A stretch of DNA of 64,000 bases from Nocardioides sp. (GTDB taxonomy: Bacteria; Actinomycetota; Actinomycetes; Propionibacteriales; Nocardioidaceae). The stretch lies in contig NZ_JBFWVK010000001.1 in assembly GCF_050246775.1 (NCBI RefSeq), positions 854,566-918,565 of the forward strand, given 5' to 3'. Under the pieces are notes generated by a model, which made no database searches, had not been told where the DNA came from, and was given only the letters and a program-made list of their open reading frames with translations. This document shows positions 1 to 64,000 of the stretch, piece by piece (position 1 is the stretch's first letter; the number at the start of each line of letters is the position of its first letter). Position numbers and translations under genes: made by a program.

Positions 1-1
1 G

Positions 2-175
2 CTGTTCTTCATCGCGTTCGTCCGCGACCCCGACACCCACTACATCCCGATGCAGAACCAGCTGTCCTCCCAGGACGGGCTGATGGAGTATCTGCAGCAC
101 ACCGGCTCCGGCCTGTTCGCGGTGCCGCCCGGCATCGCCGAGGGATCCTGGATCGGCGAGGCCCTGTTCGCCTGA
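2..175 (+). CDS. efeB: Dyp-type peroxidase (EfeB-like), C-terminal fragment truncated by the window start
   Basis: Frame 2 reads LFFIAFVRDPDTHYIPMQNQLSSQDGLMEYLQHTGSGLFAVPPG...GEALFA*, matching the C-terminus of EfeB/Dyp peroxidases (LFFIAF..., L.EY..H.GS..FA.PPG). Confidence 0.7.
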   Translation: MFFIAFVRDPDTHYIPMQNQLSSQDGLMEYLQHTGSGLFAVPPGIAEGSWIGEALFA

Positions 176-179
176 ACGT

Positions 180-1352
180 TCAGGTGATCGTCTCGAACCG
201 GATTCCGGTCGCCTGGAGCCGGGCGGTGAGGTTCTCCCCCATCGCCACCGCCGTGGTCACCTGCCCGGAGGTCACGGGATTGGTGTCGTAGGCCAGGCAC
301 AGAGCCGACTCGGCCAGCATCTTGGCCGTCTCGGTGTAGCCCGGGTCTCCCCCGGAGACCTTGGTGTGCACGGTGCGTCCCTCGGACTCCCCGATGAAGT
401 CGACCGAGAACCAGGACTTCTTGCGTCGTGCCTCATCGGGCCCCTCCCCCTGGGGGACCCGCTTGAGCAGTGCCCGCCGCAGCGGTGGCACCTGCGCAGC
501 GGCGAACAGCCCGGCGACCGAGACGACCGCGCCCGCGGCGACGGGCAACCGGCGTACGCCGGCGAAGTGGGAGTAGCGGAACGACGGACCGTACGCCGCC
601 AGCGCGGCGCCGGAGCGCGCCACGACCTGCGGGTCGATGGTCGGCAGCGGCAGCAGCCAGAGCCCCAGGTCCGGGTCCTTGTGCGGCTTGCCGGAGACCG
701 CTCGTGAGGACCGCCCTTCGGGGCGCGGCTCGACCTTCAGCCGTTGGCGGAAGGTCTGCTGTCCCTGCTTGACCCTCGAGAAGGCCCCGAGCGCGGAGTG
801 GAAGGTGCCGCCCGAGAACGTGCCGCTGGCCCGGACCACACCACGCAGGGTGACCGGCCCGGTGGGGGCGAGGTGGGTGATGGCGTGCAGGGCGCCGAGG
901 TCGTGTGGGATGGAGTCGAACCCGCAGGCGTGCACCAGCCGGGCCCCCGAGGACACCGCGGTGGCGTGATGGGCCAGGTACATCCGGTCCACGAACTCCG
1001 GCTCCCCGGTCAGGTCGACGTAGTCCGTGCCGTGGGCCGCACAGGCGGCGACCAGCGGTTCGCCGTACTGCAGGTAGGGCCCGACCGTCGTGATCACCAC
1101 CCGGGATCGCGCCGCCACGGCGTCCAGGGTTGCCGGGTCGGTGGTGTCGGCGTGCAGCAGCTCCATGACCTCCAGCCGCGGATCGATGGCCGCCAGGGAG
1201 TTGCGAACCGCCTCGAGCTTGCTCGGCGTGCGGCCCGCGAGGGCCCAGCGGAGGTTGGCCGGGGCATGGCGGGCGAGGTACGCCGCGGTCAGGGCGCCGG
1301 TGAAGCCGGTCGCCCCGAAGACGACCAGGTCGAAGTCACGTTGCTTGCTCAT
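180..1352 (-). CDS. Saccharopine dehydrogenase-like / trans-acting enoyl reductase family NAD(P)-binding oxidoreductase
   Basis: MSKQRDFDLVVFGATGFTG Rossmann motif, TTVGPY, YVDLTGE, CGFDSIPHDLG, GDPGYTETAKML; true start taken at ATG 1352 inside a longer ORF. Confidence 0.85.
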   Translation of the reverse strand: MSKQRDFDLVVFGATGFTGALTAAYLARHAPANLRWALAGRTPSKLEAVRNSLAAIDPRLEVMELLHADTTDPATLDAVAARSRVVITTVGPYLQYGEPLVAACAAHGTDYVDLTGEPEFVDRMYLAHHATAVSSGARLVHACGFDSIPHDLGALHAITHLAPTGPVTLRGVVRASGTFSGGTFHSALGAFSRVKQGQQTFRQRLKVEPRPEGRSSRAVSGKPHKDPDLGLWLLPLPTIDPQVVARSGAALAAYGPSFRYSHFAGVRRLPVAAGAVVSVAGLFAAAQVPPLRRALLKRVPQGEGPDEARRKKSWFSVDFIGESEGRTVHTKVSGGDPGYTETAKMLAESALCLAYDTNPVTSGQVTTAVAMGENLTARLQATGIRFETIT

Positions 1353-1392
1353 GACCTGAGTCTCCCCCATGCACCGACGTAGGCTTGTTGCC

Positions 1393-1659
1393 ATGTGCCG
1401 CAACATCCGACCGCTGAACAACTTCGAGCCGCCAGCCACCGGTGACGAGGTCACGGCCGCTGCACTGCAATATGTGCGCAAGGTCAGTGGGACCGCCAAG
1501 CCGTCCCAGGCCAACCAGGCCGCCTTCGACCGGGCGGTGGCCGAGATCGCCCATGTCACCGCACACCTGCTCGACGACCTCGTCACGACGGCCCCGCCCA
1601 AGGACCGCGCCGTCGAGGCCGCGAAGGCTCGAGCCCGAGCCCAGGCGAGATACGCGTAG
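1393..1659 (+). CDS. DUF2277 family small protein
   Basis: MCRNIRPLNNFEPPAT.DEV.AAALQYVRKVSG signature. Confidence 0.8.
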   Translation: MCRNIRPLNNFEPPATGDEVTAAALQYVRKVSGTAKPSQANQAAFDRAVAEIAHVTAHLLDDLVTTAPPKDRAVEAAKARARAQARYA

Positions 1660-2501
1660 TGGTCCAGGCGAGCATCGAGGACGCCCTCGCCCTCATCGCG
1701 GACCGACCGCTGGTCGTCCTCACGGGCGCCGGGCTCTCCACGGACTCCGGCATCCCGGACTATCGCGGACCCAACGCGCCATCGCGCCGTCCCATGACCT
1801 ACCAGGAGTTCATGTCGGGTCCGCTGCCGCGGCAGCGCTACTGGGCGCGCAGCCACCTCGGCTGGGGTCGGATGCGGCGTGCCGACCCGAACGCCGGCCA
1901 CCGCTCGCTCGCGGAGCTCAGCGGCATCGACCTCCTCATCACCCAGAACGTCGACGGCCTGCACGAGCAGGCCGGCCAGCCCGAGCTCGTGGCGCTGCAC
2001 GGGCGCATCGCCGACGTCATCTGCATGACGTGTCGCACGAGCACGACGCGCGCCGCCCTCGAGCATCGCCTGGCCGAGCTCAACCCGTCGTACGCCGAGC
2101 GGCACCCCGAGGTCGCCGAGCGCCCCGACGGCGACGTGGAGCTCGACGACACCGCCGACTTCGTCGTCGCCGACTGCTCGGCCTGCGGGGGCATCCTGAA
2201 GCCTGATCTGGTGTTCTTCGGGGAGAACGTCCCCGCGCCCCGCGTCGAGCGCTGCTATGCAGCCGTCGACGCGCTGGCCGCCCGCGACGGCGTCCTGCTG
2301 GTGGTGGGGTCCTCGCTCACCGTGATGAGCGGGCTGCGGTTCCCCAGACGGGCCGCTCGCAACGGCACTCCGGTGGTGATCGTGAATCGGGGAGCCACCC
2401 GCGGCGACGAGCTGGCCGCCATCAAGCTGGAGGTGGGCTGCAGCGAGTTCCTCACCGTGCTGACCGCGAGCCGGTCGATCACCGCACCCGCCGCGATCTA
2501 G
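1659..2501 (+). CDS. NAD-dependent protein deacylase, sirtuin (Sir2 family, class II/SIRT4-like)
   Basis: GAGLSTDSGIPDYRG, YWARS..GW, PNAGH, ITQNVDGLH, LHG, CxxC...CxxC zinc site, LKPDLVFFGE, GSSL. Confidence 0.92.
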   Translation: MVQASIEDALALIADRPLVVLTGAGLSTDSGIPDYRGPNAPSRRPMTYQEFMSGPLPRQRYWARSHLGWGRMRRADPNAGHRSLAELSGIDLLITQNVDGLHEQAGQPELVALHGRIADVICMTCRTSTTRAALEHRLAELNPSYAERHPEVAERPDGDVELDDTADFVVADCSACGGILKPDLVFFGENVPAPRVERCYAAVDALAARDGVLLVVGSSLTVMSGLRFPRRAARNGTPVVIVNRGATRGDELAAIKLEVGCSEFLTVLTASRSITAPAAI

Positions 2502-2926
2502 CGCGTGTAGACACCTTCGGGCGTCTCCAGCTCGACCGGGCCGCCGTCGTCGGACAGCGTGATGGTCCGGTCCCCGAACCGGACGCGATGCTCGACGATG
2601 TCGACCCTGCGAGGCTCCTCCCCGTGCCGGCCGGCCCGCCACGAGCCCCTCCGGCCGTACCACCAGAGGGTCGCGTCGTCGTCCTCCACGAAGTAGTCCG
2701 TCGTGTAGTCCCCGCCCAGCCTCCAGGTCAACGCGGAGGCGTTGGTGCCGTCCATGGAATAGGTCTCGTCGACGTAGATCAGGACCAGCTCCCCACCCGG
2801 ACCGTCGAAGGGGATCGCGTCGCCGGGCACCATGCCCAGCCAGGTCCGGCCCGGCTCGTCAGGAGGCGGCGGCGTGGAGGAGCAGCCGGTCAGCAGGAGG
2901 ACGAGCAGGGCGACGGCCAGCTTCAC
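2498..2926 (-). CDS. Hypothetical lipoprotein
   Basis: N-terminal MKLAVALLVLLLTGC lipobox; no recognisable catalytic family. Confidence 0.6.
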   Translation of the reverse strand: MKLAVALLVLLLTGCSSTPPPPDEPGRTWLGMVPGDAIPFDGPGGELVLIYVDETYSMDGTNASALTWRLGGDYTTDYFVEDDDATLWWYGRRGSWRAGRHGEEPRRVDIVEHRVRFGDRTITLSDDGGPVELETPEGVYTR

Positions 2927-2977
2927 GACGCCATCATCGCAGGGAACCGCGCCGGGTCGCCCGGACGCGGTCGCGCC

Positions 2978-3664
2978 TCAGAGGCGGCGTACGAAGATGT
3001 GCTCAGCGGCCTCGGTGTCGATCTCGGCGGTCTCGCCGCCCGAACCGATCAGGACCCCCTCGGCCGTGCGCGCGATCGTGACGGTCTTGTCGGGCGTCGC
3101 ACCGACCCGTCGCAACGCACTCATCAGGGGCTCGTCCTTCTGCATCTCCTCGGAGATGCGGCGCACCAGGACCCGCGACTGCTCGCCCGTGGCAGCGGAG
3201 GCGAGCGACTCGACCCCGTCCATGAAGCGTTCGCCGACCTCATGGGCACCGAGCTCGTCGAGGCCCGGGATGGGGTTGCCGTAGGGCGACTCGGTGGGGT
3301 GGTCCAGGAGCTCGAGGAGTCGCCGCTCCACGGTCTCGGACATCACGTGCTCCCAGCGGCAGGCCTCCTCGTGCACCAGCTCCCAGTCCAGGCCGATCAC
3401 GTCGATGAGCAACCGTTCGGCGAGCCGGTGCTTGCGCATCACCCGGGTCGCGAGCCGATGGCCCTCCTCGGTGAGCTGCAGGTGGCGATCACCTTCGACG
3501 GTCAGCAGACCATCGCGCTCCATCCGCGCCACGGTCTGGCTCACGGTGGGTCCGCTCTGGTGCAGCCGCTCGGCGATGCGGGCGCGCAGCGGCGTGATGC
3601 CCTCCTCCACCAGCTCGTAGATGGTGCGCAGGTACATCTCGGTGGTGTCGATGAGATCGCTCAC
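2978..3664 (-). CDS. ideR: Iron-dependent repressor IdeR/DtxR family
   Basis: MSDLIDTTEMYLRTIYEL, RARIAERL.QSGPTVSQTVARMERDG, MRKHRLAERLL, VHEEACRWEHVMS, SPYGNPIPG. Confidence 0.93.
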   Translation of the reverse strand: MSDLIDTTEMYLRTIYELVEEGITPLRARIAERLHQSGPTVSQTVARMERDGLLTVEGDRHLQLTEEGHRLATRVMRKHRLAERLLIDVIGLDWELVHEEACRWEHVMSETVERRLLELLDHPTESPYGNPIPGLDELGAHEVGERFMDGVESLASAATGEQSRVLVRRISEEMQKDEPLMSALRRVGATPDKTVTIARTAEGVLIGSGGETAEIDTEAAEHIFVRRL

Positions 3665-3711
3665 CGGCCCATTCTTACCTATCGAGGGTCACGCTGGCAG
3701 AGTGGAGGGTG

Positions 3712-5061
3712 ATGCCTTCACACAACGCTCCTGGCAACGCCGTCATGTGGTTTCGCCGCGACCTCCGCCTCGGGGACAACCCGGCTCTGCTCGAGGCCTG
3801 CTCGGCCGACGGGGTGCTGCCGTTGTTCGTGCTGGATCCGGCCCTGTGGGATCCCGCCGGGGCGCCCCGCCGGGCCTACCTCGCTGCCTCCCTCCACGCC
3901 CTGGACACCTCGCTGCACCGCCACCACGCCTCACTGTCGGTGCTCCACGGCGATCCTGTGGAGATGGTCGTCCGAGCCGCCCGCACCGTCGGCGCCGGGC
4001 AGGTGCACATCGCGGCCGACTACGGCCCCTACGGCCACCGACGCGACGCGGCCGTCGAGGAGGCGCTGGGCGAGCACGGCATCGACCTGGTGCGGACCGG
4101 ATCCCCCTACGCCGTGGCCCCGGGGCGGGTGTTCAACGGTTCCGGGCAGCCCTACAAGGTCTACACCCCGTTCTCCAAGGCCTGGATGGAGCACGGCTGG
4201 CGGGCGCCCGTCGACCCACCCGCAGGAGCCCATTGGCTCTCCCTCGACGAGACCGTCGCGATCCCGGTCGTCGAGGTCCCCGACGGACTCGAGCTCCCCG
4301 ATGCCGGCGAGGCAAGCGCCCGGGCCCGCTGGGAGGCCTACCTGACCGACGGTCTCGACGACCACGACACCGGGCGCGACCGCCCCGACCAGGACCGCAC
4401 CTCGCGGATGTCGGTGCATCTGAAGTGGGGTGAGATCCACCCCCGCACGATGCTGGCCGATCTGGCCTCGAGGCGGAGCAGGGCGGCCGCGACCTACCGC
4501 AAGGAGCTGGCCTGGCGCGAGTTCTACGCCGACGTGCTGTTCCACCACCCCCAGAGCGCGAGGGAGTACCTGCGACCCGAGTTCGCGGCCATGACGTACG
4601 ACGAGCCGGGCGCGGCGCTCGACGCCTGGCGGGAGGGCCGCACCGGCTACCCGATCGTCGACGCCGGGATGCGCCAGCTGCGAGCCACCGGCTGGATGCA
4701 CAACCGGGTCCGGATGATCGTGGCGAGCTTCCTGGTCAAGGACCTCCACCTGGAGTGGCAGCACGGCGCCCGCCACTTCATGGGGTGGCTGGTCGACGGT
4801 GACCTGGCGTCCAACCAGCACGGCTGGCAGTGGACGGCCGGGTGCGGCACCGACGCGGCGCCGTACTTCCGCGTCTTCAACCCGACCTCGCAGGGCCGCA
4901 AGTTCGACCCGCAGGGCACCTACGTCCGACGCTGGGTTCCGGAGTTGGCCGACGTACAGGACCCGCACGAGCCCGGTCCCGTGGGCGACTACCCGGCCCC
5001 GATCGTCGTACACGCCGAGGAGCGGCTGGAGGCACTGGCCAGATGGGAGCAGATCCGATGA
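3712..5061 (+). CDS. phrB: Deoxyribodipyrimidine photolyase
   Basis: WFRRDLRLGDNPAL, TSRMSVHLKWGEI, ELAWREFY, GRTGYPIVDAGMRQL..TGWMHNRVRM, VDGDLASN.HGWQW.AG.GTDAAPYFRVFNP. Confidence 0.92.
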   Translation: MPSHNAPGNAVMWFRRDLRLGDNPALLEACSADGVLPLFVLDPALWDPAGAPRRAYLAASLHALDTSLHRHHASLSVLHGDPVEMVVRAARTVGAGQVHIAADYGPYGHRRDAAVEEALGEHGIDLVRTGSPYAVAPGRVFNGSGQPYKVYTPFSKAWMEHGWRAPVDPPAGAHWLSLDETVAIPVVEVPDGLELPDAGEASARARWEAYLTDGLDDHDTGRDRPDQDRTSRMSVHLKWGEIHPRTMLADLASRRSRAAATYRKELAWREFYADVLFHHPQSAREYLRPEFAAMTYDEPGAALDAWREGRTGYPIVDAGMRQLRATGWMHNRVRMIVASFLVKDLHLEWQHGARHFMGWLVDGDLASNQHGWQWTAGCGTDAAPYFRVFNPTSQGRKFDPQGTYVRRWVPELADVQDPHEPGPVGDYPAPIVVHAEERLEALARWEQIR

Positions 5062-5831
5062 GCGCAGAGGTGACGGGCCGGTTGCTGGTGCCGAGCCGGT
5101 TCCGGGGACCCGCAAGATCCGGCAACGGTGGCTGGACCGCGGGGTCGCTGGCCGCCCTGATCCAGGGGTGCCCCAGTGACCATGGTGACAACTGGCCGGT
5201 GGTCCAGGTGACGCTGCGCAAACCACCGCCACTCGATGTCGAGCTCCCGGTGACCAGCACGGCCACCAGCGCCAGCTCGGAGGTCGGGGAGGCCGTGGTG
5301 GTCGACCGCGAACCGCACATCGTGGATGGAGTCAGCGAGGCGGACGCAAGGGCGGCGCAGGCGACGTACCCGGGACTCACCTCCCATCCGTTCCCCACCT
5401 GTTTCGCCTGCGGCACCGGGCGTGAGCCGGGCGACGGGCTGCGGATCTTCCCCGGCCGGGTCGCCGATGCCCCGGACGGCAGTCAGCGGGTGGCAGCGAC
5501 CTGGACGCCGGACCCGAGTGTCGAGGAGGACTTCCACGAGTACGTCGACGCCGTGCCGCGGGCCTCGCTGCCGGTGACCTGGGCGGCGCTGGACTGCGTG
5601 GGCGGCTGGGCCGGCGACCTCACGGATCGGCTCATGGTCCTGGGCCGCATGACCGCCCTGGTCGATGCCCTGCCCGCGATCGGCGAGACCCACGTCGTGG
5701 TGGGTCAGCGCCTCGGCAGCGAGGGGCGCAAGACGTTCACGGCGGCCACGTTGTACGACGCCGACGAGCGGATCGTGGCACGCGCCGAGCACACCTGGAT
5801 CGCGGTGGACCCCGCCGCTTTCAATGGCTGA
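5058..5831 (+). CDS. Double hotdog-fold / thioesterase-like hypothetical protein
   Basis: F.GP..SGNGG..AG N-terminus, HPFPTCFACG, WAALDC.GG, LGRM, GRK.F.A..L; ATGA overlap with the photolyase stop. Confidence 0.65.
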   Translation: MSAEVTGRLLVPSRFRGPARSGNGGWTAGSLAALIQGCPSDHGDNWPVVQVTLRKPPPLDVELPVTSTATSASSEVGEAVVVDREPHIVDGVSEADARAAQATYPGLTSHPFPTCFACGTGREPGDGLRIFPGRVADAPDGSQRVAATWTPDPSVEEDFHEYVDAVPRASLPVTWAALDCVGGWAGDLTDRLMVLGRMTALVDALPAIGETHVVVGQRLGSEGRKTFTAATLYDADERIVARAEHTWIAVDPAAFNG

Positions 5832-5846
5832 GGGACCTGTGGAATC

Positions 5847-7427
5847 ATGAACGCCATGTCGAATTTTAACGATCCAAAGTGGTGGCGCCAAGCGGTCGTC
5901 TACCAGATCTACATCCGCTCCTTCGCCGACGGCGACGGCCAGGGCCTGGGCGACATGGCCGGCATCACCGCGCGGCTTCCCCACCTGGCGGAGCTGGGCG
6001 TCGACGCGATCTGGCTCACGCCGTTCTACACCTCGCCGCAGCACGACCACGGCTACGACGTGGCCGACTACCTCGACGTGGATCCGCGATTCGGCACCCT
6101 GGACGACTTCGACACCATGCTGGGTGCCGCCCACGACCTGGGCATCAGAGTCATCGTGGACATCGTGCCCAACCACAGCTCCGACGAGCACGTCTGGTTC
6201 CAAGCCGCCCTTGAGGCAGCACCAGGCAGCGCCGAGCGCGCCCGCTACCTCTTCCGCGACGGCCGTGGGACCGACGGAGAGCTGCCTCCCAACAACTGGC
6301 AGTCCATCTTCGGCGGCCCGGCGTGGACCCGGGTGCCGGACGGACAGTGGTACCTGCACCTCTTCGACCGGACCCAGCCCGACTTCGACTGGCGCAACCC
6401 CGAGGTCGGCGACATGTTCGAGGACGTCCTGCGCTTCTGGCTCGACCGTGGCGTCGACGGGTTCCGGATCGACGTGGCGCACGGCCTGTTCAAGGAGGCC
6501 ACGCTGCGCGACCAGGTCATCACCGAGGTGCCCGAGCACAGCGCCGACTCGGCGATGGTCGAGCGCCAGCAGGCCGACGAGCCGATGTGGGACCAACCCG
6601 AGGTGCACGACGTCTACCGTCGCTGGCACAAGATCCTGGAGTCCTACCCGGGTGACCGGATGGCCGTCGCCGAGGCCTGGACCTCCACCGCCGCCTCCAT
6701 GGCCCGCTTCATCCGACCCGACGAGCTGCAGCAGACCTTCAACTTCAACTGGCTGCTGGCGCCCTGGTCGGCGGAGTCGTTCGCCGAGGTCATCACCGAC
6801 ACGCTGTCCCACGTGGCGATCGTCGGGGCCACCCCGACCTGGGTGCTCAGCAACCACGACGTCGTACGGCACGCCACTCGCTACGGCGGCGGGCCGGTCG
6901 GGGTCGCGCGCGCCCGCGCCGCGACCATGGCGATGCTCGCCCTGCCCGGCTCGGCGTACCTCTACCAGGGCGAGGAGCTCGGCCTGGAGCAGGTCGAGGT
7001 TCCGCAGGAGTTCTGGCAGGATCCCAGTGCCCTGACCACAGGCGTCGAGGGCCGCGACGGCTGCCGGGTGCCGATCCCGTGGAGCGGCCAGGTGCCTCCC
7101 TTCGGGTTCGGCCCCGGCAGCGGCCAGCCGTGGCTTCCACAGCCGCCGCACTGGGACGAGCTCACCGTGGAGGCGCAGGCAGCCGACCCGAGCTCGACCC
7201 TGTCGTTCTATCGACGCGCGCTCGCCGTACGCCGCGAAGCCGCCTTGCGGGCCGGTGACGAGGTCACGATCATCTCGAGCGACGACGATGTCCTGGTCTT
7301 CAGCCGCGGCGACCTGGTGTGCCATGTCAACTGCGGCTCCACCCCGGTCACCGTGCCGGCCGGTGAGGTGCTGCTGTGCAGCGGCGACATCCCAGGAGCA
7401 CCCGACACGGCCACCTGGCTGCGCTGA
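5847..7427 (+). CDS. GH13 alpha-glucosidase / oligo-1,6-glucosidase family
   Basis: WWRQAVVYQIYIRSFAD, GYDVADY, DIVPNHSS, GFRIDVAH (catalytic D), VAEAW, SNHDVVR, YQGEELG, RDGCRVPIPW. Confidence 0.92.
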   Translation: MNAMSNFNDPKWWRQAVVYQIYIRSFADGDGQGLGDMAGITARLPHLAELGVDAIWLTPFYTSPQHDHGYDVADYLDVDPRFGTLDDFDTMLGAAHDLGIRVIVDIVPNHSSDEHVWFQAALEAAPGSAERARYLFRDGRGTDGELPPNNWQSIFGGPAWTRVPDGQWYLHLFDRTQPDFDWRNPEVGDMFEDVLRFWLDRGVDGFRIDVAHGLFKEATLRDQVITEVPEHSADSAMVERQQADEPMWDQPEVHDVYRRWHKILESYPGDRMAVAEAWTSTAASMARFIRPDELQQTFNFNWLLAPWSAESFAEVITDTLSHVAIVGATPTWVLSNHDVVRHATRYGGGPVGVARARAATMAMLALPGSAYLYQGEELGLEQVEVPQEFWQDPSALTTGVEGRDGCRVPIPWSGQVPPFGFGPGSGQPWLPQPPHWDELTVEAQAADPSSTLSFYRRALAVRREAALRAGDEVTIISSDDDVLVFSRGDLVCHVNCGSTPVTVPAGEVLLCSGDIPGAPDTATWLR

Positions 7428-7430
7428 GGC

Positions 7431-7880
7431 TCAGTCCAGGCTGCGGTTGTAGCGCGACAGGGCGGCGACGAACGCCTCGAGCTCGTCGTCGTCCCAGTCG
7501 GCCAGCTTCTCTTCGAGGTTGCTGCGCCGCTGCTCGGCCATCACGGCCAGCCGGTCCCGCCCGTGCGTCGTGACCTGCAGCAGGCTCGCCCGTCCGTCCT
7601 CGGGGTCGGGCTCGCGACCGATGAGGCCGAGGTCGACCAGGTGCTGGACGTGGCGACTGATCGCGCCCTTGTCGATCCCCAGGGAGTCCACGACGTCGGC
7701 GGAGCGGGCCGGCCCGGCGTCCCCGAGGTAGCTCAACACGAGGAAGCCGGCGATCTGGAGCTCGGGGTCGACGGCCCGGGCGCGCTCGACGATGACCCGC
7801 CGGATGCGCCGGACCATGACGCCCATCTCCTGCTCGAGGGCCTGCAGGGTCTCGACCTTGTGACTGACGGAGGTGTTCAC
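7431..7880 (-). CDS. MarR family transcriptional regulator
   Basis: wHTH pattern IDKGAISRHV..LVDLGLI.REPDPEDGRA. Confidence 0.9.
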   Translation of the reverse strand: MNTSVSHKVETLQALEQEMGVMVRRIRRVIVERARAVDPELQIAGFLVLSYLGDAGPARSADVVDSLGIDKGAISRHVQHLVDLGLIGREPDPEDGRASLLQVTTHGRDRLAVMAEQRRSNLEEKLADWDDDELEAFVAALSRYNRSLD

Positions 7881-9517
7881 CGGACCTGCCCCTGCGTCGC
7901 GGCCTCGGCCAGCTCCTGGTCACTGAGCAGGGTGGTGCGCAACGGCACCTCCTTGATCAGCAGGACGCAGACCAGGGCGACCAGGGCGAAGGGTGTCACC
8001 ACCAGGAACACGTGGCCGGTGGCGACCCCGAAGGCTTCCTCGAAGACCGCGCGGACCGGGCCCGGCAGCGTGCTGAGATCGGGGATCGAGTGGCTGCTCT
8101 GGCTGTCGACCGGCACCCCGAGGGCGGCCAGGCCGCTCGACACCTTCGCTGCGACCTGGTGGCTCAGCACCGCACCGAGCGCGGACACACCGAGGGCGCC
8201 ACCCATCGATCGGAAGAAGGCGACCAGGGCACTGGCTGACCCCATGTCTGCCTGGGCCGCGTTGTTCTGCACCGCCAGGACCAGGTTCTGCATCGTGGCC
8301 CCCAGCCCCAGTCCGAGCACGGCCATGAACAGCCCGACGACGGCCAGGTTGGTGTGGGCGTCGATGGTGCTCAGCAGCACCATGCCGACGATCACCAGCA
8401 CCATGCCGCTGACCAGGAACTTCTTCCATCGGCCGGTGTCGGAGATGATCCGCCCGGTGACGATGCTGGAGACCAGCAGGCCGCCGACCATGGCGATCGA
8501 CATCAGGCCGGCGTGGGTCGGGCTCATGCCGCGGGCGAGCTGGAAGTACTGGCTCAGGTAGACCGTGGAGCCGAACATCGACAGCCCGATCATGATCGAC
8601 GCGGCGGTCGCCAGGCTCGTCGTACGGTCCTTGAAGAGGCGCAGCGGGATGATCGGCTCGCGGGCCACGTAGCCCTCGACGTACACGGTGGCGGCGAGGA
8701 GCACGATCCCGAGCCCGACCAGTGCAGCACTGACGGGTGAGACCCACGCGAAGTCGTTGCCGGCCAGCGAGACCCAGATGAGCAGGATCGAGACGCCACT
8801 CATCAGCAGGGTGGCGCCCAGGTAGTCGATGTGCACCTCACGCCGGATCACCGGGAGGTGCAGGGTCTTCTGGAGCACCCCGAAGGCTAGTACGGCGACA
8901 GGGATGCCCACGAAGAAGCACCAGCGCCAGCCGAGGCCCGGGGTGTCCACGATCAGGCCGCCGATGAGCGGTCCGCTGACGGTGGCCAGAGCGAAGACCG
9001 CGCCGAGGTAGCCGGAGTAGCGGCCTCGCTCGCGCGGTGTCACCATGCTGGCGATGACGACCTGGACCAGGGCGGTGAGGCCGCCGACGCCGAGGCCCTG
9101 GATGGCTCGGGCGCCGATCAGCACGCCCATCGAGCTGGCGAAGCCGGCGATGAGAGAGCCGACGACATAGATCGCGAGGGCCGTCTGCACCAGGAGCTTC
9201 TTGCTGAAGAGGTCCGCGAGCTTGCCCCAGATGGGCGTGGTGGCGGTCATGGTCAGCAGGGTGGCGACGATCACCCAGGTGTAGCCGGTCTGGCTGCCGT
9301 GGAGATCGGCGACGATGCTGGGCAGCGCGTTGGACACGACGGTGCTCGACAGCATGGCGACGAAGAGGGCGAGCAGCAGCCCCGAGAGGGCCTCGAGGAT
9401 CTCGCGGTGGGACATCGGCGCCCCGAGGCTCGGTGGTGTCTGGGCGACGCCGGCTCGGGAGGTGGGCCCAGGTGTGGGCACGGTGGTGGTCACGGAACTC
9501 CAATCAGGTGGTGCCAC
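7877..9517 (-). CDS. MFS multidrug efflux permease (DHA2, 14-TM)
   Basis: LFVAMLSSTVV..ALP, WGKLADLFSKK, RAIQGLG.GG, PRERGRY.G, GPLIGG, WRWCFF; start may be ATG 9415. Confidence 0.9.
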   Translation of the reverse strand: MAPPDWSSVTTTVPTPGPTSRAGVAQTPPSLGAPMSHREILEALSGLLLALFVAMLSSTVVSNALPSIVADLHGSQTGYTWVIVATLLTMTATTPIWGKLADLFSKKLLVQTALAIYVVGSLIAGFASSMGVLIGARAIQGLGVGGLTALVQVVIASMVTPRERGRYSGYLGAVFALATVSGPLIGGLIVDTPGLGWRWCFFVGIPVAVLAFGVLQKTLHLPVIRREVHIDYLGATLLMSGVSILLIWVSLAGNDFAWVSPVSAALVGLGIVLLAATVYVEGYVAREPIIPLRLFKDRTTSLATAASIMIGLSMFGSTVYLSQYFQLARGMSPTHAGLMSIAMVGGLLVSSIVTGRIISDTGRWKKFLVSGMVLVIVGMVLLSTIDAHTNLAVVGLFMAVLGLGLGATMQNLVLAVQNNAAQADMGSASALVAFFRSMGGALGVSALGAVLSHQVAAKVSSGLAALGVPVDSQSSHSIPDLSTLPGPVRAVFEEAFGVATGHVFLVVTPFALVALVCVLLIKEVPLRTTLLSDQELAEAATQGQVR

Positions 9518-9533
9518 GAGAGTAGAACTTATT

Positions 9534-9550
9534 AGTTGTTAGTTGCAACT
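9534..9550. promoter_or_regulatory. Candidate MarR operator upstream of the MFS-marR operon
   Basis: AT-rich AGTTG-N7-CAACT containing the perfect palindrome AGTTGCAACT (9541-9550), just upstream of the MFS start. Confidence 0.5.
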
Positions 9551-9573
9551 TCTTGGTTCGCCTGAATATTCCG

Positions 9574-9602
9574 TTGCCCGCGACCGGGAAGCGTCGTACT
9601 CT
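9574..9602 (+). promoter_or_regulatory. Sigma-A type promoter for an orphan + strand transcript
   Basis: TTGCCC (9574-9579)-N17-TACTCT (9597-9602); predicted TSS about 9609. Confidence 0.6.
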
Positions 9603-9634
9603 CGAAGGACACGTGAGAGGAGGTGGTCCGTTCA

Positions 9635-9673
9635 ATGATTTCGTTGTGGACTCGTGAGGTGGCTGCCCGCTAA
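9635..9673 (+). CDS. Candidate 12-aa small ORF MISLWTREVAAR
   Basis: ATG at 9635 preceded by GGAGGT (9619-9624), TAA at 9671-9673; too short for the ORF track. Confidence 0.45.
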   Translation: MISLWTREVAAR

Positions 9674-9886
9674 GCAGCTCCACTGCCGACAGGTTCCCTG
9701 CGCAGCGTTCGTTAGCCGCTCAGCGAATTCCAGGCAGTCACCCGACCCGCAGGCGATCCGGAGTCAGTCCGCCGGATGCGTGCGCAGGTCCTCCCCGAGG
9801 AGGAAACCGCGCATCCGCCTGCGGGTCGCTCGCATTTCCCGTTGAGTCGTGCCCCGCCGACCCCGGCTGCCAGGCGGCGGAGTCAT

Positions 9887-9927
9887 CGTGGTTGATCGCA
9901 GTCACCTGGTGACTGCGATCAACCACG
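9887..9927. terminator. Perfect 20-bp inverted repeat, probable bidirectional terminator
   Basis: CGTGGTTGATCGCAGTCACC-T-GGTGACTGCGATCAACCACG, between the orphan + transcript and the end of the convergent ABC operon. Confidence 0.75.
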
Positions 9928-9957
9928 CTGTGACTGCGCGCAGCACGGCGGCCGGGG

Positions 9958-11943
9958 TCAGGCGACAGCGGCAGCGGTGAACTGCGCGTTGTACAAGCGG
10001 GCGTAGGCGCCTCCCGCAGCCAGCAGCGAGTCGTGGGTGCCCTGCTCCACGATGGCCCCGGACTCCATGACCAGGATCAGGTCCGCGTCGCGGATGGTCG
10101 AGAGCCGGTGAGCGATGACGAAGGACGTCCGGTCGGTGCGCAGTGCCGCCATCGCATGCTGCAACAGCAACTCGGTGCGGGTGTCCACCGAGGACGTCGC
10201 CTCATCGAGGATCAGCAGCGCGGGGTCGCTGAGGAAGGCGCGTGCGATCGTGATCAGCTGCCGCTCCCCCGCACTGATGTTGCCGCCCTCCTCATCGATC
10301 ACCGTGTCGTAGCCCTCGGGCAGCGAGTGCACGAACCGGTCCACGAAGGTCGCCCGGGCAGCCTCCATGATCTGCTCCTCGCTCGCCCCTGGCGCGCCAT
10401 ACGCGATGTTGTCGCGAATGGTGCCCTCGAACAGCCAGGTGTCCTGCAGCACCATGCCGATCTGGCCGCGCAGCTCCGAGCGGGGCATCGCCGAGATGTC
10501 CGTCCCGTCGAGCGTGATCCGCCCGCCATCGAGCTCGTAGAAGCGCATGACCAGGTTGACCAAGGTGGTCTTGCCCGCCCCGGTCGGTCCGACGATCGCC
10601 ACGGTCTGGCCAGGGCTGGCCACCAGCGACAGGTCCTGGATCAGGGGTACGTCGGGCTCGTAGCTGAAGGCGACATGCTCGAACGCCACCCGCCCCTCGC
10701 GCCGCGCAGGTTTCGTCATGGACACCGGAGCACGCTCGGTGACCACCGAGCCGACCTCCTCCTCGGCGTCGAGCAGCTCGAAGACGCGCTCGGCGGAGGC
10801 GACCCCCGACTGGAGCAGGTTGGCCATCGACGCCACCTGGGTCAGCGGCTGGGTGAACTGTCGGGTGTACTGGATGAAGGCCTGGACGTCGCCGAGGCTC
10901 ATCGTGCCGCTGGCCACGCGCAGCCCGCCGAGGACGGCGATCACGACGTAGTTGAGGTTCCCGATGAACATCATGATCGGCATGATCAGCCCGGACACGA
11001 ACTGGGCACCGAAGGACGCCTGGTAGAGCTCGTCGTTCTCCGTCGCGAAGACCTCCTCGACCTCGCGCTGGCGTCCGAACACCTTGACCAGGCTGTGGCC
11101 GGAGAACGACTCCTCGATGTGGCCGTTGAGCGTGCCGGTGCGGCGCCACTGGGAGACGAACAGGCCCTGGGACCGCTTCATCACCTGGCTCGCCACAACC
11201 ATGGTGATCGGCACCGACACGAGGGCGACGAGCGCCAGCGTGGGGCTGATCCAGATCATCATGCCCAGCACCGCGACCACGGTCAGCAGTGAGGTGAGCA
11301 ACTGGCTCATGGTCTGCTGCAGGGACTGGCTGATGTTGTCGATGTCGTTGGTGACCCGCGAGAGCAGCTCACCACGCGGCTGACGGTCGAAGTAGCCCAG
11401 GGGCAGCCGGTTGATCTTGTCCTCGACCTCTGAGCGCATCCGGAACACCGTGCCCTGCACGACGTCGTTGAGCAGGTAGCCCTGCAGCCACGCCAGGAGC
11501 GAGGCCACCACGTAGACCGCCAGCACCAGAAGCAGGACCGACCCGAGCGCCCCGAAGTCCACCCCCTGACCCGGCACGAAGTCGATGTTGGACAGCAGGT
11601 CGGCCCGGGAGTCGTCACCGTCGGCGCGTAGCCCGGCGATGGCCTGCTCCTTGGAGACCCCGTCAGGGATGTTGGAGCCGATGAAGCCGGCGAAGATGAG
11701 GTTGGTGGCGTGCCCCAGGATCTTCGGTCCGAACGACGTCAGCACGACCGAGACGATGGCGAGGGCCACGACGGCCATGGCTTTGTAACGCTCCGGCGCC
11801 ATCCGGGCGACGAGCCGCTTGGCCGAGGGCCCGAAGCTCATCGCCTTCTGCGCGACCATGCCGCCGCCGAACGGACCTCGCCCGGGCCCGGGGCCGCTCT
11901 GGATGCGCTCGGTCTGCTTGAGCTGTCCGCTGGTCGAGCTCAT
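9958..11943 (-). CDS. ABC exporter fused TMD-NBD subunit (heterodimer partner 2)
   Basis: GPTGAGKTT, signature ISAGERQ, ILDEATSSVD, FVIAHRLSTI. Confidence 0.93.
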   Translation of the reverse strand: MSSTSGQLKQTERIQSGPGPGRGPFGGGMVAQKAMSFGPSAKRLVARMAPERYKAMAVVALAIVSVVLTSFGPKILGHATNLIFAGFIGSNIPDGVSKEQAIAGLRADGDDSRADLLSNIDFVPGQGVDFGALGSVLLLVLAVYVVASLLAWLQGYLLNDVVQGTVFRMRSEVEDKINRLPLGYFDRQPRGELLSRVTNDIDNISQSLQQTMSQLLTSLLTVVAVLGMMIWISPTLALVALVSVPITMVVASQVMKRSQGLFVSQWRRTGTLNGHIEESFSGHSLVKVFGRQREVEEVFATENDELYQASFGAQFVSGLIMPIMMFIGNLNYVVIAVLGGLRVASGTMSLGDVQAFIQYTRQFTQPLTQVASMANLLQSGVASAERVFELLDAEEEVGSVVTERAPVSMTKPARREGRVAFEHVAFSYEPDVPLIQDLSLVASPGQTVAIVGPTGAGKTTLVNLVMRFYELDGGRITLDGTDISAMPRSELRGQIGMVLQDTWLFEGTIRDNIAYGAPGASEEQIMEAARATFVDRFVHSLPEGYDTVIDEEGGNISAGERQLITIARAFLSDPALLILDEATSSVDTRTELLLQHAMAALRTDRTSFVIAHRLSTIRDADLILVMESGAIVEQGTHDSLLAAGGAYARLYNAQFTAAAVA

Positions 11944-13673
11944 GCCGCGGCCTCCGCACTCTGCTGGGACGCCACGATCTCCTGGTACGTCGGATTGCCG
12001 GCCAGGAGATCGTCATGCGTGCCGCGCCCGACAACGACGCCGTCCTCCAGGACCAGGATCAGGTCGGCGTCGCGGATGGTGGACACTCGCTGCGCCACGA
12101 TCACGACCGTCGAGTCCCGGGTGACCGGTTTCAAGGCTGCCCGCAGCCGCGAGTCGGTGGCCAGGTCGAGCGCCGAGAACGAGTCGTCGAAGAGGTAGAT
12201 CCCCGGCTTGCGGATCAGCGCCCGGGCGATGGCCAGGCGCTGGCGCTGACCTCCCGAGAAGTTGGTCCCGCCCTGCGCGACCGGTGCGTCGAGCCCTTCG
12301 GCGAGGGTGGCCACGAAGTCCTTGGCCTGGGCCACTTCGAGGGCCTCCCACATCTCCTGTTCGCTGGCGTGTGGCTTGCCGTAGGCCAGGTTGCTGCGGA
12401 TCGTCCCGCTGAACAGGAACGCCCGCTGAGGCACCAGCCCGATGCTGCCCCACAGGACATCCGGGTCCAGGGCGCGCACATCGACCCCGCCCACCCTCAC
12501 CACGCCGCTGGTCGCGTCGAACAGCCGGGGCACCAGGTTGACCAGGGTGGACTTTCCTGAGCCGGTGGAACCGATGACCGCCACCGTCTGTCCCGGGGTG
12601 GCCTGGAAGCTGATCTGGTGGAGCACGGGGGCCTCGGCGCCGGGGTAGGCGTAGTCGACCTCGTCGAGCTCCAGGGTGCCGTGGCTCCTGAGCTCGGTCA
12701 CCGGCTCCAGCGGCGGGGGGACCGACGACTCCGTCTGGAGGACCTCCATGATCCGATCGGCGCTGACGGCCGACCGCGGGATCATCATCAACATGAAGGT
12801 CGACATCATCACGGCCATCATGATCTGCATCAGGTAGGACAGGAACGCCGTGAGGGCCCCGACCTGCATCTGGCCGCTGTCGACCCGGTGGCCGCCGAAC
12901 CAGAGCACCGCGATGCCGGCCACGTTCACCACCAGCATCACCGCGGGGAACATGGTGGCCAGCCAGCGACCGGTCCTGGTCGCGACCACGGTGAGGTCGT
13001 CGTTGGCAGTCGCGAAGCGGGCGGTCTCGTGCGGTTCACGGACGAAGGCCCGCACGACCCGGATGCCGGTGATCTGCTCGCGCAGCACCCGGTTGACCTC
13101 GTCGACCCGGGTCTGCATCAGACGGAAGCCGGGCACCATCTGGCGCACGATGAGCCCCACGACCAGGAAGAGCACCGGGACCAACACGGCCAGCAGCCAC
13201 GACAGGCCCAGGTCCTCACGCATGGCCATGACGATGCCGCCGATCATCATGATCGGTGCCGCGATCATCATGGTGCAGGTCATCAGCACCAGCATCTGCA
13301 CCTGCTGGACGTCGTTGGTGTTGCGGGTGATCAGGCTGGGCGCGCCGAACTGCTGGAGCTCGCGTTGGGAGAAGGAGCCGACGCGGTGGAACAGGTCTCG
13401 GCGTACGTCGCGGCCGAACGCCATCGCCGTGCGGGCACCGAACCACACAGCAGCCACCGAGCACCCGATCTGGACCAGGGAGATGGCGAGCATGATCGCA
13501 CCGAGCCGGATGATCTCGCCGGTGTCTCCCTGGGCCACCCCGTTGTCGATGATGTCGGCGTTGAGGCTGGGTAGGTAAAGCACCGCCGCGGTGCCCACGA
13601 ACTGGAGGGCGACGACGGCGGCGAGCCAGGCCTTGTACGGCGCCAGCGAGGCGCGGAGCAACGTGATCAACAT
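11940..13673 (-). CDS. ABC exporter fused TMD-NBD subunit (heterodimer partner 1, degenerate site)
   Basis: GSTGSGKST, FSGGQRQR, degenerate Walker B LFDDSFSALD and switch VAQR, typical of TM287/TM288-like heterodimers. Confidence 0.93.
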   Translation of the reverse strand: MLITLLRASLAPYKAWLAAVVALQFVGTAAVLYLPSLNADIIDNGVAQGDTGEIIRLGAIMLAISLVQIGCSVAAVWFGARTAMAFGRDVRRDLFHRVGSFSQRELQQFGAPSLITRNTNDVQQVQMLVLMTCTMMIAAPIMMIGGIVMAMREDLGLSWLLAVLVPVLFLVVGLIVRQMVPGFRLMQTRVDEVNRVLREQITGIRVVRAFVREPHETARFATANDDLTVVATRTGRWLATMFPAVMLVVNVAGIAVLWFGGHRVDSGQMQVGALTAFLSYLMQIMMAVMMSTFMLMMIPRSAVSADRIMEVLQTESSVPPPLEPVTELRSHGTLELDEVDYAYPGAEAPVLHQISFQATPGQTVAVIGSTGSGKSTLVNLVPRLFDATSGVVRVGGVDVRALDPDVLWGSIGLVPQRAFLFSGTIRSNLAYGKPHASEQEMWEALEVAQAKDFVATLAEGLDAPVAQGGTNFSGGQRQRLAIARALIRKPGIYLFDDSFSALDLATDSRLRAALKPVTRDSTVVIVAQRVSTIRDADLILVLEDGVVVGRGTHDDLLAGNPTYQEIVASQQSAEAAA

Positions 13674-14254
13674 GAGGAGTCCTTCGTGCAGGTGCCGTGC
13701 AGGACCACGTCGACGATCTCGTCGGGGGTCATCAGGCGCTGTTCGGAGATGTGGGGGTGGCTGCCGGAGAAGGTGAGCAGGCGCAGCGCCCGGACGACGT
13801 CCTCGACCGGCACCCTGAAGGCTGCCGCGTCAGGCTCGATGAGACGCACCATGCGCAGGTGGGAGCGTCGACGCCACTCGTCGGCCTCCTCGCCCTTGTG
13901 ATGACGAGGCGGGCCCTGCATGGCCATCACGGTCATGAGGTCGAAGATCCCGACGAAGCGCTGCTGCATGGCCTCGGTCAGGGCGACGAGTCGCTCCCGC
14001 AGCGGCAGGGTCGCGTCGACCGACTCCAGCTCGGCCAGGAAGTCCGCAGGGTCGAAGGCGTGGGCCAGCGCGGCGGCGAAGAGGTCGTCCTTGGTCGCGA
14101 AGACCCGGAAGATCGTGCCTTCGGCGATCCCGGCCGCCTCGGCGATCTGGCGCGTCGTCGTCTCCCGCCCATGCTCGCGCAGCAGCGGCAGGGCGGCCTC
14201 GACGATCGCCTGCTTGCGCTCGCCGGGAGGCATCGGGGTCGCTCGGGTACGCAC
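13667..14254 (-). CDS. TetR family transcriptional regulator
   Basis: TTTRQIAEAAGIAEGTIFRVFATKDDL HTH. Confidence 0.9.
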   Translation of the reverse strand: MRTRATPMPPGERKQAIVEAALPLLREHGRETTTRQIAEAAGIAEGTIFRVFATKDDLFAAALAHAFDPADFLAELESVDATLPLRERLVALTEAMQQRFVGIFDLMTVMAMQGPPRHHKGEEADEWRRRSHLRMVRLIEPDAAAFRVPVEDVVRALRLLTFSGSHPHISEQRLMTPDEIVDVVLHGTCTKDSSC

Positions 14255-14260
14255 CCGACG

Positions 14261-14289
14261 ATCTTAGATGAGTGAGCACTCACTCACAA
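14261..14289 (-). promoter_or_regulatory. Promoter and TetR operator for the tetR-ABC operon
   Basis: Minus strand TTGTGA (14289-14284)-N17-TAAGAT (14266-14261) ending 6 nt before GTG 14254; palindrome TGAGTGAG-CA-CTCACTCA (14269-14286) lies in the spacer. Confidence 0.75.
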
Positions 14290-15252
14290 ATGCTTGTGCA
14301 CCGCGGGGACCAGAGCAGCCTCGTCCGGGGTGGACAGCGTGAGGACCGCGTCCTCGACGAACTCACGCTCCTCGATCTCGGCCTCCAGCCTCCGCAGCCG
14401 GACGGCGAGCAGCGGCTCGGCGTCGTCACCGGTCAGATCGACGGCAGCGACCAGGAAGCAGCGCGAGGCGCCGACGTACTCCAGGTGCAGGTAGGTCACC
14501 CGCTCGACCGCCTCGCGTTCCAACAACGCCGTCAAGGCTCGGTCCCACAGCTCCGGCGACACGGTCTGGCCGACCAGGAACTGCCGGTTGCGGTTGATCA
14601 GGAAGATCGCCGCCGCCCCGAGCAGCACCCCGATGGCGATGGAGCCGAGCGCATCCCAGACCGCGTTGCCGGTGAGCTGGTGCAGACCGATGCCGATCGT
14701 GGCGAAGGCGATCCCGATGAGGGCCACGAAGTCCTCCAGGAACACCGCGCGCAGGGTCGGGTTGGACGTGCGGTTGATGAAGGAGAGCGGGCGCAGCCCG
14801 AAGGTGGCGGCTTCACCTCGCGTCTGGCCCACGGCCTGCCGGAAGGAGATCCCCTCCAGCACGAAGGCGATCGCGAGGACGACGTAGTTGACCACATAGT
14901 TCTCGTGAGCACTCGTCGAGGTCAGTTGGGAGGCGCCGTGCCACAGCGACACCACGGACCCGGCGGTGAACAGCCCGACCGCTGCGAACAGCGACCAGAT
15001 GTAGGTGTCGCGACCGTAGCCGCGCGGATGTGACTCGTCACGCGGCCGGCGGCCCTGCCGCTCGGCGATGAGCAGGAAGATCTCGTTGCCGGCATCAGCC
15101 CACGAGTGCGCCGCCTCGGCCACCATCGAGGCTGACCCCGTGAAGACGGCGGCCACCGTCTTGGCCACCGCGATGAGAGCGTTGGCCACGAGCGCCACGA
15201 CGACCGTCACCAGGCTCTCGCTGGCCTGCTCCTTCGGTGCCGGCGCGCTCAT
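14284..15252 (-). CDS. Cation diffusion facilitator (CDF) family transporter
   Basis: SASMVAEAAHSWAD.GNE, HPRGYGR..YIWS, VFLED..AL, WDALGSI.IG. Confidence 0.88.
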   Translation of the reverse strand: MSAPAPKEQASESLVTVVVALVANALIAVAKTVAAVFTGSASMVAEAAHSWADAGNEIFLLIAERQGRRPRDESHPRGYGRDTYIWSLFAAVGLFTAGSVVSLWHGASQLTSTSAHENYVVNYVVLAIAFVLEGISFRQAVGQTRGEAATFGLRPLSFINRTSNPTLRAVFLEDFVALIGIAFATIGIGLHQLTGNAVWDALGSIAIGVLLGAAAIFLINRNRQFLVGQTVSPELWDRALTALLEREAVERVTYLHLEYVGASRCFLVAAVDLTGDDAEPLLAVRLRRLEAEIEEREFVEDAVLTLSTPDEAALVPAVHKHL

Positions 15253-15686
15253 GTGCCCCAGTATTCACGCCACCAGTCCAGGGCCAGGTCCACGTGTCCG
15301 AGGCGCGGGAGTGCCTCGACCTGGCCCAACGGGATCCAGCGCGCCTCGTCGGTGCTGCCGTCCACCTCATGGGTGAGGTCACCGCCGACGATGCTGGCCT
15401 CGTGCACGATCCTGACGTGCTTGAGCGGACGGCTTCGGTCATGCAGCCGCTCCGCCGCCGCCACGACCTCGGTGTCCACGCCGAGGAGCACCCCGGGCTG
15501 GACGTCGTAGCCGGTCTCCTCGCGCAGCTCGCGCACCAGGCCGTCAGGCACGTCCTCCGCGAGATCGATGCCTCCCCCGGGCAGGGCCCACTGGGGCGGG
15601 TCGGTGTCGTTGCCCAGGACCAGGAGCACGCGGTCGTGGGTGTCCACGATGACGGCGTACGCCGCGAGTCGGGTGTCGAAGTCCAT
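15249..15686 (-). CDS. NUDIX hydrolase
   Basis: WALPGGGIDLAEDVPDGLVRELREETG Nudix box. Confidence 0.85.
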   Translation of the reverse strand: MDFDTRLAAYAVIVDTHDRVLLVLGNDTDPPQWALPGGGIDLAEDVPDGLVRELREETGYDVQPGVLLGVDTEVVAAAERLHDRSRPLKHVRIVHEASIVGGDLTHEVDGSTDEARWIPLGQVEALPRLGHVDLALDWWREYWGT

Positions 15687-15716
15687 GACGGCGAACCTAG
15701 CGGGCAGGGCCGACAG

Positions 15717-16370
15717 CTACGGCGCCAGACGGTACGTCGACCAGCCCTCACCGGTGCGCTCGTAGACCAGCCGGTCGTGCATGCGCCCCGGTCGACCCTG
15801 CCAGAACTCGAGCTTCGAGGCAGCCACCAGGTAGCCGCCCCAGAAGTCGGGCACCGGCACCTCGTCGGGGAAGCGTTCCTCGATCGCGGCCGCGGCCGCA
15901 TCGAGCTCGTCGCGCGAGGCGACCACACGCGACTGGCGACTTGCCCAGGCACCGACCCGGGAGCGGCGGGGGCGGGAGGCGAAGTAGGCATCCACGTCCG
16001 AGCGGGGCAGCAGGCTGACCGCGCCCTCGACCCGCACCTGGCGCTCCAGTGGGTGCCAGGGGAAGAGCAGGGAGCAGCGCGGGTTCTCGGCCAGGTCACG
16101 GCCCTTCGCGGAGTCGAGGTTGGTGAAGAAGACGAAACCGTCCGACGAGATCCCCTTGAGCAGCACGAACCGGGCCGAAGGCGCACCGTCGGCAGACGCG
16201 GTGGCCACGACCATGGAGTTGGGTTCGTAGATGCCCGCTGCCGCCGCGTCGTCGTACCACCGCGAGAACATCGCGTAGGGGTCCTCGAGCAGGTCGGCCT
16301 CCACCAGTCCCCCGCGCGTGTAGTCCTCTCGGGCGTCGGCCAGCTTGCGGGAATCGGTGATCGCGTCCAT
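15717..16370 (-). CDS. pdxH: Pyridoxamine 5'-phosphate oxidase
   Basis: EPNSMVVATA, PSARFVLLKG, FFTNLDSAKG, RQVRVEG, YFASRPR.S..GAWAS.QS, LEFWQGRPGRMHDRLVY. Confidence 0.95.
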   Translation of the reverse strand: MDAITDSRKLADAREDYTRGGLVEADLLEDPYAMFSRWYDDAAAAGIYEPNSMVVATASADGAPSARFVLLKGISSDGFVFFTNLDSAKGRDLAENPRCSLLFPWHPLERQVRVEGAVSLLPRSDVDAYFASRPRRSRVGAWASRQSRVVASRDELDAAAAAIEERFPDEVPVPDFWGGYLVAASKLEFWQGRPGRMHDRLVYERTGEGWSTYRLAP

Positions 16371-16474
16371 GCCCACAATCTAGTTCGGCGTCCCACTCAT
16401 CCGGGACATGCGGCAGAATGCGACGGCGGGCCGGGTGCCAAGCCCAGCCCGCACACCCTTGTCGAGGAGTCAGC

Positions 16475-17590
16475 ATGAGTTCGTCCGATGTAGTCGTCCA
16501 TGAAGGCCTTGAGGGCGTCATCGCCTTCCAGACCGAGATCGCCGAACCTGACAAGGAGGGCTCGGCGCTCCGCTACCGCGGGGTGGACATCGAGGACATC
16601 GTCGGCCGGGTGCCGTTCGAGAAGGTGTGGGGGCTGCTCATCGACGGGGCCTACGAGCCGGGGCTGCCGCCGGCCGAGCCCTACAACATCCCGGTGCACA
16701 CCGGTGACATCCGTGTCGACGTCCAGGCCGCGGTCGCGATGCTGGCCCCCGCCTTCGGGATGGGCCAGACCTACGACATCACCGACGAGGCCGCGCGCGA
16801 GGACCTCAGCCGGGTCGCGGTGATGGTGCTCTCCTACGCCGCGCAGGCGGCCCGGGGGCTGGACAAGCCCGTGGTGCCGCAGCGGGAGGTCGACCAGGGT
16901 CACACCCTCGCGGAGCGGTTCATGATCCGCTGGAAGGGCGAGCCGGACCCCAAGCACGTCAAGGCGATCGACGCCTACTGGAGCTCGGCGGCCGAGCACG
17001 GCATGAACGCCTCCACCTTCACGGCCCGCGTGATCACCTCGACCGGCGCCGATGTCGCAGCGGCCTTCTCCGGTGCGATCGGCGCGATGAGCGGCCCCTT
17101 GCACGGCGGCGCCCCCTCGCGTGTGCTCGGCATGATCGAGGAGGTCGAGAAGCGTGGTGACGCCGCGTCCTACGTCAAGGAGCTGCTCGACAACGGCGAG
17201 CGGTTGATGGGCTTCGGGCACCGGGTCTACCGGGCCGAGGACCCCCGTGCCCGGGTGCTGCGACGCACGGCGCGCGAGCTGGATGCTCCGCGCTACGAGG
17301 TGGCCGAGTCCCTGGAGAAGGCCGCCCTCGCCGAGCTGCGCGAACGCCGACCGGACCGGGTCCTGGAGACCAACGTGGAGTTCTGGGCAGCGATCGTCCT
17401 GGACTTCGCACAGGTCCCGCCGCCGATGTTCACCTCGATGTTCACCTGCGCCCGCACGGCCGGCTGGTCCGCGCACATCCTGGAGCAGAAACGCACCGGG
17501 CGCCTGATCCGCCCGTCGGCCATCTACGCCGGCCCGTCGGCGCGCCCGGCCAGCGACGTCGAGGGCTGGAACCCCGAGTGGGGCAACTGA
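16475..17590 (+). CDS. citA: Citrate synthase 2 (actinobacterial CitA type)
   Basis: GLEGVIAF.TEIAEPDKEGSALRYRG, AEHGMNASTF, SGPLHGGAP, MGFGHRVYRAEDPRA, ETNVEFW. Confidence 0.92.
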   Translation: MSSSDVVVHEGLEGVIAFQTEIAEPDKEGSALRYRGVDIEDIVGRVPFEKVWGLLIDGAYEPGLPPAEPYNIPVHTGDIRVDVQAAVAMLAPAFGMGQTYDITDEAAREDLSRVAVMVLSYAAQAARGLDKPVVPQREVDQGHTLAERFMIRWKGEPDPKHVKAIDAYWSSAAEHGMNASTFTARVITSTGADVAAAFSGAIGAMSGPLHGGAPSRVLGMIEEVEKRGDAASYVKELLDNGERLMGFGHRVYRAEDPRARVLRRTARELDAPRYEVAESLEKAALAELRERRPDRVLETNVEFWAAIVLDFAQVPPPMFTSMFTCARTAGWSAHILEQKRTGRLIRPSAIYAGPSARPASDVEGWNPEWGN

Positions 17591-18157
17591 TCAGTCGGGC
17601 AGCCGCCCGTCGTACCAGCTCGTGTAGCCGTTGCCGCCGCCGCGGGTGAGCGAGATGTGCAGGTGGTTGCGGTGCCGCAGCGTCGCCGAGCACTTCTTCC
17701 GGCTCGGGCAGCTGGAGCTGAGGTAGGGCTTGGGCTCGAACCGGTCGTAGGCGGCGTACATGTGGTCGTTCCAGATCACGTACATGATGCCCATCCGGCG
17801 GGCCCGGGCATGCTCGTTGCCCTGGCCATCGGTAGCGAAGGCGCGGGTCAGGAAGGTGCGCGCGCGCTTGCGGTCAGCCGGGCGCCGGGCATCGAGCACC
17901 CAGTCGAAGGCTCGACCCTCCTTGTGCTCGGACGTGGAGCTGCCGGTGCAGGCTCGTTTGGTCGGCCCGAAGCCACCACCGAAGTGGTGGACGATCCAGC
18001 GACCGAGCACCTTGGTGCCAGGCTTGGTCACGGCTACGCACCGGGTCTGCGGCTGGTAGGGCGCGTAGTCCTCGATGGGTCGTGGGGCGGCGACGGCGGA
18101 CGTGACCGGCGCAGCGACACTGAGGACGAGGGCGGCGATGGTGAGACGAGCGAGCAC
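17591..18157 (-). CDS. Secreted protein with an M15-like (LAS superfamily) zinc peptidase motif
   Basis: Signal peptide, SEHKEGRAFDW (S-x-H-x-x-G-R-A-x-D) and HRNHLHIS (HxH) motifs. Confidence 0.6.
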   Translation of the reverse strand: MLARLTIAALVLSVAAPVTSAVAAPRPIEDYAPYQPQTRCVAVTKPGTKVLGRWIVHHFGGGFGPTKRACTGSSTSEHKEGRAFDWVLDARRPADRKRARTFLTRAFATDGQGNEHARARRMGIMYVIWNDHMYAAYDRFEPKPYLSSSCPSRKKCSATLRHRNHLHISLTRGGGNGYTSWYDGRLPD

Positions 18158-18215
18158 GACATTTCCCTTCCGAGACGGGCAACGCGTTCGAGGCTAGAGG
18201 GCCTCGCGCTCGATG

Positions 18216-18788
18216 TCAGGTCTTTGCCGCGATCAGCAGGTAGCGCTCGTCGGTGATCTCCTTGCCCCAGTAGACGGCCTCCGGCAACGGCGTCACCACG
18301 CCTGCGGCGCCCGCGTGAGTCGCGATCGACAGCGCCTGCTCGGCGCTCAGCCCGGCCCCGGTGGACCAGTTGCCCTCCACGAGCACCGCACTGCCACCGG
18401 GCCGGAGGAGACCCAGCCAGTTCGACAACGCGGCGACCGGATCGGGCATCGCCCAGAGCACGTGCCGGCTCAGCACCACGTCGTACGCTGACCGCTCGAG
18501 CGGCGGGCGAGCGGCGTCACCGAGCACGAACGTGGCCTCGGGCACCTTGGCCGCGGCGCGCACCAGCATCTCGGGAGCGAAGTCCAACCCGGTCACGGCG
18601 TACCCCTGGTCGACGAGCAGCCGGCTCAGGGTGCCGGTTCCGCAGCCGAGGTCCGCGACCCGTGCCGGCGGCGCCGGGAGTACGCCGCACAGGAGGTCAC
18701 GCCACGCGTGGCGGGTGACCGGGTCGGCCAGCCCGTGATCGGGCTCCTGGTCGTAGGTGGCAGCTTCGGCGTTCCAGATCTCAATCAT
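18216..18788 (-). CDS. Class I SAM-dependent methyltransferase
   Basis: VADLGCGTGT motif I, GLD...EML, FVLGDA, YDVVLSRHVLW. Confidence 0.88.
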   Translation of the reverse strand: MIEIWNAEAATYDQEPDHGLADPVTRHAWRDLLCGVLPAPPARVADLGCGTGTLSRLLVDQGYAVTGLDFAPEMLVRAAAKVPEATFVLGDAARPPLERSAYDVVLSRHVLWAMPDPVAALSNWLGLLRPGGSAVLVEGNWSTGAGLSAEQALSIATHAGAAGVVTPLPEAVYWGKEITDERYLLIAAKT

Positions 18789-18844
18789 CGAAGGCGACCC
18801 TAGCGCTCGACTTGGTTGCCTTTGGCGTACCCGTTAGACTCACC

Positions 18845-18950
18845 CCCGAGGGGAGTACCTCACAAGTTCCATTCCGGTCAGTACGGCATCTCCACAGGTG
18901 CCCCGGGTGGACGCCTGGTCGAAATGGTCAGTGCGAGGGAGACTTCAGAC
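18845..18950 (+). promoter_or_regulatory. yybP-ykoY (Mn2+-sensing) riboswitch
   Basis: GAGGGGAGTA (18848-18857), GGTCAGTAC (CGUCAAUAC-like, 18876-18884) and GAGGGAGAC (18935-18943) in the leader of a TerC/Alx gene; -10-like TAGACT at 18835-18840. Confidence 0.75.
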
Positions 18951-18970
18951 GCTGCAGTCTGAGGAGACCC

Positions 18971-19978
18971 ATGCTCACCCCACTGGCCACCACCAGCGCG
19001 ATCGACTCGATCGGCACGCCCACTCTGTGGGCCGTCACCATCGGCGCTGTCGTGGTGCTGCTCGCGATCGACTTCCTGGCCACCCGCAAGCCGCACGAGG
19101 TCTCCATGAAGGAGGCCGTCGCGTGGTCGGCCTTCTACATCGCGCTGCCACTCGCGTTCGGCGTCTACATCTGGACCCAGTTCGGCGGCGAGCGGGGCCT
19201 GGAGTACTACACCGGCTACCTGGTCGAGAAGTCGCTCAGCGTCGACAACCTGTTCGTGTTCATGCTGCTGCTGGGCGCCTTCGCGGTGCCCAAGGCCCTC
19301 CAGCAACGCGTGCTGCTCTACGGGATCATCGGCGCCCTGGTGCTGCGCGGCATCTTCATCGCCCTCGGCGCGGCCGCTCTCGCCCGCTTCGACTGGGTCT
19401 TCCTGGTCTTCGGTCTCGTCCTGCTGGTCACCGGCATCAAGGTCCTGCGCGACGCCATCTCCGGTGAGGACCACGAGATGGACATCTCCAAGCTCCGCGC
19501 CGTACGTCTGATCAAGCGGTTCATGCCCGTCACCGACGAGTACGACGGCCCGCGGATGACGGTGAAGCAGGCCGGTCGTCGGGCACTCACCCCGTTCGCC
19601 CTCGTCGTGGTGGCCGTCTTCGCCACCGACATCGTCTTCGCCATCGACTCCGTGCCGGCCGTCTACGGCATCACCGGCGACCCCTACCTCGTCTTCGCCA
19701 CCAACGCGTTCGCGCTGCTCGGCCTCCGGGCGCTCTACTTCGTGCTCGAGGCGGCCCTCAGCAAGCTGGTCCACCTCGGCTTCGGGCTGGCTGCGATCCT
19801 CGGCTTCATCGGGGTCAAGCTCGTGCTGCACTGGGCCCACCTGATCTGGCCGTCGGTCCCCGAGATCCCGACCCTGGCCTCACTCGCGGTCATCGTCGCG
19901 ATCCTGGTCACCGTCACCGTCACCAGCCTGGTGGCGACCCGAGGTCAGTCCGAGGACGAGCCGAGCACCTTGGCGTAG
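18971..19978 (+). CDS. alx: TerC/Alx family metal homeostasis membrane protein
   Basis: GYLVEKSLSVDNLFVF, QQRVLLYGI.GALVLRG, TDIVFAIDSVPA, FATNAFALLGLRALYF. Confidence 0.92.
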   Translation: MLTPLATTSAIDSIGTPTLWAVTIGAVVVLLAIDFLATRKPHEVSMKEAVAWSAFYIALPLAFGVYIWTQFGGERGLEYYTGYLVEKSLSVDNLFVFMLLLGAFAVPKALQQRVLLYGIIGALVLRGIFIALGAAALARFDWVFLVFGLVLLVTGIKVLRDAISGEDHEMDISKLRAVRLIKRFMPVTDEYDGPRMTVKQAGRRALTPFALVVVAVFATDIVFAIDSVPAVYGITGDPYLVFATNAFALLGLRALYFVLEAALSKLVHLGFGLAAILGFIGVKLVLHWAHLIWPSVPEIPTLASLAVIVAILVTVTVTSLVATRGQSEDEPSTLA

Positions 19979-20430
19979 CAGCGCGACAGCCCGTCGTTGC
20001 GGTAGTGGCCGAACCCCGGCACGGGCCGGTAGCCCGAGGACTCGTACAACGCGATGGCCTCGGGCTGCCGGATCCCGGTCTCCAGGATCAGGACGCGCGC
20101 GCCGTCCGCCGCCGCACTGAGCTCCAGGTGGCGCAGCATGCGCCGCGCGTGGCCGGCACCTCGGTGCCCGGCGGCGACGTACATCCGCTTGATCTCCGCG
20201 GTCGGCCCCGGTCCGGCGCCGTCGACGTCGGCGTGCCAGCGCCAGCCGCCGATCGAGACCGGCTCGAGGTCGAGGTAGCCGACGAGGAACCGCCCCCGTC
20301 CGGGCGTGAACTCCTCGTCGTCCAGCGGGGTGGCGTCGCGACTGCCGTAGCGCACGACGTACTCCTCCTGGACCTCCTCGACCAGCCTGGCCGCGTCGGG
20401 ATGGGTGATGGGGAGAGGTTCGATCCGCAC
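19945..20430 (-). CDS. GNAT family N-acetyltransferase
   Basis: AEIKRMYV...HRG.G.AR, LETG..QPEAIALYESSGY. Confidence 0.88.
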   Translation of the reverse strand: MRIEPLPITHPDAARLVEEVQEEYVVRYGSRDATPLDDEEFTPGRGRFLVGYLDLEPVSIGGWRWHADVDGAGPGPTAEIKRMYVAAGHRGAGHARRMLRHLELSAAADGARVLILETGIRQPEAIALYESSGYRPVPGFGHYRNDGLSRCYAKVLGSSSD

Positions 20431-20434
20431 CGGA

Positions 20435-20812
20435 TCAGGAGGTCGCGGGCGGGTCGTAGCGCGGCTGGTAGAGCATCATCGTGCCGGCCCCGGGCACCCG
20501 CAGCTGCACGGTGTCACCCCACTGCTCGTGGGCGACCTCGCCGACGAACTCGGCACCGCGTCCCGACAACTCCGCCATCGTTGCGCTCAGGTCGTCGCAG
20601 ATGAGCGAGACGTCGAACTGCTGGTCGGTGCCGCCGGAGGCACCTTCATGCTCCCAGGCAGCGGGGTGGACGCCGAGCTCGCTCGGCCCGGTCTTGAAGA
20701 TCAGCCACCCGCCACCGGTGTCGACGGCCGGCCACTGCACGACGTCACGGAAGAACGCGCGCGCCGCCTCGGGATCCTCTGCGTAGACCAGGGTGTGGAG
20801 TGCGGTGATCAT
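20435..20812 (-). CDS. VOC (glyoxalase/bleomycin resistance) family protein
   Basis: EDPEAARAFFRDVV.W, GGGWLIF, ELGVHP, WG....LRVPG. Confidence 0.8.
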   Translation of the reverse strand: MITALHTLVYAEDPEAARAFFRDVVQWPAVDTGGGWLIFKTGPSELGVHPAAWEHEGASGGTDQQFDVSLICDDLSATMAELSGRGAEFVGEVAHEQWGDTVQLRVPGAGTMMLYQPRYDPPATS

Positions 20813-20923
20813 GCGCCGACCCTAGCGTCGTTGGCGATCACGGCCCTGGACTCCCCGACGGTGAGTTCCGGGGCGAGTGACAGAATGGGCGGTGCTGACA
20901 GCGTCGTCAGTCGGACCACGTGA

Positions 20924-22060
<1,137 letters not shown>

Positions 22061-22069
22061 GACGTCACC

Positions 22070-22193
22070 GGCGGCCGAGCTGCCTTATCGGTGGTCGAGC
22101 TGCCCTACCGGTGCTCGAGCTGCCTCACCGGTGGTCGAGCTGCCTCACCGGTGGTCGAGCTGCCCTATCGGTGGTCGAGCTTGTCGAGACCAC
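22070..22193. repeat. Tandem array of REP family B units (period 20 bp, 6 units)
   Basis: GGTGGTCGAGCTGC + 6 variable nt repeated at 22070, 22090, 22110, 22130, 22150, ending in the full palindrome GTGGTCGAGCTTGTCGAGACCAC (22171-22193); lies at the convergent serC/macrodomain junction. Confidence 0.85.
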
Positions 22194-22674
22194 GCCTGAT
22201 CTCCTCGTACGCCGCCTGCCCGAACGCGACCAGCCTGGCCTCCTGCACCTGCGTGGGCGTGGAGCGCAGGGTCTCGACGGCAGCCGCGATGGCATCTGCC
22301 TTCGGCCACCCGTAGATGCCGGCCGAGACGAGCGGGAAGGCCACGGAGCGGGCGCCGAGCTCGTCGGCGACACGGAGCGCGCCCGCGTAGCACGAGGTGA
22401 GCAGTGAGCGGTCGGTCTCGCCGGCCCGGAAGTTGGGGCCGACGACATGGATGACCCAGGTGGCCTTCATCGCGCCCGCGGTCGTCCAGCCGGCTGCTCC
22501 CGTCGGGAGGCCGTGGGGGAAGCGGGCCACGCAGTCGGCGAGGACCTGGGGGCCCCCGGCGCGGTGGATCGCGCCGTCGACTCCCCCACCACCGCGCATC
22601 GCACGGTTGGCGGCGTTGACGACGGCGTCGACGTCCTGGACGGTGATGTCGCCCTCGACCACGGTGATCAGCAC
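22165..22674 (-). CDS. Macrodomain O-acetyl-ADP-ribose deacetylase (YmdB-like)
   Basis: VEGDIT.QDVDAVVNAAN, GGGGVDGAIHRAGG, VIHVVGP, SVAFPLVSAGIYGWP; start GTG 22674 with GGCGGTG SD; last residues GLDKLDHR come from the REP. Confidence 0.9.
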   Translation of the reverse strand: MLITVVEGDITVQDVDAVVNAANRAMRGGGGVDGAIHRAGGPQVLADCVARFPHGLPTGAAGWTTAGAMKATWVIHVVGPNFRAGETDRSLLTSCYAGALRVADELGARSVAFPLVSAGIYGWPKADAIAAAVETLRSTPTQVQEARLVAFGQAAYEEIRRGLDKLDHR

Positions 22675-22681
22675 CTCGACA

Positions 22682-23647
22682 TCACCGCCCGGGACGGCGG
22701 CGGCGCACCAGGACCCAGCCACCGACCCCCACCACGACCAGGACGGCGCCGCCGGCGGTCCAGAGCCCACCGGGCAGCCAGGACGTGTCATCGAGGGCCT
22801 TGTCGCGGGCTCTGGTCACGGTCCCCTTGACGCCGCCGGGCGCAGGCTCGTTCGCAAGCGCGACCCGCACCCGCGACGGCAGTGTCACCGAGAGGATGGG
22901 TTCGTTCGCACCTTCCGAGGAGACGAACACCTTTCCTGCCGGTGACACCGCGATGCCCTCGCCCTGAGGCTCCCGGGGCAGCGCGAACGAGCCCACCGAC
23001 TTCAGGGAGGGAAAGGCGTAGACGGTGGCCCGCAGGTAGCCGCGCAGGATCAGGTGCCTGCCGTCGGGGAAGAACGCGCCGTCGGTCACGACGGAACCGA
23101 CGTCACCGATGTCGGTCAGCTCATTGACCCGGTTGCGGCGCAGCTCGACCGGGGCGGCGTAGAGGGTCCCGCCGAAGATCTCCTTGCTGGCGAGGTAGAC
23201 CCGGCCGGTGACCGGGTTGACCAGCAGCGCCTCGGCATCGACCGGACCCCGCGGATAGCTCAACCGGTAGCGGCGCGGCTGTTCGAAGCGCCCCACCGAA
23301 GTGACGCTGACGCGCCCGCGCACGGCGTCGTTGTCGCCGATGTCGCCGACCCACAGCTCCGAGGACGAGACACCCGGGGCAAGGGCCTCGACATCGCGCG
23401 GGCTCGCTGAGAAGTCGATCGTGCGGACCGTTCGTCCTGTGTCCCCGTCGATGACGTAGACGACCCCCTCACCGCCGGAGTCGTTGATGGTGAAGAAGGT
23501 CCCGTCCCGGGCGACCAGGCCGCTGGACTCGGTGATGGCGGGGTCCTTGATCCGGACCACCTCGGGGCCGCTGCGGGCGGCCGTCGCGATCGGGGCCGGC
23601 ACACAGAGCGACGCCGCCAGCGCCACCCCGACGAACAGCCACCTCAC
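22682..23647 (-). CDS. Secreted, C-terminally anchored beta-propeller-like hypothetical protein
   Basis: Signal peptide, ITESSGL / TINDSGG / DVEAL / WVGDIGDN / DAEAL repeats, C-terminal hydrophobic helix plus RRRR tail; GTGA overlap with the upstream gene. Confidence 0.6.
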   Translation of the reverse strand: MRWLFVGVALAASLCVPAPIATAARSGPEVVRIKDPAITESSGLVARDGTFFTINDSGGEGVVYVIDGDTGRTVRTIDFSASPRDVEALAPGVSSSELWVGDIGDNDAVRGRVSVTSVGRFEQPRRYRLSYPRGPVDAEALLVNPVTGRVYLASKEIFGGTLYAAPVELRRNRVNELTDIGDVGSVVTDGAFFPDGRHLILRGYLRATVYAFPSLKSVGSFALPREPQGEGIAVSPAGKVFVSSEGANEPILSVTLPSRVRVALANEPAPGGVKGTVTRARDKALDDTSWLPGGLWTAGGAVLVVVGVGGWVLVRRRRPGR

Positions 23648-24870
23648 GAAACGGGTCCCGGCTCGGCCAGCCCGGTCAGCACCGCCAGCCTGGGGGTGAT
23701 CGACCACGTGGTCACGAGCTCGTCGTACTCCTTGCGGACGCTGCCGCCCTTGACTGGCGACCCGGTCCGCACGGCCCTCAGCAGGGTGTTGCGTGGCGTG
23801 TGCTCCGACCCGACGAACTCCACGACGTCGACGCGATAGCCCTGCAACCGCAGGATGGAGGCCCGCAGGCCATCGGTGACGGTGTCGGCGAAGCGCTCGC
23901 GGAGGATGCCGTGCCGGGTGAGCAGGGAGTACGGCGTCGGCGTGGGGCTGCGCCGCAGCTGTGCTGCGATGTCGTGGTGGCAGCAGGGTGCGGCCAGGAC
24001 CAGCGCGGATCCCCATGCGATCGCCCGCGCCAGGGCGTCGTCGGTCGCGGTGTCGCACGCGTGCAGAGCCAGGACGACCTCCGGGGGGCGCGCCAGGGTG
24101 GCGCCGGCGATGGTGCCCACGACGAACTCTGCTTCGATGCCCAGCCCCTCGGCGACCGCCGAGTTGTGCGAGCGGGACTGTTCCTTGACGTCGACTCCGG
24201 TGAGAGCGACCGGCAACCCCCGCACGTGGGACAGGTAGCGCTGCGCTGCGAAGGTCAGATAGGCGTTGCCACAGCCCAGGTCGACGATCCGCAGGGGATC
24301 CGCCGCGGTGGGCTTGCGCAGGTGGCCGGTCGCCAGTGCGTCGGTGAGGGTGGCATCGAGCAGCCGCAGGAACTCCTCGACCTGGCGGTACTTCGCCTGC
24401 CGGGTCGGCTTGATCCTCCCGTCGGCCGAGGAGATGCCGAGCGCGACCAGCACCGGGTCGTCCTCGGCGAGCAGGCGGCTCTTGGCCTGGTCGTGACCAC
24501 GATCCGCGGCCACCTCGGCGTCCCGGTCGGTGGTGTGGACGAGGGCCTCGAGCTTCTTGGTGACCCGCACCTGGTGCTGCTGGGTCGTCGTCTCCACGTT
24601 CCAGTTGGCGAAGGGTTGGTCCAGGAGGTCGTCGACCGCGTCGCGGGCCGGCGCACCGACCGCGAAGTTCGCGGTGTGGGCCTGGGTGGCGTCGTACGTC
24701 GTCACCTGGAGATGCCGGCCGGCCTTGAGGTCGACGTAGCGGAACTCGGCCCGCTTCCAGGGCGTCTCCTGGCCGCGCTGGCGCCCCGAGGCGACCGCTC
24801 GGACCAGGACGGTGTCATCGAGGATCAACGCCCGCATCCGGGCCAGCGCCCGCAGCAGTGGCTCACTCAT
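23644..24870 (-). CDS. Class I SAM-dependent methyltransferase with extra N-terminal domain
   Basis: KYRQVEEFL, IVDLGCGNAYLTF, ALHACDTATD.AL..A, APCCHH, TPRN.LLRA. Confidence 0.85.
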   Translation of the reverse strand: MSEPLLRALARMRALILDDTVLVRAVASGRQRGQETPWKRAEFRYVDLKAGRHLQVTTYDATQAHTANFAVGAPARDAVDDLLDQPFANWNVETTTQQHQVRVTKKLEALVHTTDRDAEVAADRGHDQAKSRLLAEDDPVLVALGISSADGRIKPTRQAKYRQVEEFLRLLDATLTDALATGHLRKPTAADPLRIVDLGCGNAYLTFAAQRYLSHVRGLPVALTGVDVKEQSRSHNSAVAEGLGIEAEFVVGTIAGATLARPPEVVLALHACDTATDDALARAIAWGSALVLAAPCCHHDIAAQLRRSPTPTPYSLLTRHGILRERFADTVTDGLRASILRLQGYRVDVVEFVGSEHTPRNTLLRAVRTGSPVKGGSVRKEYDELVTTWSITPRLAVLTGLAEPGPVS

Positions 24871-24953
24871 TTGAGCACCGCCGCGATCACGACGATCACG
24901 AAGAGCCCCACGAGAGCCACCGGGATGATCAGGCGACGATGGCGGGGGTTCAT
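24867..24953 (-). CDS. Small single-pass membrane protein, 28 aa (MNPRHRRLIIPVALVGLFVIVVIAAVLK)
   Basis: ATGA overlap with both the upstream oxidase stop and the downstream methyltransferase start; basic N-terminus plus hydrophobic helix; -10 TAAAGT 6 nt upstream. Confidence 0.7.
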   Translation of the reverse strand: MNPRHRRLIIPVALVGLFVIVVIAAVLK

Positions 24954-27817
24954 GCCTCGACTTTATCGGCGAACAGCTCGGCCAGATGCATCGCGCGCAC
25001 CCCGGCGAGGTCATCGAGTTGGATCCGGCACGACATGCCGTCGGCCAGCACGACCGCGTCCGGGTGGGCACGTACGGCGGGCAGCAGGCTGGTCTCGGCC
25101 ACCGCCACCGACACCTCGTAGTGGCCCTTCTCGACGCCGAAGTTGCCGGCCAGGCCGCAGCAACCGCCGACGCGGGTGAGCGTGGCGCCGGCGCGGCGCA
25201 GGAGGGCCGCGTCGGCCTCCCATCCCAGGATGCTGGCCTGGTGGCAGTGCGGCTGGGCGACGACCTCGACCCCGGTCAGGTCCGGCGGGGTCCAGTCGAT
25301 GGCGGTGAGGTACTCGGCCAGGGTCTGCATCCCGGCTGCCACCTCGACGGCGCGCGGGTCGTCGGTGAGCTCGACGGCATCGGACCGGATCGCAGCCAGG
25401 CAGCTGGGCTCGAGCCCGATCACCGGCACCCCGCTGGTCACGTAGGGGTGCAGCGTGGCGACCGTCCTCGCCACGATCCGCTGGGCTTGGGTGAGCTGGC
25501 CGGTGGTGATCCAGGTCAGCCCGCAGCAGGCGTCCTCGTCGATCACGCGAGCCGTGAGTCCGGCGTGCGCCAGCAGGCGGATGGCCGCCCGCCCACTCTC
25601 GGGCAGGAACGCGTCGGTGAAGGAGTCCGCCCAGATCCACACGTCCGGGGCAGACGCTCGGTCGAGCCCCTCTCGGTGGTCGAGCCCCTCTCGGTGGTCG
25701 AGCCGCTCTCGGTGGTCGAGCCGCTCTCGGTGGTCGAGCCGCTCTCGGTGGTCGAGCCTGTCGAGACCACGCAGCGACGTCTCCGCGAACGATGGCAGCG
25801 AGCGACGCTGGTCGATGCCCGCGCTCGCCTTCGCCAGGGCTGCCAGCGGCTTGAACTTGAGTGCCCGGTTGAGGGGGCGCGCGATCGGGCCGGCCAGCTT
25901 CGCCCAGGTGGGCAGGCGCCCCAGCGTGTAGTGGGTGAGGGGCCGGAGTCGTCCGGCGTACTTCTGATGCAGGGCCTCGGACTTGTAGGTCGCCATGTCG
26001 ATGCCCGTCGGGCAGTCGCGCGCACAGCCCTTGCAGGACAGGCACAGGTCGAGCGCCTCGCCGACGGCCGGATCCGCGAGGCCTGCGACGAGCGTCCCGT
26101 CCAGTGCCTCCTGCAGCACGCGGGCGCGGCCACGGGTGGAGTCCTTCTCGTCCCGGGTGGCCAGGTACGACGGGCACATGACCCCGCCCGAGGCGGTCGT
26201 GTCGGCACGGCACTTGCCGACTCCCGTGCACCGATGCACGGCGGCCCCGAGCGAACCGGCGTCGTGGGTCAGCCGCAGCAGCGGGCGTGGGCCGTGCACC
26301 GGGCGGGCGGGCCTGAGGTCGGCGTCGAGGGGCGCCGGGTCGACCAGCACTCCGGGATTGAGGAGGTTGTCGGGGTCGCAGATCGCCTTGGCGGCACCGA
26401 AGAGCCCGATCGACTGCTCGTCGTACATGAAGGGCAGTAGTTCCGAGCGCGCCCGGCCGTCCCCGTGCTCCCCTGACAGTGACCCTCCGTAGCTGGCGAG
26501 CAGGCGGGCGGAGTCGAGCAGGAAGGCCCGGAACGCCCTGCCCTGGTCGGCGAACTCGAAGTCGATCCGCACGTGCACGCAGCCGTCACCGAAGTGACCG
26601 TAAGGCACACCGTCGAGTCGGTGCTCCCGCATGAGTGCTTCGAACTCGCGCAGGTAGTCCCCCAGCCGGGCCGGCGGCACCGCGGCATCCTCCCAGCCGG
26701 AGTACGCCGGGCGGCTCAGCGAGCGGGCAGCCAGCCCGGCGCCGTCCTCCCGGATGCGCCACAGAGCCGCCATCTCCCCCGGGTCGGCCACCACCCGGCC
26801 GGCCAGGGCCCCGGCATCGGTCATCACGGCAGCGGCCAGGAACTCAGCCTCGGCCCGGCTGGCGGCGGTGACCTCCGCGAACAGCCACCCCTCGCCCTTG
26901 GGCAGCTCGGGCACGACGCCGCCGTGGGCGCGCACCACGTCGACGATCCGGGAGTCCAGGCCCTCGCAGGCGACCAAGGGGTGGCGCAGCAAGGCGGGCA
27001 CGTCATCGGCTGCGTCCGCCATCGAGGCGTAGCCCAGGACGGCCAGAGCGCGCGCCGGGGCGTCCTCGACGAGCCGCATGGTCGCCTCCAGGACCAGCGC
27101 GAGGGTGCCTTCGGAGCCGACCAGGAACCGGTCGAACCGGCGGCCGTTCTCCGGCAGCAGCTGTTCGAGCGCATAGCCGCTGACCTGGCGGCCGAACTGG
27201 CCGAACGAGGTGCGGATGTGGGCCAGCTCGGTGTCCACCAGGGCCCCCAGGGCAACTGGCCCCACCCCGACGGTGCTCGAGCCTGTCGAGACCACCTCTC
27301 CGGTCCCGAGCACGGAGGTCATCGCGATCACGTTGTCAGAGGTCCGGCCGTAGCCCAGCGCCCGCGACCCGCAGGCGTTGTTGCCGATCATGCCGCCGAT
27401 CGTGCAGCGGGTGTGCGTGGACGGGTCGGGGCCGAACCGCAGCCCGTGAACCGCAGCAGCCTTCTGCAGGACGGCGTGGACGACTCCGGGTTCGACCACG
27501 GCCGCGCGGGCCTCAGGATCCACCGAGAGCACCCGGTTCAGATACCTCGAGGTGTCCACGACCAGGCCCGGGCCGACCGCGTTGCCGGCGATCGAGGTGC
27601 CGGCGCCGCGCATGGTCAGCGGCACACCCAGGTCGCGGGCCACCGCCAAGGTGGCCAGGATCTCGTCAGTGGCCCGGGGACGGACGACCGCACGCGGCAC
27701 GACGCGATAGATCGAGGCATCCGAGGAGTACGCCGCCCGGGTCACCGTCGAGTCGTCGACGTCACTCACGCCCGCACGTCGCAGGGCGTCGACCAGCTGC
27801 GCAGTGGGGGTGGTCAC
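24950..27817 (-). CDS. FAD-binding (GlcD-like) plus 4Fe-4S/CCG (GlpC-like) fused oxidoreductase, D-2-hydroxyacid dehydrogenase-like
   Basis: RGAGTSIAGN, GPDPST...CTIGGM.GNNACG, GSEGTL, YGHFGDGC.H, SGEHGDG, CTGVGKCR, CLSCKGC..DCP, CCG motifs. Confidence 0.9.
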   Translation of the reverse strand: MTTPTAQLVDALRRAGVSDVDDSTVTRAAYSSDASIYRVVPRAVVRPRATDEILATLAVARDLGVPLTMRGAGTSIAGNAVGPGLVVDTSRYLNRVLSVDPEARAAVVEPGVVHAVLQKAAAVHGLRFGPDPSTHTRCTIGGMIGNNACGSRALGYGRTSDNVIAMTSVLGTGEVVSTGSSTVGVGPVALGALVDTELAHIRTSFGQFGRQVSGYALEQLLPENGRRFDRFLVGSEGTLALVLEATMRLVEDAPARALAVLGYASMADAADDVPALLRHPLVACEGLDSRIVDVVRAHGGVVPELPKGEGWLFAEVTAASRAEAEFLAAAVMTDAGALAGRVVADPGEMAALWRIREDGAGLAARSLSRPAYSGWEDAAVPPARLGDYLREFEALMREHRLDGVPYGHFGDGCVHVRIDFEFADQGRAFRAFLLDSARLLASYGGSLSGEHGDGRARSELLPFMYDEQSIGLFGAAKAICDPDNLLNPGVLVDPAPLDADLRPARPVHGPRPLLRLTHDAGSLGAAVHRCTGVGKCRADTTASGGVMCPSYLATRDEKDSTRGRARVLQEALDGTLVAGLADPAVGEALDLCLSCKGCARDCPTGIDMATYKSEALHQKYAGRLRPLTHYTLGRLPTWAKLAGPIARPLNRALKFKPLAALAKASAGIDQRRSLPSFAETSLRGLDRLDHRERLDHRERLDHRERLDHREGLDHREGLDRASAPDVWIWADSFTDAFLPESGRAAIRLLAHAGLTARVIDEDACCGLTWITTGQLTQAQRIVARTVATLHPYVTSGVPVIGLEPSCLAAIRSDAVELTDDPRAVEVAAGMQTLAEYLTAIDWTPPDLTGVEVVAQPHCHQASILGWEADAALLRRAGATLTRVGGCCGLAGNFGVEKGHYEVSVAVAETSLLPAVRAHPDAVVLADGMSCRIQLDDLAGVRAMHLAELFADKVEA
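25659..25770. repeat. In-frame tandem array of REP family B units (period 18 bp) inside the oxidoreductase
   Basis: CGGTGGTCGAGCC(C/G)CTCT x4 plus a partial unit plus the full palindrome GTGGTCGAGCCTGTCGAGACCAC (25748-25770); translates as GLDR-(LDHRE[R/G])x5-LDR. Confidence 0.9.
27273..27295. repeat. Single REP family B palindrome inside the oxidoreductase
   Basis: GTGCTCGAGCCTGTCGAGACCAC, 1 mismatch to the copy at 25748; read as VVSTGSST in the protein. Confidence 0.75.
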
Positions 27818-27827
27818 GGGGCCAAAT

Positions 27828-28703
27828 CTACTGGCCGCTCACAGCGTGCCGGACCACGTCCAGCACTGGGACCGCCCCGGACTCGATGTCGGCTACGGAG
27901 ATCCAGGCCGCCGCGTCGGTGGTGCCGCCCTGCTCGATCACCTCGGGAACGGCCGTCGGGTCGACGCTGGCGGCGTAGATCAGGTGGACCCCGTGGTAGT
28001 CCTCGAACCGGCCGCTCGGCGCCGTACCGCTGAAGTGGTGGTCGTGCACCGCGACGACCCCGCCTACCACACAGTCCAGGCCGCACTCCTCCTTGACCTC
28101 ACGGGCCACGGCGTCCGCGGGGGCCTCACCGTGGGCGATGCCGCCGCCGGGCAGCGTCCACTGTCCCGCGTGGGCGCCCAGGGCGGAGATCCGGGTCAGG
28201 AGCACGTCGCCCGGCCTACGGATCAGCGCGTAGGCCGCGACCCGCTGCAGCTTGAACGTCTGGTGGTCGGCCAGTGCCTCCACCACCATCGGCACCACCG
28301 GGCGGGCACCGGACAGCACGTCGGCGATCGGGATCCAGGCGGCCTCCACGGTGGACCCGTCCACCTCCACGACCCGGGGCTGCGGGGCGTCGGGTCGCAC
28401 CCAGCCCTCGTAGACGATGCGCAGCGCATGGGCGTCCACCTGGACGCCGTCGCGCCAGGCACCGGGCATGTGGGCGGAGTAGAGCCGTGCGGTCTCGCTC
28501 ACCGTGGCGTCCAGGCCGGTCTCCTCGTGGATCTCCCGGACGACAGCGTCGTGGGGATCCTCACCATGGTCGAGTCCGCCCCCAGGCAGGGTCCACAGTT
28601 CTTCGCGCGAAACACGTGGAGCGAGCCGACTGAGGAGGATCTCGTCCTCGCGCAGGATGACGGCGTACGCCGCCACGCGCTGTCGTCGGGGAAGCCTGGC
28701 CAT
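27828..28703 (-). CDS. Tandem two-domain NUDIX hydrolase
   Basis: Two homologous halves: RVAAYAVI...WTLPGGGLDHGE...REIHEETG and RVAAYALI...WTLPGGGIAHGE...REVKEECG. Confidence 0.88.
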   Translation of the reverse strand: MARLPRRQRVAAYAVILREDEILLSRLAPRVSREELWTLPGGGLDHGEDPHDAVVREIHEETGLDATVSETARLYSAHMPGAWRDGVQVDAHALRIVYEGWVRPDAPQPRVVEVDGSTVEAAWIPIADVLSGARPVVPMVVEALADHQTFKLQRVAAYALIRRPGDVLLTRISALGAHAGQWTLPGGGIAHGEAPADAVAREVKEECGLDCVVGGVVAVHDHHFSGTAPSGRFEDYHGVHLIYAASVDPTAVPEVIEQGGTTDAAAWISVADIESGAVPVLDVVRHAVSGQ

Positions 28704-28778
28704 GTCTCAGAGCCTAGGGCCAGCGTCGGGTTGTCCGACGATTGGCCCGCGGCGCCGGGGCGTAGTTAGCGTGGATCG

Positions 28779-29858
28779 ATGGCTACTCCCGGTCGCGATC
28801 CCTGGCTCGACAACGTCAAGCTCACCCTGGTGGCACTCGTCGTCGTGGGCCATGCCTGGACCCTCCTGGAGTTGACCGATCTCCAGCGACAGGCCTACGA
28901 CTTCCTCTACTTCTGGCACGTCCCGGCCTTCGTGCTGGTGACCGGGCACCTGTCGCGCAGCTTCACCTGGAGCCGGCGCGGGTTCCGTGCTCTCCTCACG
29001 ACCTGCGTGGTGCCTTACGTCATCTTCGAGGCAGCCCTCTACGCCCTCAGATCGCGACTGGGTGAGGATCTCGAGGGCCCCATCTGGCTCGTCCCGCACT
29101 GGGCGATGTGGTATCTCTGCGTGCTGCTGCTCTGGCGGCTGGCCACTCCGGTGCTCAAGCGGCATGCGGGCTGGATCCCGGCGTCGGTGCTGATCAGCCT
29201 GCTCGCGGGCATGGTCCCCGGCCAGGAGCTTGCCCTCCAGCGGGCACTGGGCCTGCTGCCGTTCTTCGTGATCGGGCTCCACCTCGATCGCCGGGCGCTC
29301 GACGCCCTGTCCCAGCCCTTCCTCAAGCCGGTCGCGGTGGCCACGCTCGCGTGGATCTGGGTGGTCGCCGGCAGCATGGACGACTGGGGCCGGTCGCTGT
29401 TCCTGCTCTACGACGACGGATACGCCGGCCTCGGTTGGTCAGTGGCCACAGGGATGCAGGTGCGGCTCACCGTGATGGCGGTCGGGCTCCTGGGCACGGC
29501 CGCCGTGCTGGTGCTGGTGCCCCGGGGTCGCAGCGCGCTGACCTCGCTGGGGGCAGGGTCCTTGGTGGTGTACCTGTTCCACACGTTCGTCATCACCGCA
29601 GCCGACCATGCCGGTTGGGGCGACCTCGACCCGGGACACCAGATGCTCTGGTTCCTGATCACCACGGCGCTCGCGGTGGCACTGGCACTGGGGCTCGCCA
29701 GCCCACCGGTGACCCAGGTGCTGGGCCGGGTGGTGGATCCGATCGGTGCCTGGTCGCGTCGCCGCATGCCCTCAGGAGACGGGCGGGCCCCAGGTGGGGC
29801 GCACGGCCGAGCGGGGGACGGAGTCGAGGCCCGCAGCCTCGACCCGGTCGGGCGCTGA
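28779..29858 (+). CDS. Acyltransferase family 3 (membrane O-acyltransferase)
   Basis: RDPWLDNVK..LVALVVVGHAW, Y.WHVPAFVLVTG, PHWAMWYL, LPFF..G, multi-TM. Confidence 0.85.
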   Translation: MATPGRDPWLDNVKLTLVALVVVGHAWTLLELTDLQRQAYDFLYFWHVPAFVLVTGHLSRSFTWSRRGFRALLTTCVVPYVIFEAALYALRSRLGEDLEGPIWLVPHWAMWYLCVLLLWRLATPVLKRHAGWIPASVLISLLAGMVPGQELALQRALGLLPFFVIGLHLDRRALDALSQPFLKPVAVATLAWIWVVAGSMDDWGRSLFLLYDDGYAGLGWSVATGMQVRLTVMAVGLLGTAAVLVLVPRGRSALTSLGAGSLVVYLFHTFVITAADHAGWGDLDPGHQMLWFLITTALAVALALGLASPPVTQVLGRVVDPIGAWSRRRMPSGDGRAPGGAHGRAGDGVEARSLDPVGR

Positions 29859-30563
29859 ACCACCCAAGTGGGCGGGTTGCCACGCAGCGCGGTCTCCGGG
29901 AGCGGGCTGGTGCTCGGGTAGTCGCTGGAGGCTGTCCAGCAGCTCGGTGAGGCGTCGACCGAGGAAGGCGGTGGAGTCGTTCAGGTCCGCATCGGGCGCC
30001 ACCGTGAACGGCGTACCGAAGCTGATGTCCACCAGGTGACCGCGGCGAAGCTCGGGGCGGGGTTGCCTGCCCGCGACCGGACGCCGGACGCTCCAGATCC
30101 GCTGGGAGCCCCAGATCGCCACCGGCACGATGGCCGCACCGGTGTCCCGGGCCAGGGCCACAGCGCCGGGCATCAGGGCTCGCACGGTGAAGGAGTAGGA
30201 GATCCCCGCCTCCGGGAAGATCCCCACGGCCTCGCCGGCGCGCAGTCCCCGACGTGCGATCAGGTAGGCGTGGGCCGGCGCCATCCGGTCCACCGGGACA
30301 TGCTGCATGCGGTTCATCGCCCACGCCAGTGGTCCGGGCCGCCAGATGTCGCTGCGACACAGGAACCGCACGAAGCGTCCACGACGGATGGCGACCTTCT
30401 CGACCAGCACGAAGTCGAGGTAGCCGACGTGGGTCATCGCCAGGATCACCGGCCCCGAGCGCGGTAGGTGAGCCGTCCCGGTGCTGCGCACCCGGATCCC
30501 CCACAGTGCCAGCAGGAGGCGGCCCAGGAGGTTCGCCAGCCGGTAGGTCACCTGCCCCACCAC
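29772..30563 (-). CDS. Lysophospholipid acyltransferase (PlsC family)
   Basis: THVGYLD (HxxxxD), VGIFPEAG, IVPVAIWG; start near 30563 after AGAAGG SD; 3' end overlaps the convergent acyltransferase. Confidence 0.85.
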   Translation of the reverse strand: MVGQVTYRLANLLGRLLLALWGIRVRSTGTAHLPRSGPVILAMTHVGYLDFVLVEKVAIRRGRFVRFLCRSDIWRPGPLAWAMNRMQHVPVDRMAPAHAYLIARRGLRAGEAVGIFPEAGISYSFTVRALMPGAVALARDTGAAIVPVAIWGSQRIWSVRRPVAGRQPRPELRRGHLVDISFGTPFTVAPDADLNDSTAFLGRRLTELLDSLQRLPEHQPAPGDRAAWQPAHLGGSAPDRVEAAGLDSVPRSAVRPTWGPPVS

Positions 30564-30573
30564 CTCCACCCCT

Positions 30574-30644
30574 TCTCGATAGTCCCGAACGTTCGGCACC
30601 CGAAACGCCGGCTCGACGGTGCCAAACGTTCGGGACTATCGAGA
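30574..30644. repeat. Long inverted repeat element (27-bp arms, 1 mismatch, 17-nt loop)
   Basis: TCTCGATAGTCCCGAACGTTCGGCACC ... GGTGCCAAACGTTCGGGACTATCGAGA. Confidence 0.8.
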
Positions 30645-30661
30645 TGCGCGGGGCAGAGACA

Positions 30662-30698
30662 GCACAGGACCCCGGCCGTGACGGCCGGGGTCCTGTGC
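30662..30698 (-). terminator. rpoC terminator hairpin
   Basis: Perfect 18-bp arms GCACAGGACCCCGGCCGT-G-ACGGCCGGGGTCCTGTGC, 13 nt after the rpoC stop. Confidence 0.8.
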
Positions 30699-30711
30699 GG
30701 TGACATGCGAA

Positions 30712-34587
<3,876 letters not shown>

Positions 34588-34643
34588 GTTGGCTGCTTTC
34601 CTTCGTTATGCGAAATGTTGCTGAGTGGCTAGGACTGAGGGAG

Positions 34644-34674
34644 GGCAGTACGCCGGGCTGGCCGGCGTACTGCC
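34644..34674. other. rpoB-rpoC intergenic hairpin
   Basis: GGCAGTACGCCGG-GCTGG-CCGGCGTACTGCC, 13-bp stem. Confidence 0.6.
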
Positions 34675-34681
34675 ACTGCTC

Positions 34682-37600
34682 TCAGACTTCTTCGACGGAG
34701 CTGGGCTCGCGGCGGGACAGGTCGATCCCGAGTTCCTCGGCCGCCCGGAAGACATCTTCCTCGGCGTCCTTCATCTCGATGGTCGATCCGTCCTGGCTGA
34801 GCACCTCGACGTTGAGACACAGGGACTGCATCTCCTTGACGAGCACCTTGAACGACTCGGGGATCCCGGAGTCGGGGATGTTCTCGCCCTTGACGATGGC
34901 TTCGTAGACCTTCACACGGCCGGGCACGTCGTCGGACTTGATCGTCAGCAGCTCCTGCAGGGCGTAGGCGGCGCCGTACGCCTCCATCGCCCAGACCTCC
35001 ATCTCGCCGAACCGCTGGCCACCGAACTGGGCCTTGCCGCCCAGGGGCTGCTGCGTGATCATCGAGTAGGGGCCGGTCGAGCGTGCGTGGATCTTGTCGT
35101 CGACGAGGTGGTGGAGCTTGAGGATGTACATGTAGCCCACCGAGACCGGCTCCGGGAACGGCTCGCCGGAGCGACCGTCGAAGAGGCTGGCCTTGCCGTT
35201 GTCGCCGATCAGTCGCTGACCGTCACGGGTCGGCAGGGTGGCACCCAGCAGACCGGTGATCTCGTCCTCACGAGCACCGTCGAACACGGGGGTCGCGACC
35301 TTGGTGTTGGCCTCGGCCTTCTCCGCGTGGATGGAGATCAGGCGCTGCTTCCAGCCATCGGGGTCGGAGTCGGACTTGGCACCCTTGGTCTCGTGGAGAT
35401 CGAGGTCCCAGCCCTGCTTGGCCAACCAGCCGAGGTGCAGCTCGAGGATCTGGCCGATGTTCATCCGGCGCGGCACACCGAGCGGGTTGAGGATCACGTC
35501 GACCGGGGTGCCGTCCTCCATGAACGGCATGTCCTCGATCGGCAGGATCTTGGCGATGACGCCCTTGTTGCCGTGACGACCGGCGAGCTTGTCACCCACC
35601 GAGATCTTGCGCTTCTGGGCGACGTAGACGCGGACCAGCTGGTTGACACCCGGGGGCAGCTCGTCGCCCTCTTCGCGGTCGAAGACGCGAACGCCGATGA
35701 CCGTGCCGGACTCACCGTGCGGGACCTTCATGGAGGTGTCGCGCACCTCGCGCGCCTTCTCGCCGAAGATCGCGCGGAGCAGGCGCTCCTCAGGGGTCAG
35801 CTCGGTCTCGCCCTTCGGCGTCACCTTGCCGACCAGGATGTCACCCGTGGTGACCTCGGCGCCGATGCGGATGATCCCGCGCTCGTCGAGGTCGGCCAGC
35901 ATCTCCTCGGAGACGTTGGGGATGTCGCGGGTGATCTCCTCCGGGCCGAGCTTGGTGTCGCGGGCGTCGACCTCGTGCTCCTCGATGTGGATCGAGGTGA
36001 GCATGTCCTCCTGGACCAGTCGCTGGCTCAGGATGATCGCGTCTTCGTAGTTGTGGCCCTGCCACGGCATGAAGGCGACGAGCAGGTTGGTGCCCAGCGC
36101 CATCTCCGCCTTGTCGGTGCACGGGCCGTCGGCGATCGGCGAACCGGCGCGACCGTTCTGCGGCCCCTCGACCCGGTCACCCTCGCTGACCAGCGGACGC
36201 TGGTTGATGCAGGTGCCCTGGTTGGAGCGACGGAACTTGGCCAGCTTGTAGGTCTCGTAGGTGCCGTCGTCGTTCATCACCTCGACGACGTCGGCCGACA
36301 CCTCCTTGACAACACCGGAGTTCTTCGCGGTGACCACGTCCCCGGCGTCGACCGCGGCACGGAACTCCATGCCGGTGCCGACGAGCGGCGAGTCGCTGCG
36401 GATCAGGGGAACGGCCTGACGCTGCATGTTGGCACCCATGAGTGCGCGGTTGGCGTCGTCGTGCTCGAGGAACGGGATCAGGGCCGTGGCCACCGACACC
36501 ATCTGGCGCGGCGACACGTCCATGTAGTCGACCTCGGCGGCGAGGATCTCGGAGACCTCACCGTCACGCTGGCGCACCAGCACGCGCTCGCTGGTCAGCT
36601 TGTTGTTCTTGTCCAGCCCGGCGTTGGCCTGCGCGATGACCGCGCGGTCCTCGTCGTCGGCGGTCAGGTAGTGGATCTCGTCGGTGACGACGCCGTCGGT
36701 GACCACCCGGTAGGGGGTCTCGACGAAGCCGAACGGGTTGATCCGACCGTACGACGCGAGGGAACCGATCAGGCCGATGTTCGGGCCTTCAGGGGTCTCG
36801 ATGGGGCACATGCGGCCGTAGTGCGACGGGTGGACGTCACGGACCTCCATGCCGGCGCGGTCACGGGAGAGACCACCGGGGCCGAGGGCCGAGAGCCGAC
36901 GCTTGTGCGTCAGTCCGGCGATCGGGTTGGTCTGGTCCATGAACTGCGAGAGCTGCGAGGTGCCGAAGAACTCCTTCAGCGCAGCGACCACGGGACGGAT
37001 GTTGATCAGGGACTGCGGCGTGATGGCCTCGACGTCCTGGGTCGTCATCCGCTCGCGCACGACGCGCTCCATGCGAGCAAGGCCGGTGCGCAGCTGGTTC
37101 TGGATGAGCTCGCCGACCGTCCGCATCCGGCGGTTGCCGAAGTGGTCGATGTCGTCGGCAGAGATCGCCAGGGTGCCCTGGGGCGTCTCCAGCTCGGTGC
37201 GGCCGTCGTGCAGGGCCACGATGTAGCGGATCGCGGCGACGATGTCGTCGATGGTCTGCGTCTGCTGGTCGAACGCCTCGAGCAACCCGAGCTTCTTGTT
37301 GATCTTGTAGCGACCGACCTTCGCCAGGTCGTAGCGCTTCGGGTTGAAGTAGTAGTTGTTCAGCAGCGTCTGAGCAGCCTCCCGGGTGGGCGGTTCGCCC
37401 GGACGCAGCTTGCGGTAGATGTCGAGCAGCGCGTCGTCCTGGGCCTGGGTGTGGTCCTTCTCCAGGGTGAGCATCATCGACTCGTACTCGCCGAACTCTT
37501 CACGGATCTGCTCGTTGGTCCACCCGAGGGCCTTGAGCAGGACGGTGACGTTCTGCTTGCGCTTGCGGTCGAGGCGGACCCCGACCATGTCGCGCTTGTC

Positions 37601-38182
37601 GATCTCGAACTCCAGCCAGGCACCGCGCGACGGGATCACCTTGGCGGTGTAGATGTCCTTGTCGGACGTCTTGTCGGCGGTCCGCTCGAAGTAGACACCC
37701 GGCGACCGGACGAGCTGCGACACGACGACGCGCTCGGTGCCGTTGATGATGAAGGTGCCCTTGTCGGTCATGAGCGGGAAGTCGCCCATGAAGACCGTCT
37801 GGCCCTTGATCTCACCGGTGTCGTTGTTGGTGAACTCCGCGGACACGTAGAGCGGTGCGGAGTAGGTGAAGTCCTTCTCCTTGCACTCCTCGACCGTGTA
37901 CTTCGGGTCGTAGAAGACGGGGTTCTCGAACGAGAGCGACATCGTCTCGGAGAAGTCTTCGATCGGGGAGATCTCCTCGAAGATCTCCTGGAGGCCCGAC
38001 TTGGGGCTGACGTCCTCACCCGCGTCGACGCGGGCCTGGACCTGCTTCTCCCAGTTGGCGTTTCCGACCAACCAGTCGAAGCTGTCAGTCTGCAGAGCCA
38101 GGAGTTGCGGAACCTCGAGAGGTTCACTGATCTTTGCGAAAGAAATACGGTGAGCGTTTCCAGCGGTGCTGCGCGCGGCCAA
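34682..38182 (-). CDS. rpoB: RNA polymerase beta subunit
   Basis: [60 protein letters not shown]; TTG start. Confidence 0.99.
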
Positions 38183-38348
38183 GAGAGCGTCCTTCTTATG
38201 GGTTCGCGTCGGTACGACTGTCCACCCACCACAAACCAGCCACCGGGCAGGCAGGAAGTATTTGAGGGAGGACGCGAACGCTCAGAGTAACGCAAATGCA
38301 GGCGCTAAACAACCTGCGCCTGGGCCGAAGGCCTGTCGCTGCCCGATG

Positions 38349-38377
38349 ATCATGAACCGGCAAGCCGCTCAGGTCAA
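38349..38377 (-). promoter_or_regulatory. Candidate rpoBC promoter
   Basis: Minus strand TTGACC (38377-38372)-N17-CATGAT (38354-38349). Confidence 0.55.
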
Positions 38378-38419
38378 GCACAAACGGGTCTCGAGTGCTT
38401 CTGGATCCCGGAAATGACA

Positions 38420-38455
38420 CACGGCGGCCACCCCGAAACCGGGGCGGCCGCCGTG
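38420..38455 (-). terminator. rplJL terminator hairpin
   Basis: CACGGCGGCCACCCC-GAAACC-GGGGCGGCCGCCGTG downstream of rplL. Confidence 0.7.
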
Positions 38456-38471
38456 ATCAGTCAGTGACAGG

Positions 38472-38861
38472 TCACTTGAGCGAGACGCTGGCGCCGGCGG
38501 CCTCGAGGGCCTCCTTCGCCTTGTCGGCCGCAGCCTTGTCGACGCCCTCGAGGACAGCCTTGGGGGCGGCCTCGACGAGGTCCTTGGCCTCCTTCAGGCC
38601 GAGGGAGGTCAGGGCGCGCACCTCCTTGATGACGTTGATCTTCTTCTCGCCGGCCGCTTCGAGGACGACGTCGAAGGAGTCCTGAGCAACCTCTTCCTCA
38701 GCAGCAGCAGCGCCGCCACCGGGAGCGGCCGCAGCAACGGCCACGGGAGCCGCGGCGGTCACGCCGAAGGTCTCCTCGAACTGCTTCACGAACTCGGAGA
38801 GCTCGATGAGGGTCATTTCCTTGAACGCGTCGAGCAGCTCGTCAGTGCTGAGCTTCGCCAT
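38472..38861 (-). CDS. rplL: 50S ribosomal protein L7/L12
   Basis: [54 protein letters not shown]. Confidence 0.98.
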
Positions 38862-38944
38862 GATGGCGTTTCCTTCCGTTTGTGGTCCGCCCCGGGTGTG
38901 AGTGGGACGAACCGGATTTCAGGTGGTGTTGCCGTCGCCCGGGA

Positions 38945-39610
38945 TCAGGCTTCGGTGGTCTCGGCTGCCTCTTCGGTCACCTCGGCGGCGGCCTCGGGGG
39001 CCTCCTCCGGGACTTCCTCGGCGGCGACCGGGGCGTCCTCAGCAGCAGCTTGCGCCGGAGCCGGCGTACCAGCACCACCTGCGAGGATCGAGGGGTCCTG
39101 CTCCGCCTTCGCCTGCAGGGCGCCGGCGAGCCGGGCAGCCTGTGCGAGCGGGGCGTTGAGCAGGTAGACGGCCTGGGAGAGCGACGCGAGCATGGCGCCC
39201 GCGAGCTTGCCCATCAGCACCTCGCGCGACTCGAGGTCGGCCAGCTTGGCGACCTCCTTCGCGTCGAGGATGTTGCCGTCCAGGACACCGCCCTTGATCA
39301 CAAGGGCGGGGTTGGCCTTGGCAAAGTCACGCAGGCCCTTGGCCGCCTCGACCACATCGCCGTTGATGAAGGCGATGGCGGTCGGACCGACGAGCAGGTC
39401 ATCGAAACCATCGATGCCCACCTCCCCGGCAGCGATCTTGGCGAGCGTGTTCTTGACCACGGCGTAATCAGCGTTCTCGCCGAGGGAGCGCCGCAGGTCC
39501 TGCAGCTGCTTCACGGTGAGACCGCGGTACTCGGTCAGCACAGCACCAGCAGAACCGTTGAAGGACTCAACGATCTCCGCCACGGCTGCTGTCTTGTCTG
39601 GCCGCGCCAT
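38945..39610 (-). CDS. rplJ: 50S ribosomal protein L10
   Basis: MARPDK, EYRGLTV, VVKNTL, GPTAIAF, L.S.E.L..KLAG; Ala/Glu-rich C-terminal tail. Confidence 0.97.
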
Positions 39611-39639
39611 GGGTCTCCTTCCGAACTACGTGTTTCGAG

Positions 39640-39800
39640 ACCCGCGCAAACGGAAAAACGCCCCGGCACAGGGCCAGGGCGTTGAATGGATCCGGCTGTG
39701 AAGCCTGCGATCCTGCTCTGTCACCTGCGCTGGCGTCCCGCGTGAGCGGAGCCTTCGGTCACACTGCGCAGGGCACAGCACGACAACCGGCGGTCTCTGG
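39640..39800 (-). promoter_or_regulatory. L10 leader (rplJ autoregulatory RNA), boundaries approximate
   Basis: 5' leader CCAGAGACCGCCGG...GAAGGCTCC...CGCAGGTG...GCCCTGG upstream of rplJ; -10 TACAGT at 39817-39812. Confidence 0.6.
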
Positions 39801-39917
39801 ATTCAGGAGGAACTGTACGACGTCCGCGCCGCCCCCGCCAAATCGGGTGATCACGGGTGCGGTGCCGATTGTCCCAATCGCCTGCGAGCAGTCGAGCGCT
39901 CTGGTCCAATTCTTTGC

Positions 39918-40916
39918 ATGGATCCACAGCTGACCGCGCTGAACGTCGTACTCGAACGGACCGACGAGCGCCTGCGCTCCGGAGCGGACCACCCGAACAT
40001 CTGGCCGACCGGGTTCCCGCCGCTCGACGACGCCCTGAGCGGCGGCCTGCGCTCGGGGAGCCTGATGCTCCTTGCCGGTGCCCAGGGCGCGGGCAAGACC
40101 ACGTTCGCGCTCCAGATGGCCCGCAACGCGGCTGCGGCCGGTCACACGGTCGCCTACTTCACCTACGAGCACGATGCCGAGTCGATGCTCGAGCGGCTGA
40201 TCGCCATGGAGGCCGGTCTGCTCGGGGACATGAGTGCCCCCGGCCTCAACCGGGTGCGTGAGGCGTTCGAGGCCGACGACCCGCGCCTCGGTGGCCTCGC
40301 CGACCGGCTGTCAGACACCTCGGTGGGTGCCGAGGCGGTCAAGAACGTGGAGTCCTACGGCAACCGCATGCACATCCACCGGTCCACGGGCTCGACCACC
40401 TCCATGGAGGTCATCAGCGCCGCCGTCGAGCAGGTCTGGGAGGAGACCGGTGAGGCGCCCATGGTCGTCGTGGACTACCTGCAGAAGGTCAAGGCCGACA
40501 ACAACCTGGCCGTCGAGGACGAGCGGGTGACCGCGATCGTCGAGGGTCTCAAGGACCTGGCCATCGCCGCCAACGTGCCGGTCGTGTCGATCGTGGCGGC
40601 GGACAAGGACGGGCTCCAGACCGGCAAGCGGATGCGGGCCCAGCACCTGCGCGGCTCGACGGCGCTGGCCTACGAGGCCGACATCCTGCTCATCCTGAAC
40701 AACAAGTTCGACCTCGTCTCGCGCCACCACCTGGTGTTCGCCATGGGCAACGTGGACAAGTTCAAGCAGATGGCTGTGGTGAGCATCGAGAAGAACCGGC
40801 ACGGCTTCGACGGCATCGACCTCGAGTTCAAGAAGCGGTTCGAGCAGAGCCGCTTCGAGACCAACGGCAACCGCGTGATGGAGCAGCTGGTCGACGACCG
40901 CGTCTTCACCGAGTGA
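39918..40916 (+). CDS. Stand-alone DnaB-like helicase C-terminal (RecA-fold) domain protein
   Basis: TGFPPLDD.L.GG, Walker A GAQGAGKT, FTYE (H1a), VVVDYLQ (H2), LKDLA (H3), LRGSTALAYEAD (H4), EKNRHG; no N-terminal DnaB domain. Confidence 0.8.
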   Translation: MDPQLTALNVVLERTDERLRSGADHPNIWPTGFPPLDDALSGGLRSGSLMLLAGAQGAGKTTFALQMARNAAAAGHTVAYFTYEHDAESMLERLIAMEAGLLGDMSAPGLNRVREAFEADDPRLGGLADRLSDTSVGAEAVKNVESYGNRMHIHRSTGSTTSMEVISAAVEQVWEETGEAPMVVVDYLQKVKADNNLAVEDERVTAIVEGLKDLAIAANVPVVSIVAADKDGLQTGKRMRAQHLRGSTALAYEADILLILNNKFDLVSRHHLVFAMGNVDKFKQMAVVSIEKNRHGFDGIDLEFKKRFEQSRFETNGNRVMEQLVDDRVFTE

Positions 40917-40918
40917 TC

Positions 40919-40996
40919 GACCTGTCGCAGATGGACGCCGAAATCGCATCGACCTGTCGCAGATGTACGTGAGGCCGTGTACATCTGCGACAGGTC
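40919..40996. repeat. REP family A cluster (two direct copies plus one inverted copy)
   Basis: GACCTGTCGCAGATG(G/T)AC at 40919 and 40951 (period 32), reverse complement at 40979-40996; between convergent DnaB-like gene and rplA. Confidence 0.85.
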
Positions 40997-41005
40997 GGCG
41001 AGAGG

Positions 41006-41725
41006 TCAGGCCTGGGCGTCGTCCTCGAGGGTGACGTTCTTGGTGCGGTTCGGGTCGACCTGGACACCGGGGCCCATCGTCGTCGACACGGTGACCTTGC
41101 GGATGTAGCGGCCCTTGGAGCTGGCCGGCTTGAGCCGCAGCACCTCTTCGAGGGCAGCCGCGTAGTTCTCGGCCAGGGAGGCCTGCTCGAACGACGCCTT
41201 GCCGATGATGAAGTGCAGGTTGGCGTGGCGGTCGACGCGGAACTCGATCTTGCCGCCCTTGATGTCCGTCACGGCCTTGGCCACGTCGGGGGTGACGGTG
41301 CCGGTCTTCGGGTTGGGCATCAGACCACGCGGTCCGAGTACGCGACCGAGCCGGCCGACCTTGCCCATCATGTCGGGAGTCGCGACGACGGCGTCGAAGT
41401 CGAGCCATCCGCCGTTGACCTTCTCGATGAGCTCGTCGCCACCGACGAAGTCGGCACCGGCCTCACGGGCGGCCTCCGCCTTCTCAGCGTTGGCGAAGAC
41501 CAGGACCCTGGCGGTCTTGCCGGTGCCGTGCGGGAGGTTGACCGTGCCGCGGACCATCTGGTCGGCCTTGCGGGGGTCGACACCGAGACGCATGACGACG
41601 TCGACGGTCTCGTCGAACTTCTTGCGGCTGCCGGCCTTGGCGATCTTGATCGCGGCCAGGGGGGCGTGGAGCTCGTCCTTGTCGAACGTCTCCGCGACCG
41701 CGCGGTAACTCTTGCTGCGCTGCAT
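41006..41725 (-). CDS. rplA: 50S ribosomal protein L1
   Basis: [52 protein letters not shown]. Confidence 0.98.
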
Positions 41726-41798
41726 GACTGGTTCTTCTCTCTTCCAGGTGTGGTCAGTAGTGGGCCAACGCGGCCCTGCCACAGATTTCTCGGGTGGA

Positions 41799-42227
41799 TC
41801 AGTTGGTGGTGACGCCCATGGAACGAGCGGTGCCCTCAACGATCTTCATGGCGGCCTCGACGTCGTTGGCGTTGAGGTCGGGAAGCTTCGTGGTCGCGAT
41901 CTCGCGCACCTGGTCCTTGGTCAGCTTGCCGACCTTGTCCTTGTGCGGGACACCGGAACCCTTGGTCAGGCCGGCAGCCTTCTTGATCAGCTCGGAGGCC
42001 GGCGGGGTCTTGGTGATGAACGTGAACGAACGGTCCTCGAAGATGGTGATCTCGACGGGGATGACGTTGCCGCGCATCGACTCGGTCTGCGCGTTGTAGG
42101 CCTTGCAGAACTCCATGATGTTCACGCCGTGCGGACCGAGGGCGGTTCCGACCGGCGGAGCGGGAGTGGCTGCCCCAGCCTGGAGCTGCACCTTGACGAG
42201 CGCAGCGATCTTCTTCTTGGGAGGCAT
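41799..42227 (-). CDS. rplK: 50S ribosomal protein L11
   Basis: [37 protein letters not shown]. Confidence 0.99.
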
Positions 42228-42322
42228 TTCTCAGGGTCCTTAAGTGTTGGTACGTCGTGGTCCGACGAGTACGGCGCCGACGGATCGAGCCGCGCTCTGC
42301 CACCTGGTTGTTGCGGTGAGCC

Positions 42323-43159
42323 TCAGACCTTCTGGATCTGGTTGAAGCTCAACTCGACCGGGGTCTCCCGGCCGAAGATCTCGACGAGGGCCTTGACCCT
42401 CTGTGCTTCTGCGTTGATCTCGGTGATCGTCGCGTGCAGCGTGGCGAACGGTCCGTCGACCACCATCACCGAGTCGGACACGTCGAAGTCGGCGACCTCG
42501 ACCGGCCGGCGGACCGTGGTGGAGGTGCCGCCACCGGACGCGTTGCCCGCCGCAGCAGCCTCGGCCTCGGCCGCGGCGACGACGGCGGGGGCGAGCATGT
42601 TCTCGACCTCATCCATCGACAGCGGGACCGGCTGGTGGCTGTGGCCGACGAACCCGGTGACCGAGGGGGTGTGGCGCACGGCCGCCCAGGACTCGTCGGT
42701 GAGGTCCATGCGGACCAGGACGTAGCCGGGGAGCACGGTGCGCTTGACCAACTTGCGCTGGCCGTTCTTGATCTCGGCGACCTCTTCGGTGGGGACCACG
42801 ATCTCGTGGATGTAGTCCTCCATGTTCAAGGAGATGATCCGGTTCTCGAGGTTGGCCTTCACCCTGTTCTCCATGCCGGAGTAGGTGTGGATGACGAACC
42901 AGTCGCCCGGCTTGGCCCAGAGTGCGGCGCGGAACTCCTCGAGGGGGTCACCGGCCGGCGCGTCCTCGTCGACCTCGTCGGCCGGCGCGTCCTCGTCGGC
43001 CGCGGCCTCCGACTCGTCCTCCGCAGGCTCGAGCACCGAATCGGACTCCACCGAGTCAGGCTCGAGCGCCACCTCGGCGTCGACCACCGAATCGGCGTCG
43101 TCGGCCGTGATGGCCTCGGTTGCTTCGTCGTACTGCTCCGACACGTGTTGCTCCGTCAC
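42323..43159 (-). CDS. nusG: Transcription termination/antitermination factor NusG
   Basis: [55 protein letters not shown]; acidic actinobacterial N-extension. Confidence 0.98.
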
Positions 43160-43240
43160 TTGATTGCCTGTTGTCTGCGAGTTGTCTCTGGCGACCTGCC
43201 CGAGGTCCGCGAGCCGCGCTCGGGGACCGGGCCGTTGGCG

Positions 43241-43462
43241 CTACTGCTTGTTTCCGCCGGCGAACACCGCGAAGACCAGCTTGCCGAAGCCCAGGTCGAG
43301 CGCCGAGACCAGCGCCATCATGAAGACCACGAAGACCACCACCACGATGAAGTAGGTGATGAGCTGCTCCTGCGTGGGCCACACGACCTTGCGCAACTCG
43401 GCAACGACCTGGCGGTAGAACGTGGCCGGACTCGTGCGTTTCGAGCTGGAAAGCTCTGACAC
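43241..43462 (-). CDS. secE: Preprotein translocase subunit SecE
   Basis: FYRQVVAELRKVVWPT, single TM, located between tRNA-Trp and nusG. Confidence 0.96.
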   Translation of the reverse strand: MSELSSSKRTSPATFYRQVVAELRKVVWPTQEQLITYFIVVVVFVVFMMALVSALDLGFGKLVFAVFAGGNKQ

Positions 43463-43510
43463 TACTGACCCACCTCATCCTTCGTCGTTGATCGCTGACC
43501 GGTTGTCTTG

Positions 43511-43583
43511 CAGGGCACGAGGGACTTGAACCCCCAACCTTCGGTTTTGGAGACCGATGCTCTGCCAGTTGAGCTAGTGCCCT
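43511..43583 (-). tRNA. tRNA-Trp (CCA)
   Basis: AGGGCACTAGCTCAACTGGCAGAGCATCGGTCTCCAAAACCGAAGGTTGGGGGTTCAAGTCCCTCGTGCCCTG cloverleaf; 3' CCA not encoded. Confidence 0.96.
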
Positions 43584-43709
43584 CCGATGCCTCCCGACCC
43601 ATCCGCGACCTGCATTGCGGGCAGGCCGAAGCATGTGGAGAACCACCAAGAATGAAGTGTACGGGGAGAGGTCACGGCGCGTCCAAATGCCTCGCACTAC
43701 GATGGTGCC

Positions 43710-44936
43710 ATGAGCGCTTCCACCTCCTCGCCCCGTGACCGCCGCGTCTCCACCAGGATCGGCAGCATCGCCGAATCCGCCACGCTCAAGGTCGATGCGA
43801 AGGCGAAGGCCCTCAAGGCCGAGGGCCGCCCCGTGATCGGGTTCGGTGCCGGCGAGCCGGACTTCCCGACGCCCGACTACATCGTCGAGGCCGCCGTCGC
43901 CGCATGCCGGGACCCCAAGAACCACCGCTACACCCCAGCCGGTGGCCTGCCCGAGCTGAAGAAGGCGATCGCTGCGAAGACGCTGCGCGACAGCGGCTAC
44001 GCGGTGGAGCCCAGCCAGGTGCTGGTCACCAACGGCGGGAAGCAGGCCATCTACGAGGCCTTCGCGGCGATGCTGGACCCCGGTGACGAGGTCATCGTGC
44101 CGGCGCCGTACTGGACGACCTATCCCGAGAGCATCCAGCTCGCCGGCGGAGTCGCGGTCGCCGTCCTCGCCGACGAGACGCAGGACTACAAGGTCACCGT
44201 CGAGCAGCTCGAGGCAGCCCGGACCGAGCGCACCAAGGTGCTGTTGTTCGTGTCCCCGTCGAACCCCACCGGAGCCGTCTACACCGCCGACGAGATCCGC
44301 GCCATCGGTCGCTGGGTCGAGGACAACAACCTCTGGGTGCTCACCGACGAGATCTACGAGCACCTGGTCTACGACGGCGTCGAGACCGGCTCCCTGCCCG
44401 TCCTGTGCCCCTACCTGGCCGACAACTGCGTGATCGTCAACGGGGTGGCCAAGACCTACGCGATGACGGGTTGGCGGGTGGGCTGGATGATCGCCCCGAC
44501 CGACCTGATCAAGGCCGCCGCCAACCTCCAGTCGCACGCCACCTCCAACGTCGCCAACGTCTCCCAGCGCGCAGCCCTCGCCGCCATCTCCGGTGACCTG
44601 TCCGCGGTCGACGAGATGAAGGTGGCCTTCGACCGGCGCCGCAAGACGATCGTCGCGATGCTCAACGAGATCGACGGCGTCTACTGCCCCATGCCGACCG
44701 GCGCCTTCTACGCCTACCCCTCGGTCAAGGGGCTGCTCGGCAAGCCGATCGGCGGCCCCGACGGCTCGGTGGCAACGACCTCGGCGGAGCTCTCCGAGAT
44801 CATCCTCGACAAGGTCGAGGTGGCGGCGGTCCCCGGTGAGGCCTTCGGCTCCCCCGGTTACCTGCGCTTCTCCTACGCCCTGGGCGACGACGACATCGTC
44901 GAGGGGATCACCCGGTTGCAGAAGCTCTTCGCCTGA
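43710..44936 (+). CDS. PLP-dependent aminotransferase class I/II (aspartate aminotransferase-like)
   Basis: [58 protein letters not shown]. Confidence 0.92.
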
Positions 44937-45956
44937 GTGCGCGATCTCGACGCGCTCCCGAAGGCCCACCTGCACCTGCACTTCACGGGGTCCATGCGAC
45001 ATCGGACCCTGCTCGAGCTGGCTGAGCGTGACGGGATCGTGCTGCCCGACGCGCTGGTGAGCCGATGGCCGCCCCAGCTGTCCGGGGCCGACGAGAAGGG
45101 CTGGTTCCGTTTCCAGCGGCTCTACGACGTCGCCCGTTCAGTGCTGCGCACCGAGGCCGACGTACGCCGCCTGGTGCTCGAGGCCGCCGAGGACGACGTC
45201 CGCGACGGCGGTCGCTGGCTCGAGATCCAGGTCGACCCGAGCGGCTACGCGGCCCGGTTCGGGGGGATGACCGCCTTCACCGACCTGGTGCTCGACGCCG
45301 TCCGGGACGCCAGTGCTCGCACCGGGCTGGGCATCGCCGTGGTCATCGCCGCCAACCGGACCCGGCACCCACTCGACGCCCGCGCCCTGGCCCGCCTGGC
45401 CGCGCAGTACGTCGACCGCGGGGTGGTCGGCTTCGGCATCTCCAACGACGAGCGCCGCGGATCCACCGAGGAGTTCGCGCCCGCCTTCCACATCGCCGAG
45501 CGAGCCGGGTTGCTGCTCACCCCGCACGGCGGCGAGCTGCGAGGGGCCGAGCACGTGCGCGCCTGTCTCGACCACCTGCACGCGGATCGGCTCGGCCACG
45601 GGGTTCGGGTCGTCGAGGATCCGGCGCTGCTGGACCGGGTGGTGGCCGCTGGTGTGGCGCTGGAGGTCTGCCCGGTCTCCAACGTGGCCCTGGGGGTCTA
45701 CAGCGACCTGACCTCGGTGCCCTTGCCCCAGCTGATGGCAGCCGGGGCGACCATCGCCCTGGGTGCCGACGACCCACTGCTGTTCGGGTCCCAGCTGGCG
45801 GGGCAGTACGCCACCATGCGTGCCGCCCACGATCTCACCGACCGGCAGCTGGCCGACCTGGCGTCCATGTCGATCCGGGCCTCCCGGGCGCCCGACGCCG
45901 TCAAGGCGGAGGTGAGCGCCGACATCGACCGATGGTTGGCCGCGCCACCCGGCTGA
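44937..45956 (+). CDS. add: Adenosine deaminase family protein
   Basis: PKAHLHLHFTGS, PHGGEL, RLGHGV, EVCPVSN, GADDP. Confidence 0.9.
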   Translation: MRDLDALPKAHLHLHFTGSMRHRTLLELAERDGIVLPDALVSRWPPQLSGADEKGWFRFQRLYDVARSVLRTEADVRRLVLEAAEDDVRDGGRWLEIQVDPSGYAARFGGMTAFTDLVLDAVRDASARTGLGIAVVIAANRTRHPLDARALARLAAQYVDRGVVGFGISNDERRGSTEEFAPAFHIAERAGLLLTPHGGELRGAEHVRACLDHLHADRLGHGVRVVEDPALLDRVVAAGVALEVCPVSNVALGVYSDLTSVPLPQLMAAGATIALGADDPLLFGSQLAGQYATMRAAHDLTDRQLADLASMSIRASRAPDAVKAEVSADIDRWLAAPPG

Positions 45957-45962
45957 GGGCGT

Positions 45963-47006
45963 TCAGTCGAGCCGGCAGCCGACGAGCACCGGCTCGTTGA
46001 CCAGGCGTACGCCGAAGCGCAGCTCCACGCCGTCGCGGACCTCCAGCGCCAGCCGCAACAGGTCCGCGGTCGTGGCCGAACCCCGGTTGGTGAGCGCCAG
46101 GGTGTGCTTGGTCGACAGGCTCACCCTGTCGTTGCCGTGACCCCGGGCGAAGCCAGCGTGCTCGATCAGCCACGCCGCGCTGGTCTTGGTGGAACCGTCC
46201 GGCTGGACCCAGCGCGGTGCCTCCTGCGGCAGCCCAGCTGCCTGCTCAGCGGTCAGCATCGGGTTGGTGAAGAACGACCCGGCGCTCCACGTGTCGTGGT
46301 CGGAAGGGTCGAGCACCATGCCCTTGGCGGCGCGCAGGCCGAGCACGGCGCGGCGTACCTCGGCGAGGGGGGCGCGGGCGCCCTGCTCGACGCCCAGCGT
46401 GCGGGCCAGCTCGGCGTACGCGACCGGGGCGCCGAGGTCACCGACGCGGAACTGGAAGTCGACGCTCAGCACCACGAAGCGCTGGGGGTCGGCCTTGAAG
46501 CGGCTGTGGCGGTAGCCGAAGGCGCACTCGGCATTGGCGAAGGTGCGCACCCCCTGGAGCCGACGGTCCCAGACCCGCACGGAGGCAAGCGTCTGCGCCA
46601 CCTCCTGGCCATAGGCGCCGACGTTCTGGATGGGGGTGGAGCCGACCGCGCCGGGGATGCCGGCGAGGGCCTCGATCCCCACCCAGTGGCTCTCCACAGC
46701 CCGGGCCACGAGCCGGTCCCAGGACTCACCGGCCGCCACCCGGACCACGACGCCCCCGCAGAGGGCCGCGTCGGTCTCGTCGACGTCCGGCTCGATGCCC
46801 TGCGTGGCGACCTTGACGACGAGGCCGGGGAAGCCGGCATCGGCCACCACCAGGTTGCTCCCTCCGGACAGCACGAGCACCGGGGTCCCCCCGGTGTCGG
46901 CCTCCCGGATCGCAGCGATCAGCTCGTCCTCGGTCGTGGCCTCGACGAACGACCCCGCAGGACCGCCGAGCCTCAGGGTGGTGTGGTCGGCGAGCAGTTC
47001 AGGCAC
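45963..47006 (-). CDS. murB: UDP-N-acetylmuramate dehydrogenase
   Basis: TTLRLGGPA, GGSNLVVAD, GIPG.VG.TPIQNVGAYG, FGYRHSRFK, SAGSFFTNP, STKHTLALTNRG, EP. Confidence 0.96.
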   Translation of the reverse strand: MPELLADHTTLRLGGPAGSFVEATTEDELIAAIREADTGGTPVLVLSGGSNLVVADAGFPGLVVKVATQGIEPDVDETDAALCGGVVVRVAAGESWDRLVARAVESHWVGIEALAGIPGAVGSTPIQNVGAYGQEVAQTLASVRVWDRRLQGVRTFANAECAFGYRHSRFKADPQRFVVLSVDFQFRVGDLGAPVAYAELARTLGVEQGARAPLAEVRRAVLGLRAAKGMVLDPSDHDTWSAGSFFTNPMLTAEQAAGLPQEAPRWVQPDGSTKTSAAWLIEHAGFARGHGNDRVSLSTKHTLALTNRGSATTADLLRLALEVRDGVELRFGVRLVNEPVLVGCRLD

Positions 47007-47403
47007 GCAGGACGGCCTTCGGCATGCCGAGCACCTTCTGGCCACCACACGTGACCTCCAGGGCGATCGTCACCAGCCCGTCGGCGACGCTCTTGACGGT
47101 GCCTGCGACGACCAGGTCGACCCCGCGGTCGTCATCGGGGACGACCACCGGATTGGTGAACTTGCAGCCGAACTCCACGACCTCGGCGCCACCCGACCAC
47201 AGGTCGACGGCCTTCGCGGCCAGCGCCATCGTGTACATGCCGTGCGCGATCACGCCGGGCAGGCCGACGCTGGTCGCCACCCGGTCGGACCAGTGGATCG
47301 AGTTGAAGTCGCCGCTCGCACCGGCGTAGCGGACCAGGTCGGAGCGGCGGATCGCGTAGGTCTGCGGCTCCAGGACCTCGCCGGCCTGCAGAGTGATGCT
47401 CAT
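46999..47403 (-). CDS. MaoC-family (R)-hydratase, HadB-like
   Basis: LVRYAGASGDFNSIHWS, IAHGM hydratase-2 motif. Confidence 0.88.
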   Translation of the reverse strand: MSITLQAGEVLEPQTYAIRRSDLVRYAGASGDFNSIHWSDRVATSVGLPGVIAHGMYTMALAAKAVDLWSGGAEVVEFGCKFTNPVVVPDDDRGVDLVVAGTVKSVADGLVTIALEVTCGGQKVLGMPKAVLRA

Positions 47404-47804
47404 GAGGCACCTGCCGTGTAGACCAGGGTCGCCTTGGTGGAGCAGACCAAGGCCCCGGCGGCGTCGAGGATCTCGCTGACCGTGCCGATGATGTCGGCGC
47501 CACCGATCTGGCGCAGGCTGGCCACCGTCAGGGTCGCGGTGAGTACGTCGCCGGGCACGACGGGGCGCTCGTAGGCGAACCGTTGCTCGCCGTGGACGAT
47601 CCGGAACAGATCCATCTCCTCGGCCGCCAGGAACGCGTTCATGGCGTCGAAGGCGAGCACGATCGGGAAGGTCGCCGGGGCCGGCCCGACCCCGTCGTAC
47701 TCACTGCCGGTGGTGCTGAGGAACTCGCGGATCTTGCCCGCGGTCACGGCGTACGGGCTGGTGGGCGGAAACACACGTCCCACGAGCGACTCATCGACTG
47801 GCAT
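47400..47804 (-). CDS. MaoC N-terminal / FAS1-like dehydratase, HadA-like
   Basis: Y.V...KIREF, APATF, IVHGEQRF.Y.RP. Confidence 0.82.
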   Translation of the reverse strand: MPVDESLVGRVFPPTSPYAVTAGKIREFLSTTGSEYDGVGPAPATFPIVLAFDAMNAFLAAEEMDLFRIVHGEQRFAYERPVVPGDVLTATLTVASLRQIGGADIIGTVSEILDAAGALVCSTKATLVYTAGAS

Positions 47805-47874
47805 GTCCGAAACGCTAGCAGCGCCGCGCACCTGACGGGGCTCGGCCGGCGCGTGGGCTGGCGGGGGCGAGGGT

Positions 47875-47964
47875 TGGTTCATCAAGGTATGCAGACGAAC
47901 CTGCGCTGTCCGCGTCCAATTCACCACGGACAGCGGAGGTTGACCTGCATACCTTGATGAACCA
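47875..47964. repeat. Long interrupted inverted repeat element (MITE/REP-like)
   Basis: 20-bp perfect arms TGGTTCATCAAGGTATGCAG (47875-47894)/(47945-47964), inner stems AACCT/AGGTT and CGCTGTCCG/CGGACAGCG. Confidence 0.8.
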
Positions 47965-47989
47965 GCGGGTCCCGGGAGCGAAATGGGTC

Positions 47990-48026
47990 GGAGGCGGCAC
48001 CCGACGCGAAATCGGGGGCCGCCTCC
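47990..48026 (-). terminator. rpmG terminator hairpin
   Basis: GGAGGCGGCACCCGA-CGCGAAA-TCGGGGGCCGCCTCC. Confidence 0.65.
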
Positions 48027-48050
48027 GGCGGATTGCTGGTGTCGCAGACC

Positions 48051-48221
48051 TCAGCGGGTCTCGCGGTGCGCGGTGTGCTCGCGACAGCGGGGGCAGAACT
48101 TCTTCAGCTCAAGCCGGTCGGGATCGTTGCGACGGTTCTTCTTGGTGATGTAGTTGCGCTCCTTGCACTCGACGCATGCGAGCGTGATCTTGGGGCGAAC
48201 GTCTGAACTCTTGCTGGCCAC
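48051..48221 (-). CDS. rpmG: 50S ribosomal protein L33 (zinc-ribbon C+ form)
   Basis: [56 protein letters not shown]; GTG start, absent from the ORF track. Confidence 0.97.
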
Positions 48222-48271
48222 GGGAAGTCCTTCGTAGATGTGGTGAAGCTGGTGGAGCCGGTGAAACTGTG

Positions 48272-48345
48272 TAGCGGGAGCGGGACTCGAACCCGCGACA
48301 CCACGATTATGAGTCGTGTGCTCTAACCACCTGAGCTACCCCGCC
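48272..48345 (-). tRNA. tRNA-Met (CAT), probably elongator
   Basis: GGCGGGGTAGCTCAGGTGGTTAGAGCACACGACTCATAATCGTG...GGTTCGAGTCCCGCTCCCGCTA; paired first base pair, unlike initiator tRNA. Confidence 0.93.
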
Positions 48346-48396
48346 ACTGGACGGGGGCGTCCCGGCGAGCTGCTGCTCGACGGAACCCCAACCCAG

Positions 48397-48469
48397 AGCC
48401 CCTTTACGGAATCGAACCGTAGACCTTCTCCTTACCATGGAGACGCTCTGCCGACTGAGCTAAAGGGGC
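48397..48469 (-). tRNA. tRNA-Thr (GGT)
   Basis: GCCCCTTTAGCTCAGTCGGCAGAGCGTCTCCATGGTAAGGAGAAGGTCTACGGTTCGATTCCGTAAAGGGGCT. Confidence 0.95.
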
Positions 48470-48590
48470 AAGCGACGAGAAAGGATACACACGGCCGACG
48501 GCGAACAGGAAATCGGCCGGAACCACCCCTGATCACGCGCATGGTCGCGACCCTTCCACGTCCTCGGAGAGGGTACTCACACCGGCCGCA

Positions 48591-50006
48591 TTAAGCCCAT
48601 TCGGCATCCTGGATGCGCTCGAACGGGTGTGCCTCCTCCAGCTCGAAAGCGAGCTCCAGGAGGGCCGCCTCGGCACCTGCGGGGCCCGAGAACATCATGC
48701 CCTGGGGCAGGCCGTGGGCGGTGCGCGCCAACGGCAACGAGATCGAGGGGTCCCCCGTCGCGTTCTGCAGCGGGGTGAAGGCCACCCACTCCTCCAAGCG
48801 GTCCATGATCCCCTCGTAGCTCGCCATGGGATCGAGATGCCCGACTCGGGGAGTCGGCGTCGCCAGCGTCGGGGTGAGCGTGACGTCGTAGGTCTCGTGG
48901 AACCGGGCGGTGTAGCCCTTGGTGCGGCTGAGCCGGGCGATCGCCCGCGGAAGCCGGTGGAGGTTGCGACGGCAGTGTCGCGCCAGGCCGAGCGTGAGGT
49001 TGTCGAGCCGCGACGGGTCCCACGTCGACCCGTAGGTGCGCCGCCCGGTGGCGACCAGCACCATCGCCAGCATCGACCAGTAGAGGACGAAGTCGTCGCG
49101 GAACGTGGTGGGGATGGGCGGCGTGGTGACCTCCTCCACACGGTGGCCGAGCCCCTCGAGGAAGGTCGCCGTCTTCAGGGTCAGGTCGCGGACCTCCGGA
49201 CTGGACTCGCGGCCCACCGAGGAGGTGAGCACCGCGATCGTGAGCCGTTTGCGTCCGGGCCGGGTGATGTCGCCCACCGGGGCAAGCTTGACGTTGCGGA
49301 AGACCTTCTCGGCCTCGCGGTAGAACGCTGCGGTGTCGCGGACGCTGCGGGTCAGGACGCCGTCGCTGACGATGCGCAGCGGCATCTCGCGCATCATCTT
49401 GTCCTGGGCCAGCCGGTCCCGGGTCGGCTTGAGCCCGACCAGGCCGTTGACGGAGGCGGGGATCCGGATCGACCCGCCGCCGTCGTTGCCGTGTGCCAGG
49501 GGTACGGCGCCGGCGGCCACCAGGGCCGCCGACCCCGACGAGCTCGCACCAGCGGTGTGCTCGGTGTCCCACGGCCCGCGCACCGGCCCGATGCGGGGGT
49601 GCTCGGCTGCCGCGCTGAACCCGAACTCGGACAGCTGGGTCTTGCCCAGCGGGAGCAGTCCGGTTGCCACATACATCCGGGCGAAGTCCCCGTCGCGTCG
49701 CGCTGGGCGGGCCACGAATGCGTCGGAGCCGTGCGCCGTCGGAATCCCGGCCAGGTCGACGTTGTCCTTCAGGAAGGTCGGGATGCCCGCGAAGAACCCG
49801 CCCCGCGGCGCCCGGGCCAGGCCGCGCGCCCGGTCGAAGGCTGCGTAGGCGATGGCGTTGAGGGCCGGATCGACCCGGCCGGCCCGAGCGATCGCCGCGT
49901 CGACGAGCTCCTCGATGGAGATCCGGCCGGCTCTGAGCTCGGCCACCAGCCCCACCGCATCGTGGGCTGCCAGGGCATCGTCGGAGAAGGCGTGAACGCG
50001 GGTCAT
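48591..50006 (-). CDS. Amidase signature family enzyme
   Basis: FLKDN, GASSSGSAALVAAG, HGNDGGGSIRIPAS.NGLVGLKP, FTPLQNATG.P. Confidence 0.92.
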   Translation of the reverse strand: MTRVHAFSDDALAAHDAVGLVAELRAGRISIEELVDAAIARAGRVDPALNAIAYAAFDRARGLARAPRGGFFAGIPTFLKDNVDLAGIPTAHGSDAFVARPARRDGDFARMYVATGLLPLGKTQLSEFGFSAAAEHPRIGPVRGPWDTEHTAGASSSGSAALVAAGAVPLAHGNDGGGSIRIPASVNGLVGLKPTRDRLAQDKMMREMPLRIVSDGVLTRSVRDTAAFYREAEKVFRNVKLAPVGDITRPGRKRLTIAVLTSSVGRESSPEVRDLTLKTATFLEGLGHRVEEVTTPPIPTTFRDDFVLYWSMLAMVLVATGRRTYGSTWDPSRLDNLTLGLARHCRRNLHRLPRAIARLSRTKGYTARFHETYDVTLTPTLATPTPRVGHLDPMASYEGIMDRLEEWVAFTPLQNATGDPSISLPLARTAHGLPQGMMFSGPAGAEAALLELAFELEEAHPFERIQDAEWA

Positions 50007-50015
50007 GCGCTCAAA

Positions 50016-50483
50016 CTACCGAGCCGCCTCGACAGCCTCCTGCAGGCCACGGGCGGCGAGCCGGTCGGCCCGTTCGTTCTCCGGATGTCCCGCGTGGCCC
50101 TTGACCCAGTGCCACTCGACCTGATGCCGGGTGACCGCATCCTGGAGCTGCTGCCACAGGTCCACGTTCTTCACCGGCTGCTTGGCCGTGGTCCGCCACC
50201 CGTTGCGCGACCACCCGAGGACCCACTTGGTGATGCCGTTGCGGACGTAGGTGCTGTCGGTGTAGATGTGCACCGACACCGATCGCTGCAGTGCCTCGAG
50301 CGCCTTGATCGGGGCGGTGAGCTCCATCCGGTTGTTGGTGGTCTCTCCTGGCTCCCCGCCGCAGAGCTCGAGCTCGTGCCTGCCCTGGCGGAGCAACGCA
50401 CCCCAGCCTCCCGGTCCCGGGTTCGGGATGCAGGCACCGTCGGTGAAGACCTCCACGACCTCCAGGGAGCTCGGACCCGTCAC
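50016..50483 (-). CDS. rnhA: Ribonuclease HI
   Basis: [52 protein letters not shown]. Confidence 0.96.
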
Positions 50484-50492
50484 CTCGGAGCC

Positions 50493-51497
50493 TCAGGCCT
50501 CGGCCAGCGGCGGCAGCGCCACCACCTGCGCGGCGTAGCTCAGGCCGGCACCGAACGCGATGAGCAGGGCGTGGTCGCCGGCCTTGACCTCCCCACCGCG
50601 AAGCATCGCCTCGATCGCGAGCGGGACGGAGGCCGCTGAGGTGTTGCCGGCGTCCACGACGTCGCGCGCGACGGCCACCCCCTCGGGCAGCTTGAGGTTG
50701 CGGCTCAGGGTGTCGGTGATCCGCAGGTTGGCCTGGTGCGGGACGAAGGCATCGAGGTCCTCCATCTCGAGTCCGGCCCGATCGACCGCTTCGCGGGCCA
50801 CCTTCGCCATGGCGAACGGCGCCCACCGGAAGACCGCCGTGCCCTCCATCTGGACGACGGGGCCGTGGCCGGCGGTCACCGCGCGGCAGTCGGGGGTCTG
50901 GGTGATGACGTGGGCCTGGGAACCGTCCGAGCCCCAGGCGACCGGACCGATCCCGGGCACGTCGGAGGGTCCCACGACGACCGCGCCGGCGCCGTCGGCG
51001 AAGATGAAGGCCGTGGATCGATCCGTCGGGTCCATGAACCGGCTGAGCTGCTCGACGCCGATGACGAGCACATGGCTCGCCGTACCGCCGCGGACCAGGT
51101 CCGAGGCCACGCCCACCGCGTGGCAGAAGCCGGCGCAGCCTGCGGAGACGTCGAAGGAGGCCGCGGTGGAGCCCAGGCGGTCGGCGACCTGGGGTGCGGC
51201 CGCTGGGGTGTGCTGGGAGTACGTCGAGGTGGCCACGATCACGCAGCCGAGCTGGTCGGCGGAGACCCCGGCAGCACTCAGTGCCTTGGCGCCCGCCGCG
51301 GTGGCCATGTCGAGCAGCGACTCGTCGTCCGCGGCGAACCGGCGGGTCTTGATCCCCGAGCGGGACTGGATCCACTCGTCGCTGGAGTCGAGGGTCTCGC
51401 AGATCTCCTCGTTGGTCACCAGGCGGCTCGCACGATGGACGCCGAGGCCGAGGAGCGCCGTCGCGACGACGGGTTGGTTCTGCTTGATGGTCTTCAC
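50493..51497 (-). CDS. fabH: Beta-ketoacyl-ACP synthase III
   Basis: SDEWIQSRSGI..R, DVSAGCAGF (catalytic C), FADGAGA, PHQAN.RI, GNTSAASVP, FGAGL; start GTG 51497 after GGAG SD. Confidence 0.93.
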   Translation of the reverse strand: MKTIKQNQPVVATALLGLGVHRASRLVTNEEICETLDSSDEWIQSRSGIKTRRFAADDESLLDMATAAGAKALSAAGVSADQLGCVIVATSTYSQHTPAAAPQVADRLGSTAASFDVSAGCAGFCHAVGVASDLVRGGTASHVLVIGVEQLSRFMDPTDRSTAFIFADGAGAVVVGPSDVPGIGPVAWGSDGSQAHVITQTPDCRAVTAGHGPVVQMEGTAVFRWAPFAMAKVAREAVDRAGLEMEDLDAFVPHQANLRITDTLSRNLKLPEGVAVARDVVDAGNTSAASVPLAIEAMLRGGEVKAGDHALLIAFGAGLSYAAQVVALPPLAEA

Positions 51498-51581
51498 CGG
51501 ATGCACTCCGCTCGATTCGCTCGTTCCAGCCGTGGTGGCCGAGGCCACGTTAGCCTGACCGCCGAGCGCGCGGCAGGGCCC

Positions 51582-52775
51582 TCAGGCCCCGGCGGCCAGC
51601 AGAGCGTCGACCGCACCGGGGCTGAGCACGTGGTCCAGTGCCAGGGCCGCACAGCCGACGACGCCGGCCCGGTCGCCGTACGTCGCCGGCACGATCTGCA
51701 GGTCGCGGGTGGCCAGGGCGGTGGCCCGCGCGTAGACACTCTCCCGGACCCCGGCCGCGTAGGTGTCGAAGCCTGCTGCCATGTCTCCGCCGATCACGAC
51801 GGCCTGCGGGTTCAGCAGGTTGATCGCCACCGCCAGGACCTCGCCCAGCCGACGGCCGCTCTCCCTCAGCAGGCCCCGGGCCTCGGGGTCGCCCTGTGCA
51901 GCGAGCTCGACCAGGTCCCTGACGTGGCCGACCTCCCGGCCCGACTCGGCCAGGCGGGCCACCAGTGCCCACCCGCCGGCGACGGTCTCCAGGCAGCCGG
52001 TGGCGCCGCAGCGGCAGGCCAGGCCCTCAGCGCTCTCGACCTTGGAGTGGCCGATCTCGCCGGCCGCGCCGACGTGGCCCGACACCACCTGGCCGGAGGC
52101 GATGATCCCGAGCCCGAGACCCGTCGACGCCTTGACGACCAGGACGTCGCTCAGCATGCCCGTGCTCCCCATCCGCTCGGAACGGGCCAGGACGTCGGCG
52201 TCGTTGGCGACGAAGAGGGGGGCGTCTGCGACGCCTTTCAGGTACGGCGCCAGCTCGACGCCGTCCCAGCCTCCCATCACGGGAGAGTCGAGGCTGGCAC
52301 CTCGCACCTGGTCGACCGTGCCGGGCAGGCTGAGCCCGATCCCCACGACCGCGGCGCGTGCCCCGGAGTCGGCGAGCAACCCGGCCAGGCGGGCGGCGAT
52401 CTCGGGCATCAGCCGGTCGGGGCCGACGCCGACCTGGTGGTCGTCCGAGCGCGAGGCCAGCTCCTGGCCATCGAGATCGAAGACGGCCAGCTGGCTGCGG
52501 GAGCGCCCGACCGCCACCGCGAGCACGACCCCGGCGTTGCGGTTGAAGACCAGCCCGCCGGGCGGTCGGCCACCGGTCGAGGCGAGCTCCTCGCCCGCCA
52601 GCAACAGCCCGGCCGAGGTGAGGGCTGCGACCCGGGCCGTCACCGCCGTACGCGACAGGCCGGTGAGCCGACGCAGGTCCGAACGGGTGTGGGCGCGGCC
52701 GGTGCGCACGAGTTCGAGCAGCTCCCCGGCGGAGGCGGGGGCTGCGGTCTCACGGGGTTGCAGCAGGTCTGACAT
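51582..52775 (-). CDS. ROK family transcriptional regulator
   Basis: N-terminal HTH (TRSDL..LTGLSR.AV, TGGRPP), GLSLPG, NDAD, GAAGEIGH, C.CG..GCLET. Confidence 0.92.
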   Translation of the reverse strand: MSDLLQPRETAAPASAGELLELVRTGRAHTRSDLRRLTGLSRTAVTARVAALTSAGLLLAGEELASTGGRPPGGLVFNRNAGVVLAVAVGRSRSQLAVFDLDGQELASRSDDHQVGVGPDRLMPEIAARLAGLLADSGARAAVVGIGLSLPGTVDQVRGASLDSPVMGGWDGVELAPYLKGVADAPLFVANDADVLARSERMGSTGMLSDVLVVKASTGLGLGIIASGQVVSGHVGAAGEIGHSKVESAEGLACRCGATGCLETVAGGWALVARLAESGREVGHVRDLVELAAQGDPEARGLLRESGRRLGEVLAVAINLLNPQAVVIGGDMAAGFDTYAAGVRESVYARATALATRDLQIVPATYGDRAGVVGCAALALDHVLSPGAVDALLAAGA

Positions 52776-52820
52776 CGCCAGTATTCAAGCACGACCGGCA
52801 CAATGAACCGCATAAGTTCA

Positions 52821-52851
52821 CCTACTTTTGCCTTAGTAAAGCCCAAGTAGG
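52821..52851. promoter_or_regulatory. Candidate ROK operator between the divergent ROK gene and zwf
   Basis: CCTACTT-N17-AAGTAGG inverted repeat in an AT-rich island. Confidence 0.5.
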
Positions 52852-52879
52852 ACTTGCAGAAGCCCCAAGATGCCTTACC

Positions 52880-54385
52880 GTGGAACACATGGAACAACTC
52901 GCATCGACCTCCGTGGTGCCTGACGCGTGCGACTTCACCGTCTTCGGAGGTACCGGAGAACTCGCGCTGCGCAAACTCCTGCCCGCCCTCTACCTGCGCG
53001 ACCTCGAGGGCCAGCTGCCCGATGACACCCGCATCATCGGCGTCTCGCGCTCCGACTTCGACGATGCCGCCTACCGCACCGAGGTGCGTGCAGCCCTGCA
53101 CCAGCACATCGAGGCCTCCGACCTGTACGACGGTGCCGTGGACCGCCTCCTGGCCCGCCTGCACCACGTGACCCTCGACATCGAGAGCCCCCAGGGCTGG
53201 CACGTCCTGCACGGCCTGCTCAAGGACCGCAGCCGTCCCGACGATGCCGCACGGGTCTTCTACCTGGCCGTCGACCCGTCCCTGTTCGGCCCGATCTGCG
53301 AGCAGCTCGAGGCGATCGGAGCCGTCGACGAACGGGCCCGGGTCGTCCTGGAGAAGCCGATCGGACACGACCTGGCCTCCGCCCGCCTCATCAACGACGT
53401 GGTCGGCAAGGTCTTCGCGGAGTCGCAGATCTTCCGGATCGATCACTACCTGGGCAAGGAGAGCGTGCAGAACCTCCTGGTCACGCGCTTCGCCAACACC
53501 TTCCTCGAGCCGCTGTGGAACTCACACTGGGTCGACCACGTGCAGATCACCGTGGCCGAGTCACTCGGCGTCGCCGACCGCGGGGCGTCGTACGACGAGT
53601 CCGGCGCGCTGCGCGACATGGTGCAGAACCACCTGCTCCAACTGCTCTGCCTGGTGGCCATGGAGCCGCCCACCTACATCGGGCGCGAGACCGTGCGCGA
53701 CGAGAAGCTCAAGGTGCTCCAGGCCCTCAAGCCGATGACCCCCGAGCTCGTCGATCGTGACACCGTGCGGGGCCGCTACACCGAGGGACTGATCGACGGC
53801 GTCGCGGTGCCGTCGTACTCCTCGGACCTCGGCGCCACCGGCAGTTCGACCGAGACGTTCGTGGCCCTGCGGGCCGAGGTGCAGAACTGGCGCTGGTCCG
53901 GGGTGCCGTTCTACCTGCGCACCGGCAAGCGCATGGACCGGCGGGCCTCGGAGATCGTGATCGTCTTCAAGCGACCAGCCAAGGCGATGTTCCCGCACGC
54001 GGAGGGCAGCACCGAGCCCAACCGGCTGCACATCTCGGTCCAGCCCGAGGAAGGGATGCGGTTGCACATGACCGCCAAGGAGCCGGGTCCCGGCGGGATC
54101 CGGCTCCGGCCGGTGTCTCTCAACCTGAGCTATGCCACCACCTTCGACCAGCGTTGCCCCGATGCCTACGAACGGCTGCTGATGGACGTCATCAAGGGCA
54201 ACCCCACCCTGTTCATGCGCCGCGACGAGGTCGAGGCGGCGTGGCGGTGGGTGGAACCGATCCTCACCCGTTGGGCAGCGTCGCCCAACCGGCCGAAGCG
54301 CTACCCGGCCGGCACCAGCGGGCCCACCGCCGCCGCAACCCTGCTCGACCGCGACGGCCGTTCCTGGCAGGAGTCAGACTCATGA
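52880..54385 (+). CDS. zwf: Glucose-6-phosphate 1-dehydrogenase
   Basis: [56 protein letters not shown]. Confidence 0.96.
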
Positions 54386-56250
54386 CCCATCCCGAGCTCA
54401 CCGCCATCACCCAACGCGTCATCGACCGCAGCGCACCCACCCGGGCGGCGTACCTGGCCCGCCTCCAGGCCGCCTCCGACAAGGGCCCGGCCCGCGGCAA
54501 GCTCGCCTGCGCCAACCTGGCCCACGGCTTCGCCGCGTCCGAGCCGACCGAGAAGGCCGAGCTGCGCGGGCGCACCAAGCCCAACATCGCCCTGGTGTCG
54601 GCCTACAACGACATGCTCTCAGCGCACCAGCCCTTCGAGTCCTACCCCAAGGTGCTCAAGCAGGCGGTCATCCGCGCGGGAGGGATCGCCCAGTTCGCCG
54701 GCGGCGTCCCCGCCATGTGCGACGGCATCACACAGGGCCGCGACGGCATGCAGCTCTCGCTCTACAGCCGTGACGTGATCGCCATGTCCACCGCCATCGC
54801 CCTGTCGCACGACATGTTCGACGGTGCGCTGATGCTCGGCGTGTGCGACAAGATCGTGCCCGGCCTGCTGATCGGTGCCCTGTCCTTCGGACACCTGCCC
54901 ACCGTCTTCGTGCCCGCCGGTCCGATGACCTCCGGGCTGCCCAACGGCGAGAAGGCTCGGGTCCGCCAGCTGTACGCCGAGGGCAAGGCCGGTCGTGAGG
55001 AGCTGCTCGAGGCCGAGGCAGCCTCCTACCACTCCGCCGGCACGTGCACCTTCTACGGCACCGCCAACTCCAACCAGCTCATCATGGAGGTGCTCGGACT
55101 GCACCTGCCCGGGTCCTCCTTCGTCAACCCGGGCACCCCGCTGCGCGAGGCCCTGACCAAGGCGGCCGGCGCGCGGGTGACCGAGCTGACCGACCTCTCC
55201 GTGGCCGGCCAGTCGCTGGCGATCGGCCGGATCGTCGACGAGAAGGCCATGGTCAACGCCTGCGTCGCGCTGCTCGCCAGCGGCGGCTCGACCAACCACA
55301 CGATGCACCTCGTGGCGATCGCGCGAGCTGCCGGCGTGGACCTCACCTGGGACGACCTGTCGGACCTGTCGGCGATCGTTCCGTCGATCACGAAGATCTA
55401 CCCCAACGGGGCTGCCGACGTGAACCACTTCCACGCCGCCGGTGGCATCGCCTACCTGGTGCACACCCTGCTCGAGGCGGGGCTGCTGCACGAGGACGTC
55501 AACACCATCATGGGCCACGGGCTCTCGCGCTACACCGCCGAGCCGAAGCTCTCGGGCGACACGGTGATCTGGGCGGACGGACCCACCGAGTCGCTCGACA
55601 CCGAGGTCCTGCGACCGGCGTCGGCGCCCTTCGCACCCGACGGCGGCCTGCGGATGCTGTCCGGCCCCCTGGGCCGCGCGGTCATCAAGACCTCCGCGGT
55701 CAAGCCCGAACACCGCGTCGTCACCGCACCGGCGATCGTCTTCGACCACCAGGACCACTTCCTGCGGGCCTTCGGGGACGACGAGCTCGCCGATCGGGAC
55801 TTCGTCGCCGTGATCCGCTACCAGGGGCCGGCAGCCAACGGGATGCCCGAGCTGCACAAGCTCACGCCCGCGCTCGGCGTACTCCAGGACCGCGGGCAGC
55901 GCGTCGCCATCGTCACCGACGGCCGCATGTCCGGCGCTTCGGGCAAGGTCCCGGCCGCCATCCACGTCACCCCGGAGGCCGCCCTCGGCGGTCCCCTGAG
56001 CCGGGTCCGCGACGGAGACCTGATCTCGGTCGACGCCACCACCGGCGTGCTCGACCTGCTCGTCGACCACGACGAGTTCGCCCACCGGGCACCGACCGGC
56101 CACGCACCCCAGGGTGACGAGTGGGCCGGCACGGGGCGCGACCTCTTCGCCGCCTTCCGGGCCACTGTCGGAACCGCCGACACCGGTGCCAGTGTGTTCC
56201 CAGCCGTCCCCGTCCCCCACCTGGAGGTGCCCGTTGTCCAGCACGCCTGA
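54382..56250 (+). CDS. edd: 6-phosphogluconate dehydratase
   Basis: [68 protein letters not shown]. Confidence 0.96.
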
Positions 56251-56863
56251 GCAGTCGCTGCTCTCGGTCGTCCCGGTCGTCCCGGTCGTGGTGATCGACG
56301 AGCTGGCCCACGCCGTCCCGGTGGCGCGCGCCCTGGTGGCCGGCGGGTTGCCGGTGATCGAGCTGACGTTGCGCACGCCGGTCGCGCTCGACGCGATCCG
56401 GGCCATCGCCGACGAGGTGCCCGAGATCCTGATCGGGGCAGGCACCATCGTGACTCCCGCCCAGGCCGCCGCGGCCCAGGACGCCGGGGCCCAGTTCCTG
56501 GTCTCCCCCGGCGCCACCGCGTCACTCCTCGCAGCGATGACGGCCACCGGGCTGCCGTTCCTGCCAGGCACCGCCACGGTCTCGGAGGTGCTCGCAGCCC
56601 TGGAGAAGGGGATCTCGGAGCTGAAGTTCTTCCCGGCCGAAGCCTCCGGTGGGGCCGCGTTCCTGAAGTCGATCGCCTCACCCGTGCCCGCTGCCCGGTT
56701 CTGCCCGACCGGCGGCATCACCGCGGCCACCGCCCCGGCGTACCTCGCCCTGCCCAACGTGGGCTGTGTCGGTGGCTCGTGGCTGACGCCGGCCGATGCG
56801 CTGGCCACTGAGGACTGGCCCCGGATCGAGTCGTTGGCCCGGGACGCCGCCACCCTCGGCTGA
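56234..56863 (+). CDS. eda: KDPG/KHG aldolase
   Basis: [36 protein letters not shown]; TTG start after GGAGGTG. Confidence 0.95.
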
Positions 56864-56918
56864 CCTGTCGCAGATGTACGTCTCAGCCGCGTCGACCTGT
56901 CGCAGACGTACGTCTCAG
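56862..56918 (+). repeat. REP family A direct pair (period 32)
   Basis: GACCTGTCGCAGA(T/C)GTACGTCTCAG at 56862 and 56894; overlaps the stop codons of convergent eda and tag. Confidence 0.85.
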
Positions 56919-57481
56919 AGACGGCGGCGGTGGCAGTCGACCAGATGGGTGTCGACGATGCCGATGGCCTCCATCAGCGCGTGTGCGGTCGTCGGGCCGA
57001 CGAACACGAAGCCGTGCTGCTTGAGGCCCTTGGCCAACGCCTTGGACTCCGCCGAGGTGGCGGGCACCTCCGCCGGCGTGCGGGGTCGGGGCTGGACCTC
57101 GGGCTGGTAGGACCAGACGATCTGCTCCAGCGTCGTGCCCTCGAGCGCGAGCAGGGCGCGCGCGTTGGCGATCGTGGCCCGGATCTTCAAGCGGTTGCGG
57201 ACGATGCCTGTGTCGGCCATCAGTTCGGCGTACTTCACCTCGTCGTAGGCCGCAATCCTCTCGGCGTCGAAGTGGTCGAACGCCCTCCGGAAGTTCTCGC
57301 GCTTGTTGAGGATCGTCGACCACGACAACCCCGACTGGAACGCCTCCAAGGTCAGCCGTTCGAACACCGCGGACTCCCCGTGCACCGCCATCCCCCACTC
57401 GGTGTCGTGGTAGTCACGCATCACGCCGGGCCGGGCTGCCCAGCCGCAGCGCCGTACGCCGTCCTCGCCGAGCACCGTCAT
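56915..57481 (-). CDS. tag: DNA-3-methyladenine glycosylase I
   Basis: RCGW, YHDTEWG, FERLTLEAFQSGLSW.TIL.KRE.FR.AF, IVRNRLKI.A, FVFVGPTT..A.M.A.G....H...C. Confidence 0.95.
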   Translation of the reverse strand: MTVLGEDGVRRCGWAARPGVMRDYHDTEWGMAVHGESAVFERLTLEAFQSGLSWSTILNKRENFRRAFDHFDAERIAAYDEVKYAELMADTGIVRNRLKIRATIANARALLALEGTTLEQIVWSYQPEVQPRPRTPAEVPATSAESKALAKGLKQHGFVFVGPTTAHALMEAIGIVDTHLVDCHRRRL

Positions 57482-57496
57482 GCGCCCATCCTCGCC

Positions 57497-57547
57497 GACC
57501 TGTCGCAGATGTACACGCCGAACCCCGCCGACCTGTCGCAGATGCAC
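57497..57547 (+). repeat. REP family A direct pair (period 33)
   Basis: CGCCGACCTGTCGCAGATG(T/C)AC with cores at 57497 and 57530, between tag and the flavodoxin gene. Confidence 0.85.
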
Positions 57548-57559
57548 ATGTCGCAGAGC

Positions 57560-58270
57560 TCAGCGATATTCCGGATTGTGCCAACCGAAGTGCTCGCCGC
57601 TGTTCCACGCGGCACGCTGATTGCCCTGCGCCGGCACCCCGCCCGCCTCCTTGAGCATCCTCGCGAGATGCATCAGGTTCCAGGTCATGAAGGTCGTGTT
57701 GCGGTTGGTGAAGTCATTCTCCGGACCACCGCTGCCGGGATCGAGGTACGACGGCCCCGGACCGGCCTCCCCGATCCAGCCTGCGTCCGCGTTGGGTGGA
57801 ATCGTGTAGCCCACGTGTTGAAGGCTGTACAGGATGTTCTGGGCACAGTGCTTGATGCCGTCCTCGTTGCCGGTGATGAGGCAGCCGGCGACGCGCCCGT
57901 AGAAGAGGTACTGCCCCTTGTCGTTCAGCAGACCGCTCAGGGCATAGATCCGCTCGATCACCTGCTTGGTGACGCTCGAGTTGTCCCCCAGCCAGATGGG
58001 GCCGGCGATCACCAGGATGTCACTGGCCAGGATGCCCGGGTACAGCTCCGGCCAGGCGTCGTAGGCCCAGCCGTGCTCGCGCATGTCGGGGTAGACGCCG
58101 GTGGCCAGATCATGGTCGATCACACGGATGAGGTCGACCGTCACGCCGTGCTCCCGCATGATCGCTGCACTGGCGTCGACCAGACCCTGGGTGTGGCTCG
58201 GTTCGGGGCTCTTCTTGAGCGTGCAGTTGAGGAAGGTGGCCTTCAGGCCGCTGAAGTCCCATTCATTCAT
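57560..58270 (-). CDS. Flavodoxin-like / NAD(P)H-dependent FMN reductase family protein
   Basis: NCTLKKSP..SHT, ILVIAGPIWLG..SS, VAGCLITGNEDG..H. Confidence 0.82.
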   Translation of the reverse strand: MNEWDFSGLKATFLNCTLKKSPEPSHTQGLVDASAAIMREHGVTVDLIRVIDHDLATGVYPDMREHGWAYDAWPELYPGILASDILVIAGPIWLGDNSSVTKQVIERIYALSGLLNDKGQYLFYGRVAGCLITGNEDGIKHCAQNILYSLQHVGYTIPPNADAGWIGEAGPGPSYLDPGSGGPENDFTNRNTTFMTWNLMHLARMLKEAGGVPAQGNQRAAWNSGEHFGWHNPEYR

Positions 58271-58335
58271 GCACCCGACTCTGCTGCCGTCGCGAGAACT
58301 CCCGCAATGGGAAAGTGATGACGAAACGCTGACGT

Positions 58336-58417
58336 GTACATCTGCGACAGGTCAGCGCGATTCCCGCGCACATCTGCGACAGGTCAGCGCGATTCCCGCG
58401 TACATCTGCGACAGGTC
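58336..58417 (-). repeat. REP family A triple (period 32), inverted relative to the 56.9 and 57.5 kb copies
   Basis: G(T/C)ACATCTGCGACAGGTC at 58336, 58368, 58400 with near-identical AGCGCGATTCCCGC linkers; overlaps the pirin stop. Confidence 0.85.
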
Positions 58418-59351
58418 AGCGGCGGGGCTTGAGGCGCACGCTCGGCAGCTCCGGAGCCGGGATCGGCGGCAGAGCGCCGGCAGGTACGCCGAAGTCCCCG
58501 TCCACGAGCTCCGGTCCCGATTCCCGCGCCACCAGCTGGGCCTGCCAGGCCGCCCGGAACGACCGGATCTCCTCGTCGCTTCGACCCACGAAGTTCCACC
58601 ACATCACGATCTCCTCCCCCAGGGGCACTCCGCCCAGGAGCAGCAGCCGGGCACCGGCGCGGGAGGTCAGCGTGAGCGAGGTGGCCCCGAGGTCGGCGTA
58701 GGCCAACTCGGACTCGAGCACCGTCACGTCGTCCACCACCAGGTCGCCGCTGTCGAGCAGGATGCCGTGCTCGTAGGACGCGTCGAGCGGCAGGACGAGG
58801 CGAGCCTGAGGGGCGAGCACGATCTCCACACCGAGCAGCGCCGAGTACGTCGACACCGGCGACGTCGACCCGAACAGTGAGCCCAGGAACACCCGAGCCT
58901 GCCACCGGTGACCGGTGATCGCCGGCGGGGCGTAGTGCTCGAAGCCGGGTTCGATGAACCTCGATGCCGAGGGCAGCGCGACCCACAGCTGCGCCCCGTG
59001 CAGGATCGTGGTGCCGGCCGTGGAGACCTCGGTGTGGCTGATCCCCCGCCCAGCGGTCATCAGGTTGAGCTCGCCGGGGCGCACGGTCGCGGCGTTGCCG
59101 GCACTGTCCACGTGGTCGATCTCCCCGGTGAACAGCCAGCTCACCGTCTGCAGCCCGGTGTGCGGATGCGGCGTCACCATCATCCCGCCGGTCTCGGCGA
59201 CCGGATCGGGGCCGTAATGGTCCAGGAAGCACCAGCCCCCGATGAAGGACCGCTCGCGCTGAGGAAGGGTGCGGCGTACCGTCATCGCGCGCAGCCCACC
59301 CAGCGGCACCTCGCGCGGGGTCAGGATCTCGATCGAGGAGCGGGCGTTCAC
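58416..59351 (-). CDS. Pirin family protein
   Basis: FLDHYG, PHPHTGLQTVSWLF.GE..H.DS.G, NLMTAG.GI.H.E, QLWVALP, MWWNFV. Confidence 0.93.
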   Translation of the reverse strand: MNARSSIEILTPREVPLGGLRAMTVRRTLPQRERSFIGGWCFLDHYGPDPVAETGGMMVTPHPHTGLQTVSWLFTGEIDHVDSAGNAATVRPGELNLMTAGRGISHTEVSTAGTTILHGAQLWVALPSASRFIEPGFEHYAPPAITGHRWQARVFLGSLFGSTSPVSTYSALLGVEIVLAPQARLVLPLDASYEHGILLDSGDLVVDDVTVLESELAYADLGATSLTLTSRAGARLLLLGGVPLGEEIVMWWNFVGRSDEEIRSFRAAWQAQLVARESGPELVDGDFGVPAGALPPIPAPELPSVRLKPRR

Positions 59352-59606
59352 TCAGCCCACCAGGCCATCGACGCCGCAGCCGGCCCGGACCACGCGGCGC
59401 GTCGAGGCGGGGTGGCGCGTGAGGGCCTCGGCGGTGCGGATCGGCCGTGCTGCCAGGTTGCCGCCGCAGTTGGGGCACACGCCGTGCAGCACGCGGTCGG
59501 CGCAGTCACGACACCAGGTGCACTCGAAGGTGCAGATCAACGCGTCGGAGGAGTCCGGCGGGAGGTCCCGGTCACAGCACTCGCAGTTCGGCCTCAGCTC
59601 CAACAT
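59352..59606 (-). CDS. DUF1272 family cysteine-rich protein
   Basis: MLELRPNCECCDRDLPPDS..A.ICTFECTWC..CA....CPNCGG.L..RP.R. Confidence 0.9.
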   Translation of the reverse strand: MLELRPNCECCDRDLPPDSSDALICTFECTWCRDCADRVLHGVCPNCGGNLAARPIRTAEALTRHPASTRRVVRAGCGVDGLVG

Positions 59607-59616
59607 GGACAGATCC

Positions 59617-61986
59617 TCAGCTCAGGTGGGTCGGGTGGGTGGCTCGCTTGTCGCCGCTTCCGTGCCCCCCACCCGCCTCTGCGCCCGCCGGCGCGGGAGC
59701 GCTGTGCGCCGCCGAGACCGGCACCAGCCGCACGACCACCGACTTCGAGGTCGGCTGGTTGCTGCCCTTCGCGGTCGAGTCGAGAGGGATCAACGGATTC
59801 GTCTCCGGATAGTACGCCGCCGCACAGCCGCGCGGCTGGTCGTAGGTCACGATCCGGAAGTCGTGCGCCCGTCGTTCGACACCGTCGCTCCACTCGCTCA
59901 CCAGATCCACCCGGTCGCCGTCGCTGAACCCCAGACGGGCGATGTCGTCGGCATGCACGAGCACGACCCGGCGACCACCCTTGATGCCGCGGTAGCGGTC
60001 GTCGAGCCCGTAGATCGTGGTGTTGAACTGGTCGTGCGACCGCATCGTCTGCAACAGCAGACGCCCCTGCGGAACCTCCAGCACGTCGGTGGGGCTGACC
60101 GTGAACATCGCCAGCCCGACCTCCGTCTCGAAGGTCCTGCTGTCGCGTGGCGGGTGGGGCAGGACGAAGCCACCAGGCTGGTCGACCTTGGAGTCGTACG
60201 CCGTGCAGCCGGGCACGACGCGGGCGATCCGACGCCGGATCTCGGTGTAGTCCGAGCGGAACGCCGACCACGGGATCGTGGACCCCGGCAGCGTGGTCTC
60301 CGCGATCGAGCAGATGATGTCGACCTCGGATCGCAGCAACGGCGACGCCGGCGGCAACGGCCCCTTCGAGGCGTGCACCGCGGACATCGAGTCCTCGACG
60401 GTGACGCGTTGGACGCGACCACCGGTGAGGTCCTTCTCGGATCGGCCGAGTGCGGGCAGGATCAGCGCCTCGCGCCCGTGGACGACATGGGACCGGTTGA
60501 GCTTGGTGGAGACGTGCACCGTCAGCTCCGCCGAGTCGAACGCCGCCTCGGTGACCTCGGTGTCGGGGGCCGCGGCCACGAAGTTGCCGCCCATCGCGAT
60601 GAACACCTTGGCGGCACCGTCACGCAGGGCCCGGATGGCAGCCACCGTGTCGAGGCCGTGTTCGCGGGGCGGCTCGAAGCCGAACTCGTCGCGCAGGGCG
60701 TCGAGGAAATGGCCCGGCACGCGCTCCCAGATCCCCATGGTCCGGTCGCCCTGCACGTTGGAGTGCCCACGCACCGGGCACAGCCCGGCCCCGGGCTTGC
60801 CGATGTTGCCCTGCAGGAGCGCCACGTTGGTGATCTCCTTGACGCAGGCGACCCCGTTCTGGTGCTGGGTGATGCCCATGGCCCAACAGATCACCGTGGC
60901 ACTGGACTCGCGGAACAGCTGGGCCGCCTTCTCGATCTCGGCGCGCGGTAGCCCGGTGGACCGCTCCACGGCTGCCCAGTCGAGCGTCCGCAGGTGAGCG
61001 GCGTACTCCTCGAAGCCGTGGGTGTGGCGGCTGATGAAGTCGTGGTCGAGCGCGTCCCACTCCAGGAGGTGGGCGGCGATCCCCTGGAAGAGCGCGAGGT
61101 CCCCGTTGATCCGCACCGGCAGGTGCAGGTCGGCCAGGCCCGTGCCGTTGCCGAGCCAGCCACTGACCTTCTGAGGGTTCTTGAACCGCACCAGGCCGGC
61201 TTCCTGGAGCGGGTTGACCGAGATGATTCTGACGCCGTTGTGCTTGGCCTTCTCCAACGCCGACAGCATCCGCGGATGGTTGGTGCCGGGATTCTGGCCC
61301 GCCACGACGATCAGCTCGGCGTTCTCCACGTCGGCGAGGCTGACCGATCCCTTGCCGATCCCGATCGCCTCGGCCAGGCCGACCGACGTCGACTCGTGGC
61401 ACATGTTGGAGCAGTCGGGCAGGTTGTTGGTGCCGAAGGCGCGCGCGAACAACTGGTAGGCGAACGCCGCCTCGTTGGAGGTCTTGCCCGAGGTGTAGAA
61501 GACGGCCTGGTCCGCAGAGTCCAGGGCAGTGAGGTGCCCGGCGATGAGGGCGTAGGCGTCCGCCCAGGAGATCGGTTCGTAGTGGGTGCCGCCGGCGCGG
61601 AGGACCATGGGCTCGGTGAGGCGGCCCTGTTGGCCCAGCCAGTAGTCGGTGCGCCCACGGAGCTCCGCGACCGTGTGCTCAGCGAAGAACGATCGCCCGA
61701 TCATCCGCTTGGTGGCCTCCTCGGTCACCGCCTTGGCACCGTTCTCGCAGAACTCGGCAGTGTGCCGGTGGGCGGGGTCCGGGTCGGGCCAGGCGCAGCC
61801 CTGGCAGTCGAAGCCGTCAGTCTGGTTGAGCTTCAGCAGCGTCTGCGCCGTGCGAACGGGACCCATCTGCTCGACGGCCCGCTTCATCGACACCGCCACC
61901 GCGGTCGGGCCGGCTGCTGCGTGGGCCTCGCCGCCGATCTGGACGTCGGCCTCGTCGATGTCCGCCTCGGGGGGTCGCCTGCTCAT
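59617..61986 (-). CDS. FdhF/YdeP family molybdopterin oxidoreductase
   Basis: GFDCQGCAWPDP, EFCENGAKA, FYTSG..SNEAAF, NNLPDCSNMCHE, PVRGHSNVQGDRTMG, RSHDQFNTTIYG, YYPETN. Confidence 0.92.
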   Translation of the reverse strand: MSRRPPEADIDEADVQIGGEAHAAAGPTAVAVSMKRAVEQMGPVRTAQTLLKLNQTDGFDCQGCAWPDPDPAHRHTAEFCENGAKAVTEEATKRMIGRSFFAEHTVAELRGRTDYWLGQQGRLTEPMVLRAGGTHYEPISWADAYALIAGHLTALDSADQAVFYTSGKTSNEAAFAYQLFARAFGTNNLPDCSNMCHESTSVGLAEAIGIGKGSVSLADVENAELIVVAGQNPGTNHPRMLSALEKAKHNGVRIISVNPLQEAGLVRFKNPQKVSGWLGNGTGLADLHLPVRINGDLALFQGIAAHLLEWDALDHDFISRHTHGFEEYAAHLRTLDWAAVERSTGLPRAEIEKAAQLFRESSATVICWAMGITQHQNGVACVKEITNVALLQGNIGKPGAGLCPVRGHSNVQGDRTMGIWERVPGHFLDALRDEFGFEPPREHGLDTVAAIRALRDGAAKVFIAMGGNFVAAAPDTEVTEAAFDSAELTVHVSTKLNRSHVVHGREALILPALGRSEKDLTGGRVQRVTVEDSMSAVHASKGPLPPASPLLRSEVDIICSIAETTLPGSTIPWSAFRSDYTEIRRRIARVVPGCTAYDSKVDQPGGFVLPHPPRDSRTFETEVGLAMFTVSPTDVLEVPQGRLLLQTMRSHDQFNTTIYGLDDRYRGIKGGRRVVLVHADDIARLGFSDGDRVDLVSEWSDGVERRAHDFRIVTYDQPRGCAAAYYPETNPLIPLDSTAKGSNQPTSKSVVVRLVPVSAAHSAPAPAGAEAGGGHGSGDKRATHPTHLS

Positions 61987-62042
61987 ACCTCCATCCTTAC
62001 CCGGCGCTCCTGACGGCTACACGTCCGGGGAGAATGATGGGC

Positions 62043-63161
62043 ATGTCCAGCCTCTTCGAGCCGTTGACCCTGGGTGCCGTCTCGGTGCCCCATCGGATCT
62101 TCATGGCTCCCCTGACCCGCATGCGCTCGACCCAGCCGGGCGACGTACCGAACGACCTGATGCTGGACTACTACGTGCAGCGCGCGAGTGCCGGCCTGAT
62201 CATCTCCGAGGGCGCCCAGATCTCGCCCGAGGGCAAGGGCTACATGGACACCCCGGGGATCCACAGCGCGGAGCAGGTGGCCGGCTGGCGACGGATCACC
62301 GATGCCGTGCACGCGGCCGGCGGGCGGATCGCCTGCCAGTTGTGGCACGTCGGACGGGTCTCGCACGAGTCGTTCCACCAGGGCGAGCTGCCGGTCTCGG
62401 CGAGTGCGCTGCCCTACCGCAACCGCACGAGCGTGCGGGGCGAGGACGGCCTGCCGACCCGGGTCAACTGTCCGACGCCCAGGGCGTTGGAGACCGCGGA
62501 GATCCCTCGCCTGCTGGAGGACTTCCGGGACGCGACCCTCCGGGCCCGGGAGGCCGGCTTCGACCTGGTGGAGATCCATGGGGCTCACGGCTACCTGCTC
62601 CACCAGTTCATGTCGGCGCAGAGCAACCACCGCACCGATGGGTACGGCGGCTCGCTGGAGAACCGGGCCCGCCTGCCGCTGGAGGTCCTCGACGCAGTGG
62701 TGAGCGCCTGGGACGCGGACCACGTCGGGATCCGCATCTCACCGCTCGGCATCTTCAACGGGCTGGACGACACCTCGGGACGGCCCATGGGGCTGCATCT
62801 GGCTGCTGCCTTCGCCGAGCGGGGGATCGCCTTCCTGCACCTGTCCGAGCCCGACTGGGCCGGTGGCGCGCAGCTCGACGACGACTTCCGTGCCTCCCTG
62901 CGAGCCGCCTTCCCGGGGCCCCTGATCGGCGCAGGGAACTATGACCTGGCCAAGGCGACGCGGCTGGTGGAGGCCGGGTTCATCGACGCAGCGGCGTTCG
63001 GGCGGACCTTCCTGGCCAACCCCGACCTGCCGCATCGACTGCGCTCCGGCCTGGTCCTCAACGACCCTGACCTGGCGACCTTCTACGGCGGCGGCGCCCG
63101 TGGCTACACAGACTACCCGGCGTACGACGCGCCGAGGACCCGCACCGTGACGAAGGCCTAA
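62043..63161 (+). CDS. Old yellow enzyme / alkene reductase (NemA-like)
   Basis: MAPLTRMR, YYVQRASAGLIISEG, QLWHVGR.SH, EIHGAHGYL..QF, NHRTD.YGGS.ENR.R, FGR.FLANPDL; alternative ATGs at 62034 and 62037. Confidence 0.92.
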   Translation: MSSLFEPLTLGAVSVPHRIFMAPLTRMRSTQPGDVPNDLMLDYYVQRASAGLIISEGAQISPEGKGYMDTPGIHSAEQVAGWRRITDAVHAAGGRIACQLWHVGRVSHESFHQGELPVSASALPYRNRTSVRGEDGLPTRVNCPTPRALETAEIPRLLEDFRDATLRAREAGFDLVEIHGAHGYLLHQFMSAQSNHRTDGYGGSLENRARLPLEVLDAVVSAWDADHVGIRISPLGIFNGLDDTSGRPMGLHLAAAFAERGIAFLHLSEPDWAGGAQLDDDFRASLRAAFPGPLIGAGNYDLAKATRLVEAGFIDAAAFGRTFLANPDLPHRLRSGLVLNDPDLATFYGGGARGYTDYPAYDAPRTRTVTKA

Positions 63162-63171
63162 GACAGTGGCG

Positions 63172-63489
63172 TCAGAGCACCACGAGCAACAGGACAGCGA
63201 GGGCGACGGCCGCGATCACGACGGTCAGGATGACGTGCCCGTAGTCCTCGGGCAGTTCCTCGCCGGCCTTCATCGCGGCCTTGGCGCCGCGCCAGCGCCA
63301 CCACGCCAGCAGGGTGCAGGCGACAGCGGTGCCCGCCAGGACGGCAGAGATGGTCGACTCGGCCCACTGGGGCCACCCGGTGTCGATCGCATGAAGGCCG
63401 GCGGCCCCCGCGATGAGCCCGAGCGAGGTCCGAACCCAGGCGAGATAGGTGCGCTCGTTGGCCAGTTCGTAACGGGGGTCGGGGATCAC
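63172..63489 (-). CDS. YidH/DUF202 family membrane protein
   Basis: DPRYELANERTYLAWVRTSLGL. Confidence 0.9.
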   Translation of the reverse strand: MIPDPRYELANERTYLAWVRTSLGLIAGAAGLHAIDTGWPQWAESTISAVLAGTAVACTLLAWWRWRGAKAAMKAGEELPEDYGHVILTVVIAAVALAVLLLVVL

Positions 63490-63998
63490 GAGTTGGAGAA
63501 TACGGCTGGATCACCGTCGCCGGGCCCACGCCCCGCCCACGTCCAGGCATAGGCCGGGTCCTCGACGGCCAGTCCGCCCTCGCCGAGCTCCAGCGGCGCG
63601 AAGGTGTCGACCATGACGGCAGACTCGTCGAAGTAGTCCGCCCCCAGGGACGCCTCGATCGCGGCCGGCTGTGGTCCATGGGCATAGCCGCCGGGATGCA
63701 GGGAGACGGAGCCGAGGTTGATCCCGGATCCCTTGCGTGCCTCGTAGTCGCCGCCCACGTAGAACATCACCTCGTCGCTGTCGACGTTGGAGTGGTAGTA
63801 GGGCACCGGCACCGCGAGCGGGTGGTAGTCGACCTTGCGCGGCAGGAAGTTGCAGATCACGAAGTTCCACCCCTCGAAGACCTGGTGCACCGGCGGCGGC
63901 TGGTGCACCTTGCCGGTGATCGGCATGTAGTCCTCGATGTTGAACGTGTAGGGGTAGAGGCAGCCGTCCCAGCCGACGACGTCGAAGGGATGGGTCGC
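63486..63998 (-). CDS. hmgA: Homogentisate 1,2-dioxygenase family, C-terminal part (truncated by the window end)
   Basis: HPFDVVGWDGCLYPY.FNI, HQPPPVHQ.F, VICNFLPR, VPYYHSNVDSDEVMFY, HP.G..HGP, AVMVDTF.PL. Confidence 0.85.
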   Translation of the reverse strand, partial: ATHPFDVVGWDGCLYPYTFNIEDYMPITGKVHQPPPVHQVFEGWNFVICNFLPRKVDYHPLAVPVPYYHSNVDSDEVMFYVGGDYEARKGSGINLGSVSLHPGGYAHGPQPAAIEASLGADYFDESAVMVDTFAPLELGEGGLAVEDPAYAWTWAGRGPGDGDPAVFSNS

Positions 63999-64000
63999 GT

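Follow-up and report, generated by a model that had tools for sequence, protein, structure and literature searches.

In trans-acting leader-peptide attenuators, such as rnTrpL/peTrpL of Sinorhizobium, the position of the ribosome picks the helices which the RNA forms. A different small RNA, Ms_IGR-5, was reportedly found by Li and co-workers in 2013 in M. smegmatis, through co-purification with Hfq. Ms_IGR-5 is transcribed in Streptomyces lividans TK24 (PMC8079986), it is among two sRNA transcription units of S. avermitilis that match Rfam (PMC8780764), and ribosomes leave footprints on it in both M. abscessus and M. smegmatis (PMC4974804). None of these three reports gives a function for the RNA, and a literature search on this point, with the founding 2013 report outside its scope, found nothing. 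Furthermore, a conserved ORF is mentioned neither in the Rfam entry nor in PMC8079986, PMC8780764 or PMC4974804.

In the present study we have followed up a candidate orphan transcription unit located in an intergenic gap of a 64-kb stretch of DNA (the window). The unit is an actinobacterial copy of the catalogued Ms_IGR-5 sRNA family. We consider it probable that this copy is a stand-alone RNA unzipped by the ribosome, in which translation has been selected rather than the encoded peptide.

Family, extent and surroundings of the unit

A cmscan search against Rfam 15 matched the plus strand of the window at 9609-9834 to RF02471 (Ms_IGR-5, 'Actinobacteria sRNA') with 99.3 bits (E 6e-23), over model positions 1-184 of 184, and this was the sole match of its kind within the 64 kb. 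The curated gathering score of RF02471 is 45 bits, about half the score of the window copy. The first-pass annotation of this DNA could not assign the unit to any named RNA family and had listed a strong Rfam match among the outcomes that would speak against it; such a match was obtained and overturns that statement. The anatomy it described turned out to be largely right, while the extent and the family claim were wrong. The window copy has in common with Ms_IGR-5 the 5' ACAC start, the Shine-Dalgarno sequence (SD), the GUGAGGUGGCUG block, the GCGAAUUCC..GCAGUCACCC box and the 3' hairpin, and it is likewise intergenic, located in an actinobacterial host and probably transcribed on its own. 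It differs from the Rfam model by a longer 3' hairpin (insert of 37 nt versus 9), and its neighbour genes are unlike those of other members; nothing essential differs. The positions of all the features are collected in Table 1.

Table 1. Features of the Ms_IGR-5 copy and of its surroundings, in window coordinates
Feature	Position	Strand	Basis or remark
MFS (DHA2-type) efflux gene	start near 9517	-	
Intergenic gap	440 bp		between the MFS efflux gene and the ABC exporter pair
-35 box TTGCCC	9574-9579	+	sequence reading, homologue conservation
-10 box TACTCT	9597-9602	+	17-nt spacer from -35; 6 nt before start A9609
Ms_IGR-5 sRNA (RF02471)	9609-9838	+	~230 nt; cmscan, contigs, fold z-score
P1 5' strand CACG	9610-9613	+	pairs with 9653-9656
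Extended SD GAGAGGAGGTGGTCC	9615-9629	+	15 contiguous pairs, including G-U, to the 16S 3' tail
SD GGAGGTGG	9619-9626	+	sequence reading
H1 hairpin around the start codon	9625-9652	+	outer 9625-9630/9647-9652, inner 9633-9637/9642-9646
12-codon ORF MISLWTREVAAR + TAA	9635-9673	+	frame conserved in homologues
P1 3' strand CGTG (codons 7-8)	9653-9656	+	pair count
P2 5' strand GGTGGCTGCC (codons 8-11, including the second GAGGTGG)	9658-9667	+	pair count
Local hairpin H2 (GCTGC/GCAGC, stop codon in loop)	9662-9678	+	alternative to P2
Unpaired box GCGAATTCCA (AAUUCC; AAUCCC in Acidobacteriota)	9723-9732	+	Rfam consensus, MFE fold
P2 3' strand GGCAGTCACC	9733-9742	+	pair count
3' hairpin	9743-9828	+	followed by U-poor tail CTCGCATTTCC
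Composite hairpin, 106 nt	9856-9961	-	3' end of the ABC operon; not part of the sRNA
ABC exporter gene pair	stop codon 9958-9960	-	convergent to the sRNA unit

The promoter annotated upstream of the unit (TTGCCC-N17-TACTCT) was found where it had been placed, and both of its boxes are conserved across homologues. Among class-A homologues TTGxC is kept at -36 to -32 at 71-84% per conserved position; of the 145 class-A upstream regions, 98% have TANNNT at -13 to -8, as do all the acidobacterial ones, and in those 145 regions +1 is an A opening an ACAC motif. Conservation of the promoter together with that of the ACAC start supports the annotated promoter and a transcription start near 9609. In M. 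abscessus a start has been mapped 2 nt upstream of the Rfam match (PMC4974804). A generic scan of 9000-10500 for sigma-70 promoters and terminators detected neither the promoter nor the 3' hairpin, so that homologue conservation was needed to recognise both. The comparison of upstream regions supports a conserved promoter of the housekeeping type, from which the RNA would start at A9609.

The unit had been drawn as ~320 nt long; it extends over ~230 nt instead, and similarity to other genomes and contigs ends at ~9839. A 240-nt contig (X18) spans exactly 9601-9839, two metatranscriptome contigs (X48 and X49) cover 9609-9813 and 9630-9808, and for a 1.4-kb genomic contig (X9), which belongs to another organism, similarity is limited to 9587-9839 and gives way to divergence on both sides. 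The RNA evidence for the window copy consists of three to four related assembled contigs, 89-99% identical; two of the supporting contigs come from metatranscriptomes and the other two from runs whose type is not recorded, and none carries strand information. The 3' hairpin is closed by 13 perfect base pairs (9743-9755/9816-9828, located by an inverted-repeat search), and its stem recurs in homologues with other sequences (GGCCCCCGAGC, GACCCGCAGGC and GGCCCGTGGGC). Since this hairpin is not followed by a U tract, the 3' end could come from processing, or some read-through could take place.

The inverted repeat at which the unit had been supposed to terminate is present (23-nt arms, 9884-9906 and 9908-9930) and very stable, but it is not supported as the unit's own terminator, since it lies beyond every homology and contig boundary. 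It forms the core (9884-9930) of the 106-nt composite hairpin (-81.4 kcal/mol, z -10.8), which abuts the ABC stop codon, and it has been assigned to the 3' end of the convergent ABC operon. A 9-mer common to this repeat and to the 3' strand of helix P2, GCAGTCACC, was also considered; it gave at least 3 matches in 14 of 100 shuffles and is not significant genome-wide.

The ABC protein shares ~80% identity with Nocardioides, Marmoricola and other Nocardioidaceae proteins, which indicates an actinobacterial host resembling the Nocardioidaceae. The earlier observation that no plus-strand gene follows, and that the unit is thus not an ordinary attenuator leader, holds, the next gene being the convergent ABC exporter. 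In mycobacteria the order is pabC (Rv0812-like), the sRNA and a convergent Rv0813c-like gene; in Nocardia cydDC precedes the sRNA, and in Acidobacteriota its neighbours are hutI or ubiX. The downstream gene is convergent in most mycobacterial loci, the only lineage tabulated, and no functional theme shared by the neighbour genes was found across lineages. Since these neighbours are lineage-specific, Ms_IGR-5 is, judged by gene order, a stand-alone gene with its own promoter and with no downstream gene in cis.

About 190 homologues were collected by using two search patterns. The genome pattern, an exact 21-mer taken from the unpaired 3' box (GCGAATTCCNNGCAGTCACCC), was found in at least 120 species genomes, including Mycobacterium, Mycolicibacterium, Nocardia, Kitasatospora, Nocardioides, Pseudonocardia, Actinophytocola and many MAGs. 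The 5' pattern, GGAGGTG-N28-42-GTGAGGTGGCTG, was found in at least 120 metagenome contigs, with about ten chance matches. Two low-G+C metagenome types keep the full plan: a TTGAC-17-TAnnnT promoter, the ACAC start, the SD AAAGGAGGUGAUC, an ORF of 11 or 16-18 codons ending in EVAxx, and an AAUCCC..CAG..ACC box directly before a terminator with a canonical U tail. Their scores against the Rfam model are 20.6-28.7 bits, under the cut-off of 45. The first of these types lies downstream of hutI, the product of which shares 86-91% identity with Pyrinomonadaceae (Acidobacteriota) proteins, and at one locus of the other type (L154) an Acido-Lenti-1 RNA is adjoining. As judged by these neighbours and by the shared plan, divergent homologues below the cut-off occur in Acidobacteriota. 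A further, truncated candidate (L128) has a ProA whose identity to proteins of several phyla is only 58%. In soil metatranscriptomes contigs of the first low-G+C type reach a depth of 900-3600 across the RNA, as against 0 on the flanking genes, and for a mycobacterial homologue the depth is likewise confined to the RNA.

Core helices of the RNA

The 230-nt RNA has a minimum free energy of -110.7 kcal/mol (z -4.43), and none of 200 shuffled sequences was as good. Its MFE fold contains the hairpin H1 and the long-range helix P2, and P2 is again part of the MFE structure in four diverse homologues. The arms annotated around the start codon (GTCC 9626-9629 with GGAC 9648-9651, and CAATGA 9633-9638 with TCGTTG 9641-9646) are present. 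The four base pairs GUCC/GGAC at the core of H1 are conserved, with G-U and A-U pairs as variants; the covariation of H1 is modest to weak, 14 of 500 shuffles reaching the score, and the inner pairs have no fixed register across homologues.

Two further helices, P1 and P2, are missing from the Rfam consensus structure of Ms_IGR-5. The pairs of both were counted on strand-only concatenated pseudo-alignments. In P1 (A3) the CAC/GUG pairs are nearly invariant and the covariation score was reached by 0 of 500 shuffles. The fourth pair takes all four Watson-Crick types (GC 13, AU 9, CG 5, GU 4, UA 4, other 13), with U-A and C-G in two acidobacterial types. P2 joins GGUGGCUG-x1-x2 to y2-y1-CAG-nn-ACC; in its pseudo-alignment (A2) 95.4% of the cells are paired, compared with 19-68% in slid registers, and again 0 of 500 shuffles attained the score. 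Two of the P2 pairs show compensatory changes. The pair x1-y1 (pair 13-20) is CG 25 times, UG 6, UA 2, AU 1 and GC 1, and is never unpaired, while x2-y2 is CG 10, GC 7, UA 5, AU 1 and other 12. Each set of homologues was gathered with a pattern that fixes one strand of P2, and the invariant pairs are therefore partly so by construction; only the flanking pairs are unbiased tests. The 'invariant' block GUG-A-GGUGGCUG can thus be divided into three parts: GUG belongs to the 3' strand of P1, the A is a hinge, and GGUGGCUG belongs to the 5' strand of P2. Covariation supports P1 and P2 as predicted core helices, built from codons 7-11 of the ORF. The GAGGUGG strand of one acidobacterial type seems to have another pairing partner, CCACCUC, and no usable consensus came out of RNAalifold when it was run on MAFFT alignments of the acidobacterial types.

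The second hairpin that had been drawn, with the stop codon in its loop (GCTGC 9662-9666, GCAGC 9674-9678), exists, but it competes with P2, which is the better supported of the two. A hairpin of the H2 kind pairs at least five of the nine P2-strand bases in 98.7% of class-A sequences; its energy, however, barely beats that of shuffled controls (-14.35 versus -12.75). P2 and H2 are mutually competing, and neither shares bases with the 3' hairpin. The AAUUCC box is unpaired in the Rfam consensus as well as in the MFE fold. A pairing of the 3' box with helix 34 of 16S rRNA was considered and dropped, as it came to only 6 bp in a comparison by hand with the 16S sequence.

Ribosome engagement and the reading frame

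The strong SD of the unit, as first annotated, is conserved among homologues, and both of the GAGGTGG copies that had been noticed, one in the SD region and the other inside the ORF, are present. Counted against the textbook sequence of the 16S rRNA 3' tail, GGAUCACCUCCUUUCU, nearly every one of the 155 unique 5' domains forms 15-16 contiguous pairs, the count being 13 in a single domain. The extended SD overlaps the 5' arm of H1 and ends within a base of P1; a 30S subunit that docked on it would therefore melt H1 while crowding P1. The evidence supports the first 60 nt as a ribosome-loading module, comprising a 15-nt complementarity to 16S rRNA, a weak H1 holding the AUG, and the 12-codon ORF. 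In M. abscessus the RNA annotated as ncMab10731 is Ms_IGR-5 (Dataset S2, PMC4974804), with 70.3 RPKM in RNA-seq and 3736.6 RPKM in ribosome profiling, a ratio of ~53 (PMC4974804). The corresponding values in the same species are 10836 and 865 RPKM for 6C, 1794 and 490 for SRP RNA, and 68793 and 153 for mpr4 (PMC4974804), that is, ratios below 0.3. The ratio of ~53 is strong published evidence of ribosomes sitting on Ms_IGR-5, even though the footprints could stem from 30S subunits parked on the long SD without productive translation.

The same data may be read in a different way, with Ms_IGR-5 as a candidate regulator of the ribosome which binds the 16S tail, or the 30S or 70S particle, and titrates, parks or protects it, for instance in slow growth or stress. 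The ORF would then serve only for run-off or recycling, and the second GAGGUGG, which precedes the stop codon by 8 nt, could hold the ribosome in place at termination. A complementarity of 15-16 nt, far beyond what initiation needs, agrees with this possibility, as do the footprint ratio in M. abscessus (PMC4974804), the high abundance of homologues in soil metatranscriptomes, and the spacing from the second GAGGUGG to the stop, which is fixed in all classes. Nevertheless, the 70 RPKM measured in M. abscessus puts the RNA far below ribosomes in abundance, making bulk titration unlikely, and the second GAGGUGG is already accounted for as a strand of P2. We regard a ribosome regulator as an unlikely alternative to an RNA opened by translation.

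The 12-codon ORF of the first-pass annotation is a real conserved feature. An SD-proximal start together with the stop at its fixed position is found for frame 0 in 153 of the 155 unique 5' domains, compared with 2/155 for frame +1 and 0/155 for +2. Among 116 complete genome homologues, 113 keep 12 codons; the starts are TTG (91), ATG (21) and GTG (2), located 8-10 nt after GGAGGTG, and the stops are TAG (105) and TAA (9). Over all classes the ORF has 11-18 codons in frame and finishes with E-V-A-x-x-stop in all but two sequences, the stop codons switching among TAG, TAA and TGA. The stop codon stands one codon beyond the P2 5' strand. Both start and stop codons sit in variable loops, outside the conserved helix strands, and within A/U-rich loops in-frame stop codons are avoided. 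Since start and stop change type in variable loops while the frame is kept, being an ORF is itself under selection. Two other frames were discarded as not conserved, namely a 3-codon frame of mycobacteria (AUG GAC AUG UGA) and a 63-codon +1 frame at 9654-9845.

These observations bear on a plainer explanation, according to which Ms_IGR-5 is a non-coding base-pairing sRNA whose ORF is a structural by-product and whose footprints are an artefact of an SD-like sequence. Rfam, PMC8079986 and PMC8780764 do treat the RNA as non-coding, its peptide is unconserved beyond the residues dictated by the helices, and the unpaired conserved AAUUCC box could be a seed. A by-product, however, does not readily account for starts and stops which lie in variable loops and switch type and are yet in frame in 153 of 155 domains, nor for length variants of 11-18 codons that are all in frame in two phyla, nor for the avoidance of in-frame stops in A/U-rich loops; we find this explanation improbable.

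The encoded residues follow the RNA. In ~116 homologues collected without fixing the block, GAG GUG GCU shows no synonymous change, third positions included, and four of them differ by a non-synonymous change, from GCU to ACU. Going along the ORF, xGG ACx is the 3' arm of H1, N'GU G the 3' strand of P1, and GGUGGCUGxx the 5' strand of P2. At residue 7 the amino acid (C, R, S or G) tracks the leader base with which its codon pairs; the nucleotides of H1, P1 and P2 account for residues 5-11, and residues 2-5 are free. The peptide itself, MISLWTREVAAR, has 12 residues, of which three are charged, and is not hydrophobic; the homologous peptides are hydrophilic (e.g. MSSNHSEVAAA). Because the residues follow RNA pairing, it is the act of translation, and not the peptide, that appears to be selected; on this comparison of homologues the selected trait seems to be ribosome loading and translation.

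A functional micropeptide gene, or a dual-function sRNA with a role for the peptide, becomes very improbable for the same reason. The conserved ORF, the strong SD, the ribosome footprints and the E-V-A-x-x C-terminus would all fit such a gene, and the first-pass annotation had offered it as one of its readings; it finds no support in codons that are fixed at third positions too and form strands of P1 and P2, in a residue 7 that varies with its pairing partner by P1 covariation, in free residues 2-5, or in a length of 11-18 codons. The annotation's own version, in which a unit of 320 nt ends at the 20-bp inverted repeat and resembles a type I toxin or an attenuator, is barely credible: the repeat is real and very stable and the U-poor 3' hairpin might permit read-through, but conservation and RNA contigs end near 9839, the repeat abuts the convergent ABC stop with no gene following, the peptide has 12 residues and is not hydrophobic, and the 3' hairpin competes with neither P2 nor H2, which leaves no terminator/antiterminator logic.

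The proposed switch and its relation to known systems

We return to an RNA unzipped by the ribosome. The ORF and the very long SD are conserved and built into the core helices, and thus ribosome loading probably switches the fold. Without a ribosome the RNA would be closed and compact: P1 would join the 5' CACG to CGUG, and P2 would join GGUGGCUGCC to GGCAGUCACC beside the 3' hairpin. Docking of the 30S subunit on the long SD would melt H1 and the top of P1, and the translating ribosome would then unzip P1 and P2 before stopping. In the form opened by the ribosome, the AAUUCC box and the CAGUCACC strand would be freed. The putative output may be pairing with a target, an altered stability of the RNA itself, or the holding of a ribosome. 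The translation-driven change of fold suggested by the first-pass annotation is in this sense plausible, codons 7-11 lying in covarying helices and a relative having high footprints, although the helices involved differ from those it had drawn.

A broader proposal can be put forward only tentatively. Ms_IGR-5 may possibly be one branch of a much wider and very abundant class of ribosome-actuated sRNAs, present at least in Actinomycetota and Acidobacteriota. In such RNAs an anti-anti-SD of 15-16 nt would bring a ribosome to a throw-away ORF of 11-18 codons that serves solely to unzip P1 and P2, and the RNA would in this way report, or exploit, the translational capacity of the cell.

The locus itself is ordinary, being another copy of a catalogued sRNA. 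The Ms_IGR-5 family is phylum-wide, has a divergent form in Acidobacteriota, and is among the most visible RNAs of soil metatranscriptomes. Its design is unusual, with a throw-away conserved ORF and an over-long SD fused to the core helices. If ribosome loading does switch the RNA, the latter would be a simple device, of wide occurrence, by which organisms that include mycobacteria and antibiotic-producing actinomycetes sense or use their translational status.

Type I toxin mRNAs, to which the unit had been compared at first, also hold the start codon or the SD in a hairpin and have a small ORF. Ms_IGR-5, in contrast, encodes no hydrophobic toxin of ~20-60 residues, and it is single-copy, phylum-wide and located beside housekeeping genes. 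The analogy is unsupported by a peptide of 12 residues, not hydrophobic, whose residues change freely with RNA pairing. The dual-function RNAs SgrS/SgrT, RNAIII/hld and SR1/SR1P resemble Ms_IGR-5 as sRNAs that carry a translated ORF; in them, however, the peptide is conserved and active and is encoded apart from the base-pairing region, whereas the peptide of Ms_IGR-5 is free of such constraint and the ORF shares its sequence with the core helices. Selection on the peptide in its own right, the mark of a dual-function RNA, is not seen in Ms_IGR-5, as the conserved residues coincide with H1, P1 and P2.

A short 5' ORF with its SD, on a small structured RNA ending at a terminator, is shared with rnTrpL/peTrpL. 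Unlike that system, Ms_IGR-5 has no run of regulatory codons, and in the window and in most of the mycobacterial loci it has no regulated gene downstream on its strand, the neighbours differing between the other lineages. Compared with a leader attenuator, furthermore, its terminator stands outside the alternative pairing, and the mutual exclusivity of terminator and antiterminator is not found. As a member of the wider class tentatively proposed above, Ms_IGR-5 would be a trans-acting, stand-alone counterpart of the leader-peptide sensor.

Surroundings of the sRNA in the window

The TetR-family gene lies immediately upstream of both ABC exporter genes and is co-oriented with them, an arrangement which suggests a TetR-controlled efflux operon. 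The operon is followed by an almost perfect composite hairpin, which contains the 9-mer GGTGACTGC together with its reverse complement GCAGTCACC. In the 64 kb, on either strand, this 9-mer occurs only three times, twice in the hairpin and once in the 3' strand (9734-9742) of P2, the helix of the sRNA whose 5' strand holds the second GAGGUGG. Three matches to the 9-mer are by themselves not significant (14 of 100 shuffles); all three copies are grouped within 200 nt.

The hexamer TACTCT, identical to the -10 box of the sRNA and 72 nt away from it, is also present on the minus strand (9524-9519) in the divergent promoter region of the MFS gene. It is adjoined by TAGTTG, repeated in tandem, and by the palindrome AGTTGCAACT (9533-9550); from their sequence, these two elements look like a putative repressor operator.

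Features in the window and on contigs with Ms_IGR-5 homologues or candidates
Feature	Sequence	Position	Strand	Remark
TetR-family gene	window	13667-14254	(-)	
ABC exporter gene	window	11940-13673	as TetR-family gene	
ABC exporter gene	window	9958-11943	as TetR-family gene	
Composite hairpin	window	9856-9961		106 nt; directly after ABC operon stop codon; z -10.8
Divergent MFS promoter region	window	9517-9556		
Ms_IGR-5-like RNA	L147	1776-1990		Acidobacteriota
Acido-Lenti-1 RNA (RF01687)	L154	7316-7361	(-)	60 bits
Truncated candidate	L128	6076-6176		

Ms_IGR-5-like RNAs of Acidobacteriota

Divergent Ms_IGR-5-like RNAs were found in Acidobacteriota at L147, L121, L143, L154 and about 40 more loci, scoring 20-29 bits, below the Rfam gathering score. 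Their contig depths in soil metatranscriptomes run into the thousands, against none on the flanking genes. At L154 an Acido-Lenti-1 RNA is convergent with the Ms_IGR-5-like RNA, just downstream of the terminator of the latter.

In one acidobacterial type, type C (L143, L154 and others), GACCACCUC stands just upstream of the AAUCCC box and is complementary to the extended Shine-Dalgarno (SD) sequence (GAGGUGGUC) over 9 bp and, over 7 bp, also to the second GAGGUGG. Elsewhere among the acidobacterial sequences, the leader and the SD can pair with CCUCCUUUUCAG or CCUUCUUUCC over 10-12 bp. Judged by this complementarity, GACCACCUC, CCUCCUUUUCAG and CCUUCUUUCC may represent built-in anti-SD elements, which were not found in the actinobacterial form of Ms_IGR-5.

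Atypical homologues

In the homologues at L057 and L120, AUC/AUU or CUG occupies the position where a canonical start codon normally stands; either rare start codons are used or translation has been lost. The truncated candidate at L128 follows the 5' plan of Ms_IGR-5, with ACAC, AAAGGAGGUGGUC and a 13-codon ORF ending in EVAER. Its contig has 50% G+C and encodes a ProA just 58% identical to proteins of Planctomycetota and Nitrospinota, among others, and the candidate may thus belong to a third lineage with an Ms_IGR-5-like RNA.

Follow-up and report, generated by a model that had tools for sequence, protein, structure and literature searches.

Ms_IGR-5 is an actinobacterial sRNA that was first reported from Mycobacterium smegmatis. 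Its family, catalogued as RF02471 in Rfam, is characterized by a 5′ GGAGGUGGUCC motif, a mini-ORF, a second hairpin, a GCAGUCACC linker and a terminal GC-rich stem with an inner CCGG-type hairpin, and its genes are single-copy and intergenic; all of these traits are shared by the RNA described here. Ms_IGR-5 is expressed as a discrete sRNA in Streptomyces lividans, as judged by RNA-seq (PMC8079986), forms an sRNA transcription unit in Streptomyces avermitilis (PMC8780764) and bears ribosome footprints in both Mycobacterium abscessus and M. smegmatis (PMC4974804). A full-text literature search for Ms_IGR-5 and RF02471 returned no functional study.

With regard to design rather than sequence, the rreB and rreR RNAs of Alphaproteobacteria, small mRNAs named for ‘ribosome-regulated expression’, offer a comparison (Hahn et al., RNA Biol 2016/17, PMC5711450). 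Like the RNA analysed here, they are stand-alone transcripts of about 165–230 nt, in which an extended Shine-Dalgarno (SD) sequence, complementary to about 16–17 nt of the 16S rRNA 3′ tail, is combined with a tiny ORF (14–18 aa in the rre RNAs, 12 here) whose peptide seems to be unimportant. rreB binds 30S subunits and is poorly translated owing to its extended SD, and loss of its start codon results in a more stable RNA (PMC5711450).

The present locus lies in a 64,000-nucleotide stretch of the genome of a Nocardioides species (contig NZ_JBFWVK010000001.1, positions 854,566 to 918,565 of the forward strand), hereafter called the window, in which all positions are counted. An earlier note, made from the letters of the window, had singled out positions 9743–9828 as a multibranch RNA domain downstream of a micro-ORF and had read it as a three-way junction with either a conformational switch or a seed for pairing in trans. 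The sequences and coordinates that it listed are all present where it placed them, and the micro-ORF is real and conserved. The sequences given for the second hairpin are right as well, the one slip being that T9789 was counted twice, in ‘GGT’ and again in ‘TCCTCC’. What the note overlooked is the membership of the domain in a catalogued RNA family.

A scan of positions 9400–10050 against Rfam returned a match to RF02471 that is untruncated (model positions 1–184 of 184) and scores 99.3 bits, the gathering score of the family being 45 bits, and a covariance-model search of the whole genome matched the family once, with the same result (Table 1). Otherwise, the Rfam scan yielded spurious miRNA-type matches only, all of them on a neighbouring long palindrome and far below the cut-offs. 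The flagged element aligns with the terminal stem of the model, i.e. at model positions 133–179, where a GC-rich stem surrounds a CCGG-type hairpin and follows the GCAGUCACC linker, which is nearly invariant in the alignment of homologues described below. Both 5′ hallmarks of the family are present too, namely GGAGGUG(G/A)UCC at 9619–9629 and, in the region of the mini-ORF, GUGAGGUGGCUGC at 9654–9666. The flagged junction is not a new element but constitutes the 3′ domain of the one Ms_IGR-5 copy in this genome. Of 41 relatives (apparently Nocardioides), 40 likewise have a single copy of Ms_IGR-5, which was also matched in 114 of the 151 genomes of an evenly drawn sample of the class, or about three quarters. 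In a BLAST search of the 4.94-Mb genome, the sole match of the 86-nt element was the element itself. Coding by the overlapping ORFs at 9654–9845 (plus strand) and 9738–9926 (minus strand) was considered and rejected, with no Pfam family matched.

Table 1. Features of the Ms_IGR-5 locus, in coordinates of the window
Feature	Position	Strand	Details
Putative sRNA promoter	9574–9602	+	-35 TTGCCC 9574–9579, 17-nt spacer, -10 TACTCT 9597–9602
Ms_IGR-5 small RNA, full length (Rfam RF02471)	9609–9834	+	cmscan 99.3 bits, E 4.3e-23
Extended SD	9615–9630	+	16 contiguous pairs with own 16S rRNA 3′ tail (13 Watson-Crick, 3 G.U)
12-codon mini-ORF MISLWTREVAAR	9635–9673	+	ATG 9635, TAA 9671–9673
PK1, 5′ strand GGACU	9648–9652	+	ORF codons 5–6; candidate pairing with AGUCC 9766–9770
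H1, 5′ strand GGUGGCUGCC	9658–9667	+	ORF codons 8–11; pairs with 9733–9742
P2, variable hairpin inside H1	9668–9725	+	in minimum-energy fold; corresponds to second hairpin of the Rfam model; base contains stop codon
H1, 3′ strand GGCAGUCACC	9733–9742	+	abuts outer stem P3 without spacer
Outer stem P3	9743–9755 / 9816–9828	+	13 perfect bp
Hairpin 1 (P3a)	9756–9777	+	stem AUCCGG/CCGGAU 9756–9761 / 9772–9777, loop 9762–9771 with AGUCC 9766–9770
Alternative pairing	GATGCG 9775–9780 : CGCATC 9810–9815	+	six-base complementarity
Hairpin 2 (P3b)	9780–9814	+	upper stem UCCUCC 9789–9794 : GGAGGA 9799–9804
Pyrimidine-rich, T-enriched tail CUCGCAUUUCCC	9829–9840	+	probable transcript end

Upstream of a conserved ACAC start, the 127 aligned homologues share an A-rich patch, TTG at about -36 to -34 and TAC..T at about -13 to -7. 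Since a scan of the sRNA upstream region for sigma-70 consensus promoters found no match, the assignment of the putative promoter rests on this conservation. The extended SD that follows was delimited by comparing positions 9615–9630 by hand with the 3′ end of the 16S rRNA of the same genome (...GGCUGGAUCACCUCCUUUCU), and its partners are the last 17 nt of that rRNA without the terminal U. Pairing of 16 nt or more with the 16S 3′ end, placed immediately before a small ORF, is a mark of rre-type RNAs that is thus present here. Among the 139 loci collected, 138 preserve the GGAGGUG(G/A)UCC core of the extended SD. The mini-ORF begins five nucleotides after the extended SD and is in frame in 125 of 127 homologues (12 codons in 120, 13 codons in five), with indels occurring in threes; its start codon is ATG in 73 homologues, TTG in 46 and GTG in seven. 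Residues 2–5 of the peptide are not conserved, codon 5 being NGG and thus specifying W, R or G. Because the frame is kept while these residues vary, translation or ribosome loading seems to matter more than the peptide itself.

At the other end of the unit, termination has to be considered. Terminators that consist of a stem and an imperfect tail are typical of high-GC actinobacteria, and such intrinsic terminators with imperfect U-tracts have in common with the present RNA a GC-rich stem at the end of the unit followed by a short T-enriched tail. They differ from it in that the two hairpins inside P3, at about 60 nt, go far beyond the loop of a terminator, and a scan of the 3′ end for canonical terminators (at least five T in 8 nt, short loop) found nothing. 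Given this empty scan, the tail was deduced from conservation: across the 127 homologues, T accounts for 0.33 of the 12 nt after P3, compared with 0.14 further downstream, and conservation stops there. TTT occurs within these 12 nt in 43 of the 127 homologues, including the present one (CAUUUCC). P3 and the T-enriched tail would thus probably serve as terminator and 3′-protective stem.

No gene on the same strand follows the sRNA, the next gene (9958–11943) being encoded on the minus strand. The RNA is flanked by a divergent MFS transporter gene and a convergent pair of ABC exporter genes, whereas most species of the genus have ABC, sRNA and MFS in this order, all co-directional. Comparison over positions 7877–13673 (loci L001, L012 and L019 versus L004–L024) showed that in this genome, as well as in L019 and L012, only the sRNA is reversed, the ABC and MFS genes on its two sides being the same. 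Outside the genus, its neighbours differ. Since the unit is inverted between the same neighbours, has other neighbours outside the genus and precedes no same-strand gene, this comparison identifies it as an autonomous gene that spans about 226 nt and has a promoter of its own, and not as a leader.

Two features of the surrounding sequence deserve mention in their own right. An AT-rich stretch at 9525–9560, which lies between the sRNA promoter and the MFS gene (minus strand, starting at about 9493), contains operator-like repeats (AGTTGTTAGTTGCAACT), and relatives carry repeats of the GTTGnnnnnnCAAC type before the orthologous MFS gene, which suggests a TetR- or MarR-type operator of the transporter. 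On the opposite side, between the sRNA and the stop codon of the convergent ABC gene, positions 9859–9959 fold into a roughly 100-nt hairpin (-87.2 kcal/mol, z -7.9). Its core at 9887–9927, a perfect 20+20-nt palindrome, is dispersed over about eight further loci in the genome with 90–100% identity over 37–48 nt, so that the hairpin is probably a REP-like element and bidirectional terminator; its presence explains the spurious sub-threshold miRNA matches in the Rfam scan. Additionally, the 9-mer GCAGTCACC, which belongs to the 3′ strand of H1, occurs three times in the 64-kb window (9734–9742, 9898–9906 and 9908–9916; about 1.06 expected by chance), with one copy in the sRNA and one in each arm of the neighbouring palindrome. 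This may be a coincidence or the trace of a local rearrangement.

Turning to the 3′ domain itself, the three-way junction of P3, P3a and P3b is exactly what RNAfold returns for positions 9743–9828, both as the minimum-energy and as the centroid structure, in agreement with the arrangement drawn in the earlier note, which had named this calculation as a check. The fold has an energy of -56.8 kcal/mol, compared with a mean of -34.8 kcal/mol (sd 3.4) for shuffled sequences (z -6.5), and none of 200 shuffles was as stable. The complementary strand folds comparably well, at -58.1 kcal/mol. As energy alone therefore cannot assign the strand, the assignment made here is based on the covariance-model match, the promoter and the ORF. 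The consensus of RF02471, which derives from mycobacterial seeds, depicts this domain as a simple stem with one inner hairpin, whereas here and in 108 of 127 homologues the extra arm P3b converts it into a three-way junction; relative to the mycobacterial consensus, the present RNA has about 50 extra nucleotides inside the terminal stem.

Comparison among homologues made it possible to ask which helices of the domain are maintained, covariation having been set beforehand as a test in the earlier note. From the 139 loci collected, an alignment of 127 sequences (A1) was obtained; the automatic outer-stem finder had mis-assigned seven loci, and four more were dropped for implausible lengths. Over the whole structure, 91.0% of the cells of A1 are paired, as opposed to 81.8% in shuffles, none of which (0 of 500) reached the observed value, and pairing drops to 36–46% when partners are slid. 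The helices of the domain do covary. P3 is paired in 92.3% of cells and has double-sided changes in 11 of its 13 pairs, and in 124 of 127 homologues the GUCC of P3a is flanked by a stem of at least 4 bp for which 78 distinct 5′ strands were counted, while the loop always carries (N)GUCC. By these measures, P3 and P3a are both family-wide features that compensatory changes preserve.

The alignment further supports a helix that connects the mini-ORF to the base of the 3′ domain. This helix, H1, has 95.0% of its cells paired, shows changes on both sides in five of its 10 pairs and is also part of the full-length minimum-energy fold. In the Rfam consensus structure, the bases of its 3′ strand are left unpaired, and those of its 5′ strand are contested by the Rfam helix P1 (9622–9627 with 9662–9667), which competes with H1 for the same bases. 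P1 is compatible with A1 but finds no covariation support there, with one double-change cell in 762 and a result no better than that of shuffles. The P2 hairpin enclosed by H1 varies widely in length and sequence across A1. Several unrelated lineages (e.g. L014, L021, L025, L027, L036–L039, L058 and L076) carry GAUCACCGG inside this variable hairpin, a sequence that is absent here. It matches a part of the 16S 3′ tail exactly, is the complement of the GGUG(A/G)UC that lies beside the SD in the same RNA and could represent an internal anti-SD mimic.

The conserved GUCC in the loop of P3a has a candidate partner in GGAC of the mini-ORF, and the resulting pseudoknot, PK1, is paired in 95.4% of the cells of its five base pairs in A1. 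At pair 4, 118 sequences have C:G and nine have U:A, none of the 127 being unpaired, and one sequence contains a compensated GAAC/GUUC variant. Pair 5 is G:C in 56 sequences, U:A in 22, A:U in nine and U:G in 11, and it is mismatched in the remaining 29 of 127, among them whole families (f38, f21 and f17). Anchor-based counts, obtained independently of the alignment, agree with A1 for both PK1 and H1. The covariation counts are inflated by relatedness: for PK1, on a tree from which the tested columns were left out, the exchange of C:G for U:A in the core corresponds to about four changes, and restriction to supported branches leaves two independent contrasts, both in the same direction. Tree-aware sign tests of pair 5 were underpowered and not significant. 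A permutation test of the ‘longest complementarity’ gave a weak result (5.42 vs 5.26, z about 2.4) because the invariant GGAC/GUCC core survives permutation, and it was replaced by the position-specific counts given above. PK1 also has a competitor, in that GGAC can pair locally with GGUCC beside the SD. This is the hairpin chosen by the full-length minimum-energy fold; it is compatible with the alignment and weakly supported, with no support from covariation. Taken as a comparative prediction, the pairing of the P3a-loop GUCC with the GGAC of the ORF is well supported, though not proven.

The explanation that best accounts for the locus as a whole, and that we regard as probably correct, is that the flagged domain is the 3′ domain of Ms_IGR-5, combining the P3a-loop/ORF pseudoknot, H1 and a variable P3b into the scaffold of a ribosome-docking mini-mRNA. 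It competes with the two functions that the earlier note had envisaged for the junction. According to one of them, the UCCUCC of hairpin 2 would be a seed that acts in trans as an anti-SD mimic on the ribosome-binding sites of other mRNAs, or else its GGAGGA would titrate ribosomes. Stems of CCUC or CUCC with GAGG or GGAG occur in the P3b of 26 of 108 homologues, while 5.7 would be expected from shuffles, which makes selection for composition possible; P3b may not be fully neutral in this respect. Nonetheless, UCCUCC is fully paired here and buried in its stem (pair probability 0.95–0.97), and the motif is absent from about three quarters of the homologues. Moreover, the nearest relatives exchange UCCUCC/GGAGGA for UCCUUC/GAAGGA, UCCCC/GGGGA or UCCCUCC/GGUGGGA, with compensatory replacement of the basal stem as well; since both strands change together, the segment behaves as a structural stem and not as a seed. 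A segment of P3b length is found in 108 of 127 homologues and differs among them in length and sequence, and 19 of 127 have no such arm, as is the case in mycobacteria-like and some other lineages, the former of which possess an unpaired purine-rich hinge instead. An exact search for the P3b sequence of this genome in 185,579 species genomes gave no match. A seed in hairpin 2 is very unlikely, and P3b is, as far as its behaviour among homologues tells, a variable structural arm. The same fate befell the other function, a switch in which the junction would toggle between the inner hairpins and an extended rod held together by GAUGCG:CGCAUC. The six-base complementarity is real and excludes bases of both inner stems. 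Yet the best structure that contains it reaches -54.8 kcal/mol, 2.0 kcal/mol short of the -56.8 kcal/mol of the minimum-energy fold, its pair probability is about 0.02, compared with 0.91–0.98 for the pairs of P3a and P3b, and the helix is not conserved: the nearest relatives (L142, L143, L144/L019 and L059) keep GAUGCG or GAGGCG on one side and have GUGCAC or CGCGCC, and hence no complementary partner, on the other. Such a switch must be considered very unlikely indeed.

A further proposal is that the domain is a plain intrinsic terminator hairpin with lineage-specific decorations and that the complementarity between its loop and the ORF is coincidental. A GC-rich stem of 13 bp at the 3′ end of the unit, followed by a T-enriched tail, is what such a terminator would look like, and the lack of power in the tree-aware tests of PK1 is in its favour, too. 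What it does not need is an inner hairpin that is kept universally together with an invariant GUCC motif in its loop, nor does it predict the exception-free change from C:G to U:A in concert with the ORF (nine of nine sequences), which leaves it improbable. Alternatively, a micro-ORF that is followed by a terminator-like stem resembles an attenuator, and in most species of the genus the unit is indeed located upstream of and co-directional with the MFS gene, so that it might act in cis as a leader or attenuator of the neighbouring transporter gene. Here, however, the next downstream gene is convergent and the MFS gene divergent, the latter having an operator-like and promoter region of its own, and both the inversion of the unit relative to the same neighbours in different species and its other neighbours outside the genus speak against a cis-acting role, which is extremely unlikely. 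Least of all can the domain be a REP or MITE-like dispersed palindromic repeat. Palindromes of the REP type do exist in this genome, including the one at 9887–9927 just 60 nt downstream, and many dispersed copies had been named in the earlier note as the observation that would speak for such a repeat; the domain proved to be single-copy, its one BLAST match being itself and the covariance model finding one copy per genome in relatives, and this copy number refutes the idea.

With the 3′ domain of Ms_IGR-5 read as a scaffold that probably also acts as terminator in a ribosome-docking mini-mRNA, an interpretation that draws on the rre RNAs, a tentative order of events can be proposed. H1 ends where P3 begins, so the two helices can stack. 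P3a would fold back along P3, allowing its loop to reach the GGACU located 5 nt upstream of H1, and the junction angle required for this reach would be set by P3b or, in lineages without this arm, by the unpaired hinge. PK1 and H1 would thereby lock codons 5–12, while the extended SD and the start codon, which lie outside the covarying helices, would stay free. A 30S subunit that docks via the 16-nt SD–anti-SD duplex would then either remain parked or stalled, or need to unwind PK1 and H1. In this manner, ribosome loading would be coupled to the conformation and stability of the RNA, as reported for the rre mini-mRNAs. The proposed mechanism is consistent with the ribosome footprints in mycobacteria, with the expression of the sRNA in Streptomyces and with the design of rreB.

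The limits of this comparison follow from the systems themselves. rreB and rreR belong to another phylum than Nocardioides, a member of the Actinomycetota, and are likened to the present RNA by design and not by sequence. The three-way junction and the loop–ORF pseudoknot are features of Ms_IGR-5, whereas 30S binding is a demonstrated property of rreB only. Ms_IGR-5 would therefore be at most an analogue of the rre RNAs.

As an ordinary component of an sRNA already catalogued, the flagged element is no discovery in itself. Its value lies in the structural detail that it adds to a widespread single-copy RNA, for which it yields a better-supported model of secondary and tertiary structure. The results suggest that the RF02471 consensus should be revised by adding H1 and the pseudoknot between the P3a loop and the ORF and by replacing the unsupported P1. 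They also suggest that hairpin 1 with its GUCC loop is the part of the 3′ domain that is conserved across the family, the eye-catching SD/anti-SD hairpin having been shown to be a variable arm.

A bolder extension, which we offer as speculation and think rather unlikely, is that the 3′ domain constitutes the lock of a ribosome-sensing device, with PK1 and H1 shutting codons 5–12 while the extended SD captures the 30S subunit. Ms_IGR-5 would then monitor or modulate translational capacity class-wide in Actinomycetota, in convergence with the rre RNAs. Were this true, opening of the lock would decide between sequestration of the ribosome, degradation of the RNA and exposure of GCAGUCACC and GUCC to other partners. 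Beyond this possibility, the findings on H1, PK1 and P3b provide concrete targets for the study of ribosome-docking mini-mRNAs in mycobacteria or streptomycetes.
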